64,000 nt of DNA from an uncultured virus (IMG/VR IMGVR_UViG_3300031912_000006) (taxonomy: Duplodnaviria; Heunggongvirae; Uroviricota; Caudoviricetes). The stretch lies in the IMG/VR virus record IMGVR_UViG_3300031912_000006; one strand, 5' to 3'. The notes beneath the pieces were generated by a model. The model ran no database searches, was not told the DNA's origin, and was given only the letters and a program-made list of their open reading frames with translations. Positions within the stretch are counted from its first letter, which is position 1, and the number at the start of each line of letters is the position of its first letter. Shown piece by piece: positions 1-64,000 of the stretch. The position numbers and the translations under genes are program-made.

Positions 1-83
1 ACTTGGGCACTCGCAGGCCCGCACCAGTAGCCAGTTTCCTGCGGTATGATACCGTGATCAAATGGTAGAATGATTTCAGTCAT
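1..83 (-). CDS. lysA: Lysin A (endolysin), N-terminus only; runs off the window
   Basis: Hand translation from ATG at 83 gives MTEIILPFDHGIIPQETGYWCGPASAQ, matching the QETGxWCGPA N-terminal peptidase motif of mycobacteriophage LysA proteins. ATGA overlap with the upstream gene stop. Confidence 0.8.
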   Translation of the reverse strand, partial: MTEIILPFDHGIIPQETGYWCGPASAQ

Positions 84-682
84 GGTGTTCCTTCCGGTTC
101 TCTCAAACCAAGCGGCGGTGGCGGTTCCGCTGTCGTTGGTCCAGGTGGTGGACCCACTGGCTCTGCTGGCGGTGCTGGAATAAACGGCGCTAGGCCAGGT
201 GGAGGCCATTGGTCGCTTGGGGTTGGACCTTGAATCGCCCACGGCACACCCCAACCATCTGGAATGATATCTGGATCGGGTAGCGCGGGGTGATCAGGCT
301 GGCCCGGCCAAACCCGCCAGCAATTCCACATCTCTACAAGGGGATTGAAGCCACCCCATTCGCAATGATCATGCATAACACCATAATGGCCGTTGCCGAA
401 AGGTACCACTTGAAAGTTCCAGTCGCAATACCCTCCACCACCACCAACAACGCTTACGGCTGCACCACGACCTGGACAGAGGAATATGGTGGCGGCGGCA
501 GGGGACAAGCCAGGCCCACCGCCGCCAAGTCCAGGAGCACCAATACCAACTGACCCTCCTACTGGATCAATTCCACCACCAGGACCAGGAATTGGAGCCG
601 GCACAGGATCAGCGTAAGCGCATGGCATCTTACACATAAGGGCAATGCCTATGAGCAAGCCGCCAATTACATACCGCTGCAT
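80..682 (-). CDS. Secreted Pro/Gly-rich, Cys-containing protein in the lysis cassette
   Basis: 200-aa ORF with a signal-peptide-like N-terminus (AYA-DP); coupled to lysA. Confidence 0.7.
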   Translation of the reverse strand: MQRYVIGGLLIGIALMCKMPCAYADPVPAPIPGPGGGIDPVGGSVGIGAPGLGGGGPGLSPAAATIFLCPGRGAAVSVVGGGGGYCDWNFQVVPFGNGHYGVMHDHCEWGGFNPLVEMWNCWRVWPGQPDHPALPDPDIIPDGWGVPWAIQGPTPSDQWPPPGLAPFIPAPPAEPVGPPPGPTTAEPPPPLGLREPEGTP

Positions 683-688
683 GAATTT

Positions 689-943
689 TCAGCCTTCTAC
701 ACCGTCCTGATCAACGTCGATACCAGTGAGCTTCTCAAGCTTGCCTTGGTGAGCCTTCAGCCAAACACCAAGAGCCACAAGAGCGGCGATGGATGTGTTG
801 ATCCAGTCAATTGCTCGCTCGCTCCAGAAGTTAAGGCCGACAAGCACATTGAGCGTGATCAGCAAGAAGCCACCGATTGCAACGATAGCGCCCCAATATT
901 TGGCTAGCAACGCCTGCCACTTCTTTGGTGGCTGATCGTTCAC
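689..943 (-). CDS. Putative holin (two TM segments)
   Basis: 84 aa, two hydrophobic helices and a charged C-terminus, close to lysA. Confidence 0.6.
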   Translation of the reverse strand: MNDQPPKKWQALLAKYWGAIVAIGGFLLITLNVLVGLNFWSERAIDWINTSIAALVALGVWLKAHQGKLEKLTGIDVDQDGVEG

Positions 944-966
944 GGTCCTATCCTAACTCTTATCGG

Positions 967-1194
967 TTACGGAAGTACAGGTGGCGCACCTTGAATCACC
1001 GTACCGCCGTTCAGTAACTGCATCATTACTTCCTGCGTAAGTTGTGGCTGCTGCGTTTGTACGAGCAATGATGCTACGACTTGGGCTAGCCGTATCGTGC
1101 GCTGACGTTCTTCCTCCAAAAGCCATATGCAGCAGTCTAATTTGTATTCAGGACTTTCGACGTCCATGACTGCCATTTGCCCGTTAGGTTGCAT
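967..1194 (-). CDS. Hypothetical protein
   Basis: 75-aa ORF packed in the operon. Confidence 0.55.
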   Translation of the reverse strand: MQPNGQMAVMDVESPEYKLDCCIWLLEEERQRTIRLAQVVASLLVQTQQPQLTQEVMMQLLNGGTVIQGAPPVLP

Positions 1195-1405
1195 CCTCTG
1201 TCTCCCTTACTGTTTGAATAACGAGGTCTGTCCATCCTGATACATCGTCCCACGCAGCGTAATGCCCACCACGGTCAATAGTCATGACGGCCCAGGCGTG
1301 GCCGACATATGGGTCTTCAGGAACGTTTGTGCGTACGGCTACGGCTAGCGTGTCTGGATCTTGCTTGACTGACCCAGGCAGGTAGTTGGCCGGTGTCTCT
1401 GCCAT
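1184..1405 (-). CDS. Hypothetical protein (start re-called at MAETPANY)
   Basis: AGGAG Shine-Dalgarno upstream of ATG 1405; this start avoids overlap with the 1414..1764 gene. Confidence 0.65.
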   Translation of the reverse strand: MAETPANYLPGSVKQDPDTLAVAVRTNVPEDPYVGHAWAVMTIDRGGHYAAWDDVSGWTDLVIQTVRETEDAT

Positions 1406-1413
1406 TTTATCTC

Positions 1414-1764
1414 CTAATCCTTCAAAGTTGTGTGCGGGTTGAATACCACATCTTCTTCTGTAATCCCAAATAGTTTGATGATGTCTGGGCCATCTGTGAC
1501 TATAGGATGTTCCATCTTTGCGGCTACGACAAAGCCAGGCCGAAATTGATTGCGGCAGTAGATGATATGTGGCCATCTACCTTTAGGAACCTTGATCTCA
1601 GTATGGCCAACGATCTTGCCATCGACTATGTCCCAATGGATTTGGCCACGCTGATAGTCGAAGTCAAACATCGGCTCATCGCCGTTCTCCAAGACCGCTC
1701 CTGCATATGCCGGCCAGACAATAGCCTCTAAAGTTCCCTCGCCAACGGCGTTAACCTCAGTCAT
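1414..1764 (-). CDS. Hypothetical protein (tail-region)
   Basis: 116-aa ORF, tightly packed. Confidence 0.65.
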   Translation of the reverse strand: MTEVNAVGEGTLEAIVWPAYAGAVLENGDEPMFDFDYQRGQIHWDIVDGKIVGHTEIKVPKGRWPHIIYCRNQFRPGFVVAAKMEHPIVTDGPDIIKLFGITEEDVVFNPHTTLKD

Positions 1765-1773
1765 AGCCTTACT

Positions 1774-2118
1774 TTACGTCTGCGTGTAGTTAGGCGTAAC
1801 GACTAGCTGACCGGGAGATGACATCGTGGTCGAAGACACAGCTGTCTTGTCTACCATGTTGTTTCCGCTAACGCCACTCGCTAGTAGAACATAAGTGAAC
1901 GTGCCGGCTGGTACGTTAATGGTGCATGGTGAACCGGCTTCTGTCCCTGTGCTTCCGGGCGTCCAGGTAGTCGCTACCCTGGTATAACCAGAGCCGCTAG
2001 TCTCATTTGCTGGAGTGTTGGTTGTGCCTGGGTCACCAGTTGCTACACCAATATACGTCCCAAGACCCGCATAGGCATTCGCGACAGTTTGTCGCGAACT
2101 AGCTACTGCAATTGCCAT
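1774..2118 (-). CDS. Small tail/fiber structural protein
   Basis: ATGDPGT...NETSGSGYTRVATTW motif typical of small actinophage tail proteins. Confidence 0.7.
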   Translation of the reverse strand: MAIAVASSRQTVANAYAGLGTYIGVATGDPGTTNTPANETSGSGYTRVATTWTPGSTGTEAGSPCTINVPAGTFTYVLLASGVSGNNMVDKTAVSSTTMSSPGQLVVTPNYTQT

Positions 2119-2331
2119 TTAATTGCCTTTCTTTCTTAGTGGTGAGTTTACTTCTTCGCGGAGTTCAACCACTTGGTGAACAGTAACTTCTGTAATTGAA
2201 GGTACATCTTCTAGCCCTACTTGGATACCCATTGCAACATCTTCTGCAACAACTAATGCAAATCCAGTATAATTTCCAGTAGCAATATCCTTATATGAAA
2301 ATTCAAATCGTACTGTCTCTACTGCGGCCAT
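2119..2331 (-). CDS. Hypothetical protein, AT-rich
   Basis: 70-aa ORF with a GGAGAGG SD; about 39% GC by hand count. Confidence 0.6.
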   Translation of the reverse strand: MAAVETVRFEFSYKDIATGNYTGFALVVAEDVAMGIQVGLEDVPSITEVTVHQVVELREEVNSPLRKKGN

Positions 2332-2340
2332 TTCCTCTCC

Positions 2341-4152
2341 CTAATTCCATTCGATCAGCGTATAACCCTGCGCACCATTGTTCCCAGAACCGTTGTTAGT
2401 CGGTCCCATCCCGCCACCGCCACCGCCACCACCGTAGAGGCCGCCAGCGCCACCAGTACCACCATAGACGAGTGCCTGCGATGATCCACCACCGCCGCCT
2501 CCACCACCGCCTGGGTTACCGGAGCCACCGCCCGTTCCGGCACCACCTCCAGAACCACCACCTGCGCCACCGCCTACCGTGGCTGAGTTACCACCATAAC
2601 CACCTGATGTCTGCTGGAATGCCGCTTCCTTTGCACCAGCGCCACCACCACCAGCAGCATTCCCACTCGCCGCAGGAGGTTGACCGGGAACAGACACACC
2701 ACCAGGAACGGTCCCGCCCACGCCGCCGTTGTATGTCGCTGACGGAAGAACAGGCCCGCTGGCTGAAGGGGTACCACCGGCGGCACCACCGCCACCGGAA
2801 CCTCCCCCGCCACCACCGCCTGCTGTCCAAGAAATAGAGCCTGAACTAAACACGGACGCACCACTATTGGCGGCACCTACAGTCACTGAATATGTAGAGC
2901 CAAGGTTAGCTACTGGTATGAATGTACGTGCTATACCGGCACCACCACCACCACCGCTACCAGGACCGGGACCACCGGCACCACCGGCCCCAACTAGGGT
3001 GACATAGCAACCAGTACAACCTGCCGGGATAGGCTGATTGGAACGGGCCGTGTTGGTCTCGTTGAACGGCGTAAAGACGATAGATGCTAGCGTACCACCA
3101 CCGCTGAAGTTCGCTGTGAGGAACGCAGTTAGTTTCGGAACGTTGAAGTTGCTGAATAGGATTACACCAGGAGCGCCGGAACCACTGTTGTAGCCAAGTA
3201 ATTGAGCTTGCATAGCTCCAAGCCCAATAGTGGTGTCCGTTGCTTCGGATCGTTGGACAGTCCAGGTATTGCAGTCTGGTGATGTTTCCCAATAAATCGT
3301 TCCAGACGCTTCGCGGATACGCCAAAACTTCATATTGGCGTTCCATGCTACAGTTACGTCGTTGATCCCACCGGCAGCAGTTGTCTTGCGTAAGTAGAGA
3401 GTTGCGTTGTTGTACTCCCAAATCGAATACCCATAACCCGCCAGGTCCAAGACAAGCATCTGAGTGACGTTGTTGCCTGGCGTACCACCGCCCTGCTCGG
3501 CGGTTTGAATACAGCACACTTCGGCAGAACTGTTCTGTAAGTTGAAGTAACCGTTGCTGGTTATCGCTTGGTTGGCGTTGATACCTGGAATGATCTTCAG
3601 GTACTGGCCGTTGACTACTGAACAGCCTGAGGTCCAGTTCCACTTCACCGTGTCTTTGGTTGCGAAGTTGTCCGTCAGCGTAGACATCGCCGCGTTCGAC
3701 TTCACAGTCATCGTAGCCGCTAACGATCCCGCGCCAGAGAATGCGGCCTGCAACTGCGGGACTAGTGTTGCCGATAACGCACCATCGCCAGAGAAGTTGG
3801 CAGGCAACACGATTGCGTTCTTGATTACGTCTGCGCTGAGGGTGCCTACGCTGCCAAAGTTCGCTGCTATCTTTGGCTGTATGTAAGCCGATAGCGCGCC
3901 ATTGCTGCTGAATGCTGGTGCTAGCGGGCATATTTGACTTACCGTAGCTGCTAGTTGACCATCGCCTGAGAATTGCCCTGTTACCGGAGCTATGGCTTTG
4001 ATTGTCGCACTTAGCGTTCCGTCGCCGCTGAACAGTGCAAAGTGAGGTATAACCCAGCCCTGTAATGGCGGAACTGTTGGCGCAGATGGGGTTACAGCCC
4101 AGCCCTTGACTGGGACTGCCCCTGGTGTTGATGGAGATTCGGCCCATGCCAC
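2341..4152 (-). CDS. Minor tail protein with FSGxGxLSA repeats, a central lectin-like domain and a Gly-rich C-terminus
   Basis: 603 aa; Gly-rich C-terminal domain ending GYTLIEW, as in mycobacteriophage minor tail proteins. Confidence 0.8.
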   Translation of the reverse strand: MAWAESPSTPGAVPVKGWAVTPSAPTVPPLQGWVIPHFALFSGDGTLSATIKAIAPVTGQFSGDGQLAATVSQICPLAPAFSSNGALSAYIQPKIAANFGSVGTLSADVIKNAIVLPANFSGDGALSATLVPQLQAAFSGAGSLAATMTVKSNAAMSTLTDNFATKDTVKWNWTSGCSVVNGQYLKIIPGINANQAITSNGYFNLQNSSAEVCCIQTAEQGGGTPGNNVTQMLVLDLAGYGYSIWEYNNATLYLRKTTAAGGINDVTVAWNANMKFWRIREASGTIYWETSPDCNTWTVQRSEATDTTIGLGAMQAQLLGYNSGSGAPGVILFSNFNVPKLTAFLTANFSGGGTLASIVFTPFNETNTARSNQPIPAGCTGCYVTLVGAGGAGGPGPGSGGGGGAGIARTFIPVANLGSTYSVTVGAANSGASVFSSGSISWTAGGGGGGGSGGGGAAGGTPSASGPVLPSATYNGGVGGTVPGGVSVPGQPPAASGNAAGGGGAGAKEAAFQQTSGGYGGNSATVGGGAGGGSGGGAGTGGGSGNPGGGGGGGGGSSQALVYGGTGGAGGLYGGGGGGGGMGPTNNGSGNNGAQGYTLIEWN

Positions 4153-4443
4153 CTATTCGACCTTTACCCAGCCTTCAAGCGTTGGCTGTAAATCGTTCCA
4201 TTGATTGCCATCTGGAGCCGAGCATCGCCAGATATGAAGTCCATCAACGACAGCACGTACAGCTATGGCGCCGTCAGTTGGTCGCTTCAGTAGCGTACCG
4301 ACTGGGTCACCTTCCATGACGTTGACATAGGCTGCAAGGATAGCAGCCACATCGCCAGGGCCATATGGCTTTTCAGCATCAGGCTCGCTAGCTACATGTG
4401 CTATACGTTCCAGTACCTTTAGTTCTTGCGGTATTTCGATCAT
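4153..4443 (-). CDS. Hypothetical tail-region protein
   Basis: 96-aa ORF, coupled to its neighbours. Confidence 0.65.
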   Translation of the reverse strand: MIEIPQELKVLERIAHVASEPDAEKPYGPGDVAAILAAYVNVMEGDPVGTLLKRPTDGAIAVRAVVDGLHIWRCSAPDGNQWNDLQPTLEGWVKVE

Positions 4444-7400
4444 GCGACACTCCTGTTGACCAAAGTAACTTCCATATAGGTTTGTGAACCACCAGGCTCA
4501 CCTACGATTGAGAAAGCGGCACTAGCATATGTTGCTGGCTGTATGGAATCGCCATTATGGGCATAGATCAATGTTGAACCATAAACACCGTTGTTAGACT
4601 GAGCACTAGTACCTGTATCAGCGAATGAACCGCCAACCACTCGAATCGAACTGCCCACTATGCCTAAATCTGCCCACACACCACGAGGGATGTTATTTAC
4701 GGCAGCACGAAGGTTGACTAGATAAGTTCCTTCAACGGTAAACTTCAAGTTTTGGCCATCCCAATTTAAGTCTGGTGATATCCAGTCTTGAGTGTCAAAG
4801 AAGCCAGCAGGCAAAGCAGTTAGGCCACCAGACGGTGCAGTATATGCTGTAGTCGATGCACGATGAGCACGGAAAGTTGAGCCAAGAACAGCTGGCGGAG
4901 CGTTATCTGCAACCGATGTTCCAGAAAGTGTACCAGCTGTTGATGATCCACCCGAACCTTGACAGATAGTGTTCTTCGCTCCAAACAGCCTATAGCCTGA
5001 ACCAATTAAACTGTTTGTTCCAGGTTCCGTTCCTGACCAAACCAGTTGTGTGCCTGAAAACACTTGGAATGTACGGTTATTGCCGTTAGCGCCAATAACA
5101 ACCATCATGGCAGTTGACCACGTCAATGCTATACCAGTAGCCCAAACTGTCTCTGTGCCCGCCACGCAGTAGCCGACATCAGCTTTGTAGGTCAAGAAGC
5201 CGGTACAGTATGCTCGACCAAAGACGTAGTTGCGCGGATTAGACGCACTATCAACACGACCAAGAGCATAGAAGTACGGTTGCCCACCAGCGTTCGCACC
5301 AGCTGGTGCCGCAGACATTGATCCTGAAATCTTCTGCCAGTCAGTAAGAGTGCCTTGAGCGTTGTAGATAACGAAAGCTGTTCTGGTACCATCGTTATTA
5401 GCCGGGAACCAACCAGCTAGCCCACCCTTAATACCGATCTGTGAAGTACCTGGACCATTGTAGGTAACGGTGAAGAACGATGGCATGGCGCCATCTGGAT
5501 ATGCTGCGAAGTTAACCGTGATGCTGACGCCAGATACCGAAGTACCTTGGTTGATAGCTGCCTGCTGTTGGAGAGCTTGTGTATTGTAAAGAACGTTTGT
5601 GAAGATACTCTGCATCGACTGGTTAGCTTGAGCAGTCGTAGTTCCTGTTAGCAACGTCTGTGCGCCAACAAGAGCGTTGGTTGCGTTATCGTTAAGTGTC
5701 TGAAGGTCAGGCGCCATAGCCAGCGTAACTGGTGGAATCCTAGCTGTACCAAGGATTCCAGTGGCAATCTTAGTAGCATCTAAGCTAGGGATGAAACCCG
5801 CCAACACGGTGCCGTTAGCCGGTAGACCTTGTAACCTGTTGGTAATTGGTGTTAATGCTGCTCCGACGTTCGCAAAGCTGCCTATACCAAGGTTATTGAC
5901 CAAGCTCATCATGTCAGCTTGAGTCGAACGCGACTGAGTGTCTGTGACCATCGTCGCTAGCTCGTTGACTAATGTGCCACCCGTACCCTGCATCCATTGC
6001 TTAAAGAGCAACTGCGTCTTGGTAATTGAGCCATCGTCCCACCACGTTGTCCCTGCTGTCGCACCGGCAAGCACAGATAGCTGTAGACGAACATTATTCA
6101 CACCCGACGCGGGTATTGTGAAGTTACCAGACAACTGCTGCCAAGCGCCGGAAGCAGCAGGATTTGAGATTGTCTGCAAAACGTTGGTACTAACCAAGTT
6201 TGGCCCATTGTAGGCGAGTACCGAAAGCTGGAAGCAGTTGCCGCTCCCGGTAACGCCAGACCACTGGAGGTAGTGCGATAGGGCTAGCGTTTGGTTAGGC
6301 GCGACTGGCGTTGGCGGGTCAGAGAGCAAGTTCTTGAGCGCGCCGGTACACGAAGTGCTTACAGAGCCAGAGCCGTCACCCGTGTGGTCAACGCCAGAGG
6401 TCCATGTCCAGTCTGGGTTGGTTGCGACAGAGGCTGCGCTGGCATAGTTGGGGTTAGGCAACAAGTTTGGTGTTATTTGCCCAATGCTGCCTAGCGGTAT
6501 GTTGGGAAGTACCCACTGCCCAAACATGCCGGATTGAATCTGGCTCGCGTCTAACGGCGGGATGAGCGGTACTGTAAAGACACCTGAGATGATCTTGCTA
6601 GCGTCTAAGCTTGGAATTTGAGCCGCATTGAGAGCACCAGTTACAATGCTCGCAGGTATGTTGGTAATATTGACCATTGACTGGGCAAACTGCCCTGTCG
6701 TGATCTTGCTAGCGTCTAGCGCAGGAACGTTACCGGCCAGAATTGAGCTGAGAACTGTTGTGCCGCCATACAATTGGTTAAGCAGCGTGTTGTACGTCGT
6801 GGTCAATACACGATTCGCCAAGTCGGTGGTCAAGTTCGTGACCATGCTTTGGGCGAATTGGCCTGATATAATCTTGCTAGCATCCAAGCCTGGAATCTGT
6901 GTTGCCCCAAGCACTCCCGTTACGATGCTCGCAGGGATGTTGGTAAGATTGACCATTGACTGCGCAAATTGCCCAGTCGTGATCTTGCTGGCGTCTAGAC
7001 CTGGAATCTGTGCCGCGCCAAGGACTCCGGTGATGATGCTCGCCGCAATGCTTGTGATGTTGACCATCGACTGCGCGAATTGGCCTGATGTAATTTTGCT
7101 AGCATCTAGACCAGGGATGTTGATCGCCGGAATCAACTTGGTAACAGGACTCATTGGCGCAAGCAACGAAGTCGGGTTGATCATCGTGTTGATGAAATTC
7201 GTTACCGCTGTTGTTGGGCTGAACCCACCTTGAGATACGTTGGGGTTGCCCAACATACTCATTAAGTCTGTAAAGTATTGGCCGGCAATAGCTCCCGTAC
7301 CAACACCAGGCGGTACGCCTACAGACTGTAGGATTTGGTTGTAGACGCTCTGTGATTGGTTGGTGTCTAGCACTTCCAAATCATCAAGGTACACAACGTC

Positions 7401-9173
7401 ATTGGCGGGTATATCAGACTCAATAACAGCAAGGAAGTCTACAGTGTCGAAACCAGTAGGAACGGTAACCGTTGCGCCAAGCTGCTGCCACGCACCAGTA
7501 GCAGGCATGGCTAGCTCTTGCGCAATTACATCTGTAGGCGTAGCAACGCCTTTGGAGTCAGTACAATGCATGACGAGCTTGATATGCCCGCCACCGACAT
7601 TGCCGACTTTGGGGTATATCCAAGCCGTCTGCTTGAAGACGTAGTTAGGCTGTACGACTAGCGTTTGTGGGCCCATATCTGAACGCAGCATATGCATAGT
7701 CTGCGTTGTGCCAGTCGCAGTAACCTTCAATGACTTGGTACCGCTGTGGGCTACGTCTGTGCTAAGTACGCCAACCGCGCCCGGCCAGTTGAGGTTCTGC
7801 TCAAAGCTAGGGTCGAATACCCAGTTGTATCCAGCTTTGTAGAACACCTGGAAGATAGGCAGGTATGACGAAAGGAATTGGCCGCTAGTGATTTTGCTGG
7901 CGTCTAGGCCTGGTATATTTACCGGAGATAGCAGTTGCGTGGTAGGGTTCATGGGCGCCAACAGATTTGTTGGCTGAACCAAGCTTGTGATAAAGTCCTC
8001 AACGTACGTAACAGGATCAAACGGCGTAGCGAGCAGCGCCGGGTTAGAGAACATGCTGAGCAAGTTTGTAAAGTACGTAGTGGTCTGCGCTTGCGTACCG
8101 CTCCCGGCAGGCACACCAACAGATGCTAGAATCGCATCCCAAACCACTTGTGTCCCACCAACTATGCCAGAGATGACATCCATGGCTAGATTCTCTAATG
8201 GGATGACACCAGTCACACCCATACCAGAGCCACCAGTCAAGTCAGAGCTTAGTAACGCAACTACGTTGGTCTGAGAGACAGTGCCGGTGAACCAATCGCT
8301 TATAGTGGCTATTGGGTCAAAAGTACCAGACGGCACGAAGTTTAGATTGCCGAATAACGAAGCGAAGTTCAAGATGCCGTTGATGTCGTTAACGCCACCG
8401 GCGAATGACTCGATGATCGCGGTCAACCCGTTAAGTATCTGCGCAAGTTCTTCGATCCACGGAGCCGTAGTCTTAAACACCGGGTCAATAAGATTACCAA
8501 GGGTTGTGATGTCCATGCCGCCGAGAAGCACTGTGACAGAATGCCATATATCAGCGAACACTTGGTCAAAGGGACCCATAATCTGGATCATGTCTTCGAC
8601 AGCCGTCAGCAAATCTTCAAAGCTCATGGCCAAGCCGCTGATAGCGTCTAGCAAGTCGTTGACCGACTGAATCCACTCAGGGTCTATGCCAAGGGCAGTC
8701 GCCCAGCCATCAATGATGCCTTCGATGACGCTGCCGAAACTATCAAGGGGCACAACGTAACCCAAGAAGAAATGCTCAGCCGCGTTGAAGAGGTTGATCG
8801 GGAACGGAGTTGTAGTGTCGAAGCCGAGCAGCGCGCCAATCGCCGGCAGGAAGTACTGGAGGTCACCAAGGTCTATGCCGTACAGAAGTTCACCGCCGCC
8901 AAGCAGCACGATGATATCGCTTATGGTGCCTTGGAGTTGACCGATTGCGTCCTGATTGCTCTGGTCGATACCCTTCTGCATCTGGCCAATGTACGATGCG
9001 ATGTAATCAACAAATTGATTGAGGCGTACGATGTTTGCCTCAAAGTCTTTGTTGGTGTCAGGGTACTTTGTACTATCAATCGCAGAGAGTGCCCTAGTCT
9101 CTGGCGATTGGTAGCCAAACGCTCTGTCGATACTCATGGTAGCTTCAAGTTCAGCATTCCTGTTGTCGGCCAA
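4440..9173 (-). CDS. Large minor tail protein with LDASKITxG repeats and carbohydrate-binding-like domains
   Basis: 1577 aa; repeated IPGLDASKITSGQF; two (D/N)PxF/Y...WQQLxG beta-sandwich modules. Confidence 0.85.
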   Translation of the reverse strand: MADNRNAELEATMSIDRAFGYQSPETRALSAIDSTKYPDTNKDFEANIVRLNQFVDYIASYIGQMQKGIDQSNQDAIGQLQGTISDIIVLLGGGELLYGIDLGDLQYFLPAIGALLGFDTTTPFPINLFNAAEHFFLGYVVPLDSFGSVIEGIIDGWATALGIDPEWIQSVNDLLDAISGLAMSFEDLLTAVEDMIQIMGPFDQVFADIWHSVTVLLGGMDITTLGNLIDPVFKTTAPWIEELAQILNGLTAIIESFAGGVNDINGILNFASLFGNLNFVPSGTFDPIATISDWFTGTVSQTNVVALLSSDLTGGSGMGVTGVIPLENLAMDVISGIVGGTQVVWDAILASVGVPAGSGTQAQTTTYFTNLLSMFSNPALLATPFDPVTYVEDFITSLVQPTNLLAPMNPTTQLLSPVNIPGLDASKITSGQFLSSYLPIFQVFYKAGYNWVFDPSFEQNLNWPGAVGVLSTDVAHSGTKSLKVTATGTTQTMHMLRSDMGPQTLVVQPNYVFKQTAWIYPKVGNVGGGHIKLVMHCTDSKGVATPTDVIAQELAMPATGAWQQLGATVTVPTGFDTVDFLAVIESDIPANDVVYLDDLEVLDTNQSQSVYNQILQSVGVPPGVGTGAIAGQYFTDLMSMLGNPNVSQGGFSPTTAVTNFINTMINPTSLLAPMSPVTKLIPAINIPGLDASKITSGQFAQSMVNITSIAASIITGVLGAAQIPGLDASKITTGQFAQSMVNLTNIPASIVTGVLGATQIPGLDASKIISGQFAQSMVTNLTTDLANRVLTTTYNTLLNQLYGGTTVLSSILAGNVPALDASKITTGQFAQSMVNITNIPASIVTGALNAAQIPSLDASKIISGVFTVPLIPPLDASQIQSGMFGQWVLPNIPLGSIGQITPNLLPNPNYASAASVATNPDWTWTSGVDHTGDGSGSVSTSCTGALKNLLSDPPTPVAPNQTLALSHYLQWSGVTGSGNCFQLSVLAYNGPNLVSTNVLQTISNPAASGAWQQLSGNFTIPASGVNNVRLQLSVLAGATAGTTWWDDGSITKTQLLFKQWMQGTGGTLVNELATMVTDTQSRSTQADMMSLVNNLGIGSFANVGAALTPITNRLQGLPANGTVLAGFIPSLDATKIATGILGTARIPPVTLAMAPDLQTLNDNATNALVGAQTLLTGTTTAQANQSMQSIFTNVLYNTQALQQQAAINQGTSVSGVSITVNFAAYPDGAMPSFFTVTYNGPGTSQIGIKGGLAGWFPANNDGTRTAFVIYNAQGTLTDWQKISGSMSAAPAGANAGGQPYFYALGRVDSASNPRNYVFGRAYCTGFLTYKADVGYCVAGTETVWATGIALTWSTAMMVVIGANGNNRTFQVFSGTQLVWSGTEPGTNSLIGSGYRLFGAKNTICQGSGGSSTAGTLSGTSVADNAPPAVLGSTFRAHRASTTAYTAPSGGLTALPAGFFDTQDWISPDLNWDGQNLKFTVEGTYLVNLRAAVNNIPRGVWADLGIVGSSIRVVGGSFADTGTSAQSNNGVYGSTLIYAHNGDSIQPATYASAAFSIVGEPGGSQTYMEVTLVNRSVA

Positions 9174-9634
9174 TTGATTTGGAACGCCATGTCAGTGACG
9201 ACCTGATTTGCTGTGAAATCCACATAGCCAACTAACGCCATAGAACCAGGGCTGCCCGAATTATCATGCGTTACAGCATCATACATAACACCATACCTCG
9301 CGCCTGGCGCTGGGAAGGTAACGAGCGGCCATTGAACGTTGCCGGCGCTTATGGACAGTATCTTAGTGCTGCCCGTGTAGGTGATCTGGTTGATCGCCAT
9401 CTGCTGCCCGCCTGGCGTGTAACCGCTGTAAGTCTGGTCAAGTTCGCCTGCCACAATGGATTTGAACTTGTGCGTGTTCTGGTTAGGCGTATAGCTCTGA
9501 TCGACAAGCATCATGAAGAAGATGTCTGCCTCAAAGTCCACTAGTCCCTGTATCATTGACTCCATGAACAAGGCGTACGGATAGAAGATACCGTTGACAG
9601 TTCCAGGTGGTGTCGAAAGCGTTCCAACAGTCAT
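9134..9634 (-). CDS. Minor tail protein
   Basis: YTPNQNTH...GYTPGGQ...LVGYVDF pattern; position in the tail module. Confidence 0.7.
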   Translation of the reverse strand: MTVGTLSTPPGTVNGIFYPYALFMESMIQGLVDFEADIFFMMLVDQSYTPNQNTHKFKSIVAGELDQTYSGYTPGGQQMAINQITYTGSTKILSISAGNVQWPLVTFPAPGARYGVMYDAVTHDNSGSPGSMALVGYVDFTANQVVTDMAFQINWPTTGMLNLKLP

Positions 9635-10956
9635 TATTGCGTCACAATCGTTGGCGGGTCAGCTTGAAGTTGAATCGTAGGCGTAGTACCAATTTTGATG
9701 GTGACGGAGCCTTGAACATCGCCAGCGTAGATGATTGGATCGTAGTCGTATGCGCCCTCTGGCTTGAGCGTTAGTTCACACGCGCCCTTCTCTTCATCGA
9801 CAGCAATGGCGAGTATCTTGTGCTGCTGGTTAACCAGTCCAACCCAAGGCATGTAGCCGCGCACATAGATTCGATCACCAACATCGTAGGTTCCGAACGG
9901 CGCGTTGGGATGTCCCATGTCTACGATGATGCTGTCCCAATACGATGGTGTCTGCCGGCGTGTGAGTTTGCGCTTCGACCACGCGGCCGCACGTTCGTTT
10001 GAGTTGACCCTTGCGTCATCCTGAGATATGCTGCGCCGGTAGCGATTTGGATCAGCATTGGTCAACGTCGCGCTGTACTCAGTACCAGGGAACCAGCCGT
10101 CAATGGTGATATCGCTGACCCAGTCGATTTGCGTCTCAATATGCGGTACGGCTTCCAGAACGTTTTCATTGATGGCGAATACGAGCCACTTCTGGTCTAC
10201 GCCTGCCCACGGATAGCCAAGGTATATCTGTTTATTGATGGCGCTGCGATCATCGTTCCACGCACTGAATTCGATGTAGTCGAATGGGATGTCACGCGCT
10301 AGCTTGTCGATGTGGTCGCCGCAGTCCTCTTTGTCTGTAGCTCTGATGAATTCAGCGAAGAAGTCCAGGTTCAGTATGTTGCCGTTGAAAGCGTAGCCGG
10401 GCAACATCTCTATGCCGCTGAGCGCAGGAGTGACGGTGACGCCAAGGTTGCCATTCGGGTAGCTCTGGAGGTGGTTCCATATCTTGTGAACGACTTCAAA
10501 CACGTCGCAGGCCAACGGATTCCAGTTTTCCAGCCACGGCATCTTCTTCGGGTAACCAGCGAAACCCTGTGATACTAAATGAGTTACGCCTGTCTTCTTG
10601 TCTACCTGAGATGGCTGTACGATACCACTAGCCCATATCTTCCGCTCCCCATAGATCATCTTCTCAACGTGAATCCAGTGGGACCACGGCTTGAAGAAGA
10701 TACCTGCGACTGACGTGTCGCGGTAGTCAACGTCAAATTCGATATTGCACGGACCATTAAGTGCGCGAAGCACTTTGGGCTTCGTGACTACTAAATCACG
10801 AGACACAATCGCGCCAGTGCGTGCTTCCTCAACGATGAATCGAAAGCGATCCATATCACCGCTGAGCGGTACAACAGGCTGCGTATTAGTGTCCTGTAGC
10901 TTTTGTACTGTCGCCGATAACGTACCGCCGCCAGAGAAGTCAGCATTGATGCTCAT
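9634..10956 (-). CDS. Minor tail / baseplate hub protein (start re-called at MSINADF)
   Basis: Second gene after the tape measure; ATGA overlap at 10953-10956. Confidence 0.75.
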   Translation of the reverse strand: MSINADFSGGGTLSATVQKLQDTNTQPVVPLSGDMDRFRFIVEEARTGAIVSRDLVVTKPKVLRALNGPCNIEFDVDYRDTSVAGIFFKPWSHWIHVEKMIYGERKIWASGIVQPSQVDKKTGVTHLVSQGFAGYPKKMPWLENWNPLACDVFEVVHKIWNHLQSYPNGNLGVTVTPALSGIEMLPGYAFNGNILNLDFFAEFIRATDKEDCGDHIDKLARDIPFDYIEFSAWNDDRSAINKQIYLGYPWAGVDQKWLVFAINENVLEAVPHIETQIDWVSDITIDGWFPGTEYSATLTNADPNRYRRSISQDDARVNSNERAAAWSKRKLTRRQTPSYWDSIIVDMGHPNAPFGTYDVGDRIYVRGYMPWVGLVNQQHKILAIAVDEEKGACELTLKPEGAYDYDPIIYAGDVQGSVTIKIGTTPTIQLQADPPTIVTQ

Positions 10957-12497
10957 ACGATGTTCCAAGCCTCTCGCCAATACAGGAACACCCTGGAGGA
11001 CATATCATTTGGGTCACCAGGCCCGCCAAAGGTCGTGAACGTAGCATCGTACGCAACCAAGTTGTTCAGCCCGACGCCGAAGCTGATATCTGTAATGCTA
11101 TCATCCTGATTCAGGATAAATCCTTGAGACCTGTTGGCTTCATTGATGATTCCGGTTGTATCCGGCCACGAGCCAACCTCCTGACCGTTGTACATTAGAT
11201 GGGCTGTCTTCTGCCCAGGATCGTACGCAATCGCCACCGTATCACCAGATACGATGCCAGGCGACGGCACCGCATACTCGAATTGGGTATCCATAGCAAT
11301 GTAATTGGTGCTTGTGACGATCCGCAGCCTATCGTTAGCCGTTGGTATGCCAAATTCTTCTTCAATGCCTATGGACTTATATATCTGTGCCCCAAGGAAA
11401 CTGCCGCAATCCGGTGCGCACATGATGAGGATGTTCGACGTACCGCGCCAGATGTCGGCTACTGTCGCTTGCGCGAATTGGCCTGCCGTTGTGTACTGGT
11501 GGTTGTTATCGACAACCGTCGTAATCCCAAACGGCGCAAAGAGATAACCACCGTTCTGTAGAGAGAAGCCCCACATTGGTGTTCCGGCTAGGACGTGCCA
11601 ATTGCCGCCAATGTTAAACGTGTCCATAAAGTCAGGGTTATCAACAACTCTCGTGTTTGGTAGCTCTGTCCACGTCGTGAGAGTCGTATCGGTCCAACGA
11701 CAAACGACAGGCACGCCTGATGGTATCTTCAGCTGATCAAGGTACTGCGACGAGCCGATAAGAGCAGCGCGCCAGTTAATGTTGTTGGTATCAACGATTC
11801 TGCGCATCCACGGATAACTACTCACTTCTACAACAGTATTCACTGCTATGTCGATACCTAGCTCAACCTGGACGTTGCCTATCGTGACTATTGGATGCTG
11901 TAGCGGTCCATAGAGCAAAAGACGGAACCAAGCTGAGGCATCGCCTCTGTCCCTGAAAATGATCTTCGGGTCAGTGTTGTAGCCAATCTCCGTGTACGTC
12001 TCAACATCCTCGTAAGCGTATGTGTCGGCCCGCCGAAACTCGCACTGTACGTCCACCCACTCCTGCTGCTCGACTGGGCCGTGCTGGAATTTGCCTGGGC
12101 GCCCATAGATTCGGCGCACAATGCCATCGTCGTCAGCGAACAGCAATGCCTTCATTGCGCCCCAAGTAACCCTGACGGTGTTGGCTTTCCACTCATTCGC
12201 CAACTGTCCCAACAGACTTCGTGACTTATACAGAAGTGACTCGTGTACGCTACCGCTGACATCTGTTGCTGACGCAGGTAAGTTCCCAAGCTCCCAGTTG
12301 TTAAGCACAGCCATCGTGAACACGATTGGCGCCGGCACGAGATTGTCTATGCCGAAACGGATTTCATCGCTGTGGAGTATCTGGAAGTCTTGGTTGTTAA
12401 CGTTCCACGGCTGAATCTCCAACTTAGACACAGGCATATTGGTGAAGTCGCCAAAGATCACGTTACCCAGTTGGTACTGATACGCTTTCAGAGTCAT
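10953..12497 (-). CDS. Distal tail (Dit-like) protein
   Basis: First gene after the tape measure; RRIYGRP motif and C-terminal WREAW. Confidence 0.75.
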   Translation of the reverse strand: MTLKAYQYQLGNVIFGDFTNMPVSKLEIQPWNVNNQDFQILHSDEIRFGIDNLVPAPIVFTMAVLNNWELGNLPASATDVSGSVHESLLYKSRSLLGQLANEWKANTVRVTWGAMKALLFADDDGIVRRIYGRPGKFQHGPVEQQEWVDVQCEFRRADTYAYEDVETYTEIGYNTDPKIIFRDRGDASAWFRLLLYGPLQHPIVTIGNVQVELGIDIAVNTVVEVSSYPWMRRIVDTNNINWRAALIGSSQYLDQLKIPSGVPVVCRWTDTTLTTWTELPNTRVVDNPDFMDTFNIGGNWHVLAGTPMWGFSLQNGGYLFAPFGITTVVDNNHQYTTAGQFAQATVADIWRGTSNILIMCAPDCGSFLGAQIYKSIGIEEEFGIPTANDRLRIVTSTNYIAMDTQFEYAVPSPGIVSGDTVAIAYDPGQKTAHLMYNGQEVGSWPDTTGIINEANRSQGFILNQDDSITDISFGVGLNNLVAYDATFTTFGGPGDPNDMSSRVFLYWREAWNIV

Positions 12498-15400
12498 TAG
12501 TCACTCCCTGCCGATACTGAAGCAACTTGCGGGGCACCAGTACTCGCAATCCACATCGAATTACTCATCATCTCTAACGGAGTCTGTTGTGACGGACCAG
12601 CATAGATATTCAGCTGTGTGTTGCGTACTTGTGGGCCTGGCCCAGCTGTGTACGCTCTGTTGAACGGCGTGCGAATTGTGTTCTTGTTCAACGGGTTATC
12701 TTCGCTGTACGTGTAAATCTCGCCTGTGTTGGTATTCAACAACATTCGTACGTTGCCGCTGAGCGGGCCAGTCGCTGCCCCGCCAAGCAGGAAACCTTCA
12801 AGTACACCAACGTATTTGCCAATCTCGTGGTAGACTTCAACGCCCAGCGAAATGCCTTCGTTGACCGCTCCCAGAGCTTCGCTCACAAGACCCGCAATCG
12901 CGCTCGCTGCACCTAGCGCGGCCGCAGCGCCACTCGCGCCACCACTCGGATCACCAGCCGCTCCCGCTCCGACGAACTTACTGGCCTCTCCAAGGATATC
13001 AGCGGTTGTCTTCGCCACGTCTGCAGCGGTTTTGATGTATTGCTGAATGTCGCCAATGATTTTGACGATGTCCTCTGTGTTCTTGATACCACGCACGAGC
13101 GTGTCTGTGATATCTTGTGTTGCCCCAATGGATTTGATGAAGTCTTCAATGTTCGTAAATATGTCTGCGCCGATTGTACCAGCGGCAGACATGATCATCG
13201 TCGCTTGGTCAGCTGGCGATTGGGTCTGCGTCGGCAGGTTCTCGCCACTAGGCCCAACGAACGAAACACCAGGTGGCGCTTGGTAGTTGGGGAAGTAAGT
13301 TGGGTTGGGCGGCAACAGATTTGGCTGACCAGGCTGGAGACTTGGTGCAGCAGAACCAGGTACGGCTGCCACAGGCGGCCCAGCAGGAGGTCCACCGGGC
13401 TGACCGGGACCAGGTGCCGCGTAATAGATCGGCGGTACTTCGTCTGGAATCCCATGTGCGCGACGAACATCCATTGGGATAGGCTGGCTCATGTCCCAGC
13501 CCTGCGGCGGCTGGCTTATCCACTTACCCGCATCCATTGGGTTAGCTGGTGGTGGAGCAGGACCACCTGGCGCTGGCGCTTTCGGTGCTGGTGCTTGCGG
13601 CGGCATTGGTTGATCGAAGCTAGTCAGATTAACCTGTGGGCCTAAGAACGGCGTTGCTCCCCTTACGCCTGCTGCCGGCTGAGCCGCGATTAGCCCTTGG
13701 TTTTGTGATAGCCTAAGTGCCTCTTCTGTGGTTATCGAATATACACTTGCCTGACCAGTTTTCGGGTCTGTGACGCCTGGGTCACGGATGATGACTCTGT
13801 TGGTTTGAGGATCGTAGCCTTGAACAACAACGAAGTGTTCAATCTGGCCACCTTGCTCAAAACTGCCTATAGGTCCACCCTGTGCGCCGCGAATTGGACC
13901 TGGTGCGTTGTAGTTCAATATTGGTGCAAAGCCAGCATTTACAGACGTTTGGATAGCACTCATCAATGCTTGCGGAGTACTGCCGGCAGATGGTGTAAAT
14001 CTGTAATTAGCTGTAGGCGCATACTTATTGAGCAAGTTCGTGTACGTCTGTGGCCCTTGGCCAGTACCATACGCAGCACTGAACATGTCCTCAATTTGCT
14101 TCGCGCCTTGACCACCAAACTGTGCATCTCCTTGTAGCACAATACGAGCCGACGCAGGTCCACAGTCAATACTGTTTGTTTGCACCGTAACTTTGTCGCC
14201 CAAGTTCAGCTGTACCGGACCACCACCCGTGGGCGGGCCACCAACAGGTCCAGCAGCAGGTCCACCAGGCGGTGGAGGGGGTGGTGGAGGCTTGATACCT
14301 GGAATAGGTTGCTTACTTGAATCTAGAACCTTACCACCAGGGAACCGCTTAAGCATCTCATCAACATTGGCGCCATCAGGAATCAAAACGATTTTGCCGT
14401 CTGCGGTTTGGATGAACTTGCCCTGCGTGTAGTCTACAGTTGGCTCTTGGCCCGTAGCTACCGGGCCAGCCCTACCGGGTTGCGATGGCGCGGGTCCAGG
14501 CGGTGGAGGAGCAGGAGCAGGAGCAGCCGCGCCTGGCGCAGGGCCACCGGGTTTAGCAGGCGGCAAATTCTTGTATGCTTCCTGAACGGCTTTTGCGTAA
14601 GCGTCAGTTGACATGAACTGGCCTTCAGGATATTTGTTACCCTGCCAGTCAGTCGTTGGGCTATAGCCCTCCATGTCGAGAAGCCAACGAGCATATGCCC
14701 CAGGGTCAGTCACATTGCCTTGAGCATCCGTGCCGCCTACCGGAGCACCAGCAGGAGTCGCTGCACCACCAGTAGATGATTTGAATCCACTGGCTTGGCG
14801 ATTGTTCCACATCTTCCTGAAGCCACCGACGTGAGCCGCGATACCTGGCCCAGTTTGATTGTCGGTCATGCCCATAATGGATTCTGGGTGTGCCCAGTTG
14901 CCAGTCTCTACCTTGTTGAGGGCAATAAGTCCAACAATCTGACTATCGTTAAATCCAGCTGCCTTAAGGGCATTCGCCAACTCTAAGTCTTGGCCCGTGT
15001 AATTTGGCGTACCTGCAGCAGGAGCGGCTGGCGCTGCGGGCGCTGCTGGCGCAGGCGCGGCAGGAGCAGGCGCTGCCGGCGCTGGGGCAGCTGGTGCTGG
15101 TGGCGCTGGTGCAGGCGCTGCTGGGCCAGGGCCAGCTGGAGCAGCCGGGGCAGGGCCACCTGGAGCTACGTTTTGACCTTGCGGACCAACCTGCGGAACG
15201 TCGCCTGCTTGCTCTTGTGGGCCGGCACCTGGACCACCAGGTAGCTTCTCTCCCCATGGAAGTGGCGCATGACCTGGCTCTTGTACCTGTGGAACGCCAT
15301 AGACTTGCTCTTGCGGAGTTAGTGGCCTACCGAAGAAGCCACCAGGCCGCGTCATTGGATTGTCGCCGCGATTCCACAGCGACGCAACAATTTTCGCGCC

Positions 15401-18148
15401 ATCCATCATGATGTTGCCGATATGCAAGGCAAGGTTGAAAGCATGCTGGAAGATGTTCTTCCAAGCCTCCATATCGGTCGTCAGCCAAGTGATCCATTGA
15501 TCGAAGCCGGAAGTGCCTTGGACCTGCCCGCCCGACGTACCTGTACCACCAGCGCTGCTGAAACCCATTCCGGTAGTTGATACTCCACCAGATGTCGTTG
15601 TGCCGCCTTGAGCGCCGCTAGCAGCTGCCCCTGCCATGCCCGACGCTGCGTCTGTAACTGCTGGCGTACCTTCCGTTATGCCTCTGGCGTAGTTGGTAGC
15701 GAACGCCGCACCCATGGAGTCTGGTGAATCATCATGCAGTGGACCAAGTTTCGCAGGCGAACTGGTCTTGCCATGATCTCGCGCTATACCGAACAAGTCA
15801 TAAACGGCATCGCGCATACTGCCGAACATGGAACGTATGCCGTCGATGATGCTCTGGACGAGATGCTTACCCCAGTCGAAAGCCTCATCCCACCAATGAG
15901 ATACGGCTTCTTTCACCGTATTCCATGCGCCTGTGAACGCATCGCCAATACCGCCGAAGAATCTGACGATTGCGTCCCATGCTGCTTTGACTGCGTTTAC
16001 AACAGTATCCCATATCTGGACAAACTCATTGCCAAGCCACGAAGCCCACTGCTTCATGGTCTCCCAGACCTCGCCCATCACACGTTTGATTGTGTCCCAA
16101 TGGGTTACGACTTCGTAGATGACAACGCCGAGAACAACAAGTACAGCAACAACTGCGAGAATGATCAAAATCAGCGGGCCTAAAGCAATGTCGAGCGCAG
16201 CCGCTGCCGCCGTTAGGCCACCTAGAATTGTCGTAACTATGCCGATGCCGCTAGCCAGCGTGCCTAGTATGTTGCCCAGAGCTACCAACGCAACGGTAAT
16301 ACCGAGTATCCACTTCAATTCCGTTGGCGTCAAATGACTTAGGAATGTACCAATGGCCTCTGCGACTGTCTTTAGTGTCGGCGCAAGGTCTTTCAGGATT
16401 TGGGCGAAGTCTCTGAACAGAGTTGGTAGCGCTGGCCCCACAGATTGTACGATTGTAACTAACGCTTGCCCTAGCGTTGTCAGTATCTCACCGAGTGCCG
16501 GCCCAGACGCAATCAAGGCCTGCCCCAACACGTTTAGTGCTTGACCTAGACTTTGGAAGAACGAATTGATGCCAGGCCCCATGCTGGCGCCAAGGTTCAT
16601 CAGGTTCGTAAATAGCTGACCGAGAGCAGTAGCGACTGTGTGAAGTACTGGCGTAAGTGCTACGGCCGCAGCGTGAGCCGCCTTGAAGAACTCAGTAAGC
16701 GTCTGCTGGCCTTCTGCGCTTGCCGTCCACTTGTTGAACTCAACAGCTATCTGCTGGAGCGTCTGTAAGAAGCCACCGCCAAACTGACTGGCAATACTGG
16801 AGATATTGGCTATGCCTTCGCCAAAGTTCTTGATAGCACTGAAAAGTTGGCCAAAGCCATCAATGGCGCTCTGTATCCATTGCTGTAGCTTGCCGGACTG
16901 CGCCGCGGCCTGTATCCATTGATTAAACTCATTGGCTATCTTGACGATTGAAGCGCTGATCTGCGGAAGGAATTGGGAGCCAACAACTCCGAGCGTCCTG
17001 AACGCTTCCATAACCGGCTGGATGGCGGGCAACAGCCCTCGCATCGCCGAAGTTATGTTGGTTACAAAGGTGTTCATGGCTTGTAGCGTGCCGCTAGTCG
17101 TCATGAACTGTAGTATTTGGTGCATCGCTTGCCCGAATACCGCGCCAATCTGCTGACCGGCATGCATCAGCAGCGGTAGCCAAGTTTGAATGAGCGGTCG
17201 AATATCGTCAACGATTGGGGCAAACAAGGATTGCTGAACTTCTCGCATAGCACCGCGATACGAATCAGTGAAGTGCGAGAGAGTGATCATGACTTGCTGT
17301 GCGGCAGGAGCTAATTGGCGTATCGCTACAGCAAACTTCGCAGGATCATCCATGGACTTGAGAGCATCCATAATACCATGCATGCCAACGGCCAACGTAC
17401 CCAAAGCAAGTCCACCAGCACCAGCTGCGGCCGGCAGTAAGGCGATAGCGCCGGATAGCTGTACGATGGCCGCCGTAACGCCCGCTATGGTCTGAATGCC
17501 GCCACCGCCGAGTAGACCTAGTAACCCGCCAGCGGCACCCACTCCGCCAACCATAGCAAGGGATTTGAGCGCCGTACCGAGTACGTTAGTCAGCGTGTGC
17601 GCAACCCGTTCGACAACACCGTTGATCTTCTCCAAGTCATTGGCGAAGTTCTTCAAGTGCTGAGAAGCTGTCTGAGTATCCTGTGTGAAGTTTCGGATAT
17701 GAGCACGCGCATCTTCGACGGCACGATTGAGACGAGCATAGCTTTGAACAGCGCGCTCGTGTAGCTTGTTTTCTTCTTCCTGTGCTAAGGCGTATTTCCG
17801 CTTAAACTCCATGAGTTCAGTGAGCGGCTTCTTGTCTGTGAACGCTTTGGTCCACTCTTCATGAATCTTGGTGCTACGCTGAGCCGCTTGCTGATACTCT
17901 TGGTGAAATTGGTTGTACTGCTTGTTGAGGTCTTGGATCGCGGTCTTGTGTTTGTAGGCAGCTTGTCCTACACGACCGTGCTGCTGTTCGGTTTTGTTGA
18001 GAGCTTCGGTTACTTCGCTGAGATGCCCGCTGAGAGTTTTACTTTCAGCATCGACAGCTGCCATACTAGCAGCAGCTTCATCCGCTCCGCGAGTATCGGC
18101 GGTGATGATGATTTCGCCATGTGCACGACCAAGATCATAATCAGGCAT
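12497..18148 (-). CDS. Tape measure protein with lysozyme-like and C39-peptidase-like domains
   Basis: 1883 aa; N-terminal YDLGRAHGEI, long Ala/Gly/Leu helical region; follows the tail chaperones. Confidence 0.92.
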   Translation of the reverse strand: MPDYDLGRAHGEIIITADTRGADEAAASMAAVDAESKTLSGHLSEVTEALNKTEQQHGRVGQAAYKHKTAIQDLNKQYNQFHQEYQQAAQRSTKIHEEWTKAFTDKKPLTELMEFKRKYALAQEEENKLHERAVQSYARLNRAVEDARAHIRNFTQDTQTASQHLKNFANDLEKINGVVERVAHTLTNVLGTALKSLAMVGGVGAAGGLLGLLGGGGIQTIAGVTAAIVQLSGAIALLPAAAGAGGLALGTLAVGMHGIMDALKSMDDPAKFAVAIRQLAPAAQQVMITLSHFTDSYRGAMREVQQSLFAPIVDDIRPLIQTWLPLLMHAGQQIGAVFGQAMHQILQFMTTSGTLQAMNTFVTNITSAMRGLLPAIQPVMEAFRTLGVVGSQFLPQISASIVKIANEFNQWIQAAAQSGKLQQWIQSAIDGFGQLFSAIKNFGEGIANISSIASQFGGGFLQTLQQIAVEFNKWTASAEGQQTLTEFFKAAHAAAVALTPVLHTVATALGQLFTNLMNLGASMGPGINSFFQSLGQALNVLGQALIASGPALGEILTTLGQALVTIVQSVGPALPTLFRDFAQILKDLAPTLKTVAEAIGTFLSHLTPTELKWILGITVALVALGNILGTLASGIGIVTTILGGLTAAAAALDIALGPLILIILAVVAVLVVLGVVIYEVVTHWDTIKRVMGEVWETMKQWASWLGNEFVQIWDTVVNAVKAAWDAIVRFFGGIGDAFTGAWNTVKEAVSHWWDEAFDWGKHLVQSIIDGIRSMFGSMRDAVYDLFGIARDHGKTSSPAKLGPLHDDSPDSMGAAFATNYARGITEGTPAVTDAASGMAGAAASGAQGGTTTSGGVSTTGMGFSSAGGTGTSGGQVQGTSGFDQWITWLTTDMEAWKNIFQHAFNLALHIGNIMMDGAKIVASLWNRGDNPMTRPGGFFGRPLTPQEQVYGVPQVQEPGHAPLPWGEKLPGGPGAGPQEQAGDVPQVGPQGQNVAPGGPAPAAPAGPGPAAPAPAPPAPAAPAPAAPAPAAPAPAAPAAPAAPAAGTPNYTGQDLELANALKAAGFNDSQIVGLIALNKVETGNWAHPESIMGMTDNQTGPGIAAHVGGFRKMWNNRQASGFKSSTGGAATPAGAPVGGTDAQGNVTDPGAYARWLLDMEGYSPTTDWQGNKYPEGQFMSTDAYAKAVQEAYKNLPPAKPGGPAPGAAAPAPAPPPPGPAPSQPGRAGPVATGQEPTVDYTQGKFIQTADGKIVLIPDGANVDEMLKRFPGGKVLDSSKQPIPGIKPPPPPPPPGGPAAGPVGGPPTGGGPVQLNLGDKVTVQTNSIDCGPASARIVLQGDAQFGGQGAKQIEDMFSAAYGTGQGPQTYTNLLNKYAPTANYRFTPSAGSTPQALMSAIQTSVNAGFAPILNYNAPGPIRGAQGGPIGSFEQGGQIEHFVVVQGYDPQTNRVIIRDPGVTDPKTGQASVYSITTEEALRLSQNQGLIAAQPAAGVRGATPFLGPQVNLTSFDQPMPPQAPAPKAPAPGGPAPPPANPMDAGKWISQPPQGWDMSQPIPMDVRRAHGIPDEVPPIYYAAPGPGQPGGPPAGPPVAAVPGSAAPSLQPGQPNLLPPNPTYFPNYQAPPGVSFVGPSGENLPTQTQSPADQATMIMSAAGTIGADIFTNIEDFIKSIGATQDITDTLVRGIKNTEDIVKIIGDIQQYIKTAADVAKTTADILGEASKFVGAGAAGDPSGGASGAAAALGAASAIAGLVSEALGAVNEGISLGVEVYHEIGKYVGVLEGFLLGGAATGPLSGNVRMLLNTNTGEIYTYSEDNPLNKNTIRTPFNRAYTAGPGPQVRNTQLNIYAGPSQQTPLEMMSNSMWIASTGAPQVASVSAGSD

Positions 18149-18498
18149 CAGTACCCACTAGCCAGAATTTCACCATCGTCTGGATTGTCTTCGCCACGCC
18201 TAATGACGCCTCCACCACCACTGACGAATGGATCAGCATATCCTGCAGTGGATTTCGTCATATCGTCGCCCATACATTCAGCGAAGGCACGGAGCCGGTG
18301 GGAACGTGCAAATGCCTCATTTTGGGCACCTTCAGAGGCCTGTTCCATCATACCTTCTACATAGCGACCAAAGCGAAATATCCCTCTATCAAACAGAATT
18401 GATGCTGCACCTGCTACTCCATATAGATCACTGGGCGGTCGGCTGTAGGCTTGGCTCATCTGCCAAGCCTCCCAAGCTTTCCGTTTGTTGCCAAACAC
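18148..18498 (-). CDS. Tail assembly chaperone, second ORF (gpT-like)
   Basis: Overlaps the first chaperone in the +1 frame; lies immediately upstream of the tape measure. Confidence 0.75.
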   Translation of the reverse strand: MFGNKRKAWEAWQMSQAYSRPPSDLYGVAGAASILFDRGIFRFGRYVEGMMEQASEGAQNEAFARSHRLRAFAECMGDDMTKSTAGYADPFVSGGGGVIRRGEDNPDDGEILASGY

Positions 18499-19078
18499 TT
18501 TTTAACTCGTCCATCGACCGCCCAAAGGCAGCGCCGAACAAGTACATACGCTCAGCCATACCGATATCATCGACATGAACTGTTGCTGTGAAGTCTGGGT
18601 CCTCCCAATCCTCTTCTGTCCCATAGTTTGTCTGCTCTGGGTCATCTGTGACCCTGGGACGGATGGTAGCAGCCATCACGACTTTGTCGATTGCGACGAA
18701 CATGTCGTTGATCGCTTCGGGATGTTCCTTCAGCGTCTCACGAATCTTCTCATCACGCTGATTGTCGTCAATCGTGTTGTCGAACAAGATGGGTGTGAAT
18801 GTATCCAGATACTCCATTAAACCCAAGCGTAGCAAGTCATCTCGCTCAAACCGCATCATGCGAGCCGTCTGCCCGCTAGGCAACGTGACATCGAACTCAA
18901 CACGTTGCTTACGGCGCCAACCTGTTGGCGCGTATGGGTTTACAGGCTTCGTGATCTGCTCAGAGCTAGGCGGCGTTGGCAACGTAGGCGCCACCGGCTT
19001 GCCTGAAAGATCAGGCGGTCGCACATCTTCGGGCCTGGGCTGGTACTCTTGTGCTTTACCCACACTAATGTCGGTCAT
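18428..19078 (-). CDS. Tail assembly chaperone (gpG-like)
   Basis: Between major tail and tape measure; VTLPSGQ motif. Confidence 0.8.
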   Translation of the reverse strand: MTDISVGKAQEYQPRPEDVRPPDLSGKPVAPTLPTPPSSEQITKPVNPYAPTGWRRKQRVEFDVTLPSGQTARMMRFERDDLLRLGLMEYLDTFTPILFDNTIDDNQRDEKIRETLKEHPEAINDMFVAIDKVVMAATIRPRVTDDPEQTNYGTEEDWEDPDFTATVHVDDIGMAERMYLFGAAFGRSMDELKSVWQQTESLGGLADEPSLQPTAQ

Positions 19079-19118
19079 ATTGGTCTCCTTGGACTCGTTG
19101 TGCCGTTATTGAGATGTA

Positions 19119-19976
19119 CTACTTCGTCAAAACGCTGATCGGAGTGCTGAATTCGCCTGTGACAGAACCAACAACAGCGGCAACCGCAAACTGGTAGTTC
19201 GTAGCTGTCGTCAAGGCAGTAACTGTCGTCATGTTGGTCGTTGGGCTACCGCCGTTTGGCACGGTGACTAGCGTCCACGTTACACCGTTGTCGATGCTCT
19301 GGTTGATTTCATAGCTATCGGCGACACCGACAGCGTCCCAAGCCAAATCAACAGTCGTAGCAGTAACAGCCTGCGGCGACAAATTCATGGGAATGGGAAT
19401 CGGGTTGCCTTCAGGCGACATTGACAACGGGAAGTCCGACTCATTGCGGATGATCTCGTACAGCCAGCGGCCTTCATCACCCTGCATCGGAAGTCCAACG
19501 CCGTCAATACGACTCGTCTGGAACGCGCCACCGCGTTGATCTGCCTGAAGGCGACCGTTTGCCTTGCAGCGATAGATGCGAGCGACGATGTTACCACCGC
19601 TGTCGGAGATAACCCGCCCATCAATGCGGAAGTATGGGCGAAGGTCGTTGCCGGACTTGCGGAGTCGGGTCACACGGTTTGGCGCTGTGCCCTCTTCAAT
19701 CACCATGGCGCCGCTGATGATTGACCACGGAGTGATGGGGAGACCACCAGACTCCAGGCTCCAGTCCACCTGCGGCCCACGACCGTGGACGGCCACGAGG
19801 ATGTCATCACCACGTAGCTCGTCGTACTGCTCGGTTTCAGAGAAGCCAAGCGTCATCGCAACGGGCAGTGGGTAACTGACGTCGGCCAGCTGCGTACCTT
19901 GCGCATCCAGATACGGCGTCAATACGATCTGACGAATACCATACGGTAGTGCGTCAGGAACAGCAAGACCTGTCAT
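19119..19976 (-). CDS. Major tail (tube) protein with C-terminal fibronectin-III domain
   Basis: LPYGIRQ...ELRGDD core; TATTVDLAWDAV...YQFAVAAV FN3 tail. Confidence 0.85.
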   Translation of the reverse strand: MTGLAVPDALPYGIRQIVLTPYLDAQGTQLADVSYPLPVAMTLGFSETEQYDELRGDDILVAVHGRGPQVDWSLESGGLPITPWSIISGAMVIEEGTAPNRVTRLRKSGNDLRPYFRIDGRVISDSGGNIVARIYRCKANGRLQADQRGGAFQTSRIDGVGLPMQGDEGRWLYEIIRNESDFPLSMSPEGNPIPIPMNLSPQAVTATTVDLAWDAVGVADSYEINQSIDNGVTWTLVTVPNGGSPTTNMTTVTALTTATNYQFAVAAVVGSVTGEFSTPISVLTK

Positions 19977-20191
19977 GTTTTTGATCCTCTCTTGACTGGG
20001 TCCTTGTAATAGTTGGTTCTAACTAGGTCACCGGTCACTGGATCGTACAGGTGAAACACGCTGACGTCCTTGCCTTGGGTGCATCTCCAATGCCTGCATT
20101 TGATTTCGATCAGGCCATCTTTCAGTATTGCGTGAAGCGTGCCGGGGCAACGCAATTCGATTGCGTCTGGTTGCATTGCCGGCTGCGACAC
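19973..20191 (-). CDS. Small Com-like Zn-ribbon protein
   Basis: ELRC...IEIKCRHWRC motif. Confidence 0.6.
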   Translation of the reverse strand: MSQPAMQPDAIELRCPGTLHAILKDGLIEIKCRHWRCTQGKDVSVFHLYDPVTGDLVRTNYYKDPVKRGSKT

Positions 20192-20553
20192 TAGCTCGTC
20201 ACCTGCCTGAGGTTGCCGTCCTTGTCGTAATCGACTTCCAGGAAGCTGTGGCCGCCGCGTGGCTGGGTGTCGTCAATCAACAGGTAATCCAACTGCTCGT
20301 CGCTGAACTCAGCAACAGGGATCATCTTGTTGTTGGCGACACTCCAAACATGGGTAGCGTCAGCCTTTTTGGTCTGTACGCCCAACGCTCGCCACTGGGG
20401 CGGCCTGATGATTCGATGCGATGCGTCGCCAACGTACTTGACGAATGGACCTTGCGGCAACGCCTTCGGTGCGCGCCTGCGAACATCACCAGGCGGCTTG
20501 ACCGGCATATTCGTGCCCGGTTCAACTTCGGTGGCGGGCTTTGCTTCAGCCAT
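20191..20553 (-). CDS. Hypothetical virion-associated protein
   Basis: 120-aa ORF in the neck module. Confidence 0.7.
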   Translation of the reverse strand: MAEAKPATEVEPGTNMPVKPPGDVRRRAPKALPQGPFVKYVGDASHRIIRPPQWRALGVQTKKADATHVWSVANNKMIPVAEFSDEQLDYLLIDDTQPRGGHSFLEVDYDKDGNLRQVTS

Positions 20554-20568
20554 TGTAGCAACCTTTCC

Positions 20569-20988
20569 TTATGTTGGTGTTAGATGGCTTATGACGCGGT
20601 AACTGGTTGAGCGGCAAAATGTTTGGTAGCCATCATCCTTGAGATCACGCGAACGTCCTTCTGCGTCAATCTGCGTAACCGTATAGCCATCAGCGCCGGC
20701 AGTGTCTTCTATGCTGCCAAGGACACTATCGAGAATATCAACCACGTTGTCCAAATGGTTGTAGTCCGTTGAGAAGTCACGGTACATGTGGGTCCAGATG
20801 GCAAGGTGGTGCGGACCGCGGCCTAGTCGTACATCAATGTCATGAGCTTCCCATCGCAACACCATGAACATCTTATCGCTTGGCCGCTGATTGCCGTCGT
20901 AGTTAGCGAGCACGTTGCTACTGTCGAAACCTAGTGCCTGCAAACGAGGTTCGGCAAGGATTGCATCCATAACAGCTGCGCGGCTCAT
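20569..20988 (-). CDS. Tail terminator-like protein
   Basis: 139 aa; position upstream of the major tail gene; SRDLKDDGY motif. Confidence 0.6.
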   Translation of the reverse strand: MSRAAVMDAILAEPRLQALGFDSSNVLANYDGNQRPSDKMFMVLRWEAHDIDVRLGRGPHHLAIWTHMYRDFSTDYNHLDNVVDILDSVLGSIEDTAGADGYTVTQIDAEGRSRDLKDDGYQTFCRSTSYRVISHLTPT

Positions 20989-21548
20989 GGCGTTCTCCGC
21001 GTCGTGTTCGTAGTCTGCGTTCTGGCCGTCCTAGCGGTCTGCTTAGTGTTGCGTTTCCCAGCCCTAGCTTCGCGCCCTGCGTATTGCGTGGCTCCCTGTG
21101 ACGTACCCTTCGGAACCACACCCGGCATATCGACGTCAACCTTAAGCTCAGGCGGCACATCGAATTTGCTGAACATGTCCTGAAGGGCTTTCATCAATTC
21201 CTGCGCAGTCGCAACGAGTACAGGCATGATGATTTGGAACTTGCCTAGATTGGCTACCTCCAGCCAAATGCCGTAGTCAACACCGTGAGCCATCGTAATC
21301 TTGTGTTGTGAGAAGCCAGTTGCACCACCTGTCATGGTTGCAGCACCCGAATGTTCAGCTACCGCAACCAATCCCGTGCGAGCGTTGCCCGTACGATCCG
21401 TCCATGGGGCTTTACGCTTCATCACATCCATACCACGGCCAGCAGCGAAGTCGGTTGTGAGAGTGAGCGTTTTGTTGATCTTAGGCGTCAACTCAGCTAC
21501 ATTCGCCTGTAGCTGAATCGTATCAAGCCTCATCTCAACTTGCGCCAC
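20985..21548 (-). CDS. Neck / HK97 gp10-like protein
   Basis: APWTDRTGNAR...HGVDYGIWLE motif. Confidence 0.75.
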   Translation of the reverse strand: MAQVEMRLDTIQLQANVAELTPKINKTLTLTTDFAAGRGMDVMKRKAPWTDRTGNARTGLVAVAEHSGAATMTGGATGFSQHKITMAHGVDYGIWLEVANLGKFQIIMPVLVATAQELMKALQDMFSKFDVPPELKVDVDMPGVVPKGTSQGATQYAGREARAGKRNTKQTARTARTQTTNTTRRTP

Positions 21549-21551
21549 TGA

Positions 21552-21941
21552 TCAACCTTCGTCCTTCAGTGCCTTGTTGAGCCGCTTGATTAGCTCTGCC
21601 TTGTTGCCGTCCGTAGGCAAATTGCGTTCACGAAGCTCCACCTTCAATTCCTCAACGGTGAGGTCTTCAGGAGCAACTTCTTCAACTTCTTCTTCGGCCA
21701 CTTCCGTTGTGCCGCTTGGGGTTACCTCAGGCACCCACCCAGGCGCAAAAGTAGGCTGCGCAGGTGGCTCCGGTACTTCCAGACCAGGTATCTCAACCTT
21801 CACAGGCAGCCCTTCGGCATGTACCTTGGCCTGACCAAACTTTCGCTCATTCTCCTCAATGTGGTAGTCAAGCGATCGTTCGTGGAGCCACCGCTTATCC
21901 TCATCCGACAGCGGCTTGTCAAAGTCGATTTCACGACTCAT
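21552..21941 (-). CDS. SAP-domain protein
   Basis: LTVEELKVELRERNLPTDGNKAELIKRL is a canonical SAP motif. Confidence 0.8.
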   Translation of the reverse strand: MSREIDFDKPLSDEDKRWLHERSLDYHIEENERKFGQAKVHAEGLPVKVEIPGLEVPEPPAQPTFAPGWVPEVTPSGTTEVAEEEVEEVAPEDLTVEELKVELRERNLPTDGNKAELIKRLNKALKDEG

Positions 21942-21949
21942 GTTGACTC

Positions 21950-23149
21950 CTAGCGGGTTTGCGTTGAGTCAGCCGTGTACGAAGCCGGTGGCGCGTAGCT
22001 CGCGTTGGCTGTGATCTGCAGGATAGCAGCACCAGTCCGTCGCCGGATACCAGTGCCGAAACCGTGGATGTAGTAGCCGTCAACGAGCGGGTAACGCTGC
22101 TGGTTACCCGGCAGCAACCTCAAACCCCGCCACTCCGGTGACGGATGTTCGCGGATACCAACGATGTTCTCGTCAACGTTGGCGCCGCCAGTTGAAAGGA
22201 ACATGCAGTAACCAGGATTCATCAATGGCTCTTCAATGACGATGACGTCCATGTAAGAACCGCTGACCCGCAAGCCGTTCCACACGGCAGGAGCCTGGCC
22301 ACCCAACAGACCTTCGGCGTTCGGCACGAGCAACGCGGGCTGGCCAAGAGCCGGCACGAAGTCGTAGTTGGCCGTCTTGCCGTTGGCGTTGGCCTGCCCA
22401 AATCGCCACTTACGCATCTGGTTTACCTCAGAGCGGTTGGCGAAGCAGACGATTTGCGTACCAGTGTCCCACCCATAACCGTGTTCGGTAAGGGTACCAA
22501 CAGTGGTTTCAAAGTCGTCTGAATCAATGCCTGCCGCACCAGAAGTGAGGTAGTGGTTGTGAGTACCGTCGAACGTGACACCCTTATAGGGCGGTGGCAC
22601 CCAACCATCTGCGTTGGCGAGCGGGTAAACGTTGTACGTCATGGCGTTGATGATGGTGGTACGGCTACGCTGATCGAACAGCGCTTCCATCACCTTGCGG
22701 AACACCAAGGCCTGGTCTGCCTGAATTGCCTTGGTATGAATGGCTTCTACTTGCTGAGCCGGTGCATCCCGCAAGAACTTCCAGGTGTAGCCAACTCCAA
22801 GGTCCCAGTCCTTGTAGGAGTAAGCCAGCTGGTAGTAGCTGATGTTGGTGTTCGCCTTGCGCGGGATGCCGAATTCAGTCGCCTCTTCAAAGTTGAAGTC
22901 GCCGATCTGTGGCACCAGTTCGATGTCGGAAACCACTGGGTAAGTGAGCAATCCGACCATGCCCTGTTTGTGCTCGTTGTAGATCGTGTTGGCGTCAATG
23001 AACTCACCCCAAAGTTGGTTGAGGTCAACGCCATCGATGGTATGAGTGAGGATATCACCCTCAGTCATGTAGCCGGAACGGTTACCGGCACCGCCCCAAA
23101 TGCGGAACTTCTCTGCCATGGTCATCCTTTCAATTTGCGCGAAGCTCAT
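21950..23149 (-). CDS. Major capsid protein
   Basis: 399 aa; follows scaffold and decoration genes; strongly C/G-ending codons. Confidence 0.85.
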   Translation of the reverse strand: MSFAQIERMTMAEKFRIWGGAGNRSGYMTEGDILTHTIDGVDLNQLWGEFIDANTIYNEHKQGMVGLLTYPVVSDIELVPQIGDFNFEEATEFGIPRKANTNISYYQLAYSYKDWDLGVGYTWKFLRDAPAQQVEAIHTKAIQADQALVFRKVMEALFDQRSRTTIINAMTYNVYPLANADGWVPPPYKGVTFDGTHNHYLTSGAAGIDSDDFETTVGTLTEHGYGWDTGTQIVCFANRSEVNQMRKWRFGQANANGKTANYDFVPALGQPALLVPNAEGLLGGQAPAVWNGLRVSGSYMDVIVIEEPLMNPGYCMFLSTGGANVDENIVGIREHPSPEWRGLRLLPGNQQRYPLVDGYYIHGFGTGIRRRTGAAILQITANASYAPPASYTADSTQTR

Positions 23150-23163
23150 TGGCTTTGAGGCGA

Positions 23164-23580
23164 TTAGGTTGTGTTGACGTTCACTTGAAGACGGTCGGGT
23201 TCAACCGTAGTCCCAACGTATACACCACCAGCGGCAGTCGTTGAGACGATGCCGGTGGCTGGATCGGCGTAATACTTAGTTCCTGCCACGCCGAAGTCAG
23301 TACCCGGAACCAAGCCGGCACTAGAAGGGCCGAAGTCGGTAACGCAGCCCTGCTGCATGACATCCACAGATGAAATCTGCTTCTGCGGGCCGACAACGCC
23401 TGGCTTGGACGTTACGACGAGTACGCCGACAACCCCAGAGTTACCGCCACCTTTGACCACTTTGCCCGTGGTGTCGAGGCCAACGCCAAAAATTTTGCCC
23501 AGGTCAGCATCCAAATAATCGGCTGCGACGTGGGCACGGAAACCGTTAGCGATTGGGTCAAACTTATCGTAACGAGCCAT
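23164..23580 (-). CDS. Capsid decoration/cement protein
   Basis: 138-aa Gly/Val-rich beta protein between scaffold and capsid. Confidence 0.7.
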   Translation of the reverse strand: MARYDKFDPIANGFRAHVAADYLDADLGKIFGVGLDTTGKVVKGGGNSGVVGVLVVTSKPGVVGPQKQISSVDVMQQGCVTDFGPSSAGLVPGTDFGVAGTKYYADPATGIVSTTAAGGVYVGTTVEPDRLQVNVNTT

Positions 23581-23603
23581 CTTTGCTGTTTTCCTTTCTG
23601 GGA

Positions 23604-24305
23604 TTACCGCTGACTAGCGAGAGCGCCTGGACCAAAACCGGGCAACTTGTACTTGGCGCCTAGCTTTTGACGATCCGTTTCGCGCTGACGTGTTGATCCG
23701 CCAACGGGATGACTGCCTGACGGTGGAGTCCCTGGAGGCGCGGAAGGTGGTGCGCCGCCTTCAGATTCGTGCGGCACCAACAGGTACTTCTTTTCACTGG
23801 CGATGCGCTTCAACTCCAGGTCCAGGCCTTCGATCTCACCCGTGTCCATGTCGAGCCGAATGTTGTCCTTGTTCAGGAAGCTGCGAACCGCTTCCACGTC
23901 GTGCCAGTCGTACTTCTTGTTCTTCATGATGGCCGTGTCGATGTACGAAGTCTCAACGAACTCAAGCAATTTCTCGTACTTGGCCTTGTAGTCATCGCGC
24001 TCGGTTGCGGTGCGCTCTGCTTCCTCTTGTCCCTCTTGGTTTTTGGTCAGCAGGCTCTGTTCCGCTTTATCAGCGCGCTTCTTCTCTGCAATGCGTTGCT
24101 TCTTCTCGGAGTCGAGTTTGTCTTCAAGCTCTTTGAGACGCTTCGCACCATCATCGTCGCCATCCCCTGAATTACCATCTCCTTCAGGAGGTTTGCCAGT
24201 ATCACCAGATTCTCCCTGGTTTTGGCCGCCTTGGTTTTCTCCGTCACGTTCGCCTTCACCACCCCAGATCACGAAGTATTCGGCCTCAACTGGGCTCTGG
24301 GACAT
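23604..24305 (-). CDS. Capsid scaffolding protein (start re-called at MSQSPV)
   Basis: AAGGAG SD before ATG 24305; acidic, coiled-coil protein. Confidence 0.8.
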   Translation of the reverse strand: MSQSPVEAEYFVIWGGEGERDGENQGGQNQGESGDTGKPPEGDGNSGDGDDDGAKRLKELEDKLDSEKKQRIAEKKRADKAEQSLLTKNQEGQEEAERTATERDDYKAKYEKLLEFVETSYIDTAIMKNKKYDWHDVEAVRSFLNKDNIRLDMDTGEIEGLDLELKRIASEKKYLLVPHESEGGAPPSAPPGTPPSGSHPVGGSTRQRETDRQKLGAKYKLPGFGPGALASQR

Positions 24306-24372
24306 CTTGGTCTCCTTACGGATTAGACAGATCAAGTGGAGCGTACCTCGCAGCGGGATAGCTTCGCTGAAG

Positions 24373-25281
24373 TTATGCGGCGGGCATACCGTACTTCTTT
24401 TCAAAGTAGTCATCGAACTGGCCGGACTCAAGTGCATCTGTAAAGTCACCCCATGCCATCTCTTTGCGTGTCAGGTAACACATACATTGTGGATGCGGCT
24501 TCGACGGCACAGCGTCTTTCGGGAAATACTTTTGCTCAGCGTATGTTTCACAGAGGTCACCTGGATCAGGCTTGTGTACCTTGCTAAGGTGCCATTCCAT
24601 TTCCTCAACCCATGGATCCTCCTGAGCTTGGCCGATAGACATTGCATGGAAAGCGTTGTTAATCTCGCTACGACCCAGCCTCATGGCTGCATAGCTGACT
24701 CCCCCAGCTACGTTGGGGTTGATATCATTTCGCACCAGCTTGGCCAATTCCTTGGCGCTAGCACCACGTGCGAGAGCGCTGTTGATCTTCCGGTCAACCC
24801 GCCCAGCCTCCATGGAGCCGGTACGGTACACCTGCTGGCTGAGGGTTATCTTCGACTTGGTAAGCCGGGTAATCATCGCCTGGATGCCGTGCTGTGCTGA
24901 TTGAATGAAGCTGGCTTCCCACGCCTTTCGATCCTTCGCGGCTGGGAACAGCGCATCTAGCACCTTCGCATCCTGAGCCAGAGCAGCCTTCGCAGCTGCT
25001 TCGGCTGCGTCTTGCTGCCCCTGGTCGATGATTGGGACAAGGTCTTTGAACATTGATTGTATGATCGTGCGGATTTGGTCTTTAACCAGGTTGAATTGGT
25101 ATCGCTTGGTCCTGTCACCAATGTTGGTCCTTTGCCACTTATCGGCCTCCTGTCCTGCGTCAAATTGGGCCTGCTGCAGTACCTTTACGATCTTCTTGTC
25201 GTAAAGTTGTTGTACCGTCAGGTATTTGAGCAACCAGATGGATGCTCCGCTATCATCAGGCTGCGGTAACGGCGCTGTCAA
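24373..25281 (-). CDS. MuF-like minor head (head morphogenesis) protein
   Basis: RLGRSEINNAF...WHLS...C...HPQCMC motifs. Confidence 0.85.
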   Translation of the reverse strand: MTAPLPQPDDSGASIWLLKYLTVQQLYDKKIVKVLQQAQFDAGQEADKWQRTNIGDRTKRYQFNLVKDQIRTIIQSMFKDLVPIIDQGQQDAAEAAAKAALAQDAKVLDALFPAAKDRKAWEASFIQSAQHGIQAMITRLTKSKITLSQQVYRTGSMEAGRVDRKINSALARGASAKELAKLVRNDINPNVAGGVSYAAMRLGRSEINNAFHAMSIGQAQEDPWVEEMEWHLSKVHKPDPGDLCETYAEQKYFPKDAVPSKPHPQCMCYLTRKEMAWGDFTDALESGQFDDYFEKKYGMPAA

Positions 25282-25636
25282 CTAACTTCGCCTCATACTC
25301 GTATACACCTTTGGGAGTGACGATGATGTGATGGAAATTGAAGCCGCGTTCAGCGAGCAACCGGATACACGGCAGATCATCCCGCGACGGCACCTCAAGC
25401 CCACCAGGGTGCGTGTGCCAGATTGCCTTGATCGTTGGGTCGTGAAGATCAAACTCCATGTCGTACCCAAGCCTGTGATCGCCAGCAAAAGTGTTGGGAT
25501 GCTCAACGATAATGCCGTGCTCGTGGATCAAGCCGCAAGTCTCGTATGGGTACGCAGCAATTGCCATGTGCCGCAACGCGGTTTGAGCTTGTGCTGAAAT
25601 AGTGGGCGGGTGAACATGATTCAGACGAAGCTCCAT
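25256..25636 (-). CDS. JAB/MPN+ metalloprotease
   Basis: ETCG...WHTHPGGLEVPSRDD fits the JAMM motif E..HxHx7Sx2D. Confidence 0.85.
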   Translation of the reverse strand: MELRLNHVHPPTISAQAQTALRHMAIAAYPYETCGLIHEHGIIVEHPNTFAGDHRLGYDMEFDLHDPTIKAIWHTHPGGLEVPSRDDLPCIRLLAERGFNFHHIIVTPKGVYEYEAKLVDSAVTAA

Positions 25637-25645
25637 CTTGCGTCC

Positions 25646-25915
25646 TTAGTGCTTGGGACGTAACGGCACCCTTTGGAAACTGGCGCCCTTACGGTCTGGT
25701 AACGCCCGGTACACAGCGCTGCTAGCAGGCCCAAGCTCGTGGTGCTCGCCGGTAGCGTGTGCTTTACCTATAGCCCAACGACGCAGCTTTGGATTCGCAA
25801 AGAACAAGCGCTGCTGAGCTTTTGATGCGAACGGATGATGGCCGGCAGCTGGCTGGCCAGGGATTGTACCCGGTGGATAGTGGCGACCACCGCTGCCCTT
25901 ACGACGTAACCCCAT
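25646..25915 (-). CDS. Small basic protein (start at MGLRRK)
   Basis: Arg/Lys-rich; GAGGA SD upstream; follows the 25917 gene. Confidence 0.6.
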   Translation of the reverse strand: MGLRRKGSGGRHYPPGTIPGQPAAGHHPFASKAQQRLFFANPKLRRWAIGKAHATGEHHELGPASSAVYRALPDRKGASFQRVPLRPKH

Positions 25916-25916
25916 G

Positions 25917-26102
25917 CTATCCTCGCTTCCTGGCCCGTGCTGCTCGCTTGCGGCCTGTTGCGCTGAACTTGGCCATCTTCTTGGCGCCGTACTTCTTGCG
26001 CCCAACGTAGGCAGCTAGTGCAGGACTCATGCCGCCTTTGGTTAACTTCTTGAAACGCCCACCGCCACCAGGCTTCATGCGCGCCTTGCCTTTTGCGGCC
26101 AT
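25917..26102 (-). CDS. Small, very basic protein (MAAKGKARMK...)
   Basis: GGAGG SD; Lys/Arg/Gly-rich with no acidic residues. Confidence 0.65.
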   Translation of the reverse strand: MAAKGKARMKPGGGGRFKKLTKGGMSPALAAYVGRKKYGAKKMAKFSATGRKRAARARKRG

Positions 26103-26113
26103 TGTACCTCCTG

Positions 26114-27724
26114 TCACATAGTGCTGAAATCTAGTGTCTGCCCATTGTTTTGGAACGCATCTGGTGGCACCTGGCCACCTTGATCGCCAAACTGGTTCAT
26201 CTGATCAGCTATTGGGTTTGGTGGAGCAGCTGATTCGGCTATCTTCTTGGCATCTTCCAGAGCTTGGTTGAAGTCGGAATCGCTTAGGTCCCAACCAAAT
26301 AGCTCGTTGAGTCGGTCATACAGCCACTCGACAGGGAGTGTGCTCGGAGCCTGAACCCAGATGGATAGGTAATCCGCCAGCATCTGGGTGGTGTTCTTCG
26401 GCATAGGATCGCCGAAAACTGATTGTATATCAACACCATTGCGTGCTATGCCCTCGTAGACCTGTAGCCAATCCAGCAAGTCGTCTAGGAACTCATCTGC
26501 GACTTTGGTGATAGTCGGCATCTTCTCTGTGTTAGCCGCGATCAACGGGCCAAACTTAAGCGTCAGCGCTATACCAGATTCCACAGCTGCAACATCGACC
26601 ATACCAATAGCAACATCAGGCACGCCGAGAGCCTGTTGCATGTTTTCGTCCAGAAGGGAGATGTGCTCGTGGAACGGCGTAAGCGTGGAGACTCCAGAAA
26701 CCCTACCGAAATTAGCGCCAACCCCAACCTGAACAACAGCGCCTGGTCCAATTTCCCACTCCACCTCATTTCCGTTCTCGTCTATGGGCGGTGATGCGTC
26801 GGTCCAGTACACGCCCAAGCCTTGCGTGATGAGCGTAAGGTCTTCATCTGTGGCAGATTGGTTGATAGCGTTGATGATTGACTCAACGCCTGCCAATTCG
26901 CTCATGCCGAAAGTGCTACCGGGTGGCGGTCTGTTCGCCCAATGGTAAACGGGTATCTCTGTGATCAACGGGTCAAGCTCAAACTCAGGAGTTACCACTG
27001 AGATTTGATCTAGGTCAGGAGTGGCCACACGATCATCCCACATCCCAACCTTCCACAGCGAAAGCTCGGAAGTTATTCTGCCCGTTGGTGTTCCGCTGTC
27101 ATCAAAAGCGCGCTTATACGTCTGCCGGCGCACAATCCACTCGTCGCTGGCGGCTTTGGTCTGAGAACTGTTGCGCGGATTACGGATAACGTCAACGATG
27201 TGGCAGCCTATGCACTCACCTGTAGCAAAATCCTCAATTGGGAAGTAGTGTTCAGGCCGCAGCTCATCAACCCTCAAGCGCCGCCCAGCCTTCTCCCACG
27301 GAATTGCCCGAATATGAAGCAGCGCATCACCTTTGATGAGCATGTACCGCTTCATCTGGTTGAACTTCTGTACTACCTCTTGCCGCTTGAACAGAGATTG
27401 GAGCGCATCGTCCATAACCTGCGACGTTGCCTCGTCAGCGTCTGGATCAATCTGATAATCGAATTCAACTGCAAGGAAACGGTTTACAGCTTCGATACAC
27501 TTCTTGGCCGACGGCATGTAAATCTCGATGCAGTCGTCATCTTCGCCTCGCAGAACAACTTTGATGTGTTCTGGCCGGTTGTAGTAGAAGTCTTCAAACA
27601 TTTCATACGCTTTGATGCGTATGCGGTCGTCTATGTTGCTGAGGTTGCCGACGAGTCTGCTGAACCCGGTGTCATCGCGGATTTGGCTGATGACTGAGTC
27701 GTACTGTCTGGAATCAATCGGCAT
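26114..27724 (-). CDS. Portal protein
   Basis: 536 aa directly after terminase; FGMSEL and SGIAL motifs of SPP1-type portals. Confidence 0.9.
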   Translation of the reverse strand: MPIDSRQYDSVISQIRDDTGFSRLVGNLSNIDDRIRIKAYEMFEDFYYNRPEHIKVVLRGEDDDCIEIYMPSAKKCIEAVNRFLAVEFDYQIDPDADEATSQVMDDALQSLFKRQEVVQKFNQMKRYMLIKGDALLHIRAIPWEKAGRRLRVDELRPEHYFPIEDFATGECIGCHIVDVIRNPRNSSQTKAASDEWIVRRQTYKRAFDDSGTPTGRITSELSLWKVGMWDDRVATPDLDQISVVTPEFELDPLITEIPVYHWANRPPPGSTFGMSELAGVESIINAINQSATDEDLTLITQGLGVYWTDASPPIDENGNEVEWEIGPGAVVQVGVGANFGRVSGVSTLTPFHEHISLLDENMQQALGVPDVAIGMVDVAAVESGIALTLKFGPLIAANTEKMPTITKVADEFLDDLLDWLQVYEGIARNGVDIQSVFGDPMPKNTTQMLADYLSIWVQAPSTLPVEWLYDRLNELFGWDLSDSDFNQALEDAKKIAESAAPPNPIADQMNQFGDQGGQVPPDAFQNNGQTLDFSTM

Positions 27725-29381
27725 CTCTAAACTCCTTGTCGGTTATCGTACCGCCCTCTCGCCAAGTCGGATAACCACTCGCAGTAGGTCTCATGGCGCT
27801 CAATGGCTTTGGCTTTGCAACCCTGTCTCGTCGCTTGTTGCTAGCATGACGTCCCAGGTTAGCCTTTCGTATCCGTGTACCAGCGCTAGCGGTAAGAGAA
27901 TTTGGCCCGTAATAGCCAACCATAAAGCGTCCCAACGCTTCCGGTCCATGGTCATCCTTCTTCAGCGGTAACTCAAAGCGATCACGACTGGTCTCAGCAT
28001 CCTCTTTGCGCTCTGGATACCGATAGGCAAGCATGTCATTGCGCAAGCTCGTACAGCTGCGGTCTATCATCAGTCGCGGGCGCCACTTGTCATAGTTGCC
28101 CTCAGTCAAAGGTGTTGCACCGTAGTCGATTCGGCCAGCACGCAACGCTTGGCGAATCAAGTTGATGCGAATGTTGAGTTCACCACCAGTCCCGCCAGCC
28201 GCACTGACTTTCAAACGGTCGGAGAGTGTTCGACTGGACATCGGGTCTGCAGGATCAGGATAGAAAGTCCTGAGGTCGGGCGGGTTGAGAGGGACACCAT
28301 CTCTGGTGCGGCGCTTGATGATTTCATCTGCGAACTGTTCGGCTGTAAGGTTTGGCTGATATACTTCAGCAAGCACGTTGATCTCGCCCCACGGACCAAC
28401 TTGGATAAGCAACCAAACGTTAGGATTGGTAAAGCCGTAGTCAGTTGCACCAAAAGTGAGCCAATCTGGATTGTAGCTGAGCGTTCCAACATGGTATTCT
28501 TCGTCATAGTCCTTAAACACCTGTCCTACAAACTCGGTGAAGTCGGCCATGACCTCTTGCTTGAACAGAGGAATGGTCAATTCGTCTGCAAGAGCAAGGA
28601 TTTCAGAATCTATGAGCAAGTCGTTAGCAACCGCGATGCTGGCTGCGCTTCTGCCGGGGTGATCTTCCAGCTGATCTAGCAAGAACTTAACGTGGTCATC
28701 TCTCGTTGTCTCTGGATACACATACGGGTTACGCCACGCCGGCATCCGCCAGCTTGCCCAATCCAAATTGTATGGGTCCTGGCCAAATTCGTACTTGTCG
28801 TGGAAATGGTTCTTCCCTTCTGGTGTCGATGTGTGTAAGCTCCAGCCCTTGTAGTCGTTGAGCATGGGCCGGATGTATTTCATCCAGATGCTTGGCTTCG
28901 CTTTCGCGGCCTCCACCATCAGCACTCCGCAGAGTGCCTCACCGACGAGATTATCTGGGTACTTGGCACTTTGAGTGAGTATGAGGAACGCACCATTCCA
29001 GAGGCTAAGCACGCTTTGATCCTTACCATCAATGGAATGATGGCTACCCTTGTCGAACGGAATCTGGAGATACTTAGCGAGATGCCAAATAACACGGAAC
29101 TCCTTGTCTGCAGTGACGTATTCGTCGCCAACGATCCAAAACTCACGCCGCTTACCCTTTTTGAGCCAGTCATTGCTGACCGTACGTGTTGCGAACGCTT
29201 CGGGCAGCAGGACGTGCCCGCCTAGCTCCGACTTTCCTGTACGGCGTCCTGCGCACCAAACGCGGTGTCTCGCTTTACTCTCCAGAACCTGGCATTGCCC
29301 ATCATGCGGGTCCCACGCAACACGAGGGTTGCGGTAAATGTGCCAGTGGTCCATGACCAGCGGCCCATTAGAAAGACTCAC
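27714..29381 (-). CDS. terL: Terminase large subunit
   Basis: Walker A AGRRTGKS, STPEGKN, nuclease DYGF..P and DDHGPEA. Confidence 0.95.
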   Translation of the reverse strand: MSLSNGPLVMDHWHIYRNPRVAWDPHDGQCQVLESKARHRVWCAGRRTGKSELGGHVLLPEAFATRTVSNDWLKKGKRREFWIVGDEYVTADKEFRVIWHLAKYLQIPFDKGSHHSIDGKDQSVLSLWNGAFLILTQSAKYPDNLVGEALCGVLMVEAAKAKPSIWMKYIRPMLNDYKGWSLHTSTPEGKNHFHDKYEFGQDPYNLDWASWRMPAWRNPYVYPETTRDDHVKFLLDQLEDHPGRSAASIAVANDLLIDSEILALADELTIPLFKQEVMADFTEFVGQVFKDYDEEYHVGTLSYNPDWLTFGATDYGFTNPNVWLLIQVGPWGEINVLAEVYQPNLTAEQFADEIIKRRTRDGVPLNPPDLRTFYPDPADPMSSRTLSDRLKVSAAGGTGGELNIRINLIRQALRAGRIDYGATPLTEGNYDKWRPRLMIDRSCTSLRNDMLAYRYPERKEDAETSRDRFELPLKKDDHGPEALGRFMVGYYGPNSLTASAGTRIRKANLGRHASNKRRDRVAKPKPLSAMRPTASGYPTWREGGTITDKEFRDAD

Positions 29382-29766
29382 CGGGCACTCCTGCGCTCTT
29401 CAAGTTGCCTGTTTCTTCTTGTGTCCCAAAGTATTCCGATTTGATCTGATCATACGCAGTCAGCGGGTCTGTGCGATGGTGCTTGTACTCGCGTAGCTCC
29501 AAGGCTATCTTCGTCTGGTAGCTGATGTTGCCATCTGGCAGCGGTATGAGCCCAATGTTCTGTGTATCAGGGTTAATCCACAACCGGCCAATCGGAAAGT
29601 CATCTGTCTCAGTCAAATACAGGTCAATCCAGTTGCCTTCGCCTGTTCTGTCGCTTGGGAAGTCGGGCCAATCGTATGCCTGCTCCAGTTCTGGGTCGCT
29701 TTCGCTGAACTGATCCCAAGCTGCGGTCAGCCAATTCGGTGTAATAGGTTGAAATGTCGTCATCAC
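29368..29766 (-). CDS. Small acidic protein coupled to the kinase-ART gene
   Basis: 132 aa; start overlaps the upstream stop codon. Confidence 0.7.
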   Translation of the reverse strand: MMTTFQPITPNWLTAAWDQFSESDPELEQAYDWPDFPSDRTGEGNWIDLYLTETDDFPIGRLWINPDTQNIGLIPLPDGNISYQTKIALELREYKHHRTDPLTAYDQIKSEYFGTQEETGNLKSAGVPGESF

Positions 29767-32700
29767 ACCTCAATATCCGGTAGTTTCACGTCAACAACTT
29801 CCACTAGCACTTCAGAGCTATAGCTAGTGCCCTTCTTCACCTCAAGAATGCGGTATGCCATCCCAGGCGGCAATATGACTTCGTTCTCACCGCTATGTGC
29901 TGATTTCCCAAGGATATTGAGCCCACGGAAGCCAGGAGGTAGCTTGTACGTGATGCGAATGTTGCCCCATGGCGGCCTATCGCGCAACGAACTGCTCACA
30001 GGGCACTTATTGCGGACAACCTTGCCTTCCATAGCCTTGATTTCATCGAAAGTGACTGAGTCACTGCCGATTCCAAACTCCCAACCGCCAGATGTACCGC
30101 GTACCACCATGGTCCAGTCGTCTAACGGCTTCACATTTGGTGAATTAAATGCGTCTACAAGAGCTTTCGCACGCTTCTTGGTCGCTATCGGATCACCAAA
30201 AGAGCCAACCTTACCTGTACGGAAGAACGTGTTGAGCGTTCCAGAGCCGGAACCGCTGAAGTTGTACCAAGCTGACTTCTGGTCCTGCGGCCAACTCTTG
30301 TGATCGGTGTACTTGTAGCCGTACTTCTCCAGGTTCGCCTTGTCGCCTGTCTTGAAGGCGTGTGGATTGGTGTACGATCCGACTGGCGCGCTGGGATCAA
30401 ATGCCTTGTTACCAAACTCTTTTGCGTGCGTCGCAGTATTCTGCCCTGGTGATGCTTCGACTACCGGCACATGGTCGTGGAGGCTGATCGTGTGCTTAAT
30501 CTCCGCGACGGTCTGGCCGACTTCGTGCGATGTCTTCTCTTCAGCAGTCTCCCAGATCACGTTGCCAGTCTCGTCAAACTCCGTACGTAGCGCGGCATTT
30601 CGCAACTGGTTGGCTGAGGCGTAATGAACGCCTGCTTCTAACGATGCGCCTGGGTTGTCCTGCTCAGCCTTCTTCTTCTGTGCCGCACTGAGTTTGGCGG
30701 CAGCCTTATACATCTCATACACGTTCGCAAACTCACCGGCTTGCTTACGCTTCCATAGCTCTGCGCCCAATTCCTTTGCGTCTGGGCCCTTTATCTTGTC
30801 CCAGCTTGGCGGCGCTCCACCCTTTGCCTTCCAGTTCATGCCGCCTAGCTTCTTGCTACTGATGGCTGGCGCGGGTGGCTTCGCCGGTGGGGTAAACCCG
30901 CCAGCCTCATTCTCAAATCCATGCTCCACCTGGGCCGCTCCTGCTGCTTTGGAAGCGTTGTCGAACTTGGACTTGAGCGATTTGAACTGCGCGTACTCGT
31001 CGCCAGTGTCGGTGCCGGCGCTGATCTTTGCCTTGAGCTCGTTGTACTTGTCTAAATCTTCCTGTGGGTAGCTACCGATTTGGTCTATGGTGTAATTTGG
31101 TGCGGCATTGGCGAAGTTCTTAGCGCCAGCCTTCTCATACTGCGCTGCCTGTTCCGCTTGGTTCTTGTACTTCGCCATCGTGGATGAGTTGAGCGCATCC
31201 TCTTTGGTTGGCCAGGATTTCGTTACGCCGCTTGAGCTTTGGCTAAACGCTCCACCCGGCTTCTTGATGGCGAAGGTGCCTGTGTCCGTTGGATGAGGCA
31301 CGACTTCGTAACCGGGAGCTAGCTTTTGGATTCCAGAGATAATCGCTTGGTCTGCTTGAACCTTCGCAACCTTCAGTTCTTTAGCGTTCTCTGCGCTAAT
31401 CGTACCAAGCGCCTGCCACTTCGTGATGTGAGTCACATTCACGTCTTGGCTATTCTCAACGTAGTTCTTCAGCTCATCGAAAGTGATCAGGCCTTTGCCG
31501 TATTGGTTAGCTACGTAATCAGGTGGCTGGCCTTCCAAAGTCTTTGCGGCTGTTGCTGCTTGGTTGGCGGCAAATTCTTCTGGGCCAACCTTCGCCGCTG
31601 GCTCTGTGAGGTGGCTGATCTTGCCTGACGCTTGCTCCTTGGCGGCTTTGTCCTTGAGCAGCTGATCGTACAGCTTATCAAAGTCAGTCTGTAGGTTGTT
31701 CTTTCGGTCCACAGCCGCCTGTAGGAACGCATCCACGTTGTTGGGCTGACTGCCAGACTTCATGAGTAATCCGGCTTTTGCCGCCTGCTCCGCGTACGGC
31801 CGCAGCATGTCCTTGTACTCGTCGTCAGGTATCGCCGAGATGCGCGATATGGTCTTGCCCAGTTCTGGCGAGTTGAACGGCTGCATACTCATGTCGCCAT
31901 TTACGAACGCGGACATCATCTTAGAGTACACAGGCTTGTTCGGCGCGAGCGGCGGGTTCAGGTCTTGGCCGAAGTTTGGCGTAAGTTTGTCCTTGCCAAA
32001 GTATTTGAAGCTCTGGCCCTTGTCGATGCCAATGATGCCCTTGTCGGTCTTGAGGAAGTTACCGCTGTGTGCGTCGTGGTTCGACAGCAGCCAGTCGAGC
32101 ACCATATTCTGTTGTAGCTCAAGGGTTTCCTTGTCGGTGAGCGGTGTCTGGGTGACGTCGTGATTCTTGAATGGGTCTTGTACGCGGCTGTACATCTTCT
32201 GTACGCTCGCCTCACGACCTTCGATCATCACCTTGTGCATCGCCGGCACCGGCAGCCCAGCCTTGTTCTGTATCCGGCTGGTCGCAACGTCCAAGTCGCT
32301 CAAGAACTTTGAGTTGCTGTAGGCGTGGCTCGTACCCTTCCACCCGCCAGGCACTTTGACGATCCACTCAACTCCGTTGTGGTCCTTGTAAACTCGTGCG
32401 CCGCTTACACCGCCCAGCGTCTTGCCCGTCCACTCCAGCTGCCCCGGCTGAAGGAACTTACTCACGACCTTTACACCGCTCGGCGTGGTCGCTGCTACCT
32501 TCTTGGGCGTCGGTGGCGCGCCTGGAGTTGGCGGAAGGGTGGCACCTAGCTGCGGCAGCATGGTATGCGAGCCATGCTCGTCTATTTCGTGGCGGAGCGC
32601 AGCGTTGTAGATGGAATTGGCGCTTGCGGCGTCGTGTGGGTGGATCTTCTTGTGCGCAGCGGCCAATTTGGCTGCGGCTAGGTACAATTCGTGGTCATTG

Positions 32701-32993
32701 GCGAATTCACCGGCTGATTTGCGCTTATACAGCTTCATACCGTCGGCAGAAGCGTTGACACCCTTGATCTTTGCCCAAACTGGTGGTACATAGTCCGGTT
32801 TGTGGCCTTTTACACCGATAACTGGTTGTGTAGCACCAGATTTGACGAATTTACCGTGAAAACCACGTGGATGCTTGATCGGGTCCCAGTGTCCCGTGGC
32901 TGGATTGAATATATGCGTTGGTTTACCAGCCGCATTCTCAACCCACTTCTTGCCACCGGCCTCTTTGATCGCTGATCCATGCGCAAAGGCCAT
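29763..32993 (-). CDS. Multidomain protein: HipA/PI3-4K-like kinase plus VIP2-like ADP-ribosyltransferase
   Basis: Kinase motifs GGVSG..WIVK, DWLLSNHDAHSGN, IDKG. ART motifs VVRG, VSSSL, GENEVILP. Confidence 0.8.
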   Translation of the reverse strand: MAFAHGSAIKEAGGKKWVENAAGKPTHIFNPATGHWDPIKHPRGFHGKFVKSGATQPVIGVKGHKPDYVPPVWAKIKGVNASADGMKLYKRKSAGEFANDHELYLAAAKLAAAHKKIHPHDAASANSIYNAALRHEIDEHGSHTMLPQLGATLPPTPGAPPTPKKVAATTPSGVKVVSKFLQPGQLEWTGKTLGGVSGARVYKDHNGVEWIVKVPGGWKGTSHAYSNSKFLSDLDVATSRIQNKAGLPVPAMHKVMIEGREASVQKMYSRVQDPFKNHDVTQTPLTDKETLELQQNMVLDWLLSNHDAHSGNFLKTDKGIIGIDKGQSFKYFGKDKLTPNFGQDLNPPLAPNKPVYSKMMSAFVNGDMSMQPFNSPELGKTISRISAIPDDEYKDMLRPYAEQAAKAGLLMKSGSQPNNVDAFLQAAVDRKNNLQTDFDKLYDQLLKDKAAKEQASGKISHLTEPAAKVGPEEFAANQAATAAKTLEGQPPDYVANQYGKGLITFDELKNYVENSQDVNVTHITKWQALGTISAENAKELKVAKVQADQAIISGIQKLAPGYEVVPHPTDTGTFAIKKPGGAFSQSSSGVTKSWPTKEDALNSSTMAKYKNQAEQAAQYEKAGAKNFANAAPNYTIDQIGSYPQEDLDKYNELKAKISAGTDTGDEYAQFKSLKSKFDNASKAAGAAQVEHGFENEAGGFTPPAKPPAPAISSKKLGGMNWKAKGGAPPSWDKIKGPDAKELGAELWKRKQAGEFANVYEMYKAAAKLSAAQKKKAEQDNPGASLEAGVHYASANQLRNAALRTEFDETGNVIWETAEEKTSHEVGQTVAEIKHTISLHDHVPVVEASPGQNTATHAKEFGNKAFDPSAPVGSYTNPHAFKTGDKANLEKYGYKYTDHKSWPQDQKSAWYNFSGSGSGTLNTFFRTGKVGSFGDPIATKKRAKALVDAFNSPNVKPLDDWTMVVRGTSGGWEFGIGSDSVTFDEIKAMEGKVVRNKCPVSSSLRDRPPWGNIRITYKLPPGFRGLNILGKSAHSGENEVILPPGMAYRILEVKKGTSYSSEVLVEVVDVKLPDIEV

Positions 32994-32995
32994 GG

Positions 32996-33391
32996 CTACA
33001 CCTTCAAAAAGCCAGTGACAGTAGCGATTGTCTTGAACCCACTAGTCTGGTCCAGCGTGTCAACGGTGTAATCAGCTTCGTAGTCGGCAAACGTATCACC
33101 AATTGCTATGTCGGCATCGTACCGGCCCGTCAAAACGTACGCACGCTTACGGCTCAGGCCATCGTCGTTGGGCGAGAACTCAAGTCCGTCAAAGGCATTC
33201 GTCTTGACAAGCGCGAAAGTCTGAGGTGCTCGCGGTGTTGGCGGTATGTAATCACGTCCACCGCCCGGCTTCGTGACTGAGTTTCCCTTAATAGGCACGA
33301 GAGTAACTTCAATTCCCTTGAACCCCAAGTACACTTCGATTGCCTGCCTAGCAGCAGCGATGATACCAGGGTCTTGTACAATTTGCGGCAT
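32996..33391 (-). CDS. Head-to-tail stopper-like protein
   Basis: PRAPQTF...YVLTGRYDADIAIGDTF pattern. Confidence 0.6.
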   Translation of the reverse strand: MPQIVQDPGIIAAARQAIEVYLGFKGIEVTLVPIKGNSVTKPGGGRDYIPPTPRAPQTFALVKTNAFDGLEFSPNDDGLSRKRAYVLTGRYDADIAIGDTFADYEADYTVDTLDQTSGFKTIATVTGFLKV

Positions 33392-33403
33392 ACATTCACC
33401 ATC

Positions 33404-33892
33404 TTACGGGTCCGTGTAGTTGTACGGGCCAAAGCTCGTGGGCTGCAATGGCACTGGGTAGCCAGTTGGTACCGGGTAGCGCCGCGCAATCTTGCCTATG
33501 CGGGTGGGGCGTGGTATGCCGGTGCCCATAAGGTCTGGGTTGGTCACGTCGCCGTACTTCAAAAGGTATGCGTCCCAATACTGCAGCATTTCCATCGCCT
33601 GGCGATGTATCTGCGTAATGGGCAAGTTGCCGCTCGGGTCACTCAGATCCAGGTAGCTAGCCGTGTCCTGTACGCGGTCGTACCAGTAGGCACGTATCGT
33701 GCTAACAATCCCACCAGTCCACCGCGTTGAAATGTACGTGGCGTCCCAGCCGTAAGTCTCTGCGTCGTTGGGCAGCCAGTACTGTAGTGTCGTCAATTGG
33801 TCTGGCGTAATTGGCGTTACGGTTGTCAAGCTTGGCAACGGCGGCACCACAGCCAACTGAGTATTAGGTGGTGGCGGTACAGGCGTGGTCAT
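33404..33892 (-). CDS. Head-to-tail adaptor-like protein
   Basis: W...ASYLDLSDPSG...QIHRQAMEM resembles actinophage adaptors. Confidence 0.55.
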   Translation of the reverse strand: MTTPVPPPPNTQLAVVPPLPSLTTVTPITPDQLTTLQYWLPNDAETYGWDATYISTRWTGGIVSTIRAYWYDRVQDTASYLDLSDPSGNLPITQIHRQAMEMLQYWDAYLLKYGDVTNPDLMGTGIPRPTRIGKIARRYPVPTGYPVPLQPTSFGPYNYTDP

Positions 33893-34137
33893 TGCACTCT
33901 ACCCCAGCTTATCTGTCGGTGGTTGTACGCTCGTTGCGGTGGGGGTGGCGGCTTGTACGCAGGCCACCCCGGCGACTGCTGTTGCTCGGCGGTAGGTGGC
34001 ACTACCGTCATGGTACACTGTACGTGGTCGTCTTGCTTGTGAAATAGCCTGGCATCATTGATGTTTGTAGCAGGCTGTACCGCGCTGATCTTCGCGCTCA
34101 GTGTACCTTCGCTGGCAAAGTCTGCGTTAACCGTCAC
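33889..34137 (-). CDS. Hypothetical protein with N-terminal NADFxxxGTLSA motif
   Basis: 82 aa, coupled to both neighbours. Confidence 0.6.
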   Translation of the reverse strand: MTVNADFASEGTLSAKISAVQPATNINDARLFHKQDDHVQCTMTVVPPTAEQQQSPGWPAYKPPPPPQRAYNHRQISWGRVQ

Positions 34138-34541
34138 TGGTACTTAGCCCGCGTGTATGCGTTCTCGACCACCTGGTTGTTCCACGCAACCTTCTCAGGC
34201 GTCATGCCGCTGTTCGGCCCAGACTTCGTACCCACCAGGCCACCGTGTCCGTCGTCAACCATCAGCGGCCATTGCACTGGGTCGTTGGCCCGGTACGGCA
34301 CGCTCCACAGGCTGCTGTCGGGCGTGGGCTGCTGGACCGCGCTCCCGCGTACCGTGGCCTTGCTTGGGTTGTTGCCCTGTGGGGTCGTACGCATGGCTGA
34401 GCGTGTCGTAGCGATATTGCCCCACGGGTTCAGTAGGTTCCGGCTAACCCCACCTTGCGCACTGCCGTAGCGGCTTGGGGTGCCGGTCTGGCGCGACGAG
34501 TAACCACGGCTACTCGCACCAGTAACGTACGGCACAGTCAT
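34134..34541 (-). CDS. Low-complexity basic protein
   Basis: 135 aa. Confidence 0.65.
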   Translation of the reverse strand: MTVPYVTGASSRGYSSRQTGTPSRYGSAQGGVSRNLLNPWGNIATTRSAMRTTPQGNNPSKATVRGSAVQQPTPDSSLWSVPYRANDPVQWPLMVDDGHGGLVGTKSGPNSGMTPEKVAWNNQVVENAYTRAKYQ

Positions 34542-34542
34542 G

Positions 34543-34665
34543 TCACTTCACCTTCTTCGTTTTCTTCACAGCACCCTTGGCCGTCTTGGTGCTGGCCTTC
34601 TTCCGGCCACCGCCCTTAACGAATGGAGCTGCCTTCTTACCACCAAAGTTACTGACTCCGGCCAT
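34543..34665 (-). CDS. 40-aa Lys-rich peptide (not in the ORF track)
   Basis: Hand translation MAGVSNFGGKKAAPFVKGGGRKKASTKTAKGAVKKTKKVK; fills the gap between genes exactly. Confidence 0.65.
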   Translation of the reverse strand: MAGVSNFGGKKAAPFVKGGGRKKASTKTAKGAVKKTKKVK

Positions 34666-34667
34666 CT

Positions 34668-35075
34668 TTAGTAGCCACCGCCAAATCCTTTGGGCGCCAA
34701 CTCATGCGGATCCACGATGCTGGCGTTGGTCTTGCCGGTGTTGCCACCCGGCTGTAGGTTCAGCTTGCCGGCACCCTTAAACCCGCCAGGCACTAGCGTG
34801 TTGTCGCCACCAGGGCTGTGCACCTGGTACTTCTGGCCTAAGTTGTTGGTACCGCTGGTGATACTGCGCTGGGTTGCGCTGCCGCCTTTGTTACCAAAAG
34901 CGCGGCCACCACCGGCTGTGCCCTGGAAACTGTTTGCTACACCACCACTTTGGGCTTGGCTGGTGCGTGTGCCCTGTGCGTTCGCCGGAAATCCAGCAGC
35001 GCCGCGTGCGCTAGTACCGCGCCCACGGTTACCACCCCTGTTGCCGCCCTTACCACCCCTGCTACCACGTGCCAT
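34668..35075 (-). CDS. RGG-rich basic protein
   Basis: MARGSRGGKGGNRGGNRGRG; AAGGAAAGGA SD. Confidence 0.7.
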   Translation of the reverse strand: MARGSRGGKGGNRGGNRGRGTSARGAAGFPANAQGTRTSQAQSGGVANSFQGTAGGGRAFGNKGGSATQRSITSGTNNLGQKYQVHSPGGDNTLVPGGFKGAGKLNLQPGGNTGKTNASIVDPHELAPKGFGGGY

Positions 35076-35091
35076 GTGCTTTGTCCTTTCC

Positions 35092-35286
35092 TTACGGGCG
35101 CTTCAGCCCTTGTGTAAACGCTTGCGGCCCAGTACTTTGCGGCCCTTGGCCAATTGGTGGGCACTGCGGCGGCGCAGGCGGGTACATTGGCGGTGGCCCC
35201 ATGGGCAAATATGGCCTAACAGCCACAGTCGGTCGCCGCGCAGCCTTTACACGCTTGGGCCGCTTGCCTTTTGCCTTGGTAGCCAT
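35092..35286 (-). CDS. Small basic Pro-rich protein
   Basis: 64 aa. Confidence 0.6.
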   Translation of the reverse strand: MATKAKGKRPKRVKAARRPTVAVRPYLPMGPPPMYPPAPPQCPPIGQGPQSTGPQAFTQGLKRP

Positions 35287-35293
35287 GGTTTAC

Positions 35294-35536
35294 CTAGAAA
35301 TTGCCCTTGCGTAGCTTGGTAATTGGCGCGTTATCGCCTTGATTACCAACATTACTCGATTGCACCTGCGGTATTACGGTGCGGTTGCCCGCAGGAGCCG
35401 GTTTCAGCTGGTTCAGCGCGCCGTTGAGCGTGTTTTGGGGCGTGCCCTTGTACAAACCGGGCACAGCCTTACGACTTTTGCGTGTAAACCTGGTTTTTGC
35501 CGGCTTCGCTGGGCGAAGTGGCGTTGCCTTAGCCAT
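35294..35536 (-). CDS. Small basic protein
   Basis: 80 aa; AGGAGG SD. Confidence 0.7.
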   Translation of the reverse strand: MAKATPLRPAKPAKTRFTRKSRKAVPGLYKGTPQNTLNGALNQLKPAPAGNRTVIPQVQSSNVGNQGDNAPITKLRKGNF

Positions 35537-35557
35537 ATTTGCCTCCTGCTGGTGTGG

Positions 35558-35857
35558 TTAGCGGGTGTAACGGCTGACCTTGGCGGTCAAAACGCCTTGA
35601 TTGTCAGGCAAATTGCGGTCCGTCACTGTATTCGGGCCTGTCACACCGCTTTTCACGTTGGCACTTTGGTTCGTAATGCCGTATGTGTTGGTAAGGTTGG
35701 TGTTTGGCTGCTTGATTGAGCTTGGCGCGAAGCGTTTGCCTGGTCCTGAGTACGCCTTGCCACCAATAGCAGCGCCAGATTTGGTGCCGCCCACCGCAAT
35801 TGGTTTGCCAGTGTTGCTGCCGCCGTCAGTGGGTGGGCTAGCCTTGCGCTTTGCCAT
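35558..35857 (-). CDS. Small basic protein
   Basis: 99 aa; AAGGAGG SD. Confidence 0.7.
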   Translation of the reverse strand: MAKRKASPPTDGGSNTGKPIAVGGTKSGAAIGGKAYSGPGKRFAPSSIKQPNTNLTNTYGITNQSANVKSGVTGPNTVTDRNLPDNQGVLTAKVSRYTR

Positions 35858-35878
35858 GTGTGCCTCCTTGTGGGATGG

Positions 35879-36589
35879 TTAGTGCCCCTTACCTGGGCCT
35901 GGCGACTTCTTGAATGGGTTGGTTAATCCCTTTTGCTTCAGCGCGGCTGTTTGTTTACGCCTATCAGCTGCCATTTTCTTCTGGTATTCAGCTACAGACA
36001 TGCCATGCGCCGCAGCAACTTTGGCTTTCTGCGACATTGAGCCAACACTTTCATGTTTGCTTCCGTGTGTTGCCTGTGGTTTGTTAACTAGGTAAGCCGG
36101 GTTGACCTGCTTACTGTAGTTTTTGCGCTTAAATGGCGCTGGCGTAAAGCGTTTAGCCCCAACACTATCCAAACTTGGCGCTAGCCTGCCTGGTTTTGGC
36201 CCTTGGTGGCCGAAATCGGCGGGTGTAGCGGGTGCCGGCAAGCGTAAAAGGCCCAACTCAGGGTGCTGTACCATGTCGCCGTGGATACCAGCAGCGTCAA
36301 AAGCCTTAAGCGGATGGGTAACTGGCTGCTTATTGAGTATTTGAGTGACCGCTGGTGCTGGTGTGAACCCGCCAACCTTCTTTTGGTACGCTTTGCCGCC
36401 GAGCTTGTGCCGTCGCACCGTGCCAAAGCTGCCCGGCATAGCTGCAGGAAACCCGGTGCCACCCGTTTTAGCAGACTTGCGTTCAGGCACAGGGTTACTC
36501 CAGCTACGCGCCTTACGCGCAGCAGCACCCTTAGCCTGCCAGGCTGCTAGCTGGGCTTTACGTGCTGCACTGAGCTTGCGCTTAGGCAT
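35879..36589 (-). CDS. Basic Lys/Ala/Pro-rich protein
   Basis: 236 aa; TAATG coupling to the upstream gene. Confidence 0.7.
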   Translation of the reverse strand: MPKRKLSAARKAQLAAWQAKGAAARKARSWSNPVPERKSAKTGGTGFPAAMPGSFGTVRRHKLGGKAYQKKVGGFTPAPAVTQILNKQPVTHPLKAFDAAGIHGDMVQHPELGLLRLPAPATPADFGHQGPKPGRLAPSLDSVGAKRFTPAPFKRKNYSKQVNPAYLVNKPQATHGSKHESVGSMSQKAKVAAAHGMSVAEYQKKMAADRRKQTAALKQKGLTNPFKKSPGPGKGH

Positions 36590-37056
36590 TAGAATGGCTC
36601 AATCGTGATGTACGGCAACAGTTGTGCAAGCACAACCACTACACTCTTGGCGGCTAGCGGGTAACCATACGCTGTCCTACGATTCAACGTGGCCAGCACG
36701 CGGTACGCATCGTTGATAGCATCTTGCTTTGGGTCGCCGGTGCTGTCTGTGCCTTCGGTATCGACTGTGATTTGTACGTCGCCACCGCCACCTAGCTCAT
36801 TGGCCCACAGCTGCAACGTGTTAATGTTCTTCTCCGCCAACGCATTCTGGAACGTAGCGCGATACACCCAGTTGCTGTCCTTGGTGATCTTGACGTTGCC
36901 GGCACCAATGTTGGGCAAAGCCTCAAGCGCGCTTTGTAATTCACCGGCAGCCGGGTGGTACGGGATGAGCGCGGTGGGCATGCTATCCAGAGCCAGCGCG
37001 AATTTGCCTGAGCCAGGCGAGTTTACGATGGCGATGATCTGGACTTCGCTGGCCAT
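36589..37056 (-). CDS. Virion decoration-type domain protein (start re-called at MASEVQ)
   Basis: LQSALEALPNIGAGNV motif is common in actinophage capsid/tail accessory domains; TGATG coupling. Confidence 0.65.
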   Translation of the reverse strand: MASEVQIIAIVNSPGSGKFALALDSMPTALIPYHPAAGELQSALEALPNIGAGNVKITKDSNWVYRATFQNALAEKNINTLQLWANELGGGGDVQITVDTEGTDSTGDPKQDAINDAYRVLATLNRRTAYGYPLAAKSVVVVLAQLLPYITIEPF

Positions 37057-37532
37057 CAGTCGCCCATGCCCCAACCGCTGCTCTTGTGGCGGCTGTACTC
37101 GCTGGACGCTGGCTTGAACTTCACGCCCTTGGCCTGCTGTGCCTTCTTCCACGTTTGGTATTGCGCGCCTGACTTCTGGGCCAGCGGCGTGCTTGGAAAT
37201 GCCCCACCACCGTAGTACAAGTGCGGCGCGACGATTGGGCCATTGGCCTCCACGTGGTCGTGGTACGCCTTGACCTGCGTGGCAATGTTGTGGACGGTGG
37301 TTGGGCGGTTGCTCGACAGCGCCGGAATATGCGCCGCTGCATTGACTTTGGCCGTGGCGCTGGCGGCTTGTGGTGCGTACACTTCGTTCATCCGCGCATG
37401 CCATGCTGGGCTACCCGGCTCATGTGGGTTGAGCATGTGAGCGCGCTCGCGTAGCGACTGGCCTGGGGAGTTGGCGCCTGCCTTCGCGTGCCTGGCCGCC
37501 AGCGCAGCGGCTCGCGCCTGCGGTGACCACAT
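37056..37532 (-). CDS. Basic Ala/His-rich protein
   Basis: MWSPQARAAALAAR...; 158 aa. Confidence 0.65.
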   Translation of the reverse strand: MWSPQARAAALAARHAKAGANSPGQSLRERAHMLNPHEPGSPAWHARMNEVYAPQAASATAKVNAAAHIPALSSNRPTTVHNIATQVKAYHDHVEANGPIVAPHLYYGGGAFPSTPLAQKSGAQYQTWKKAQQAKGVKFKPASSEYSRHKSSGWGMGD

Positions 37533-37538
37533 GGTGGC

Positions 37539-37727
37539 CTACCGGAAGTTGGTGTTGCCGTACGGCGCGAAAGTGCCTGGGCCGCCTGGCATGTCGCTCG
37601 TGCGAATAGGCACGTGGCTCATGGTGATAGCCCACTGCTCAATGGCGAGTCTGTCGGTGTTATCAACCACACGTGGGATGGGCTGTAAAGCCCTGCGAGG
37701 GACGGTCTGCCACGACATGTTGGCCAT
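37539..37727 (-). CDS. Hypothetical protein (start re-called at MANMSW)
   Basis: AAAGGAGG SD. Confidence 0.65.
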   Translation of the reverse strand: MANMSWQTVPRRALQPIPRVVDNTDRLAIEQWAITMSHVPIRTSDMPGGPGTFAPYGNTNFR

Positions 37728-37919
37728 ATCGGCCTCCTTTGCGCTGCAACACTTTTGGCGGCACCTTGCTAGGGCTAGTGGTGAGGCCTGCTCGGAGTCA
37801 ACCAAAAGGGAGTAAGGCAACTCCGGGCAGGCCCACCATTCGCTGAGCTAGCTTGGCGGGCGCGCTCTGGACTGGCTGTCCGAAAGGGAGCTTACCCTGC
37901 CGGCGACGTGGCGCGCTAG

Positions 37920-38909
37920 CTATTCAACCTTGAAGCGCAGCTGGCCTTCGTCAGCGTCCGGTTCGTCCATTGCAATCTTGTTGTGTTGCATGGAGTCTAG
38001 GCCCATGGTGCGTAGCACGATGCGCCGCTTCTTCGCGCCTTGGCGTTTGTCCTTCGCCTCTGCACGCAGCTGCGCCAAATGGGCTGCGTCACAAGCCCGC
38101 CAACGCATGCGCTCTGAGTTGGCTACGGCGACAACGGGATTGGAGGTCATTGGGTTGTCGTGGCTTGGTACAGGTGGCGCCGGTGCAAATGCGCTCGGTG
38201 TCGGCGGCGTGAAAGGTGGTGGGTCCGTTGCCAAGTCGGGATCAGGCGGTGGCGCCCCACAATCGGGGCAAGTGCCGTGTACGTCAGCGGTGCATTCGTG
38301 TTGTGTCTCAACGACTTCCGCGTCCACGACATTGCCTAGCACGCGCTGCTCGTGTTCGGCGCGGGTGAGGCGGCCAACCTCCATCGCAATTTCTTCCCAC
38401 GGCGCTTTCGCCACGGCGACTTGCACGCGCTCGGGTGTCTTGCCAATCACGCGCTCCATCAAGTATTTTGCCGCGTCTGCGCGGTCGCGTGGCTCGGCGG
38501 TCTGGTCGGTCATGATTTCAACCATGGTGTCGAGCGCGGCGTCCAGCTGCTGCCTGAACTTTTCATGCGTGCGCCGTTGATGCTCCGCGACCATCTCGTC
38601 ATACAAGTCGCGTGGCACCATCTCCATGGTCTTGGTGACCTTGGGTATGCGCCCATTGCCGTCGCGCATACGGCCGCATCGCAACTCCTCATCGTCCATG
38701 TCGGCGACGGTGAGCAAGCCGTTGTTGAACATGTCCTGGCGAGTCATCTTGCGCGCCTTGGCTTTTAGTGCCTCTTGGTCGATGACGTCTTGAAAGAAGT
38801 TCGGGTGGTCGGTGACCTGCGTCGTATTCGGTTGGTGCCGTGTGGCTTTGATGGCGTCGGCAAATATGTTGCCCTCGTTGCTATCTGGCCATTCATCTTC
38901 GTCGCTCAT
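37920..38909 (-). CDS. Terminase small subunit (probable)
   Basis: DMDDEELRCGR...AAKYLMERVIGKTP pattern seen in actinophage TerS-like proteins. Confidence 0.65.
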   Translation of the reverse strand: MSDEDEWPDSNEGNIFADAIKATRHQPNTTQVTDHPNFFQDVIDQEALKAKARKMTRQDMFNNGLLTVADMDDEELRCGRMRDGNGRIPKVTKTMEMVPRDLYDEMVAEHQRRTHEKFRQQLDAALDTMVEIMTDQTAEPRDRADAAKYLMERVIGKTPERVQVAVAKAPWEEIAMEVGRLTRAEHEQRVLGNVVDAEVVETQHECTADVHGTCPDCGAPPPDPDLATDPPPFTPPTPSAFAPAPPVPSHDNPMTSNPVVAVANSERMRWRACDAAHLAQLRAEAKDKRQGAKKRRIVLRTMGLDSMQHNKIAMDEPDADEGQLRFKVE

Positions 38910-39043
38910 CGGTCTGGCCTAATCCTGTTCCACGTCGTGATGTTCGGCGGTTTGCGCGTACGCTTGGGCCTTGTCTGAATAACGTGCCACCAACGCCAAT
39001 ACCGTGTTAGCTTTCGCCCACAGCCTGGACATCTAGGCGTCAC
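38906..39043 (-). CDS. Small basic CxxC protein
   Basis: MTPRCPGCGRK...; 4-nt overlaps at both ends. Confidence 0.5.
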   Translation of the reverse strand: MTPRCPGCGRKLTRYWRWWHVIQTRPKRTRKPPNITTWNRIRPDR

Positions 39044-39369
39044 CAGGCGCGCTCCATCCTGCTGGGTTGCTCCATGGGTGGGCGAGTGTAGTTGGGCGGC
39101 TTGGTTTCTCGCACAAGTGGCGGCTGCGCGCCGTAGCGATCCGTGTTGCCGGCGACATACGGTGAAGGTTGGTCGGCAGGATTGGCCAAGTCGGTTCGCT
39201 TGATCGCGGCTAAGGCGAGCAACTGCGCTTCGCGGTCTGGGTCAGCGATGGGCACCTTGCTGCCTGCAGAATAATCAAAGCGTGGGTCAGGGAATCGTCC
39301 TGCACCCCAACCCATTTCAGATGACCGGTCAGTTTGGTCTTTGTCGAGCATGAAAGGTGTGTCAGGCAT
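39040..39369 (-). CDS. Hypothetical protein, first gene of the virion operon
   Basis: 109 aa; AGGA SD. Confidence 0.65.
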   Translation of the reverse strand: MPDTPFMLDKDQTDRSSEMGWGAGRFPDPRFDYSAGSKVPIADPDREAQLLALAAIKRTDLANPADQPSPYVAGNTDRYGAQPPLVRETKPPNYTRPPMEQPSRMERAW

Positions 39370-39499
39370 GGCCCAATCCTACGCCAACCCGCCACCGGCA
39401 CACCACATCTCGTGGCGCTTTCGTGCACTGTTGCGGCACTTGGGCGTTCATGTGGTGTGTGGTTCGCGTGAGGTGGCCGTGGCAGTGTGGGAGCAGTGC

Positions 39500-39528
39500 A
39501 AGATAATCGCCATCCTGGGTAACGTCAA
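39500..39528 (-). promoter_or_regulatory. Sigma-A-like promoter TTGACG-N17-TATCTT
   Basis: Read directly on the minus strand; points into the virion gene operon. Confidence 0.6.
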
Positions 39529-39792
39529 TTTTTGCGCCATCCTCCCTGGTCGGCTGGTAATTTGGGTAACGCTATTTTTCTTTTGTTACCCATTAAAAAG
39601 GCTGGTAGATATAGCTTTTGGGTAACGGGTAACAGGTAACACGGTTTGCTTAACGTAAGCAACTCCAAAATCGGCCTCTCGCGTTTGCACTATAAGAGCT
39701 TTCTGCGTCGGGCTGTTACCCAAATTACCTGTTCCCCAAAACATAGTTCTACCAGCGCTTTTCAGTGGGTAACAAAACGGGTAACGGGTAAC
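39517..39792. repeat. GGGTAAC iteron cluster with a ~58-bp imperfect inverted repeat (candidate replication origin)
   Basis: Nine exact GGGTAAC/GTTACCC copies plus variants; IR arms about 39583-39640 and 39715-39775. Confidence 0.75.
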
Positions 39793-39793
39793 A

Positions 39794-40000
39794 TTATCCG
39801 CCACGCTTTATGCCCACCACCCACTCAAGCGCTGCCAACCGGCTTGAAATAGCAAGTAGCGCCCACACTTTGGCTTTATCCACATCGCCTTCATCCATCT
39901 TCTCCATGGCATAATTTTCAGCAGTATCAGCGTCAGCTGTATACTCACCATAGCCACGGATAAGCGGCTCAGAACTTTTGGCTGAAACTTGTTGGCCCAT
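39794..40000 (-). CDS. Hypothetical protein
   Basis: 68 aa; overlaps the primase-helicase C-terminus. Confidence 0.5.
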   Translation of the reverse strand: MGQQVSAKSSEPLIRGYGEYTADADTAENYAMEKMDEGDVDKAKVWALLAISSRLAALEWVVGIKRGG

Positions 40001-42779
40001 CTTCTGGTTCCTCCTTGAATTTTATTCCCACATACACGCTCGTGCTCTTGCCGTTGATCTTCCTGTTCTCAGTCCTACCAATATCAAGTTCTCGTGTAAA
40101 CTGTGTCATCTCAACAGGTTCGCCACCGGCTAGCTTCGTCACTTTCCTGTAGTGCTCGTACACTCGCTTAGCTTCTGGCGTCCACGCCAACGGCCATTGG
40201 TACGCTGTCGGCTTAACCTTGCCACGTGCCTTCGCCTTCTCCATCGCTTTACTCGCTACACGCTTGCCCCATTCGTCGTGCTTGGCCTTAACCAAGTACT
40301 GCGCTATGTACGTTTGCACCGTATTCAATTCGCCAAGGAATGTGCGGTTTTGATCACGTACTCGTTGTGGCCATGTGGCGTACTGTAAGCCTTCGCGCTT
40401 ATAGTCTTTCCATCCCTCAATCAGCCACGCCAAAACTGCTACGCCACATATCCGTTCAATCTCTTGCTGTCGCTCGTATCTGCGCTTGGCGCTGCTAATC
40501 CTGTGATCTAGCGGTACCACCAACAGTCGCTCGTACAAAGCAGGGTCAGCGTTCGGTATCTTGGGCGGGTTATTACAAGCTATCAGCGCGGTGAATTGTG
40601 GTCTGCCCTCATAGATTTCATTGCTGTACTTAAGCTCAGCCACGATCTTATCATTGCCCGTTAGCTTCTTTACCATGTTCGCGTCAATGATGCCGCTCTT
40701 GGTAGCTTCTTCCATCTCGCTCATACCTACAATACGGTGCGGTACGGCGCGTACCAAGCCAGGGTTCAGTTCTTTCTGCTTAAACAGGTGCATATCAACA
40801 GTTCCGTAGTAATCACCCAAAGCGCCACTTACGGCACCGATTAGCGTGCTCTTGCCCGTATCACGTGGGCCAAACAGAAACACGATCTTCTTCTCTGGGT
40901 TTTCACCAATCAGCATATGCCCTAACACTTTACGCGCAAACAGCTGCAACTCCATGTCGGGCAAGAACTCATCAAGATACTCTTGCCATATCAAGAACGC
41001 ATCCAGTCGGTCACCATCGTCGCTAGCCAGTACGCGCCACGGTATGTAATCGACGTTCGTGTTGTAGGTTACGTAATCCTCTTTGCGTGGTGGCCTTACA
41101 TCAATGTCAAACTCGCCACCATCGAATGTACCATTGAGGTCAATTACGCCATTCTTACAGCCAAGCAAATGTGGGTAGCCATCTAACTTCATGGCGCTCA
41201 ACACAACTGGCTCGTCGTGTACGTAGCTGTGGCGCGCCATCTCTATGGCGTTCTTTACTGGTGAGGTATCACCACTACGCTTAGCCCAACTGATCCAAGC
41301 GTTAGCAACTGCTCGCAACGCTTTATTGTCTGGCTCCGCTGCAGCACGCTGTAACAACGTTTGCGCATGCATCTCCTGACGCTTACGCACCCTACGGTAC
41401 GCACTACGTATAAGTCTGTCTTCGTTATCTCGGTGCCAGCGTAAGCCATCCCACACAATCCAATTCTTACGTGCAGCAACGTATCTCAAGTTACCGCAGT
41501 ACAAGTCTACCAAGTGTTGCCCGTTGCCATCGTCGTGGCGCCCGTAGTTGTCGGCGGGTTTATCATCGCAAACGTGCATGGGCCCAATCACAGGGCCAAG
41601 GCCACCATAGTCGGCAGCTGCTACACGCTCATCATCGTCAAACTTCTTAGACCAATCATCAGTATTGCCATACTGTTTCGCGCACTTATCTGCTGGCAAG
41701 AAGCCACCAGCTGCGTCATACTGAAACTTTACTTTCGCTAGCGCGCCATGGACGCTACGCCAGCTTTCACCTTTCATTTCTTGCATGGCTCTGCGGCCGC
41801 TCTCACCGGCAACATCTACCCACGCATTCAGGTACTCCATCAACGCCCAGCCGAAGCCGCTATGGCCCTCAAGAGCGTTCAAGCACAAGCGCCATACCGT
41901 GGTGGTTAGCGGATGGTGTAGGTTGCTAGCATCCAAATCGCTTATGTACTTGGTTACTTCGCGGCGCATTAAGTCGCATGGCTCGCTTACGTCGTGGAAA
42001 GTATCGCCAGCCCAATCCCAAAGCGCATCCCAATCCCAATCGCTTTCGCCAGCAGCATCGCTACTCTCGCCAGTCTTGCGGATATGGTTAAACCATTCGA
42101 TAGGTAGCACGGTAGCTGCGCCCGCGCTCGGGATAGCGTCTAGCTCTCGCCAGCCATTGCTCCCACCGTAACGCCACAGGTAGCCGTTGCCGCTAGGGTG
42201 CCGCGACGGGTACGCCACCATATACCGCAATCCGTTAGCGATGATGTCGATGTGTTTGCAACCCGGCACTTTGCCGTGATATCGAAAGCCTTTGGGAACT
42301 AAGAACACCCGTAAGTTGCTGTTAGGCTCTGTAGACCAGCGGCTGCTGCTAGCTATGGTATCTGGTAGCGCGCCAAGCTGATCCTCAGTGCTACATAATT
42401 CGTCCCAGCCATGCTTATCGTCGTAGTCATCGACGTCGATGGCTAGGTGTTCCCACTCGGTTACCTGGCCAACGTCACCATAAATAAACGGTACGTCAAC
42501 AGGTTTGGCCACAATGGTAAACGCAAGCGCGATGTTGCCGTGGTACCAATCAGATGTCTCGTCTTTGGTATCTCGCAACCACTTACGTACGTGGTTGAGC
42601 GTTGGGTTTGGGTCACCAATCCCGTGAAAGCCGGATGGTGGTGCTTCCTTCTGGTTGGCGGGCAAAGGAAGCACACCCATCCATCCGGCATTTCGATAGT
42701 CTCTCGCGGCACTAGCGAACGGCCCGTCAGTCGATTCGTCCGAATTACTTTGGGGCACAACGCTATTGGCCATAGCCAC
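39969..42779 (-). CDS. DNA primase/polymerase-helicase (prim-pol + D5/SF3 helicase)
   Basis: IDVDD prim-pol motif; WDGLRW; Walker A GPRDTGKST; KKLTGND. Confidence 0.92.
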   Translation of the reverse strand: MAMANSVVPQSNSDESTDGPFASAARDYRNAGWMGVLPLPANQKEAPPSGFHGIGDPNPTLNHVRKWLRDTKDETSDWYHGNIALAFTIVAKPVDVPFIYGDVGQVTEWEHLAIDVDDYDDKHGWDELCSTEDQLGALPDTIASSSRWSTEPNSNLRVFLVPKGFRYHGKVPGCKHIDIIANGLRYMVAYPSRHPSGNGYLWRYGGSNGWRELDAIPSAGAATVLPIEWFNHIRKTGESSDAAGESDWDWDALWDWAGDTFHDVSEPCDLMRREVTKYISDLDASNLHHPLTTTVWRLCLNALEGHSGFGWALMEYLNAWVDVAGESGRRAMQEMKGESWRSVHGALAKVKFQYDAAGGFLPADKCAKQYGNTDDWSKKFDDDERVAAADYGGLGPVIGPMHVCDDKPADNYGRHDDGNGQHLVDLYCGNLRYVAARKNWIVWDGLRWHRDNEDRLIRSAYRRVRKRQEMHAQTLLQRAAAEPDNKALRAVANAWISWAKRSGDTSPVKNAIEMARHSYVHDEPVVLSAMKLDGYPHLLGCKNGVIDLNGTFDGGEFDIDVRPPRKEDYVTYNTNVDYIPWRVLASDDGDRLDAFLIWQEYLDEFLPDMELQLFARKVLGHMLIGENPEKKIVFLFGPRDTGKSTLIGAVSGALGDYYGTVDMHLFKQKELNPGLVRAVPHRIVGMSEMEEATKSGIIDANMVKKLTGNDKIVAELKYSNEIYEGRPQFTALIACNNPPKIPNADPALYERLLVVPLDHRISSAKRRYERQQEIERICGVAVLAWLIEGWKDYKREGLQYATWPQRVRDQNRTFLGELNTVQTYIAQYLVKAKHDEWGKRVASKAMEKAKARGKVKPTAYQWPLAWTPEAKRVYEHYRKVTKLAGGEPVEMTQFTRELDIGRTENRKINGKSTSVYVGIKFKEEPEDGPTSFSQKF

Positions 42780-42844
42780 ACCCTTCGCCCGCCATGGGTT
42801 ACGTTAACGCCAGGTTACTTTACGCCTAATCGCGCCGTTTCGGG

Positions 42845-43270
42845 TTAGTTCTCCGTACTCCGTCGCGTAATCTCGTCCAGCGCTCCTGGCTCTTCCAAAA
42901 GGTTTACGGTGCAAGCAGTTAGCAACGCAGCCAACATGTTACCGATCAACTCGATTGGCTTATCAGCAAACTCGGTAAGCAACTTCACGTACAAATCTGC
43001 TACAGAACGTTCGCTGTGCTCGCGCATTTGCTTAGCGTTCTCTATCACCACGGTACGGCAGAGGCTATCCATGTCCTCATAGCACTTCATGACGAAACTC
43101 TGAAGGCCATCGCCAACCTCATCTTCGTCAACGACCCGCCCACTACTCGGCAGGCCTTTCTTCAGATCGTATGCCGTACCAGCTAAACGCACCATCGTCG
43201 CGTTGCCGTTGCCGTTATCCTCGCTGACGAGTAGCAGCATGTAAACTTCGCTGTCGGTCTTTTCAGGCAT
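42845..43270 (-). CDS. Hypothetical protein (start re-called at MPEKTD)
   Basis: AAGGAG SD. Confidence 0.6.
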   Translation of the reverse strand: MPEKTDSEVYMLLLVSEDNGNGNATMVRLAGTAYDLKKGLPSSGRVVDEDEVGDGLQSFVMKCYEDMDSLCRTVVIENAKQMREHSERSVADLYVKLLTEFADKPIELIGNMLAALLTACTVNLLEEPGALDEITRRSTEN

Positions 43271-43359
43271 TCGTAACTCCTTGTCTTCAAAGGTATTTGG
43301 GATTTGCTCGTTTGGTCTCGCAGCGACGGCCATCAAAGCTCAATGTATCGTTCGTGAAC

Positions 43360-43620
43360 TTAATGGTCTCCACTACCCTTAGCATCGCCTCCAGCGTCAC
43401 CATGTACTCGCCACGGTGATTCTCCCTTAAGCTGTTGAGCCGCATGACGTTTGCGGTAACCCTGTTTGGCTGTTTTGCGCCAACCGGAGTTACGCCGCAT
43501 GGTACGGTTAGGTACACGTCGAACCTCCTCAGGTTTAGGCTCTTGCTGCGCTGGTAGCAAAGTGCCGTGGGTCAACTTACGCGATACAACCGACTTACGC
43601 GGTATATCACCTTCAGTCAT
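43360..43620 (-). CDS. Hypothetical basic protein
   Basis: ORF from MTEGDIP, overlapping the upstream stop. Confidence 0.45.
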   Translation of the reverse strand: MTEGDIPRKSVVSRKLTHGTLLPAQQEPKPEEVRRVPNRTMRRNSGWRKTAKQGYRKRHAAQQLKGESPWRVHGDAGGDAKGSGDH

Positions 43621-43954
43621 GTATCCGCTCACGCACGTTTCCGTTCTCGTCGTAAAGCAAGTGTACGTGCGGTGGTGATGCTTCGTATTTGGTAGCCAGC
43701 TGGTCGATGTAGTTAGGCCATGGCACATCCCTTCGGTTGGCGATTTCGATCAGGACAATGTCAATGCCCTGGTGCTGAAGCATTCCTGAAACCTCTTGCA
43801 AATCAATGCCTTTGCTTGGCGGTACTAAGCGTGGATCGTTAAGGTCAAGGATTGGCTTAATCACTATCTCACCACAATCCATGCAAACGTTGTGCCCCTC
43901 AATAACTGACGTTCGATGGTGGTGCCATCCTGAGTTCTCAACCGACATTAGCAC
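43613..43954 (-). CDS. Hypothetical protein
   Basis: 113 aa. Confidence 0.55.
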   Translation of the reverse strand: MLMSVENSGWHHHRTSVIEGHNVCMDCGEIVIKPILDLNDPRLVPPSKGIDLQEVSGMLQHQGIDIVLIEIANRRDVPWPNYIDQLATKYEASPPHVHLLYDENGNVRERIHD

Positions 43955-44222
43955 TGCCCCATATCGTTAAGTCGTCACGCCACTCCTCAAGCTGCGTATC
44001 GACTAGCGTATTGCCGTCGCTACAGGCGTGCTCAAGGTCATAGATAGCGTCAGCCAATTCGTCAGCGCCCACAGCTGCGGCCGCTGCCTCTTCCAAGTCG
44101 GGCATCTCTGGGTCCTTCAATTTGCTTGCACTTCTATGTACTTGGCTCGCATGGATACGTAATGCCGACATCTCATCCATAAACTGCAGCCTCTGGTCGA
44201 TACTCGTTAAATCGTCATTCAT
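43938..44222 (-). CDS. Hypothetical acidic protein
   Basis: 94 aa; AAGGAG SD. Confidence 0.6.
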   Translation of the reverse strand: MNDDLTSIDQRLQFMDEMSALRIHASQVHRSASKLKDPEMPDLEEAAAAAVGADELADAIYDLEHACSDGNTLVDTQLEEWRDDLTIWGSANVG

Positions 44223-44496
44223 GTTGTGCTCCTTGTCGATTCATTTCTTGCAGTATGTCTCGTAACCGTTTGTTACGCGATAGTGTCCCTGTGGCGTAAC
44301 CTTCGTGCCCATCCCACTCTTTGCGGCTGGTTATATGCCAGCTGCCGTGCGTGCGATAGACTCTGCCTGTGCCAGAAGCGATTTGGCCGCTATCTCGCAT
44401 CTGCTGTAGCACAATGATGGCATCGCGTTTAGTAGGGTAAGCGCGCTTACCACACTTCTCACACGGGACTGGGTGCGCTACCATTGCCACGTCCAC
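44215..44496 (-). CDS. Hypothetical Zn-binding protein
   Basis: CxxCGKRAY...WHITS motif. Confidence 0.6.
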   Translation of the reverse strand: MDVAMVAHPVPCEKCGKRAYPTKRDAIIVLQQMRDSGQIASGTGRVYRTHGSWHITSRKEWDGHEGYATGTLSRNKRLRDILQEMNRQGAQHE

Positions 44497-44732
44497 TCTA
44501 CTAAGCCATCGTTGACGCCACCAATCGTCTGCTGCTCGTGGTCACCTGCGTGCCGGCCCTCCACTGCTCGCTTCGTACATAGGTGGCCATCACCGTCGTG
44601 GCTACCGCAGCGACCCGCCATGTGGAGTGCGCGTTGCGCTGCGGCGATGGCTGTTGGGTGCCGTCGCTTACTACGCTCACGCGATGCCTTCTGACGTGCA
44701 GCTAGCTTGGCGGCCTCATCCTTGCTGTCCAT
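44478..44732 (-). CDS. Hypothetical protein
   Basis: C..C..H..H pattern; packed in the operon. Confidence 0.55.
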   Translation of the reverse strand: MDSKDEAAKLAARQKASRERSKRRHPTAIAAAQRALHMAGRCGSHDGDGHLCTKRAVEGRHAGDHEQQTIGGVNDGLVEWTWQW

Positions 44733-45114
44733 GGTCTGCCGCCTTCTCAATAGTTACCGGCATCATGGTCGCGCCAAGCGAACCTTCGCCTTCAAACGAA
44801 AGCTGTTGCGGCTCAACAGATACAGCTTCGCCAATCGGCTCAACAACTTTAGCTGGCTCAACGCGCACGTTCACGCCTGCGACAGCTTCAGGCGGGACAT
44901 CGTACTCGCCACCAGATTCTTCCATCCACTTCGCGTACAACTCCAGGAAGCTCTCATCCCAGGTACCAAAGAAGATGCCGAATAGTGCGTGCAGGCAAGC
45001 CTTTTCAGTTTCATAGCCTCTTTGCGATGTCCCGACGATGTTCTGGGTGTCGCTCCATATCGTCCATCGCCATTGGCCAAGCACCAACCTTATCTCCATA
45101 TGATGTTGTGTCAT
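44716..45114 (-). CDS. YegP/DUF1508-like domain protein
   Basis: QWRW...NIVGTSQRGYETEKAC motif. Confidence 0.55.
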   Translation of the reverse strand: MTQHHMEIRLVLGQWRWTIWSDTQNIVGTSQRGYETEKACLHALFGIFFGTWDESFLELYAKWMEESGGEYDVPPEAVAGVNVRVEPAKVVEPIGEAVSVEPQQLSFEGEGSLGATMMPVTIEKAADHGQQG

Positions 45115-45132
45115 AACAGTTTTCCCTTCTTG

Positions 45133-45381
45133 TTACGGCATTGTTGCCGGCTTGTACTCTCCATAGATGTCACCTTCGTACAGGTAACGGTTCATCGACA
45201 GGTCTGCCTTAGCTCGCCATATCTCAAGCTCCAACTCTTGCAACGACTTTCGTGATTGGTTGAGTTGGTACAGCTTCGTAAAGCAGTAAGCAGATATAGC
45301 TAGCAGGACGATCACGATCACCCATTTGATCATGACGAAGACAGCCGCCATCGCGCCTAAGCCCATCAAGACTTTGATCAC
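45133..45381 (-). CDS. Small membrane protein
   Basis: N-terminal hydrophobic stretch. Confidence 0.6.
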   Translation of the reverse strand: MIKVLMGLGAMAAVFVMIKWVIVIVLLAISAYCFTKLYQLNQSRKSLQELELEIWRAKADLSMNRYLYEGDIYGEYKPATMP

Positions 45382-45486
45382 ATCACCCTGTCCTTACGAC
45401 ATAGAAATAGGCAATCCCGGTGGCTGCCAAGCATGCAATCGCTACACCAGCAACGACAAGTTTGCGCCAGTTCAAGCGCCACCTCA

Positions 45487-45741
45487 TCACCTTCCGTTCC
45501 CTGCAAAGTGGTACCCTTCCGCTTCGGCTCCAGCAATTATCAAGTGCCGCATGACTTCTGAGACACTTCGGTAACCGCCGTGCGCTCGGTAGCTCTCTAA
45601 GAACTTGAGCAGGCTCAGTTCCATGTAAGTCGAGACACGCTCGCTGTGCCCACGCGACCGTATCATTACGGGCAGCGTACGATGGCCCAGGTAAACCTCT
45701 TTAGGTTTCCTGAACCGCTGGTCTCTCGCTAATTCGGGCAT
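45487..45741 (-). CDS. Ribbon-helix-helix-like DNA-binding protein
   Basis: RVSTYM...SVSEVMRHLI. Confidence 0.55.
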   Translation of the reverse strand: MPELARDQRFRKPKEVYLGHRTLPVMIRSRGHSERVSTYMELSLLKFLESYRAHGGYRSVSEVMRHLIIAGAEAEGYHFAGNGR

Positions 45742-45744
45742 ACC

Positions 45745-45987
45745 CTATCTTACTCCTTCGGCCCGGTTCGGCCTAGTCCGATTCTCTTTTAGTCTGGCGC
45801 GTTTGGTGCACTTTTGCGCGTGTTCGCGTGCGTACTTCTCAGACGCTACACTATGGCGCACACCAATTCTCACCACGCTCCAGCAATTTGTACACGTCGC
45901 TAGCTCGCCGATATGCTCGATAAAGCCAAGTTTAGCAACTGCTCTCGCAAAGCTGTTATCCTGCAATGTAAGCACCGCGCTCTCCAT
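45745..45987 (-). CDS. Hypothetical Zn-finger protein
   Basis: CTNC...HAQKC. Confidence 0.5.
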   Translation of the reverse strand: MESAVLTLQDNSFARAVAKLGFIEHIGELATCTNCWSVVRIGVRHSVASEKYAREHAQKCTKRARLKENRTRPNRAEGVR

Positions 45988-46633
45988 ATAGATGCGGGAA
46001 CGCCATAGCGCGAAAGTCCTTGCGCGCCTTACACTTTCGCAGGAACAGTAGCGCGTGGCGGTCTGCGTCGCGGGCGTGTACTAAGCTGCCTACCGGGTCA
46101 TACATTCTCCATTCCTTAAGCCGCTCGTCAGAGCAAATACGCTTCGCATCGCCAGGGGATTGAACATGGTAGTCGCGCCCACTACGCCACAGGCAGTAGC
46201 CCAGCGCGGCTGTGATACGTACTGGACTCAATAAGTCTCTGTCCCTTCGGAATTGGTTCAATGTAAAGTCCTCAACCACGACTGCGGCACAAGGCCACGT
46301 GTGGATGAATTTCGCAAGATCATAGACCCCACTGAACTCTCCGTCGGTGCTGATACCTGTATGGAAAGATGTCCCCAGATTACCACGGTGCGTCCCACAA
46401 TCGACTTGCCCGTGTTGGTGCATGAATATGTTGTCGAGCACGCCGGCATCTTGCTCAACCAGCGATCCAGGATGTACCGAGATAAGCGACCAGCCGGTTG
46501 TACCGCCAGGGTCAATCGCAATGACCGTTGCTGCGTCGTAAGAGATTTCATCATCGTTCAAGTATCCCCTCCTGCGACGGGTGCGCTTCTCCAGATCAAC
46601 GGTCGTAATACCGCGCATAGCAACGGTATTCAT
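45956..46633 (-). CDS. RuvC-like Holliday junction resolvase
   Basis: IAIDPGGTTG, VVEDF, HARDA acidic motifs. Confidence 0.8.
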   Translation of the reverse strand: MNTVAMRGITTVDLEKRTRRRRGYLNDDEISYDAATVIAIDPGGTTGWSLISVHPGSLVEQDAGVLDNIFMHQHGQVDCGTHRGNLGTSFHTGISTDGEFSGVYDLAKFIHTWPCAAVVVEDFTLNQFRRDRDLLSPVRITAALGYCLWRSGRDYHVQSPGDAKRICSDERLKEWRMYDPVGSLVHARDADRHALLFLRKCKARKDFRAMAFPHLYGERGAYIAG

Positions 46634-46680
46634 TGTCCTTCGCCTCCCATCGTCTAGAGAGGCGCACCCGCCAAGGTTAG

Positions 46681-47736
46681 TTACTGCGAAATACGTGCTG
46701 CTTCTTGGTTATTCATCCATTCGTAGTCTTTGATTGGTGGCAGCAATACTCTGCTAGTGCCTTCAAGTACAGCCACACCAGGCTCATTGCCCCAATTACT
46801 ACTGGCAATACCGTGCTCGTGGAAGTCCTGTACCCGGCCACGTATCGCGCAGAATCTGTCGCCTTCGCTCATGAACTCGCACTTGCCCGTCTTGTAGCAG
46901 ATGGGCTTGAACAGCGTAGCTAGCTCGTTGAACTGCCAGCGGTCTGCTGCCCGTATGTGGTCGTGTCCGTAGCGCTGTATTGCTTGAATTATCTTGCGCC
47001 ACACTAACTTCCACTCGAACTGGGCTTGTGTGCAAAGTCGCAATCCCGAGTGCTCAAGCAGGCCTCTGAGGCTGGTGTTGTAGTTAATTCGCGTAAGCAG
47101 ATTAGTAGGAAGAATGCCCCGTGCGTCCTCAGCTGGCATCCCTGCGTTGACGAGTGCGTTGTATGAGTCACTTATATCCCCCACCATATCATCCCATATT
47201 CGGCGCCACTGTTGTTCTTTCGTGGCTTGCGTATTCGCGTAGTCGGTAACCATTTTGACACGTTCTGGAAAGTCTCCAGCAGCAGTACTCATGTCTGGGA
47301 ACAGATCATGCGAACACTGTACCAACCACACGTCCCATGGCACCGTATCGGTTAACGATGGCGGAAGTCCAACGGGTACATCCTCTTTCACCGCAAATCG
47401 TGTAGATTCCTGACAATACGTAGCTGTACGCTGCCGGACCATCTGATGGGTGAATCCTCTTGTGACGCCGTGAATAATGAAGTGGAAATTGACAAACTCA
47501 AGTGGCGCCGCGAGAACGTTCTTGCGAACATCCGAAAGGTAGAACCGTCGTTCATCGTCCGTGATCTCTGAGAGGTCTTTGACGTATTCACCTTTGTACA
47601 TCTTCGCAGCTGATGCGATAGTTCCGAGAGGATCACTGTTACACGAAAGTAGTTGGACCTCTGGACCTTTAGCCACGTCGATAGGCGCGGCTGTGAACAT
47701 AGCAACATCAGCCCACTTCTGTACTTGTTTCTCCAC
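46681..47736 (-). CDS. thyX: ThyX-like flavin-dependent thymidylate synthase
   Basis: LEFV, THQMVRQR-x7-S, EDARGILP, LRLC..AQFE. Confidence 0.88.
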   Translation of the reverse strand: MEKQVQKWADVAMFTAAPIDVAKGPEVQLLSCNSDPLGTIASAAKMYKGEYVKDLSEITDDERRFYLSDVRKNVLAAPLEFVNFHFIIHGVTRGFTHQMVRQRTATYCQESTRFAVKEDVPVGLPPSLTDTVPWDVWLVQCSHDLFPDMSTAAGDFPERVKMVTDYANTQATKEQQWRRIWDDMVGDISDSYNALVNAGMPAEDARGILPTNLLTRINYNTSLRGLLEHSGLRLCTQAQFEWKLVWRKIIQAIQRYGHDHIRAADRWQFNELATLFKPICYKTGKCEFMSEGDRFCAIRGRVQDFHEHGIASSNWGNEPGVAVLEGTSRVLLPPIKDYEWMNNQEAARISQ

Positions 47737-48034
47737 TTACATTCCCTTCTAGTTGTTCCAGCGGTACGCCAGCCAAGTAGGCGTACTCTTTGGACATTAA
47801 CTCCTGCTTCGGTATGACGATACAATCGGTGGGTATGTCCCCAACCACCACCGTCATGTACTTCGGTTCAATCCCCATCTCTCGCAACAGCTTTAGAATG
47901 GGCTTCTGCTGCTGACTGCCCATCACGCCAGCCATCTTCTGTAGCAGCGACATAGCTTGTGCTCGTTGCTGTTCCGTCACATGCTGAGTGGCGGGGTTCA
48001 CATACCCGTCACTTAATCCAGACATAACCCCCAC
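47708..48034 (-). CDS. Hypothetical protein
   Basis: 108 aa between dnaE and thyX. Confidence 0.6.
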   Translation of the reverse strand: MGVMSGLSDGYVNPATQHVTEQQRAQAMSLLQKMAGVMGSQQQKPILKLLREMGIEPKYMTVVVGDIPTDCIVIPKQELMSKEYAYLAGVPLEQLEGNVSGETSTEVG

Positions 48035-50304
48035 ATCTCCTTCACTAGTATGTTGGTGCCGAAACCGTCGCGCTTTCGGCCTTTTACGATGAGCACGTCT
48101 TTGCCGTTTGTCCGTAGTGTCTCCAATCTATCGGCAAATCTGTTGAAGTCAAAGCGATTAATGCGGCAGTGAACGTCCTCATCACCATCGTCTATACACT
48201 TGACCACACACAGTTTCGTTAGCTCCGGTTCATCTATCTCAGCCAGTATCTCTTCTGTCGTCTTGTCGGTCCTGGCGCGCTCGTCTTCCACGATGTCCTT
48301 GTATTCCTTCGCTACCGGAATACCAACCCACACAACATCAAACGAGCCATCCATGGCCAGGTCATCGCTCGTGTGCGTAGGGTCAGGGATACCAGGGAAA
48401 CTGCCGGCTGCTATATCCCCACGAATCTCCTCAAGAATGCGATGAATCCTGTTGATGCCGAACGGGTCTGGGTCAGCCGCGAACAGCTTAATGCGCTCAA
48501 TAGTCTTGGGTCCAATCCCCTTGACCTTAATGAGGTCGTCCCAAGTAGGCGCGGTTTCCCAGTGCGTCGATTCCAGGTAATCCACAATAGCTCGTGCGTA
48601 TTTGGGCCCAATTCCCTTGATCTGTAAGAAACCCGCGCACACAGTACGCTTGTCGGTTCGTGTCCAGCTGACTTGAGAGTCCACAATGTCAGGTGGTACC
48701 ACTTTAATCCCGTGCCGCATAGCATCTTTGATGAGCTTTGTTCGCTTGTACTCATCGTCAGCTTTCCTTAGACGAGCCGCGTAGAACGCAGCCGGGTGGT
48801 GCTGCTTGAACCACTGACACCACCATGCGATGATCGCGTAGCCGGTGGAGTGCGCGGTAACGAACGTGTAGGTGGCGCTCGTAACCATGAATCGCCATAT
48901 GCGCAAGGCTAACTGGGCGTCTATACCGTGAAGCTCCAGCGCACCCTTCTCAAATCGGTCATAGAAACTGCCGAACTGCGCCTCACCTAGCTTCTGCGAG
49001 ATGATGTAACGTATCTCGTGGACACGGTCAAGTGGAAACCCGCCAACCTCTTTGATGATCCTGAGGATTTGCTCTTGGAAGATGATCTGGCCGCGTGTCT
49101 GGCGGGTTTCCTGAGTTACGATGGGGTGCAATCGTTTTGGCTGTGCGCGTCCGTGCTTGACGTCGCAGTAGTCGCCAGTTGTGCCAGAGAACAATGGGCC
49201 TGGTCTCGACAGCGAGTTGATATCAACCAGTTCTTGGAACGTATCAGGCCGCACGTCACGGCACACGAGTCTTGTTGCGCGGCCTTCAAATTGGAAGATA
49301 CCAATTACATCACTCCTATGGAAAGCCTTCATTGTCTTGCGGTCGTCTAGCGGGATACGGTACACATCCTCCAACGACATACCGACCATTTCGGCCGCAG
49401 TACCGAGCACGTTCATGGTGCTAAGGCCCAAGATGTCGAGCTTCAAGAAGCCCATGTACTTTGAGTCCTTCTTGTCGTACGCTATGACGGAAGTCTCAAC
49501 ACCCGCAGTTGTTTTCGTGTACGAAGCGCAAGCGTCAGTGATGGGCGTATTCGAGATGACGAGACCAGCCGCGTGGACGCCCATACCACGGTAATTACCT
49601 TCCAATCGGACGGCATTGGCAATTGTCGGATACGCATCCAAAACCTCTTGGGCTCTTGGGAATACGGCAAACGTATCCTCAAGAGAATTGCCCTCCCGCG
49701 AGTCTCCACCACCACGTTCAATGATAAGACGCTTGACTTTGTCTGCCTCCCAACTTGGGATGTGATAGACTCGTGCGACATCGTCTATGCTGTTCTTTCC
49801 CTTGTATCTCATGAAGTTTGCGACTTTACCCGTTTTATCTGCGCCGTAACGACTTGCCGCGTAGTCGAAGACTTCTTGTCTACGCTCATCATCAAAGTCC
49901 AAGTCGATGTCGGGCAAATCGTTTCGGCTTGGGTCGATGAACCTTTCAAAAAGCAGACGGTCAAATACCACGGGATCAATCTCCGTGATACGGAGAAGAT
50001 AGCATACGACGCTAGCAGACGCTGACCCACGTCCAGGTCCAACCGCAATACCATGGTCCTTAGCCCACCTGACAATGTCGCTCGTGACCAGGAAGTAGTC
50101 AACGAAACCTTTGCCAATGATAAGCTCCAACTCCGCTTCCACTCTGTCGATGTATAGCTGGGGTCGGTTGAGCATACTTTCGTTTTGCGTGATGTCAAGG
50201 CGATAATCCCATCCACAATTTAGCCAGTGCCGCAACAGCTTTACTGCCTCATCAGACGGTTTAAGATTGATCGCGTACGTAGTGAGATCAGGTTTTACGA
50301 CCAC
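48013..50304 (-). CDS. dnaE: DnaE-like DNA polymerase III alpha, catalytic part
   Basis: GPGRGS, FERF, PDIDLD, HAAG, KLDILGL, GIFQFE. Confidence 0.95.
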   Translation of the reverse strand: MVVKPDLTTYAINLKPSDEAVKLLRHWLNCGWDYRLDITQNESMLNRPQLYIDRVEAELELIIGKGFVDYFLVTSDIVRWAKDHGIAVGPGRGSASASVVCYLLRITEIDPVVFDRLLFERFIDPSRNDLPDIDLDFDDERRQEVFDYAASRYGADKTGKVANFMRYKGKNSIDDVARVYHIPSWEADKVKRLIIERGGGDSREGNSLEDTFAVFPRAQEVLDAYPTIANAVRLEGNYRGMGVHAAGLVISNTPITDACASYTKTTAGVETSVIAYDKKDSKYMGFLKLDILGLSTMNVLGTAAEMVGMSLEDVYRIPLDDRKTMKAFHRSDVIGIFQFEGRATRLVCRDVRPDTFQELVDINSLSRPGPLFSGTTGDYCDVKHGRAQPKRLHPIVTQETRQTRGQIIFQEQILRIIKEVGGFPLDRVHEIRYIISQKLGEAQFGSFYDRFEKGALELHGIDAQLALRIWRFMVTSATYTFVTAHSTGYAIIAWWCQWFKQHHPAAFYAARLRKADDEYKRTKLIKDAMRHGIKVVPPDIVDSQVSWTRTDKRTVCAGFLQIKGIGPKYARAIVDYLESTHWETAPTWDDLIKVKGIGPKTIERIKLFAADPDPFGINRIHRILEEIRGDIAAGSFPGIPDPTHTSDDLAMDGSFDVVWVGIPVAKEYKDIVEDERARTDKTTEEILAEIDEPELTKLCVVKCIDDGDEDVHCRINRFDFNRFADRLETLRTNGKDVLIVKGRKRDGFGTNILVKEMWGLCLD

Positions 50305-51236
50305 GGTAGCCAGTCCTTCCCCTCAATTGGATACCGCAGCGGTTCTACCTTTGCGAGCTTCACGTCACAACGATCAGCTATCACCCCGGTGTTCGAGAGT
50401 GCTTGTAACGCACCATCTTCCGTTAACCCCGTGCCCAAAAGGTCTTGGTACACGCGCTCGTCGCTCTCTGGTATGTCTAGTGTTACGTTGTACTCCCAAG
50501 CCGCTTCTGTGGCGGATACGCTAGAACCACGGTGAGCCGCATGAAGAACCTTCTGCATCTCGTTGTCTCTAGCATAGACATAATGACAGTCGCTCGTCGC
50601 AGCAAGTTGTGCTCCGGTGTCTCTGGAAATGCGCTCGTAGGCCTGATTGATCTTACAAGTTCGACGCAGCGCAGGAAAGCGCTGAGTTTCAAGGTAGTAC
50701 CTGTCGCCAAATACCTCTTGGTACCATTCCACGACCCCAAGGGCACGCCGATATTGCTCTGGGTCGAATCTGAATCCTGGTGCACCGTAAGACTTTCCAC
50801 CAAAGAGCGTGCAGGCAAGCACCGAATCAGAACATCCAGAGAGTACAATGAGTCCGTCACTAAACTCCTCAAGCATCTCAACGTGAATCGTCGGAAACCG
50901 TGTCTTGCTGGTTCTCCCAATGGTTTTCCACGACTCAACGACTAACTTGTTCAGGTTTGAATAACCAGCCTGCGTCATGGCTAGGATGGTCTGATGGCAC
51001 TTCCTGCGCTCGTTGGGCGGGGCAACGTAACCCTCAAGGCCGAACAGCGGTTTGATGCCAAACTTGGTACACGCCTTCTCAAGCTGTACATGGCTCGACA
51101 CGTTACCTCAACCATGTTCCGTCAACGCCATAGCTTTCATACCAAGCGTTGCACAACGCTCAACATGTTCTTCAGGCAAACCATAACCATCTCCATATGA
51201 AAAAGTCGAATGGTGGTGTAACGAAACATAATCCAT
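50295..51236 (-). CDS. dnaE: DnaE PHP domain gene with an in-frame UGA at codon 43 (51108-51110)
   Basis: GGAGGTGA SD and ATG 51236 give MDYVSLHHHSTFSYGDG...ALTEHG*GNVSSHVQ..., continuing in frame to 50295 with the later PHP motif ATSDCHY. Confidence 0.85.
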
Positions 51237-51241
51237 TTATA

Positions 51242-51691
51242 TCACCTCCCACGATGATAACGGCGGGTGTTATCGCCTGGTGTTATTTCTTCTAAGTGAT
51301 CTGTGTTCCAACAATTTTTACGTTCACACATATGATCAACTGTCATGCCTCGCGTTAAAGTTTCGCCATCTAAGATTAACGCTAACCTGTGTATTCGCAC
51401 AAATTTACCGTGATACCAAATCTGTTGATACTTATGAATTTTGTCTATACCATCATATAGCCAACACGGAGTATCAAAATTTGGATGTTTAACGACATCC
51501 GTTCTAGCCCAAAGCCTATCAAGTACAGGCTGTTCCTTTCGCCCAGCACGCTCCTTATAGACACATACCCTATCTGAATGAGCAACTACTTGCCCATCGC
51601 CAGTGCGGTAGTCTACTGCAGATTCATAATCTGAAAGTATTGGCTCGCAATAGATTCCGGTGTTTATCGGAGCTTTACTCACGTTCGTCAT
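51242..51691 (-). mobile_element. HNH homing endonuclease gene
   Basis: CWLY...IHRL...VDHMCERKNCWNTDHL..ITPGDN; core about 36% GC by hand count. Confidence 0.85.
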
Positions 51692-51703
51692 TACGGGTCA
51701 ATC

Positions 51704-52246
51704 CTAGTCCCTTTTAGCCTGTTTAGGATCGAGTAGGGCTAATAAAAGGTGACCAATTAAGTCCATCATGATCTCTGGAACCTGCTCTCCCACAAGAGGT
51801 TTGCCATCCCACAACGCCTTCTTCAGCTTACCAACCTTGCGCCACAGGTCAACAAATTGACCTTTAGCACCTAGTTTGAACTCATCGAAGTCGTCACCGT
51901 AATCCTTGTTCTTATTGAGGAATAGCTCCAACACCTTTGGCAATACGCAGAGTAGAATGCGCTCTGATTGTACCGTTGGTGGGTTAGCAATTTCAATCGT
52001 GATCAGGCCCAAGCTATGGTTGATGTTATCCGGCTCACCCCAAGCGCGCACACGAATCTCGTGTAATGGCAATGGATTTGGCTCAACCTCCATGGGCACT
52101 CCTGGGTTGGCATTCATCACTTCGCTCATGACTTCAGCGGTAGGTCGTAACCCAGCTTGATCGCGTATTACGTCTGCTTGCGATGTGCTTGGATAGCCGG
52201 GGTAACCGCGCTCTTCAAGTTTCTTCGCCATGTAATCATCAGTCAT
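51704..52246 (-). CDS. Nucleotide-modification-associated (Nmad1/DUF1599-like) protein
   Basis: KNKDYGD...G...DLWRKV.KL motif. Confidence 0.7.
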   Translation of the reverse strand: MTDDYMAKKLEERGYPGYPSTSQADVIRDQAGLRPTAEVMSEVMNANPGVPMEVEPNPLPLHEIRVRAWGEPDNINHSLGLITIEIANPPTVQSERILLCVLPKVLELFLNKNKDYGDDFDEFKLGAKGQFVDLWRKVGKLKKALWDGKPLVGEQVPEIMMDLIGHLLLALLDPKQAKRD

Positions 52247-53097
52247 CGCATGTACTCCAATCGTTTCGTGACGTCCTTGAAGGCGTCAGTTGTCAGTATG
52301 CCCTTCTGCCATTGACCGTATCGGCCTACATGTAGCCAGCTATTCCACGGGCAGTTCATCCCAGATGGTATGTACCGCAACGGCTTAACTAATCGGCTAG
52401 GCTCTTTGCCCGTCATGGCTGTGATCTCGACACCACGCATCCATGCCGGCCACTCAACCGTCTTGTACCCGAACACATTTGAAAGCCGGTTGTATGCAAC
52501 GAATTTGCTGCCGTTACACTCAATCGTCATATCGTCTATCTCATAGGGTACGAATGTTCCGTTTTCTGGCGCGTCACCGATAGCCCACCCTAGCGAGTAG
52601 ATGAACTGATCATCGCTTACCGCCCACATATTGCGCGGCACAGTCGATATCACCAAGTCGAAAGACTCAATGTCTAGCTCGTGCCGTAGGTGGAGGTATG
52701 GGTGCTCTCTGGCCCAATCCGGCTTGCCGTTTTCCATTAAGCGGCTTGGGATTTGGAAGTCCTCCACGCACCCGCCGTACATCAGCCACAGTCGGTGGTA
52801 GGCTTCGCGGATGTCCCAGGCCATGTGCTCTGTCTCAAAGTCCTCTGGCGCAATGATACCGTCCCAGAACTTGCCGTGCGTCTTGCGCCGATACTCTTCT
52901 GGCGTACCAACATTCACGTACGTAACGTGACGGCCTTCATCCTCTTTGATCACACCTGGGATTGGCTCGTGAAGGTATTGGGAGCCGTACAGTTGGCTCT
53001 TACGTCGCTTGGAGAATATGCGGAAGTCAGCGTCAGCTAGGGCGCAAGCGTGCGCCGCCAGCAATCCTGTTGGGCCGCAACCTAATATCGCTATCAT
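52243..53097 (-). CDS. FAD/NAD-binding oxidoreductase (start re-called at MIAILG)
   Basis: GCGPTG Rossmann motif; GSQYLH; C-terminal GRYGQW. Confidence 0.75.
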   Translation of the reverse strand: MIAILGCGPTGLLAAHACALADADFRIFSKRRKSQLYGSQYLHEPIPGVIKEDEGRHVTYVNVGTPEEYRRKTHGKFWDGIIAPEDFETEHMAWDIREAYHRLWLMYGGCVEDFQIPSRLMENGKPDWAREHPYLHLRHELDIESFDLVISTVPRNMWAVSDDQFIYSLGWAIGDAPENGTFVPYEIDDMTIECNGSKFVAYNRLSNVFGYKTVEWPAWMRGVEITAMTGKEPSRLVKPLRYIPSGMNCPWNSWLHVGRYGQWQKGILTTDAFKDVTKRLEYMR

Positions 53098-53379
53098 TGC
53101 TTTGCTCCGTGGCATTTGCGTCGGTGGTACTTCCGCCACCGAACGTGGTTTGGTGTGCTGTCGTTGCCCCAGTCGGTTAAGCCGCAGCCACCAATATACG
53201 GGTTACACATGTACAGCTGAGCACTACCTAGCGCCGGAATCATGTCCAGGCGCAGGATTAGGTCTTTGTCGTAATTTGGCAAGTTCTCTCCCCAAATCGC
53301 AATGGAGGCAAAGCCACCCGTGCTTCGTCCACACCATAGGACAACCGCACGGGCAGCTTCGCTCGGACATGATTACGAA

Positions 53380-54126
53380 TCAGAACGGTGGACGCTTGCG
53401 ACTGCCAGACTTGGCTGTCTCCTTGGCGTCTTGCTCGTCGGAGATGTCTTCGTCATCGTCGCCTTCATCCTCTTCATCTTCGTAGTCCTCATCTTCTTCG
53501 TAGTCCTCCTCATCGTCTTCTTCGTCACCAATGAGGTCGTCATCTTCATCATCGTCTTGCGGCTCAACAGCTTTCGGCTTCTCGCCGAGATACGGAAGGT
53601 AGCCGGCAATTTCAGGACGGTAGTTGCCGTTCTGGTCTTGGCCTGCGCGAGTGACGATTTGGATCATGACTTCACCGTTGGGCGAATTGATCGGAACGCG
53701 ACCGATTTTGGTGATGTGGGTTTCCTTATCACCGCGCTTGTTCTCAACTCGCTTGTAGTCTGGGCCTTTGTCCTCATCCCAGAACACGGCTTCGATTGCG
53801 CGCTTGGCTCTTTCAGAACCGTCCGTCAGAGCGTGAAGGAATGCGTTGACGAAACCTTGGGACTGCTCAATGATGTTGAGCCCATCCCAAACCGGCGCAC
53901 CGTGGTATTCCTCTTTGCCCTTGAGGTTTGCGGTCTGAACCTCCATGAGCAGTCGGATACGCGGCTTGCCCTTATTCACGGTGTTGGAGGCAATCCTGAT
54001 GACCTCCATGCGCTTAACCTTGGCGGGCCAGCTGCCTTTCGGCAGTTCCGGTCCATCGTAGCCCAGCCCACCGGCCTTGCTTGGCGGCACACCCTTACCG
54101 GATATGTCCCACTTCATCTTAGGCAT
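53380..54126 (-). CDS. SSB-like protein with a long acidic tail
   Basis: Follows the AAA ATPase; Asp/Glu tract ending in PPF. Confidence 0.6.
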   Translation of the reverse strand: MPKMKWDISGKGVPPSKAGGLGYDGPELPKGSWPAKVKRMEVIRIASNTVNKGKPRIRLLMEVQTANLKGKEEYHGAPVWDGLNIIEQSQGFVNAFLHALTDGSERAKRAIEAVFWDEDKGPDYKRVENKRGDKETHITKIGRVPINSPNGEVMIQIVTRAGQDQNGNYRPEIAGYLPYLGEKPKAVEPQDDDEDDDLIGDEEDDEEDYEEDEDYEDEEDEGDDDEDISDEQDAKETAKSGSRKRPPF

Positions 54127-55054
54127 CTGTTTCCTCCTCAATCCCAACCATGTCGGCTGCCTCGTCGACAGAGTCTTGCGTTGCCTTCACCAGACTCATT
54201 GGGTTACTTTCCTTTTCACCGTTGCGGTTGCTACGGCGATTGCGCTTGTTGGGTACAACCCGCCCAGGCGCAGGCTGCTGCGGTCCTGCTTCTAACAGTT
54301 CCCGTAGCTCTTTGAGATTGCCAATATGGCCTTCTCGTATAACAGTTTTCGGCTCCAAGCACCGCGTACGGTCCTTGGCCATGACGGTTTTGCTTCCGCG
54401 CCACTGGATTACGCGATACTCCTCATAAACCGCGTGGCCGTCTTCATCAGTTCCCGTCCTACGCCGAACAACTCGCATGTTGCCGAAGCTCGTCATCCAG
54501 CTGGCCGTCGCCTTGGCGTACTGCGTGCCCTTGCCCTGGAGCATTGGGATCACGACCTTGTCGCCTTCTTCGTTCTCATCCTCCATCTGGAGCGCGGTGT
54601 AGAGAACGTTACACGGTAAAGCGTTGAAGCTCTTGACAAGTCGCCGGAACTTCTCGTAATACGGCACCCAGTCCTGAAGCTGCGGTACGTCAGGATCACG
54701 ACCAGGATTTAGCTCAACGCCTTGGTCAAGGATATGCCGCATACACATCTGCTGCATTTCCGTAAGGCTGTCTAGCACAACCCAATTGAACGGTATCGGG
54801 TCTTGCTCGCGCAGCCAGTTGTAGGCATCTTGAATGTCGGCCCACGTGTGGATTTTCCACTTCATCGCCGTTGAGCCAAATCGCTTGGCGCTCAACGTGC
54901 CGTTGTCTTCCGGCGCGATGAACAGCACGTCATCATCAGACCCTGCGAACACGGTCTTGCCCACGCCGCTGTCGGCGTAGATCATGAGGTTGACGTACTC
55001 ATCCTCATCCTGTAACGAGATGATCTCGTCAGGAAATTGCACTTTCATTGTCAC
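54119..55054 (-). CDS. AAA (Sak4/AAA_24-like) ATPase
   Basis: YADSGVGKT, VVLDSLTE, AKDR. Confidence 0.85.
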   Translation of the reverse strand: MTMKVQFPDEIISLQDEDEYVNLMIYADSGVGKTVFAGSDDDVLFIAPEDNGTLSAKRFGSTAMKWKIHTWADIQDAYNWLREQDPIPFNWVVLDSLTEMQQMCMRHILDQGVELNPGRDPDVPQLQDWVPYYEKFRRLVKSFNALPCNVLYTALQMEDENEEGDKVVIPMLQGKGTQYAKATASWMTSFGNMRVVRRRTGTDEDGHAVYEEYRVIQWRGSKTVMAKDRTRCLEPKTVIREGHIGNLKELRELLEAGPQQPAPGRVVPNKRNRRSNRNGEKESNPMSLVKATQDSVDEAADMVGIEEETDA

Positions 55055-55248
55055 ATGAATTCCTGTTCCTTGTATGGTGCTTCGTCCATTCGGACAACGT
55101 ACCTTTCGATTTCCTCAACTTTGGCTAGGATCCAGTCTGCATCAACGCCTTTCACTCGTTTCAATGCTTTCTGCCTCAAAACCCTTGTCTTGAAACGGTC
55201 TAACTCGACCATTCCACGATCCTTAACTCTGGCAACAATTTTGATCAC
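55051..55248 (-). CDS. Hypothetical protein
   Basis: 65 aa, coupled at both ends. Confidence 0.6.
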   Translation of the reverse strand: MIKIVARVKDRGMVELDRFKTRVLRQKALKRVKGVDADWILAKVEEIERYVVRMDEAPYKEQEFM

Positions 55249-56438
55249 CTCACCTTCTTGCTATTGTCCGCACCCTCACGGTGATCCGCGTAAGGATCGA
55301 ATGTCTTCATCGCAGTCTCAATGAAATACTCTGTGTCACCTCCACTTTCGTCAAGCTCACACAGGTCGAAGAACTTACACCACGGGCAGTCCTTCGTCGG
55401 AGTCTTCAGTACAGGCAACCTGCCGCCGCGTACCTCAGCCATCACTCGCGCTTCTTCGCTGATGCGAACGATCTGGCGCTGCCGTTCCTTCGGAGTACGC
55501 GGCACAAAGTAGCGCAGGAAGTTGTCTGTGCTCTGGTCTGCGCTGATGTCGCCGTAGACCGGACCAACGCACTGCTGAGCGCAAATCGCTTCTAGGTCAG
55601 TCATTTTCAGCTTCATCAATCCTTCGCGGTCGCTCTCCACGTAGTCGCTGTCCAAGTGCGTGACGAGAGCGTCTATGTAGTGGCGCTTTTGGGGATTGTT
55701 ACGGGCCTGATTATTGACGTCGCGTGGGCGAGTGTCGAGCTTGGCGCGCTTGATGATGTTCCACTCCATGCCGGCAATGACTTGATCCTTCTCGATAAGT
55801 CCTTGGCGCTGAAGGGAATGCGTGCCCACGGCGATGTACGTGGACGGCTGCTCGTCTAGCGTTAGGTGGCGGGTTTCAATCTTCGTCATCGTCTTGTGGT
55901 CCACCATCTTGATGAGCGGCCTGCCCTTTGGGTCCTCCTGGTTGAGGTCACGGTAGCAAAGGTCAATCGTTCCAACCAATTTCACGATTGGTGTGTAAAC
56001 CCGCCTGCCCTTCTTCGACTCCATACGCGGCACCCGCACATCCGGTATCAGGACATCAAACCGGCGCTCGGCGTCTAGCACGTCCCAGTGCGGGTCACCT
56101 TGGTACCGATTTACATATGCGACAAGCAATTCCGCGCCAAGCGTGTAGAAGTCCTCCCACTTGGCCACCAGCTCATCGTCGCGTACCTCCATCGTCCTGA
56201 CGGTGGTGATCATGTCCTTGGCTAGTTGCTCCCAAGTCTCGGCAGGATGCGGCCCGCGCTTTAGGCCAGGTAGGTAGTACCCAGCCAGAGCTACGTGGAC
56301 GAGCGTCCCAAACTCCGCTAGCTCCATGCCTCTTGGCATCAGTGGCTCCAGGCCGCGAACGTACTGCTGGTACCACGCCCACTGGCAGCGTTTGAAAGCT
56401 GCTCTCTCGCTCTGCCTTAACAACGGCAACTCAGCCAT
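55245..56438 (-). CDS. Cas4/RecB-like PD-(D/E)xK exonuclease
   Basis: FKRC, FGTLVH, GTID, VDHKT, CPWCKFFDLC. Confidence 0.85.
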   Translation of the reverse strand: MAELPLLRQSERAAFKRCQWAWYQQYVRGLEPLMPRGMELAEFGTLVHVALAGYYLPGLKRGPHPAETWEQLAKDMITTVRTMEVRDDELVAKWEDFYTLGAELLVAYVNRYQGDPHWDVLDAERRFDVLIPDVRVPRMESKKGRRVYTPIVKLVGTIDLCYRDLNQEDPKGRPLIKMVDHKTMTKIETRHLTLDEQPSTYIAVGTHSLQRQGLIEKDQVIAGMEWNIIKRAKLDTRPRDVNNQARNNPQKRHYIDALVTHLDSDYVESDREGLMKLKMTDLEAICAQQCVGPVYGDISADQSTDNFLRYFVPRTPKERQRQIVRISEEARVMAEVRGGRLPVLKTPTKDCPWCKFFDLCELDESGGDTEYFIETAMKTFDPYADHREGADNSKKVR

Positions 56439-56565
56439 TCGTAGTCTCCTGCGCGAAAGTTTGTTTGTCTGCACATGAATGGTATTGCGTATCAACGTGA
56501 ATGAACCCCGTGCCGCAACGGGCACAGGGCTCAATCTCTTGTTGGCAGTGTGGGCACTCAGGCAT
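56431..56565 (-). CDS. Small Cys-rich protein
   Basis: CPHC..CARC. Confidence 0.5.
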   Translation of the reverse strand: MPECPHCQQEIEPCARCGTGFIHVDTQYHSCADKQTFAQETTNG

Positions 56566-56776
56566 CGTATTCCCTTGCGATGCAATCGGAGCACATCTTG
56601 TAGGTGACCGGCTCTCCGTCGAAGATAGCGAATTGCCGGCGGTACTTCTCGCCTGGGTTGATGGTACGCTTGCAGCTGTTACACACATGTGCCCGTTTAG
56701 CTTTGATGCGCCTATCGCTCAGGAGTAAGCCGGTATCTTCCGGCTCACGGGTCAACCAGTCGTCAAGACCTCTCAT
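56558..56776 (-). CDS. Small Zn-finger protein
   Basis: HVCNSC..I.PGEKY...CSDC. Confidence 0.65.
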   Translation of the reverse strand: MRGLDDWLTREPEDTGLLLSDRRIKAKRAHVCNSCKRTINPGEKYRRQFAIFDGEPVTYKMCSDCIAREYDA

Positions 56777-57096
56777 AGCATCTCGCTGATCTTGATGTTG
56801 ATGTAGTGGGTGCCGTCGTGCTTAGTCTTGATGCGCAGTTGCCCTTCTAACGGCGAAACACGTTGGAAGTCAACATGGATCACGCCTTCTGGCTTACCGC
56901 CGAATGGCCAAATCCACTTCTCGTTGTCGATGGTCCAAAGCTTCCCAAAGATCGCATGGGCTACTTGGTGTTTCAACGATTTGCTTTCACGCATCGCTCG
57001 GCGCTCATCACGCTCAAGCATTTTCTTGCAATTCGGGTTGTGTTCACCAGGTCTGGTGGACCAGCAACACTCTTGGGTACTCGGCGCTTTAGTCAC
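56773..57096 (-). CDS. Hypothetical protein
   Basis: 107 aa, 4-nt overlaps. Confidence 0.6.
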   Translation of the reverse strand: MTKAPSTQECCWSTRPGEHNPNCKKMLERDERRAMRESKSLKHQVAHAIFGKLWTIDNEKWIWPFGGKPEGVIHVDFQRVSPLEGQLRIKTKHDGTHYINIKISEML

Positions 57097-57617
57097 GATT
57101 GCTTCCTTTTGGGCATGTCGGATGGAGTCGGGTGATGCTCAGTTCCCATGGGCGGCACCAACGGTGCGTTGGTCGCCACCCATGGCGAACCTTTACCACC
57201 CGGTTGAACAATCAGCTTATCCTTCAGCAGCGATGCGGTACGACTCCACACCGTAGCCTTGCCCGTGTGGAAGTGCTCGCATAGCTGATCCGTAGTGCGG
57301 CCGTTCTTGTAGCTAGCGATGTAATCGTATGTCTCCGCTACAATCCGCGACGTACGTGCACCCTGGCTAGCCTTGAGTTGGTAGTACCGGCTGTTGGCTT
57401 TCCGCTCCGCGAGAGCTAAAGCCTTACGGCGCGCTTCGGCGTTCTCCCTACGCGCCACCGTCGTGGCTTCTCGTGTCGGCGCTACCGGCTGCGGAGTAGT
57501 CGCCGGTGCGTACTCCTGTTGGACCGCCCGCATTAGCGCAGCGGCCTCTGCGATGTGGCCGTTCGCCAGGTCAACGTCGAACTCAATGTTGCCTTCCGGC
57601 GTGATGGTAATTCTCAC
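57093..57617 (-). CDS. Winged-HTH protein
   Basis: TTDQLCEHFHTGKATVWSRTASL. Confidence 0.55.
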   Translation of the reverse strand: MRITITPEGNIEFDVDLANGHIAEAAALMRAVQQEYAPATTPQPVAPTREATTVARRENAEARRKALALAERKANSRYYQLKASQGARTSRIVAETYDYIASYKNGRTTDQLCEHFHTGKATVWSRTASLLKDKLIVQPGGKGSPWVATNAPLVPPMGTEHHPTPSDMPKRKQS

Positions 57618-57856
57618 GAGGGCACCACCGCGTAATACTTTGCAGGCCTACCGTTATCGCGCTGAACGTAGCCGTTGCCCATGCTCCCGCCTAGACGGAG
57701 ATACACCGTCATATAGTTTAGCTTGAGCTTACGAGCGATGTGGTCGACAGTGAGGCCACTTCCATTCTGATTCCTCATGAGGAATGCCCAGACCTCGTAA
57801 GCGCCAGGCGCGAGTGGCCCGCCCAGCACCTTCAATTCGGCAGCAGTAATTGCCAT
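57614..57856 (-). CDS. Winged-HTH protein
   Basis: LTVDHIARKLKLNYMTVYLRL...GRPAKY. Confidence 0.65.
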   Translation of the reverse strand: MAITAAELKVLGGPLAPGAYEVWAFLMRNQNGSGLTVDHIARKLKLNYMTVYLRLGGSMGNGYVQRDNGRPAKYYAVVPS

Positions 57857-57862
57857 TTCAGT

Positions 57863-57878
57863 TTCCCTTTCGGTTGTT
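57863..57878 (-). promoter_or_regulatory. Start-associated repeat AACAACCGAAAGGGAA, copy 1
   Basis: Identical 16-mer found at 4 gene starts. Confidence 0.8.
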
Positions 57879-58050
57879 CTTCTCTTACCAGGGTTGCCAT
57901 ACCCTGGAGGATGTCAGGCCAAGGCTGCTTAGCGTGGCCACGACTAGCCTGACATCCACCAGGGCACCCAGCCGTGCGAGTTGCGTATCTCGCCACGTTC
58001 CGGCTGGGGCCTGGCCCACCGCGTTTTAGTCCTGTGTGGGCTTCGGACGC

Positions 58051-58800
58051 TTAACCGAAATTGCCGGCGCTCTGGCCAACAGGGCTGCGGCGCTTGAGGT
58101 TGCGTCCTTCGCGCTTCGCCTCTTGCAACGCACCACGACCAACAGGCTGGCCATCGACAGGAGCAGAGCCGGAGTCGTCACCGTCGGCACCGGAAGATGC
58201 AGCTTCGGCATCCTTGGCTGCCTTCTCAGCCGCCTTGGCGGCCTTGTCGGCTTCGGCCTTGGCGGCCTTGTCTGCCTTCTCCTGCTCGCGCTTCTGGCGC
58301 TTCTCTTCACGCTCCTGCTCTGCCTTCTCGCGCTTCTCGTCGCGCTCTTTGGCTTTGCGGTCGCGCTCAGCTTCGGCGTCAGCGCGCTTCTGGTCCTGCT
58401 CAGCAATTTTCGCTTCGCGGTCCTGGCGCTTCTTCTCCTGCTCCGCTTCGCGGTCCTGACGCTTCTTGTCAGCTTCGGCCTGCTTGTCGGCGCGGGCCTG
58501 GTCTGCTTCGGCGCGCTTCTTGTCGGCGTCGATACGCGATTGCTCGCGTGCAGCCTTCTCGTTGGCATAACGCTGCTCGCGCAATGCCTTTCGCTCAGCT
58601 GAGCGGCCCTTGCTCCCTTGCCACTCGCCGTGCAACACGATTGCGGCCGCGACGTGATCGACAGGAATGGTCAAACCTCCAGCAGCGAGCCATCTTTGGA
58701 ATGACTCATGCGCCTCTGTCGGCTTGACCTCTTTGGTGACCTGCTTGCCGAGATTGTCCGTATAAGTTACGGTCGCTCCCGCCGTAGTAGCTTCGCTCAT
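58051..58800 (-). CDS. Highly charged coiled-coil protein
   Basis: E/K/R/A repeats; GAAAGGA SD. Confidence 0.75.
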   Translation of the reverse strand: MSEATTAGATVTYTDNLGKQVTKEVKPTEAHESFQRWLAAGGLTIPVDHVAAAIVLHGEWQGSKGRSAERKALREQRYANEKAAREQSRIDADKKRAEADQARADKQAEADKKRQDREAEQEKKRQDREAKIAEQDQKRADAEAERDRKAKERDEKREKAEQEREEKRQKREQEKADKAAKAEADKAAKAAEKAAKDAEAASSGADGDDSGSAPVDGQPVGRGALQEAKREGRNLKRRSPVGQSAGNFG

Positions 58801-58926
58801 TGGCATATCCTTTCGTATTGGCGAAGTCGATAACGGAGCCAACGCTACCCGTTTACCATGGTCGTGTCTATAGTTTAGCCAGGTTTCGACAGGTTTCTTA
58901 CCCACTTTCTGCCAAGAATTGCGGTG

Positions 58927-59220
58927 CTATTCGCGGTCTCCACGTACCCGTTTGACACGCCGCATTCGGTGTACCTTAGCCGGGGCGCCACCATCTAGCC
59001 GCATCGTACGGCGGCCAGAGTCGTGTAGCATCCGTCGTATCTCGTTGCGTCGCTCTTCAGCTTCTTCCTGATTGACAATTCGATCCATCAGTGCCGAAAG
59101 CTCTTGCGGCTCAACAACTTTCGTAAACAGATTTCGAGACAAAAAAGGCCGCGCCCAGAGGCCCAGCGCGAAGCTGAGCATGGACGCGGCCCCAATTGCC
59201 GCATAAGCGATTTCAGTCAC
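58927..59220 (-). CDS. Membrane-anchored hypothetical protein
   Basis: N-terminal TM segment. Confidence 0.6.
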   Translation of the reverse strand: MTEIAYAAIGAASMLSFALGLWARPFLSRNLFTKVVEPQELSALMDRIVNQEEAEERRNEIRRMLHDSGRRTMRLDGGAPAKVHRMRRVKRVRGDRE

Positions 59221-61163
59221 GGGTGAAGCAACTCCTTAGTGAAGCCCACGCCGCGCTGCCCATCTATGATTGACTTGATGCTAACCTCCTTGTCTAAGTT
59301 GGCCTTTGCGATGCCCTCTTCAATCGTTCCGCGAGAGAACACCTTCCAGATCACAACTTGGTGGATACGGGATAGCCGGTGGAGCCTATCTTCCACCTGC
59401 TCTTGATCGCTCGTGTTCCAGGTTTCATCCAGTAGCACAAGCTCGTCGGCAGCGTCCAGCGTAAGCGAGACACCGCCAGCGGTCGTAGTAAGAAGCAGTA
59501 CGCGGGTGTCACTCGTTAGATTCTCTTGCCAATCCGACTTGATGTCTTCGCGCTTCTTATCCGACGTATCACCAGTGAATACGTGAGCCTTGATTCCCTT
59601 CTCGCCCAGCCCTTTCGCAAAGGCATTGATCAGCTGCGAGAATTGGGAGGACACAACCACTTTGGGCACACCCACGCGCTCGTCGTAAGGTAGACCCGCC
59701 AACTCACCGTCGATACCGCGCTCATCCAGCATCTCCAGCAACCAGTCGAACTTGTTACTGGGTAACGTCGGGATGAACTGCTCACCGGCCATCATGCCGT
59801 AGCTACCGGCGAATTGCTTCAACCGGGTTAGCTCCGCCAAGATACCGTTCGTTACGAGCGTGCCGCCCTCCAGATCAGCTTCAGCCTTCTTGACCATAGA
59901 CTCGTAAGCAGCTGCCTGCTTCGGTTCCATGTCCAGCCAAACCGCAACCGGCCCACCAGGTATCAACGGCCAACCGCCGTATAGCTTGGCGGGCAAGTCA
60001 CTTGCCACTTCTTCTTTCGTGCGACGGATCATAACGTTGCGAGCCTCATCATACATCGCTTCGGCGTCGATCATCTTTCCGATTTGCTGCCCGTAGCCAT
60101 CGTGCCACGTGTTGAAGTGTCGCTTGATCCAGTTCCAGTAGCTCCGGTAGTTATCCGGCCGCAACCAGTTCAGCTGACCCCACAGGTAGTATTCCTTGCC
60201 ACGGAAAGGCGTGCCCGACAACGCAATTCGCAGACCATCCTTACGGACGTTCAACGCGCCCAGGCCAAGCCGTTGCGCGCTCTGCTTCTTCTTGTTGCCG
60301 GTGGCTCCCGCTAACGTCTGGTGTGACTCGTCCACCACGATGGCGGACCACTCGACACCAAACAGCTCAAGAACCGTTTCACGTACGGCGTGAATGACCT
60401 TCTCGCCGTTGACCTTCTCGTAATTACCGTACTCATCCACCTTCGCACGAATGCGAACGTAGTTGGGCGAAGTAATCAGCCAGCACCGCTTGCCGCCGTG
60501 TTCGACGGTAGCCAGCGCTGCCTTGACAGCTTCCACGCGACCACTCGGACTCAGCTTGGAGTCAAGAGTGATCACGTTATCCGTTGGCAACCAACGCTTT
60601 AGCTCCTGCGGCCAGGTTAACTGAACCGCTGCTTTCGGCGCTACGACGAGGATGGGGCCACTAATATCAGCCTCCACTATCGCCGCGATGGTCTGAATGG
60701 TCTTACCCAGGCCCGGTTGGTCAGCGATCAAGCACGAACGGTTCCGTGCCGCGAACGCCGCGCCTACCGTTTGGTATGGCCTTGGCGGGTAACCCAATTC
60801 AGGAATGCCTTCCGACATAATCTTCCAGATGTCCGGCGCGTGCTCTCGAACACGTGGCAGGTCAACAAGATCCATGGATTGTACATCCGGTATCGTGTCC
60901 TGGTGCGACTTCTCGTGAGTAGCCCACTCGACTAGCGCCGCTGTCATTTTCAGATCAGCGCCAAACTTGTTGGCTACCTTACGTGCTCCAGTACACGAGT
61001 CCCAGTGGATAGGAAACTGCCAGCGCGCCTTATCGCGGTTCCACCTAGCAGGGCCAGGCAGGTACGCTTTCAGAGCGGCATTCGCGTCAGGATCGTAACG
61101 GTCAGTCATGATCCAGATGCAGTCATCGTCTAGGCCGATAGCCCACAGTCGCTTCTTAGCCAT
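59217..61163 (-). CDS. SNF2-family helicase
   Basis: DQPGLGKT, DESH, SGTP, GGVSLTL, QVEDRLHR. Confidence 0.92.
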   Translation of the reverse strand: MAKKRLWAIGLDDDCIWIMTDRYDPDANAALKAYLPGPARWNRDKARWQFPIHWDSCTGARKVANKFGADLKMTAALVEWATHEKSHQDTIPDVQSMDLVDLPRVREHAPDIWKIMSEGIPELGYPPRPYQTVGAAFAARNRSCLIADQPGLGKTIQTIAAIVEADISGPILVVAPKAAVQLTWPQELKRWLPTDNVITLDSKLSPSGRVEAVKAALATVEHGGKRCWLITSPNYVRIRAKVDEYGNYEKVNGEKVIHAVRETVLELFGVEWSAIVVDESHQTLAGATGNKKKQSAQRLGLGALNVRKDGLRIALSGTPFRGKEYYLWGQLNWLRPDNYRSYWNWIKRHFNTWHDGYGQQIGKMIDAEAMYDEARNVMIRRTKEEVASDLPAKLYGGWPLIPGGPVAVWLDMEPKQAAAYESMVKKAEADLEGGTLVTNGILAELTRLKQFAGSYGMMAGEQFIPTLPSNKFDWLLEMLDERGIDGELAGLPYDERVGVPKVVVSSQFSQLINAFAKGLGEKGIKAHVFTGDTSDKKREDIKSDWQENLTSDTRVLLLTTTAGGVSLTLDAADELVLLDETWNTSDQEQVEDRLHRLSRIHQVVIWKVFSRGTIEEGIAKANLDKEVSIKSIIDGQRGVGFTKELLHP

Positions 61164-61762
61164 TAGCCAACGCTCACAATCGAATCCAGATACACGGCGT
61201 GGTAGCCGTAGTTATCGCAAAACGAAATTTGGCGCGGCGCACCATTGTTGACAACGCGGAACATCTTCCCGCCAACCAGCGCTGAGCTCAACGCTCCGCT
61301 AATCCGGTTGACCCAGACGATGCTCTTGTTGTTGAGTACTGCCTTGACCTCTTCATCGCTAGATTCGTGATCAAAAGGCAACGTACCCTGTACTGCTGCA
61401 ATGGTTTCCGCTGCTGCCTCGACTTTATCGGGCGTACGTTTCCGCACAGCCGTCTTAAGCCGCTCGGCGCTCGGCGGTTTAGCCGCGATGTTGGCGGCCG
61501 CAGATACGTTCTGGCACTTGATGCTATCGCCTGCCAGGGTGTAGACTGCTTCGATGAACTTACCAGTCTCCTCATTCCACGAGATGCTCATGGTTTCGTT
61601 GTCCCCACGGCTCGCTTGTAGATTGAGCATGCCGTCGGTAGTGGTCCAACCGCCCTTCCAGCCGTACGCTTTCGCGTAGTCGCCAAAGTGAGCGGCCTTG
61701 TCCATGGCTGTAGAGCCATGAGACCTGTATCCACTTGGGTTACGAATAACCCTCTCCATCAT
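61163..61762 (-). CDS. Hypothetical protein
   Basis: 199 aa downstream of a repeat RBS. Confidence 0.7.
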   Translation of the reverse strand: MMERVIRNPSGYRSHGSTAMDKAAHFGDYAKAYGWKGGWTTTDGMLNLQASRGDNETMSISWNEETGKFIEAVYTLAGDSIKCQNVSAAANIAAKPPSAERLKTAVRKRTPDKVEAAAETIAAVQGTLPFDHESSDEEVKAVLNNKSIVWVNRISGALSSALVGGKMFRVVNNGAPRQISFCDNYGYHAVYLDSIVSVG

Positions 61763-61765
61763 GAA

Positions 61766-61781
61766 TTCCCTTTCGGTTGTT
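61766..61781 (-). promoter_or_regulatory. Start-associated repeat, copy 2
   Basis: Exact 16-mer. Confidence 0.8.
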
Positions 61782-61880
61782 GTGTTTTCGGGTGCTAAGA
61801 CGACACCCTAGATAGCTACCGGGAGCCACCCGATAGCCACCTAGCACGGTCCTTAGCTTACTCTCTTAGCCCGGTTCGGG

Positions 61881-62069
61881 CTAGCCCGCTTCGACTTCCG
61901 AATCTGTCAAAAGCTGGCTCTCCCTTACCCATTGAGACCAGGAGTGGTTATTGTGCGGTGGAGCCGGGGCAAGCCGTACTTTGGCCCACCCCGGTATCCG
62001 CTTGACTATCTCGCACGGAGCGATATAGCCATCAGGATGTCTTGTGCCGCCTGGAAATTCGACGTACAT
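61881..62069 (-). CDS. Hypothetical protein
   Basis: 62 aa; TGATG coupling. Confidence 0.55.
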   Translation of the reverse strand: MYVEFPGGTRHPDGYIAPCEIVKRIPGWAKVRLAPAPPHNNHSWSQWVRESQLLTDSEVEAG

Positions 62070-62554
62070 CAGCAGTACACCACCTCACCAAACAGGCCCA
62101 GCTGAACCACGAGGTCTGCGACATCCGCGTCGGAGTCTCCATCTTCGCCGTTCGATAGCCATTGGGTAACGGCTTGCCGGAGATACTTCCGGCTGAACGG
62201 TGCGTCTGGGTCCTCTGACTTAGTAGCTTCAATCACCTTGTCTACGAACAGGTTCATGCCGCGTTCCATAACTTTCAGGTCAACGGTCAATTCGCCTGCG
62301 CCGCAGTCGAGTTTGATTGGGTCGCCGGCAATCCGCGGCTGGTATGCCTTATCGACGCCCCAGTTGCCATCGTCATCGTTAGCCGATAACACCGCAAAGA
62401 AGCCATTGATGTCGCCTGCTGGATCGCCACCGGCCTTGTCGTTGGCCCAGTGGTATTCCTCAGCGACAGACCAATATCCAATTCCGCCCTCCAGAGCGGT
62501 CGTGAACATGTACAGGAGAAACCGCTTGCGGTCGTCTGTCATCGTCGTGGTCAT
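62069..62554 (-). CDS. Hypothetical protein
   Basis: EGGIGYW...DAD.AD..VQ.GLFGEVVY pattern. Confidence 0.7.
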   Translation of the reverse strand: MTTTMTDDRKRFLLYMFTTALEGGIGYWSVAEEYHWANDKAGGDPAGDINGFFAVLSANDDDGNWGVDKAYQPRIAGDPIKLDCGAGELTVDLKVMERGMNLFVDKVIEATKSEDPDAPFSRKYLRQAVTQWLSNGEDGDSDADVADLVVQLGLFGEVVYC

Positions 62555-62727
62555 TTCACATCCATTTCGTGTAGTTCCGAAACACAGGCTGGGCAGCCCA
62601 TGTACACCTGGTCACCGCTGCTGTTATGCGTCGATTCCCAAAGTCGGTGTCTGCCTACGTAATCCGCTGTCGGCTCAGTTTCAACCAAGCCACCAGCCTC
62701 ATCACGCATGGCGTGTTTCATCCACAT
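62551..62727 (-). CDS. 58-aa protein (not in the ORF track)
   Basis: MWMKHAM...YVGRHR...CPAC...; follows a repeat RBS, ATGA overlap downstream. Confidence 0.55.
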   Translation of the reverse strand: MWMKHAMRDEAGGLVETEPTADYVGRHRLWESTHNSSGDQVYMGCPACVSELHEMDVK

Positions 62728-62730
62728 ATC

Positions 62731-62746
62731 TTCCCTTTCGGTTGTT
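62731..62746 (-). promoter_or_regulatory. Start-associated repeat, copy 3
   Basis: Exact 16-mer. Confidence 0.8.
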
Positions 62747-62808
62747 GGGTTGGGCGATTAGCCCGCAGGACGCAAGGACCAAAGCCCTTGCGCCCGCCGC
62801 GCTTTCGC

Positions 62809-63459
62809 TCAGTAGCCGGGTGAACGTCTGCCGCCGCACCACGATTGACCATAGCAAGGTGGGGTGTACCCACCTGGTCCCCAAGTACCCGGTACGCCAG
62901 GCGTAGTCGAGCAGTTTGGGTCTTGCAGCCAGCACGGAGTAGCACCGGCGCAAATCGCTCCCGGTGGCGGGTTATATTGCCCGTCACAGGAATACGGAGC
63001 GGTCTTGTAGCTCACGACTTGGCCCGGTATCGCGCCCGGTACGCCAGGCACCGTAGTAGCCGGACAGCCGGGTGGCTTCGGGTTCATGTGGTCGCAGAAG
63101 TACTGCTGGTACTGATCTGGTCCCCACGATGTAGTCGGTAGCGTTCCACCAGGCGGCACCATAGGTACGCCAGGAACTGTCTCCTGACAACCTATCGTGT
63201 AACCGCACGGCCCAGTCGGCGCAACGGTAGTCGTTGGCGCCGTTGTGGTTCCGCACCCTGGCCCTGCTGCATCGTTCCAGCAATTCCCGTTAGGACTTGG
63301 TGTATCTAGATTCGTTGTCGCCGTAACCGTTACCGTCTTTGTTGACGGTATCGGCTGTAACGGCGGCACGTTCGTGCTGGATTTATTGTTGGGCGAGAAC
63401 GCGATACAGACGGCCAAGAACGCCGCCATTATCCCGACTGCCAACAGCAATCGTTTCAT
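62809..63459 (-). CDS. Secreted or membrane-anchored Pro/Thr/Cys-rich protein
   Basis: Signal-like N-terminus; repeated small Cys pairs. Confidence 0.7.
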   Translation of the reverse strand: MKRLLLAVGIMAAFLAVCIAFSPNNKSSTNVPPLQPIPSTKTVTVTATTNLDTPSPNGNCWNDAAGPGCGTTTAPTTTVAPTGPCGYTIGCQETVPGVPMVPPGGTLPTTSWGPDQYQQYFCDHMNPKPPGCPATTVPGVPGAIPGQVVSYKTAPYSCDGQYNPPPGAICAGATPCWLQDPNCSTTPGVPGTWGPGGYTPPCYGQSWCGGRRSPGY

Positions 63460-63695
63460 TCGTCCACCTCATCCTCATCCTCATCAGCCGCTTGGAACAA
63501 TTCGCTGAATGAATACAGCTTGCCAAAGTTCGCACCGTGGCCATTGTTCGTCTGCTCAAGTACGACTTCGGCATCTTCGCCGTAGTCGCAAATCGCCATC
63601 TCGACAGCTTCTTTGAGCTCTTCAAGCGACATTCCATTGACTTGGTCAGGACCATACCCCAGGTTACCCTGGAACATCATCGTTACCTTCATCAT
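63456..63695 (-). CDS. Small acidic protein
   Basis: 79 aa after a repeat RBS. Confidence 0.65.
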   Translation of the reverse strand: MMKVTMMFQGNLGYGPDQVNGMSLEELKEAVEMAICDYGEDAEVVLEQTNNGHGANFGKLYSFSELFQAADEDEDEVDE

Positions 63696-63711
63696 TTCCC
63701 TTTCGGTTGTT
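63696..63711 (-). promoter_or_regulatory. Start-associated repeat, copy 4
   Basis: Exact 16-mer. Confidence 0.8.
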
Positions 63712-63782
63712 GGGTTTTGGGTGTTATACCCTGGATACCCTGCGACCGTAGCCGCAGGGCACCCAGCATATTCACTCGGAAG

Positions 63783-64000
63783 TTATTGAAGCTCACCAGC
63801 TTTCCGGTGGCGAACTTCGCCGTCAGCCCTGAGGTTGACTTTTTGAGCGGCAGCGTTACCGCGCTCCCACGCCGTTTCGTCGTAGTTGTCGCTTGCCTTG
63901 ATCCGGTAACGGCGTCGGGGCAGCTTCGCTCGGTAAGCTGCGTCCTCAGCCATCATCTTCCGTATCTCGTCGCCGAACAACCGCTCAAACTCCTCATCGA
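63783..64000 (-). CDS. C-terminus of a gene that starts beyond the window (DUF2786-like ending)
   Basis: AWERGNAAAQKVNL terminus. Confidence 0.5.
   Translation of the reverse strand, partial: DEEFERLFGDEIRKMMAEDAAYRAKLPRRRYRIKASDNYDETAWERGNAAAQKVNLRADGEVRHRKAGELQ

Follow-up and report, generated by a model that had tools for sequence, protein, structure and literature searches.

To our knowledge, programmed translational bypassing has a single well-studied bacterial example, gene 60 of bacteriophage T4 and its homologues. In T4, the bypassed insert protects against MobA, the HNH enzyme encoded next to it (10.1101/2022.08.31.505936, Manning and Atkins). Stop-hops have been engineered in Escherichia coli, where 9 nt were made to specify one residue (Weiss et al. 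1987; PMC5009743), and the title of that study names +5 and +6 events (PMC5009743, reference 54), the sizes found here in the natural insertions of phages Aikoy and Leopard (+5) and of the locus described below (+6). Early hops at slow codons, and later the synthetic long-distance hops, have been described as non-programmed and, hence, of low efficiency (10.1101/2022.08.31.505936). According to the 2016 review by Atkins et al. (PMC5009743), no natural in-frame stop-hop is known.

Two other systems invite comparison. The byps of Magnusiomyces capitatus, like, putatively, the insertion described here, are short mobile inserts in essential genes that are corrected by translation (10.1101/2022.08.31.505936; PMC5009743), but they are 27-55 nt long and mitochondrial, the A site is occupied by an unused sense codon, and they are not linked to an endonuclease gene, unlike the present cassette. 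In phage Aeh1, MobE and nrdA likewise combine an endonuclease with an interrupted conserved gene of replication or nucleotide metabolism whose pieces could reassemble (10.1101/2022.08.31.505936), which makes nrdA a model for re-initiation as a rival reading of our locus; there, however, the mobE gene lies between the two nrdA pieces, both of which bear added tails, whereas here the break amounts to 6 nt.

The locus in question belongs to an uncultured tailed virus (IMG/VR IMGVR_UViG_3300031912_000006), of which a stretch of 64,000 nucleotides, hereafter the window, was analysed. In the window, as in T4, the interrupted gene has an HNH gene directly upstream; the insertion is located several dozen codons into the former (codon 42 here, 46 in gene 60) and in a highly conserved, metal-binding region; the putative take-off codon specifies glycine and is directly followed by a stop; and a matching glycine landing codon adjoins the codon at which reading would resume. 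Both the mobA/gene 60 pair and the DnaE cassettes described here are patchily spread among related phages and, as in T4, the family of the endonuclease can be swapped while the insertion is kept, phrog_4160 in the contig L032 taking the place of the phrog_826 HNH protein of the window. The differences are equally clear. The gap is 3 nt (a putative +6 hop) in the window but 50 nt in gene 60; unlike gene 60, the window has neither a significant take-off stem-loop nor a known nascent-peptide signal; the host gene encodes the PHP domain of an actinobacteriophage DnaE instead of a myovirus topoisomerase; and the endonuclease gene lies between genes, whereas in T4 it splits the target gene. The cassette of the window has no sequence homology to the T4 element, and both bypass and immunity are only putative here. 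In the literature searched, which included PMC10732093 and had subscription journals outside its scope, such an arrangement is not described.

Table 1. Features of the interrupted PHP-domain gene and its surroundings in the window
Feature	Position	Strand	Basis or remark
Conserved gene of unknown function, homologous to Onyinye gp81 (phrog_10271)	51704..52246	-	Left flank of cassette
HNH endonuclease gene, 149 aa, free-standing	51242..51691	-	phrog_826, E 2.3e-16
Low-GC tract, 0.36-0.43 (flanks 0.50-0.56)	51120..51540	.	GC profile
Shine-Dalgarno sequence GGAGGTGA of the 42-codon ORF	51242..51249	-	Read from sequence
Start codon ATG of the 42-codon ORF / PHP-domain gene	51236	-	
PHP-domain gene, codons 1-42 (with HxH motif, YGDG and TEHG)	51111..51236	-	ORF intact
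Nine-base unit GGT TGA GGT (stop between proposed take-off and landing codons)	51105..51113	-	
Proposed take-off codon GGT	51113-51111	-	Last of 42 codons
Stop codon TGA	51110-51108	-	
Proposed landing codon GGT	51107-51105	-	
Resume codon AAC	51104-51102	-	
In-frame GTG (Val45), rival re-initiation start	51099..51101	-	Gene callers' start, 268-aa ORF
Rest of the PHP-domain gene, AAC to stop	50295..51104	-	Pfam PHP hit
Stop codon of the PHP-domain gene	50295-50297	-	Frame open up to there
DnaE polymerase core gene, 763 aa	48013..50304	-	Separate ORF, other frame

The sequence and position of the GGT-TGA-GGT site, to which an earlier note on this DNA had drawn attention, hold in every detail on the minus strand (Table 1), where TEHG is followed by GGT TGA GGT and then by NVSSH. 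The assignment to a PHP domain is borne out by the HxH and T(D/E)HG motifs in the 42-codon ORF and by the match of the remainder of the gene to Pfam PF02811 (PHP; E 1.3e-17); this remainder is 85% identical to the protein of an uninterrupted locus, L006, and the relatives of the gene carry DnaE-like annotation. The phage DnaE is thus represented in the window by two genes, for the PHP domain and for the polymerase core, and the core ORF overlaps the end of the PHP gene by 10 nt.

Against every relative examined, six nucleotides of the unit are an insertion, lacking in all of them; in Onyinye gp82 and the loci L006-L012, the T(E/D)HGN motif is uninterrupted, and alignment to the relatives confirms that TEHGN is restored when the 6 nt are removed, as had been proposed from the window alone. 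Which six of the nine bases were inserted is ambiguous because GGT is repeated. Among the 127 proteins compared, the motif is visible in 110, with N (109) or H (one) right after HG and with extra residues between HG and N in none; the idea that a loop longer by nature simply acquired a nonsense mutation is thereby ruled out, there being no homologue with two residues at this place. The six bases are identical in the nearest virus record, in three IMG/VR contigs from other metagenomes (0-1 difference in 5,804 nt) and in one JGI contig, and Logan contigs from three of four further soil runs cover 51071-51500 with no difference; the insertion is real and heritable. The carriers of this allele are all near-clonal, and at least five protein haplotypes are seen among the 268-aa ORFs that start at the same GTG. 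To gauge chance, we took the window's 51 in-frame stops that are flanked on each side by 40 or more open codons: only two have identical flanking codons, this site and CGT TAA CGT at 42806-42804, which is intergenic and was set aside. The GGT-TGA-GGT arrangement is more than a coincidence.

The HNH gene is flanked by the gp81-like gene on one side and the PHP gene on the other; its TGA stop falls within the Shine-Dalgarno sequence of the latter. Its product matches five HNH PHROGs in addition to phrog_826 and is homologous to the HNH protein of another carrier contig, L108 (37% over 99 aa, E 1e-20), and its Pfam HNH_3 match, at 19.3 bits, stays under the curated cutoff of 24.8. The low-GC tract takes in the greater part of the HNH gene together with codons 1-42 of the PHP gene and, on the right, reaches up to the insertion, which lies 130 nt downstream of the HNH gene and marks the edge of a foreign tract. 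With the HNH gene directly upstream and the insertion at the low-GC edge, the parallel to T4 gene 60 is far closer than the earlier note could see.

That note had also suggested a search for other genomes with the insertion, and similar cassettes turned up in at least six forms, plaque-forming phages included. The unrelated phage contig L032 carries a TGA-led 6-nt insertion at the same site, with the same hexamer and with GGC as its landing codon, in a full-length, fused DnaE gene directly preceded by an endonuclease-type gene of phrog_4160. The contig L108 has a TGA-led insertion of 7 nt at the same site, and so in another frame; the interrupted gene again encodes the whole fused polymerase, and an HNH gene lies directly upstream. 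Called 42-aa ORFs ending in TEHG occur in three more lineages. Eight proteins called on Logan and ENA contigs (P0010, P0016, P0052, P0094, P0107, P0123, P0124 and P0126) were judged by their N-termini; by this measure, P0016, which begins MVEGNVSSH, fits a 7-nt version, and P0052 and P0094 have odd starts at this site. A metagenome scan for a stop following MALTEHG yielded 21 loci, only one of them with a PHP gene (L073, the window's own clone). One scan of viral contigs gave 31 matches, five of them true. A scan of genome contigs gave at least 120 matches; among 144 matches from viral and genome scans that were examined together, five had PHP context, all five in viral contigs. A further viral scan revealed no additional carrier, and searches for related loci with the HNH protein of the window or with protein P0052 yielded nothing new. 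Microbacterium phages were considered as a case of fragment ORFs and rejected, the genes of FreddieHg merely overlapping.

Cultured phages provide a direct comparison of carriers and non-carriers. Onyinye has an intact gene and lacks the endonuclease gene, whereas Aikoy, with an HNH gene, and Leopard, with a phrog_4160 gene, have 5-nt stop-led insertions after Tyr14 and Ser10, respectively. Upstream of the insertion, 10 of 14 codons in Aikoy and seven of 10 in Leopard differ from Onyinye, all synonymously, and downstream of it both phages are identical to Onyinye. In the Lambovirus phages of Gordonia, Ser13 is followed by a TAG-led insertion of 9 nt in all four HNH carriers examined, in the gene for the whole fused polymerase, and all three HNH-free relatives examined are intact, as established by comparing Lambo, Zany and Genamy16 with such carriers as Ranch and Xenia2. 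In Aikoy, Leopard and Ranch, the recoding of codons goes no further than the insertion. Altogether, there are seven cultured carriers, namely, Aikoy, Leopard and five Lambovirus phages (four checked here), isolated on laboratory strains of Mycobacterium smegmatis or Gordonia, and for each carrier group an endonuclease-free sister phage exists.

For comparison, we distinguish six cassette types: the window, L032, L108, Aikoy, Leopard and Lambovirus. An extra gene lies directly upstream in all six, as opposed to three of the 13 uninterrupted lineages (Fisher p 0.003); the exception of note is L006, which is uninterrupted and has two HNH-like genes upstream. In every type, an intact codon for the native residue is immediately followed by a stop, and the insert lengths of 5, 6, 7 and 9 nt show no regard for the reading frame. 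The triplet that stands just 5' of the resume codon is cognate with the codon at take-off in the window (GGT/GGT) and L032 (GGT/GGC), and matches it in positions 2 and 3 only in the other four; such two-of-three agreement is in part automatic if the inserted bases fall within a codon. The cassette arrangement is recurrent, not an isolated accident, and is linked to endonuclease genes.

The best explanation of the six bases is that they belong to a mobile homing-endonuclease cassette, which would consist of the upstream free-standing HNH gene, the foreign low-GC 42 codons and the stop-led micro-insertion, the latter placed in the DNA that encodes the invariant metal-binding motif TEHGN. Indeed, an endonuclease gene adjoins the interrupted gene and, with the exception of L006, is absent from uninterrupted close relatives, and the foreign, co-converted tract ends at or near the insertion, as judged by the GC trough and by the recoded codons. 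By analogy with T4 mobA/gene 60, the insertion most likely breaks the recognition site of the endonuclease, so that the carrier would be immune to its own enzyme.

How the interrupted gene is translated is a separate question, and here we favor a hop, to which we assign slightly less than an even chance. With the slowly decoded UGA in the A site, peptidyl-tRNA-Gly on the GGU at 51113-51111 would unpair from this take-off codon and re-pair on the next GGU (51107-51105), and decoding would resume at AAC, so that a single glycine would be specified by nine bases and the ordinary TEHGNVSSH protein would result; the product of the window's allele would span the junction as ...ALTEHGNVSSHVQLEK. Such a +6 stop-hop would make the insertion invisible at the protein level. 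In the window and in all six types at large, the candidate take-off codon is directly followed by a stop; in the window and L032, a landing codon readable by the same tRNA stands just 5' of the resume codon, and skipping to it restores TEHGN. Judged from the sequences, a stop-hop is the only single decoding that would restore the wild-type protein in all six cassette types. We propose, with somewhat greater reserve, that the DnaE genes of actinobacteriophages are hosts to a family of mobile homing-endonuclease cassettes that protect themselves by 5-9 nt stop-led insertions in an invariant PHP motif, translated by putative hops of +5, +6, +7 and +9.

Of the interpretation given in the earlier note, the true insertion and the parallel to gene 60 stand, and the hairpin does not. 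A hairpin can be drawn at the site but is no more stable than dinucleotide shuffles (z 0.20 and -0.16), is not conserved in other carriers of the same insertion and does not amount to a take-off stem-loop whose 5' arm holds the take-off codon. The hairpins in L032 (z -3.1) and L108 (z -1.9) differ in geometry from that of the window, and a scan of the six loci against mononucleotide shuffles gave z from +0.65 to -2.5. The lack of a significant hairpin in the window counts against a hop, as do the low efficiency reported for early and synthetic hops, the landing match of only two in three bases in four of the six types and the presence, through the insertion itself, of a GAGG and a GTG two codons past the stop, which resemble a stop-restart design.

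Ribosomes might terminate at the TGA and restart at GTG 51101 aided by the GAGG, which would yield a PHP domain in two pieces, of 42 and 268 aa; we regard this as unlikely, even though several observations fit it. The GAGG, which had been pointed out before, is present 4 nt ahead of the in-frame GTG, from which only GGT and AAC separate the TGA; gene callers choose the GTG start in every carrier; DnaE is already split into PHP and core proteins in the window's lineage; in Lambovirus, a GTG directly follows the TAG; and MVEGNVSSH, with which P0016 begins, is the start that an ATG overlapping the stop would give. The restarted product would, however, lack Gly43 and Asn44, the latter being Asn in 109 of the 110 homologues. 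Furthermore, only two of the six types, the window and Lambovirus, have a start codon at most two codons away from the stop, there equipped with a Shine-Dalgarno sequence; L032, L108, Aikoy and Leopard have none so close to it. The first in-frame start past the stop lies at +19 codons in L032, where it is a TTG, at +10 in Aikoy and at +14 in Leopard, and L108 has none within 60 codons; restarts at such distances would remove conserved metal ligands, and the N-terminal pieces would be only 14 (Aikoy) and 10 (Leopard) residues long.

Equally improbable, in our estimate, is that the insertion is a selfish scar: homing would spread the cassette, and the PHP (proofreading-type) subunit would be knocked out or crippled, which the phage tolerates with no special decoding. 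Homing cassettes can spread though mildly harmful, as has been discussed for MobA (10.1101/2022.08.31.505936). The PHP domain and the polymerase core being separate genes in the window, loss of the former as a separate subunit might be tolerated in this lineage; the insertions, moreover, look recent, the nearest relatives being free of them, and the uninterrupted allele coexists in a 99%-identical background. What this leaves unaccounted for is the uniformity of the six types, every one of which opens with an in-frame stop after an intact native codon, an outcome with a chance of 3/64 per event if decoding were irrelevant, and in none of which either part of the gene shows a further lesion or has been deprived of its start or Shine-Dalgarno sequence. 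It is also the whole fused polymerase that is interrupted in L032, L108 and Lambovirus, and the Lambovirus carriers, Aikoy and Leopard are plaque-forming isolates.

Readthrough of the UGA by a near-cognate tRNA, which would add two residues to the PHP protein (TEHG-x-G-NVSSH), is less probable still. The insertion is in frame in the window, L032 and Lambovirus (there with TAG), as readthrough demands, but it would not serve the 5- and 7-nt cassettes, which are out of frame. A product with extra residues does not fit the family, none of the 110 homologues having any at this site, and in an IMG/VR scan for TEHG-x-GN, where four of the five matches were true and the fifth was a chance match, x in the PHP genes was exclusively TGA. 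The window also contains no tRNA gene, whether for such readthrough or for general recoding. An artefact of sequencing or assembly, finally, is exceedingly improbable and found no supporting point, the identical sequence being present in independent assemblies and in contigs of three of the four soil runs and analogous insertions in separately isolated and sequenced phages, so the suspicion of an assembly error was not borne out.

If the proposed hops are real, they would be the first natural stop-hops and, at the same time, a second counterpart, much simpler and of independent origin, of the bypass in T4 gene 60, with plaque-forming carriers already in culture collections. The candidate minimal form, in which one glycine takes up nine bases, occurs in a T4-like setting of an HNH neighbour and a conserved metal-binding motif, with variants that differ in length, site and codons; the cultured carriers and their endonuclease-free sisters make the decoding and immunity hypotheses directly testable. 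Even without a hop, the cassette explains the annotation of these DnaE genes with shortened starts and shows how homing endonucleases invade invariant coding motifs.

A regularity concerns the third codon positions: the take-off codon ends in U and the landing triplet in C in five of the six types each, a pattern noticed post hoc in six cases. For comparison, the T-ending fraction of GGY codons in the same genes is 0.52 in the window, 0.22 in L032 and 4/13 in L108, and in the Aikoy gene the T-ending fractions of TAY and TCY are 0.07 and 0.40, respectively.

The DnaE-type polymerase of the window is encoded by two minus-strand genes, for the PHP domain and the core, which overlap in different frames (see table). 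The PHP gene opens with a strong SD and an ATG, its first 42 residues contain the HxH, YGDG and TEHG motifs, and beyond the GTG that follows the interruption the frame is open for 268 more codons. Onyinye, Aikoy and Leopard, Mycobacterium phages whose core genes are ~75% identical in nucleotide sequence to that of the window, are the closest named relatives; in them, too, PHP and core are separate genes, with a 92-94 aa gene of unknown function between them; in the uncultured phages L032 and L108 and in Lambovirus, the two form one fused gene. The interruption described in the earlier note is confirmed. The T(E/D)HGN motif is uninterrupted in Onyinye gp82 and seven IMG/VR relatives, which bears out the earlier note's view that the six bases are a true insertion. 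The motif was seen in 110 of the 127 collected proteins, the residue right after HG being N in 109 and H in one; removal of the insertion, as had also been claimed, gives back TEHGN, and none of the 110 motif-bearing homologues has extra residues behind HG.

Positions of the features discussed (L-numbers are related loci from IMG/VR and cultured phages)
Feature	Position	Strand	Remarks
PHP-domain gene	window, ATG 51236 to stop at 50295	minus	
DnaE core gene	window 50304-48013	minus	763 aa; other frame than PHP gene
PHP/core overlap	window 50295-50304	minus	10 nt
Codons after the 42-residue ORF	window, GGT 51113-51111, TGA 51110-51108, GGT 51107-51105, then AAC, GTG	minus	
HNH endonuclease gene	window 51691-51242	minus	149 aa; phrog_826, E 2e-16
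TGA-in-SD junction	window 51241-51250		same junction in L032, L108, L083/L084
Two HNH-like ORFs	L006:1589-2370		
L032 hairpin	L032:2985-3035	minus	12 bp, z -3.1
L108 stem	L108:1490-1540		about 10-11 bp, z -1.9
Records with downstream or out-of-frame DnaE start	loci L080, L081, L084-L086		Aikoy gp83, Leopard gp82, Ranch/Erutan/Patos DnaE

The insertion is matched base for base in the nearest virus record available, and three IMG/VR contigs assembled from other metagenomes (0-1 differences from the window over 5,804 positions) and a JGI contig have it too; the earlier note had allowed for an assembly error, and a check of sequencing data found the insertion in unitig-level contigs of three of four further soil runs, the fourth yielding no aligned contig. 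In the protein collection, the 42-aa ORF occurs on 36 contigs, five or more haplotypes, some mosaic, contain the 268-aa ORF, and a single intact allele, TDHGNVSSH, lies in a 268/270-identical background. Because of these independent contigs, the haplotypes and the near-identical intact allele, the interrupted allele is taken as established in a soil phage population; it has recombined into several backgrounds and coexists with the intact one. In run X6, the main form is accompanied at window positions 50964-51024 by short alternative contigs carrying 1-5 differences and a 1-nt shift, and contigs break at ~50970 in several runs, a pattern consistent with co-occurring strains whose mosaic boundary lies about 30 codons past the insertion; haplotype P0137 likewise suggests a downstream boundary.

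The window insertion is an instance of a recurrent arrangement. Scans of IMG/VR with degenerate patterns turned up two quite different phages with fused DnaE, L032 and L108, that are interrupted at exactly the same site: L032 shares the hexamer, with GGC as the landing codon, and its relatives L075 and L076 are without the insertion; in L108, GGT and TGA are followed by four more bases ahead of AAC, a 7-nt frame-changing insertion. Both have an extra gene directly upstream of the interrupted DnaE, which in L108 is a clear homologue of the window HNH gene (37% over 99 aa, E 1e-20) and in L032 belongs to a different family, phrog_4160. In three more lineages, known from called proteins alone, 42-aa ORFs end in TEHG; in one of the three the partner protein starts MVEGNVSSH, as would be expected of a 7-nt version that shares the first bases, judging from the protein rather than DNA.

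Within Onyinyevirus, Onyinye has nothing between gp81 and an intact PHP gene. In Aikoy, an HNH gene (phrog_826) lies between the gp81 position and the PHP gene, which reads TCC TAT TGA AC GGC, a 5-nt insertion after Tyr14; in Leopard, the slot holds a phrog_4160 gene homologous to that of L032 (41% over 71 aa, E 1e-20), and the PHP gene reads TCT TAG CC ACT, a 5-nt insertion after Ser10. Ahead of the insertion, Aikoy departs from Onyinye in 10 of 14 codons and Leopard in 7 of 10, all synonymously; downstream the three phages are identical. The Gordonia phages Xenia2, Ranch, Erutan and Patos (Lambovirus; four different US states) carry an HNH gene ~50% identical to that of Aikoy directly upstream of DnaE and a 9-nt in-frame insertion, TAG GTG GCC, after Ser13, and in the HNH-free Lambovirus phages Lambo, Zany and Genamy16 DnaE is uninterrupted.

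The window HNH gene sits directly upstream of the PHP gene, between it and a conserved gp81-like gene, and GC content falls to 0.36-0.43 over the HNH gene and the initial 42 codons of the PHP gene, recovering at the insertion to 0.50-0.56. All six interrupted cassette types (window, L032, L108, Aikoy, Leopard and Lambovirus) have an extra gene immediately upstream; among the 13 uninterrupted lineages 3 do (Fisher p 0.003), or 1 when only HNH-like genes are counted (p 0.0003), the lineages being not fully independent. A real exception is L006, the closest uninterrupted relative (85% aa identity): its PHP gene is intact, yet two HNH-like ORFs, of 117 and 142 aa, precede it. The intergenic site is thus a hotspot for endonuclease genes, not each of which brings an insertion. 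The PHP gene is also intact in L008 and L009, where the slot ahead of it holds a staphylococcal-nuclease-like ORF (motifs by eye). Four cassette types have the TGA of the endonuclease gene inside the SD (GGAGGTGAT) that serves the short N-terminal ORF, a junction common to the differing families phrog_826 and phrog_4160.

The arrangement matches the mobA/gene 60 cassette of phage T4 in four elements, namely, an endonuclease gene, 5' codons that are foreign and synonymously recoded, a short insertion where the foreign tract has its edge, and a site within the most conserved coding motif; such a cassette is its most likely identity at the DNA level. In T4, according to passages of the Manning and Atkins preprint (10.1101/2022.08.31.505936), the HNH enzyme brings copies of itself and of a 50-nt insert into naive genomes, and the carrier is shielded from the enzyme by the insert. 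By analogy, the six bases would disrupt the site that the neighbouring HNH enzyme recognises.

With respect to decoding, all six cassette types have an intact native codon (Gly42, Tyr14, Ser10 or Ser13) with a stop right after it, and in all six deletion of the insertion restores the invariant sequence of the family. On the 5' side of the resume codon stands a triplet that is cognate to the take-off tRNA or agrees with the take-off codon at positions 2 and 3 (take-off/landing GGT/GGT in the window, GGT/GGC in L032, GGT/AGC in L108, TAT/AAC in Aikoy, TCT/GCC in Leopard and TCC/GCC in Lambovirus). The insert lengths of 5, 6, 7 and 9 nt show no regard for the reading frame, and the probability that an insertion opens with an in-frame stop is 3/64 per event. 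The earlier note's proposal, a short peptidyl-tRNA hop across the stop, would produce the wild-type protein in every cassette type and is, as a hypothesis, the best single explanation.

Re-initiation downstream of the stop serves only some cases: the window insertion creates GAGG four bases ahead of an in-frame GTG, which has the look of a stop-restart design, but among the six types a restart codon is nearby only in the window (GTG two codons past the stop) and Lambovirus (GTG immediately behind TAG); Aikoy first offers an in-frame start at +10 codons, Leopard at +14 and L032 at +19 (TTG), and L108 offers none within 60 codons. Loss of the PHP subunit might be survivable in the window lineage, because the PHP domain is a separate subunit there and is the proofreader of mycobacterial DnaE1. 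Readthrough of the stop likewise serves only some cases, being limited to in-frame cassettes and adding residues found in 0 of 110 homologues.

Early hops and later synthetic bypass cases are described as low-efficiency in passages of the same preprint (10.1101/2022.08.31.505936); parts of a 2016 review by Atkins and colleagues (PMC5009743) state that no natural in-frame stop-hop was known and that shorter relatives of gene 60 had long been expected. The two-of-three landing matches are partly automatic if the insertion sits inside a codon. Given the GAGG/GTG pair, the low-efficiency precedents, the partly automatic matches, the separate PHP subunit and the null hairpin in the window, we put the stop-hop at slightly below an even chance.

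The hairpin that had been placed at the window insertion did not rise above shuffles, and the window has no equivalent of the L032 and L108 hairpins. Those form by pairing of the insertion with the Phe/Val-Ala-Leu-Thr codons upstream, in part through G-U pairs, for which the other strand would have mismatches. The geometry of these hairpins is unlike that of the gene 60 take-off stem; the extra base of L108 lengthens the stem and breaks the frame. A second candidate stop-hop site, CGT TAA CGT (window 42804-42806, minus strand; 44 open codons before, 944 after), was rejected as lying in the spacer between a 163-aa ORF and a 936-aa primase/helicase-like gene.

This recurrent class of endonuclease-linked micro-insertions in actinobacteriophage DnaE genes is apparently undescribed, no description having turned up in searches of the openly accessible literature. 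The cultured carriers and their endonuclease-free sister phages make the stop-hop directly testable. The deposited GenBank records of Aikoy, Leopard, Ranch, Erutan and Patos annotate DnaE from a start codon that is downstream or out of frame and leave the N-terminal ORF of 10-14 codons, with its HxH motif, unannotated, so that the interruption is hidden.

What the first reader, a model, noticed from the sequence alone, without database searches (positions are those of the whole stretch)
51105..51691. HNH endonuclease plus the interrupted 5' end of dnaE look like one AT-rich mobile cassette (T4 mobA/gene 60 analogue)
Seen: by hand count, GC is about 36% in the HNH core (51281-51500), about 43% in the first 42 PHP codons and about 54% just downstream of the UGA. 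The compositional step falls close to the TGAGGT insertion. The HNH stop codon overlaps the PHP SD. Known: in T4 the HNH gene mobA lies next to gene 60, and the bypassed gap protects against MobA cleavage, so the two spread together. Inference: this HNH may cut insertion-free TEHGN-coding DNA in related phages, with the 6-nt insertion acting as the immunity mark. The first ~55 aa of the HNH ORF (to ...RKEQP) may be the captured original N-terminus of the PHP gene.
Basis: partly seen in the sequence, partly recalled or inferred. Interest (0 to 1): 0.85.

Follow-up and report, generated by a model that had tools for sequence, protein, structure and literature searches.

The report
HNH cassette interrupting phage DnaE gene
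A selfish nuclease gene appears to have carried into this soil phage's DNA-polymerase gene a re-coded gene start and a six-letter insert containing a stop signal; related phages show the same arrangement, and ribosomes may have to hop over the stop.

Summary
An HNH gene (51242-51691, minus strand) sits directly upstream of the DnaE-type PHP gene. Codon 42 (GGT) of that gene is followed by TGA GGT, which is absent from intact relatives. GC is 0.359 in the HNH core, 0.429 in PHP codons 1-42 and 0.571 in the next 126 nt.

The cassette reading is strongly supported. A contig from run X24 matches the window at 96% downstream of the insert. It lacks the 6 nt, and 8 of its 30 visible upstream bases differ, all synonymously.

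Cultured relatives repeat the pattern:
- Leopard and Aikoy, compared with Onyinye.
- Xenia2, Ranch and Patos, compared with DumpTruck.
- Each carries an HNH gene, a synonymously re-coded 5' exon and a 5-9 nt insert that begins with an in-frame stop.

Four homologues of the window's HNH share contig lengths with PHP genes cut at codon 42.

The "captured N-terminus" idea is not supported. Immunity from the insert is inferred, not shown.

How PHP is expressed is open. The candidates are a GGU-UGA-GGU stop-hop (about 0.4), stop-restart, or a truncated protein.

No description was found in five literature searches. I rate it a new variant of the T4 mobA/gene 60 kind.

The parts
51704..52246 (-). 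Conserved upstream neighbour (180 aa, unknown function); left flank of the cassette
   Evidence: Hits PHROG phrog_10271 at E 1.3e-21. Homologues precede the PHP gene in 12 of 12 loci. In L007 and L012 they abut the PHP gene directly.
51242..51691 (-). Free-standing HNH endonuclease gene, 149 aa, GC 0.427 (core 0.359), GC3 0.349
   Evidence: D119, H120, N126, H132 and N141 are invariant in alignment A1. The gene is absent from L006-L012 and Onyinye.
51245..51250 (-). GGGAGG Shine-Dalgarno for PHP, overlapped by the HNH stop TGA (51244-51242)
   Evidence: Read directly from the sequence.
51111..51236 (-). PHP 'exon 1': codons 1-42 (MDYVSLHHH...ALTEHG), AT-shifted at synonymous sites; last codon GGT (51113-51111) is the candidate take-off codon
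   Evidence: GC3 is 13 of 42. Pfam PHP hit at E 4.5e-9. 8 of 30 nt differ, all synonymously, from the insert-free X24 allele.
51105..51110 (-). 6-nt insert TGA GGT: an in-frame stop plus a second Gly codon (candidate landing codon); GAGG at 51109-51106 is also SD-like
   Evidence: Absent from Onyinye and from the X24 contig. In the PHP loci read it is absent from all contigs other than the window lineage and L023: 34 of 37 loci and 47 of 48.
50295..51104 (-). PHP 'exon 2': the remaining 268 codons, in frame with exon 1; GTG at 51101-51099 is a possible restart codon
   Evidence: Pfam PHP hit at E 1.3e-17. 85% aa identity to L006. 96% nt identity to the X24 contig over 50790-51107.
48013..50304 (-). 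DnaE polymerase core gene (763 aa), a separate gene as in Onyinye gp84; context only
   Evidence: Pfam DNA_pol3_alpha hit at E 6e-71. Onyinye has split genes 82 and 84.

Best explanation
The stretch is a homing-type mobile cassette. It consists of a free-standing HNH endonuclease gene, a replacement copy of the first 42 codons of the phage's DnaE-PHP (proofreading-domain) gene, and a 6-nt insert, TGA GGT.

Inferred mechanism: the HNH cuts or nicks cassette-free PHP genes of co-infecting relatives near the TEHG|N codons. Repair then copies the HNH gene, the re-coded exon and the insert from the donor. The insert, probably together with the synonymous re-coding, spoils the target and so protects the carrier.

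Because the insert puts a stop inside a conserved catalytic segment, PHP must be expressed in an unusual way. I favour a +6 'stop-hop': peptidyl-tRNA-Gly leaves GGU when UGA is in the A site, re-pairs with the next GGU, and decoding resumes at AAC, giving the wild-type TEHGN protein.

What is shown is the architecture, the foreignness of the block, its sharp right boundary, and its recurrence and linkage. What is inferred is cleavage, immunity and the hop.
For: (1) Composition. GC3 is 13 of 42 in codons 1-42 against 155 of 269 downstream (p 0.0015). All 7 relatives show the opposite or no trend.

(2) An insert-free allele in the window's own lineage. A 432-nt contig from run X24 matches 50790-51107 with 13 other letters and 2 gaps. 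It then continues ...CTA ACC GAG CAC joined directly to GGT AAC. It lacks the 6 nt, and 8 of its 30 visible upstream nt differ from the window, all synonymously (8/30 vs 13/318, Fisher p 1e-4).

(3) The same architecture in cultured phages that have near-isogenic HNH-free sisters.
- Leopard: HNH-like gp81 plus the 5-nt insert TAGCC after codon 10. 8 of 30 nt upstream differ from Onyinye, against 5 of 924 downstream.
- Aikoy: HNH gp82 plus TGAAC after codon 14. 14 of 42 nt upstream differ, against 7 of 912 downstream.
- All upstream changes are synonymous.
- Xenia2, Ranch and Patos share an HNH, an identical exon 1 and a 9-nt insert TAGGTGGCC after codon 13, in two different DnaE backgrounds. 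DumpTruck and LuckyLeo have neither HNH nor insert.

(4) Linkage within the window's HNH family.
- HNH homologues P0004 (70% identity), P0007 (60%), P0008 (59%) and P0009 (56%) have longest contigs of 63290, 66505, 8345 and 1708 nt.
- Contigs of the same lengths carry 42-aa exon-1 ORFs ending TEHG (P0013, P0012) and N-truncated PHP ORFs (P0028, P0125, P0070, P0112).
- No HNH homologue shares a contig length with a full-length PHP protein.
- L017, a 66% HNH homologue, sits at the same locus.

(5) Rarity elsewhere.
- Among 61 distinct PHP 5' ends from viral contigs, only the window lineage and L023 are interrupted. Both have an HNH or HNH-like ORF directly upstream.
- A table built from these calls plus the cultured phages gives 5 interrupted lineages, all with an HNH or HNH-like ORF upstream, 5 intact loci with an HNH upstream, and 50 intact loci without one. 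Fisher p is 4.6e-5. This is illustrative only: it is not corrected for relatedness, and Xenia2 was found by following an HNH.

(6) Evidence for the hop.
- GGT TGA GGT is the layout of the synthetic 'stop-hops', in which 9 nt specify one residue (review passages).
- L023 has GGT TGA GGC at the same site, within a one-piece DnaE gene that has no in-frame start for 20 codons after the stop.
- In all 6 DNA-verified cases the triplet just 5' of the resume codon matches the take-off codon at positions 2-3: GGT/GGT, GGT/GGC, TCT/GCC, TAT/AAC, TCC/GCC, and CCG/CCG in HubbaBubba. I estimate chance at about 1/8 per case.
- The N-termini of P0034 (MVEGNVSS), P0112 (MNGNTSS) and P0070 (LNNGNTSS) imply inserts of 7, 8 and 11 nt after GGT TGA, each ending in a second GGN just before AAC. 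This is inferred from protein; the DNA was not seen.
Against: - The composition boundary is loose. The best GC3 change point is after codon 35, and the all-position optimum is at 51162.
- Against the nearest assembled relative, L006, nt identity of codons 1-42 (0.817) is no lower than downstream (0.80, 0.81, 0.76).
- L023 shows no compositional step: GC3 is 26 of 42 against 210 of 300, p 0.29.
- L023's upstream ORF is unrelated to the window's HNH. It falls in phrog_4160 and has no Pfam hit. So the insert is not tied to one enzyme.
- Five loci (L025, L052, L054, L055, L062) have an HNH upstream of an intact PHP gene.
- There are no cleavage data. The Pfam score is below the curated cut-off, and no usable structure model was obtained.
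- Against the hop: restart codons exist in the exon-2 frame. In the window this is GTG, 4 nt after GAGG. In Xenia2 it is TAG-GTG. In Aikoy and the inferred 8- and 11-nt variants it is a TTGA overlap. In the 7-nt variant it is ATG.
- Unstimulated stop-hopping is described as low-level.
- No conserved RNA structure was found around the site. Fold z-scores ran from -2.4 to -0.2, and the L023 hairpin is not kept in the window.
- Identifying contigs by equal length is indirect.
Confidence: 0.6

Rival explanations
1. Same cassette, but the insert turns PHP into two genes. Ribosomes terminate at UGA and restart at once (in the window at GTG 51101, using GAGG as the SD). This gives a 42-aa piece and a 268-aa piece that assemble, or a 268-aa piece that works alone. 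It would be 'genes in pieces', like mobE-split nrdA.
For: A start codon in the exon-2 frame lies at or beside the stop in the window, in Xenia2, Ranch and Patos (TAG GTG) and in Aikoy (TTGA). The same holds for the inferred 7-, 8- and 11-nt variants. GenBank annotators of Ranch and Patos start DnaE at that GTG. Split targets of MobA and MobE that still function are described in the preprint (section 12).
Against: L023 has no in-frame ATG, GTG or TTG for 20 codons after the stop. Leopard has none before codon 25. HubbaBubba has no stop and no start at its junction. Free peptides of 10-14 aa (Leopard, Xenia2, Aikoy) are unlikely to complement a catalytic barrel. This model also does not explain the duplicated Gly codon or the landing-triplet matches.
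Confidence: 0.22
2. Same cassette, but the invasion simply damaged the gene. The N-terminal metal-binding HxH segment is lost, and the phage tolerates an inactive or truncated PHP domain, or none. Stops and matched triplets would then be incidental, or repair scars.
For: Cultured carriers are viable, with genes annotated as N-terminally truncated. In the window's clade PHP is a separate gene from the polymerase core, so its loss need not kill replication. The preprint describes homing endonuclease genes as possibly mildly deleterious.
Against: Exon 1 keeps every conserved residue in 6 diverged interrupted lineages (P0011, P0012, P0013, P0015, P0018, L023), while the linked HNHs have drifted to 56-70% identity. 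All changes in the re-coded exons of Leopard and Aikoy, and in the 30 nt of the window's exon 1 that X24 shows, are synonymous. Exon 2 is open to its natural C-terminus in the window and in P0028, P0034, P0070, P0112 and P0125. In 5 of 5 DnaE/PHP cases the insert starts with an in-frame stop. In L023 and the Xenia2 group the stop sits in a one-piece DnaE gene. Repeated fresh homing could, however, mimic this conservation.
Confidence: 0.13
3. UGA is read through or reassigned (Trp, Gly, Sec or a suppressor tRNA), giving TEHG-X-G-N with two extra residues.
For: The 6-nt insert is in frame. The review notes that stop-hops and readthrough differ by only two residues in the product.
Against: TGA ends 16 of 39 long ORFs in the window, including the HNH gene itself. 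The window holds no tRNA gene. The sister cases have 5-nt inserts and 7-nt inserts, and inferred 7-, 8- and 11-nt inserts. Readthrough cannot restore the frame in any of these.
Confidence: 0.04
4. No mobility: the low GC is ordinary 5'-end codon bias and the HNH is an old resident. The insert would be a private mutation or an artefact.
For: The change point is loosely placed. There is no divergence step against L006.
Against: Relatives show the opposite GC3 trend. The X24 allele lacks the insert. The insert is identical in all five related records compared with the window. HNH presence or absence among sister phages, with boundaries exactly at the inserts, is seen repeatedly.
Confidence: 0.01

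Closest known systems
Phage T4 mobA (HNH) plus the 50-nt gene 60 translational bypass cassette
   Same: In both, an HNH homing endonuclease gene, a divergent element-borne copy of adjoining target coding sequence ('homR'), and a short non-coding insert inside a conserved replication-gene segment travel as one element. The insert starts with a stop right after a Gly take-off codon, and a matched Gly landing codon precedes the resume codon. In T4 the insert blocks MobA nicking. The endonuclease can be swapped for another family while the insert stays, as with L023 versus the window. Sources: preprint 10.1101/2022.08.31.505936 (abstract and section 12) and review PMC5009743 (passages).
   Different: Here the insert is 6 nt (5-11 nt in relatives), not 50. 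There is no gap-internal SD, and no take-off stem-loop or KKYK-type nascent-peptide signal was found. The target is a DnaE PHP gene (Cas4 in HubbaBubba), not topoisomerase. The HNH lies upstream of the whole gene rather than splitting it. The hosts are actinobacteria. Bypass and immunity are untested. Homology of this HNH to MobA was not tested.
Synthetic 'stop-hops' in E. coli (Weiss et al. 1987, as cited in review PMC5009743)
   Same: Matched codons flank a stop, so that 9 nt specify one amino acid. This is exactly GGU UGA GGU.
   Different: Those were engineered constructs with low-level hopping. The 2016 review says no natural occurrences are known. Here the motif is natural, is conserved across diverged phages, and lies in a catalytic segment.
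mobE-split nrdA of Aeromonas phage Aeh1 (genes in pieces)
   Same: A free-standing HNH element breaks a conserved replication-related gene, and function is kept without splicing (described in preprint section 12).
   Different: There the HEG sits between the two halves, which carry added tails and assemble as proteins. Here the halves are contiguous, separated by 6 nt, and the first is only 42 aa (10-14 aa in relatives).
Free-standing homing endonucleases with co-conversion of flanking markers (T4 seg and mob genes)
   Same: Both show presence or absence between sister phages, insertion between conserved genes, and replacement of adjacent target sequence. Sources: review PMC2988022 and paper PMC2790892; I saw only the search listing and the start of each abstract.
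   Different: As I recall (not checked here), immunity in those systems is by point polymorphisms, not by a stop-bearing insert in the reading frame.
Candidate UUA-triggered bypass in the Streptomyces phage phiHau3 terminase; mitochondrial 'byps' of Magnusiomyces capitatus
   Same: Both involve short-range bypass in an actinophage, or of short mobile inserts. Two-out-of-three landing matches are tolerated in the mitochondrial case. Sources: PMC10732093 (abstract and passages) and the review.
   Different: No endonuclease linkage is reported in what I read. The triggers differ: a rare UUA codon or unused codons. The genes differ as well.

Membership tests
HNH (His-Me finger) free-standing homing endonuclease | HNH catalytic motif | tested here: met
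   Hits phrog_826 'HNH endonuclease' at E 2.3e-16. Pfam HNH_3 hit at E 8.5e-4, below the curated cut-off. D119, H120, N126, H132 and N141 are invariant in 9 sequences.
HNH (His-Me finger) free-standing homing endonuclease | Sporadic presence at one locus among related genomes | tested here: met
   Absent from L006-L012 and Onyinye. A 66% homologue lies at the same locus in L017. Other HNH genes occupy the site in L006, Leopard and Aikoy.
HNH (His-Me finger) free-standing homing endonuclease | Co-conversion of adjacent target sequence | tested here: met
   The window's exon 1 is AT-shifted, and 8 of 30 nt differ from the insert-free X24 allele, against 13 of 318 downstream. Analogous boundaries are seen in Leopard, Aikoy and Xenia2.
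HNH (His-Me finger) free-standing homing endonuclease | Site-specific cleavage of the endonuclease-free allele and biased inheritance | not testable with these tools
   Needs enzyme assays and mixed infections.
T4 mobA / gene 60 bypass cassette | Endonuclease gene, element-borne target copy and coding-gap insert move as one unit | tested here: met
   Linkage is seen in 4 of 4 assessable HNH homologues.
T4 mobA / gene 60 bypass cassette | Stop directly 3' of the take-off codon, and a matched landing codon 5' of the resume codon | tested here: met
   GGT TGA GGT AAC; GGT TGA GGC AAC in L023.
T4 mobA / gene 60 bypass cassette | 50-nt gap with stem-loops, a gap SD, and a nascent-peptide signal; insertion in the topoisomerase Toprim domain | tested here: not met
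   The gap is 6 nt, the target is DnaE PHP, and no conserved structure was found. So this is not a member. It resembles the T4 element in layout only.
T4 mobA / gene 60 bypass cassette | Insert protects against the element's nuclease; full-length protein made by bypass | not testable with these tools
Stop-hop (9 nt = 1 residue) | Identical codons flanking a stop, in frame | tested here: met
   The definition comes from the review passages.
Stop-hop (9 nt = 1 residue) | Product lacks the two extra residues that readthrough would give | not testable with these tools
   Needs mass spectrometry.
Genes in pieces (HEG-split gene) | The second piece has its own start signal and the pieces assemble | tested here: inconclusive
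   The window has GTG at 51101 with GAGG 4 nt upstream. L023, Leopard and HubbaBubba lack such a start.

The most novel reading that the evidence does not exclude
Actinobacteriophages carry a family of natural short-range translational hops (5-11 nt). Each is planted in a replication gene (DnaE PHP or Cas4) by a homing-endonuclease cassette that brings a re-coded 5' exon and a stop- or rare-codon-led mini-insert as its immunity mark. The window's GGU-UGA-GGU would be the first natural 'stop-hop'. It would be testable in cultured Mycobacterium smegmatis and Gordonia phages (Leopard, Aikoy, Xenia2, HubbaBubba).
Probability: 0.4. Interest if true: 0.92.

Novelty: new variant of a known kind. Interest (0 to 1): 0.85.

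Why it matters
Programmed bypass has rested mainly on one bacterial-virus example, T4 gene 60. The 2016 review says that natural in-frame stop-hops are unknown.

Here the minimal stop-hop motif sits in a catalytic segment of a phage polymerase gene. It is linked to a homing endonuclease, and it has sister cases with 5-, 7- and 9-nt inserts in plaque-forming phages of non-pathogenic laboratory hosts. These cases have near-isogenic insert-free controls (Onyinye, DumpTruck, IDyn).

This makes two questions directly testable. First, how short inserts give homing immunity. Second, whether ribosomes hop short gaps in nature.

It also shows that several GenBank DnaE and Cas4 genes of actinophages are annotated with wrong, truncated starts.

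Tried and rejected
- The window's own assembly is not held. The nearest record, G001, is identical over the region and adds nothing independent.
- An AlphaFold2 model of the HNH from a 9-sequence alignment had mean pLDDT 43.8, so no fold search was run.
- A profile search of PDB sequences gave 0 hits at E up to 1.
- The search of earlier findings returned nothing.
- The metagenome-contig scan with the HNH alignment gave only 2 loci, one identical to the window and one cut. Viral-contig scans with the HNH gave only the window lineage.
- A scan of genome contigs for the TEHG-TGA-GGN-AAY pattern gave 17 matches, 0 of them in a PHP gene. My estimate of the chance expectation is about 35.
- A variable-gap pattern (0-12 nt) in viral contigs found only the 4 stretches already known. 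The 7-, 8- and 11-nt variants therefore remain inferred from protein N-termini.
- RNA folding of 111 nt around five junctions showed no shared structure.
- Send513's two annotated features under one match turned out to be a trivial overlap.
- The HNH-like genes of HubbaBubba and Xenia2 gene 64 lie near Cas4, not DnaE.
- In read laying, parts without contig cover say nothing. X24 is an RNA library, but that does not show transcription.
- Rejected ideas: a captured PHP N-terminus in the HNH ORF; UGA reassignment; an assembly artefact.
Full report
WHAT IS THERE

All genes of the region run on the minus strand. In order they are:
- a conserved 180-aa gene (51704-52246; phrog_10271);
- a 149-aa HNH ORF (51242-51691);
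- a 42-codon ORF that is the start of a DnaE-type PHP domain (51236-51111; Pfam PHP E 4.5e-9);
- TGA GGT (51110-51105);
- the remaining 268 PHP codons in the same frame (to 50295);
- a separate polymerase-core gene (48013-50304).

A split between PHP and core is normal for this clade. Mycobacterium phage Onyinye has genes 82 and 84. Onyinye gp82 reads ...ALTEHGNVSSHVQLEK without a break, so the window carries a 6-nt insert containing an in-frame stop.

The HNH stop lies inside the PHP Shine-Dalgarno sequence GGGAGGTGA.

CHECK OF THE NUMBERS

GC is 0.359 in 51281-51500, 0.429 in codons 1-42 and 0.571 in the next 126 nt. The window as a whole is 0.543.

At third codon positions the step is clearer: 13 of 42 against 155 of 269 (p 0.0015). 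In all seven relatives examined, codons 1-42 are as GC-rich as the rest of the gene or richer.

The step is only loosely placed. The best GC3 change point is after codon 35. Codon 44 is 0.27 lnL worse, with permutation p 0.015. The all-position optimum is at 51162.

The insert is identical in all five related records compared with the window, which differ from it at 0-9 positions over 5-8 kb. The 42-aa ORF is on record from 36 contigs.

IS THE BLOCK FOREIGN, AND WHERE DOES IT END?

The nearest assembled relative, L006 (85% aa), has two other ORFs at this site. One is a Pfam HNH. Its PHP gene is intact. Its nt identity to the window shows no step (0.817 upstream against about 0.80 downstream).

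A closer allele came from laying public contigs on the stretch. A 432-nt contig from run X24 matches 50790-51107 with 13 other letters and 2 gaps. It then runs on with letters that read, in gene sense...ATG GCG CTA ACC GAG CAC joined directly to GGT AAC.
- It has one Gly codon and no TGA.
- Eight of its 30 visible upstream bases differ from the window, all synonymously (8/30 against 13/318, p 1e-4).
- In five of the eight differences the window has A/T where the contig has G/C.

So in the window's own lineage, similarity breaks exactly at the insert.

THE SAME ARCHITECTURE IN CULTURED PHAGES

tblastn with Onyinye gp82 showed that two near-identical phages match only from residues 8-10 onward.

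Leopard has an HNH-like gene 81. After PHP codon 10 it has a 5-nt insert (TCT | TAGCC | ACT).

Aikoy has an HNH gene 82. After codon 14 it has TAT | TGAAC | GGC.

Compared with Onyinye:
- Leopard differs at 8 of 30 nt before the insert and 5 of 924 after it. The first difference after the insert is at nt 525.
- Aikoy differs at 14 of 42 nt before the insert and 7 of 912 after it.
- Every upstream change is synonymous.

Following Aikoy's HNH led to Gordonia phages Xenia2, Ranch and Patos. Each has the HNH gene, an identical exon 1, and TCC | TAGGTGGCC | TAC after codon 13 of a one-piece DnaE gene.
- DumpTruck (95% identical to Xenia2) and LuckyLeo have neither HNH nor insert.
- The DnaE sequence behind the insert follows DumpTruck in Xenia2 but a LuckyLeo-like sequence in Ranch and Patos. 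So one cassette sits in two backgrounds.
- Erutan and NorManre carry the HNH. Their 5' ends were not read.

GenBank annotations start these genes downstream or upstream of the true start.

HOW SPECIFIC IS THE LINK?

Interruption is rare among viral-contig PHP loci:
- Of 38 loci related to the window's clade, 37 N-termini could be read. Only the 3 loci of the window lineage are interrupted.
- Of 48 loci related to L023, only L023's own contig is interrupted.
- After removing duplicates, 61 distinct 5' ends remain. 54 upstream ORFs were scanned against Pfam. Five close duplicates and two loci without an upstream ORF were left out.
- HNH hits upstream of intact genes: L052, L054, L055 and L062, plus L025/L006.

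A pattern scan for T-E-H-G-TGA-GGN-N found 4 stretches in viral contigs, all in PHP genes. In prokaryote genome contigs it found 17, none in a PHP gene.

The fourth viral stretch, L023, is a phage only about 65% identical in DnaE. It has GGT TGA GGC AAC at the same codon of a one-piece DnaE gene. Its directly adjoining 108-aa ORF is 41% identical to Leopard gp81 and unrelated to the window's HNH.

THE WINDOW'S HNH FAMILY

Eight homologues of 145-151 aa, at 49-71% identity, cover 95-97% of the query, N-terminus included. L017, a 66% homologue, lies behind the same upstream neighbour, but the contig ends inside the HNH.

Searching with the 42-aa exon found other 42-aa ORFs ending TEHG: P0012, P0013, P0015 and P0018. 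Searching with exon 2 found N-truncated PHP ORFs.

Longest-contig lengths tie these together:
- 63290 nt: HNH P0004, exon 1 P0013, exon 2 P0028.
- 66505 nt: P0007, P0012, P0125.
- 8345 nt: P0008, P0070.
- 1708 nt: P0009, P0112.
- 4180 nt: P0015, P0034.

The other four HNH homologues are on contigs under 1.9 kb. No HNH homologue shares a contig length with a full-length PHP protein. This is indirect, because the contigs could not be read.

THE CAPTURED N-TERMINUS IDEA

This is rejected for the window. It is real in a sister system. In Gordonia phage HubbaBubba the HNH-like gene 63 begins with the original 13 codons of the Cas4-family exonuclease gene. A re-coded copy of the Cas4 5' end follows the HNH. 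That copy is separated from the rest of Cas4 by a net 7-nt insert, CCG | AGAT | CCG CAG, when compared with the HNH-free phage IDyn.

HOW IS PHP MADE?

Readthrough or reassignment is unlikely.
- TGA ends 16 of 39 long ORFs in the window.
- The window holds no tRNA gene.
- Inserts of 5 and 7 nt, and inferred inserts of 7, 8 and 11 nt, cannot be rescued by readthrough.

Two models remain, besides plain damage.

Hop. GGU UGA GGU is the stop-hop layout known from synthetic constructs. The review states that no natural case is known.
- In all six DNA-verified junctions, the triplet before the resume codon matches the take-off codon at positions 2-3. Three of these match fully or synonymously.
- I estimate chance at about 1/8 per junction.
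- L023, Leopard and HubbaBubba offer no restart codon.
- The N-termini MVEGNVSS, MNGNTSS and LNNGNTSS fit GGT TGA followed by G, AC or ACAAC and then a second GGN AAC. This would keep the Gly pair while the insert length and the reading frame change.

Restart. GTG, TTG or ATG lies in the exon-2 frame at or beside the stop in the window, Xenia2, Aikoy and the inferred variants.
- The motif TTGAAC recurs in Aikoy and in the 8-nt variant. This weakens Aikoy's landing match.
- Unstimulated hops are low-level.
- No shared RNA structure was found.

I put the hop at about 0.4, restart or split at about 0.22, and damage at about 0.13.

COMPARISON WITH KNOWN SYSTEMS, AND LITERATURE

The layout parallels the T4 MobA element as described by Manning & Atkins (abstract and section 12 read). 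That element combines an endonuclease, an element-borne divergent target copy, and an insert that blocks nicking. The insert has a stop after the take-off codon and a matched landing codon. The endonuclease can be swapped. The source for MobA nicking is reference 19 of that preprint. I recall it as Bonocora et al. 2011 but have not seen it.

The window's element is not a member of that family: insert length, signals and target gene all differ.

Five full-text searches found no description of HNH-linked mini-inserts in actinophage DnaE or Cas4 genes, and none of a natural stop-hop. Related proposals do exist for the phiHau3 terminase (abstract and passages) and for Bxb1 gp50/51 (passages). The Xenia2 announcement lists HNH gene 79 and DnaE gene 80 without comment (passage). 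Supplements were not consulted.

VERDICT

The cassette interpretation is well supported. The immunity role is plausible but untested. The captured-N-terminus idea is rejected. Expression by a natural stop-hop is the leading hypothesis, is open, and can be tested in cultured relatives.

Noticed in passing
L114 (Gordonia phage HubbaBubba, PV105555.1) about 2393-3120; L142 (IDyn): HNH-like gene 63 starts with the original 13 codons of the Cas4-family exonuclease gene. A re-coded second copy of the Cas4 5' end follows, and it is out of frame with the rest of the gene through a net 7-nt insert (CCG AGAT CCG CAG, against CCG CAA CGG in HNH-free IDyn). The codon after the first CCG is the rare AGA, there is no stop, and no restart codon is available. 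Cas4 is annotated from an internal start.
   Followed up: partly
L023 about 2495-2530 (minus strand): A 10-bp hairpin (GCCUUGACCG / CGGUUGAGGC, loop AACA) encloses the take-off GGU, the UGA and the landing GGC. The 6 inserted bases pair with the Ala-Leu codons upstream. The hairpin is not kept in the window, where two G-G mismatches break it.
   Followed up: partly
L084 and L093 (viral contigs), match 2501-3869 and 2501-3689: The tblastn match to 334 residues of L023 DnaE spans 1369 and 1189 nt instead of about 1002. These PHP regions therefore hold extra inserts, possibly inteins or other elements.
   Followed up: no
L001 (Onyinye) between genes 81 and 82, about 8514-8587: The HNH-free intergenic space holds a 21-codon ORF (MAGRKGKGYRLPKKFNGIKCF). 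Homology between Leopard and Onyinye ends just after that ORF's start. It may be a remnant of a lost endonuclease gene.
   Followed up: no
window 50295-50304: The PHP stop and the polymerase-core start overlap (GTGGTCGTAA), with no gene between them. Onyinye has a 92-aa gene 83 between the two.
   Followed up: no
phage records Kabocha, Schomber, Chidiebere (hits H9, H22-H24, H136-H139): HNH-like matches lie under a feature annotated as RecA-like recombinase, or under no feature. This may be another HNH insertion in or beside a replication or recombination gene.
   Followed up: no
L030 2103-2495: In this relative, a staphylococcal-nuclease-like ORF (Pfam SNase, E 1e-6) occupies the slot directly upstream of an intact PHP gene.
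   Followed up: no
L006 2089-2870: Two consecutive ORFs sit between the conserved neighbour and an intact PHP gene. One is a Pfam HNH. The other has a Cys/His pattern but no Pfam hit. Their GC is like the rest of the genome.
   Followed up: partly
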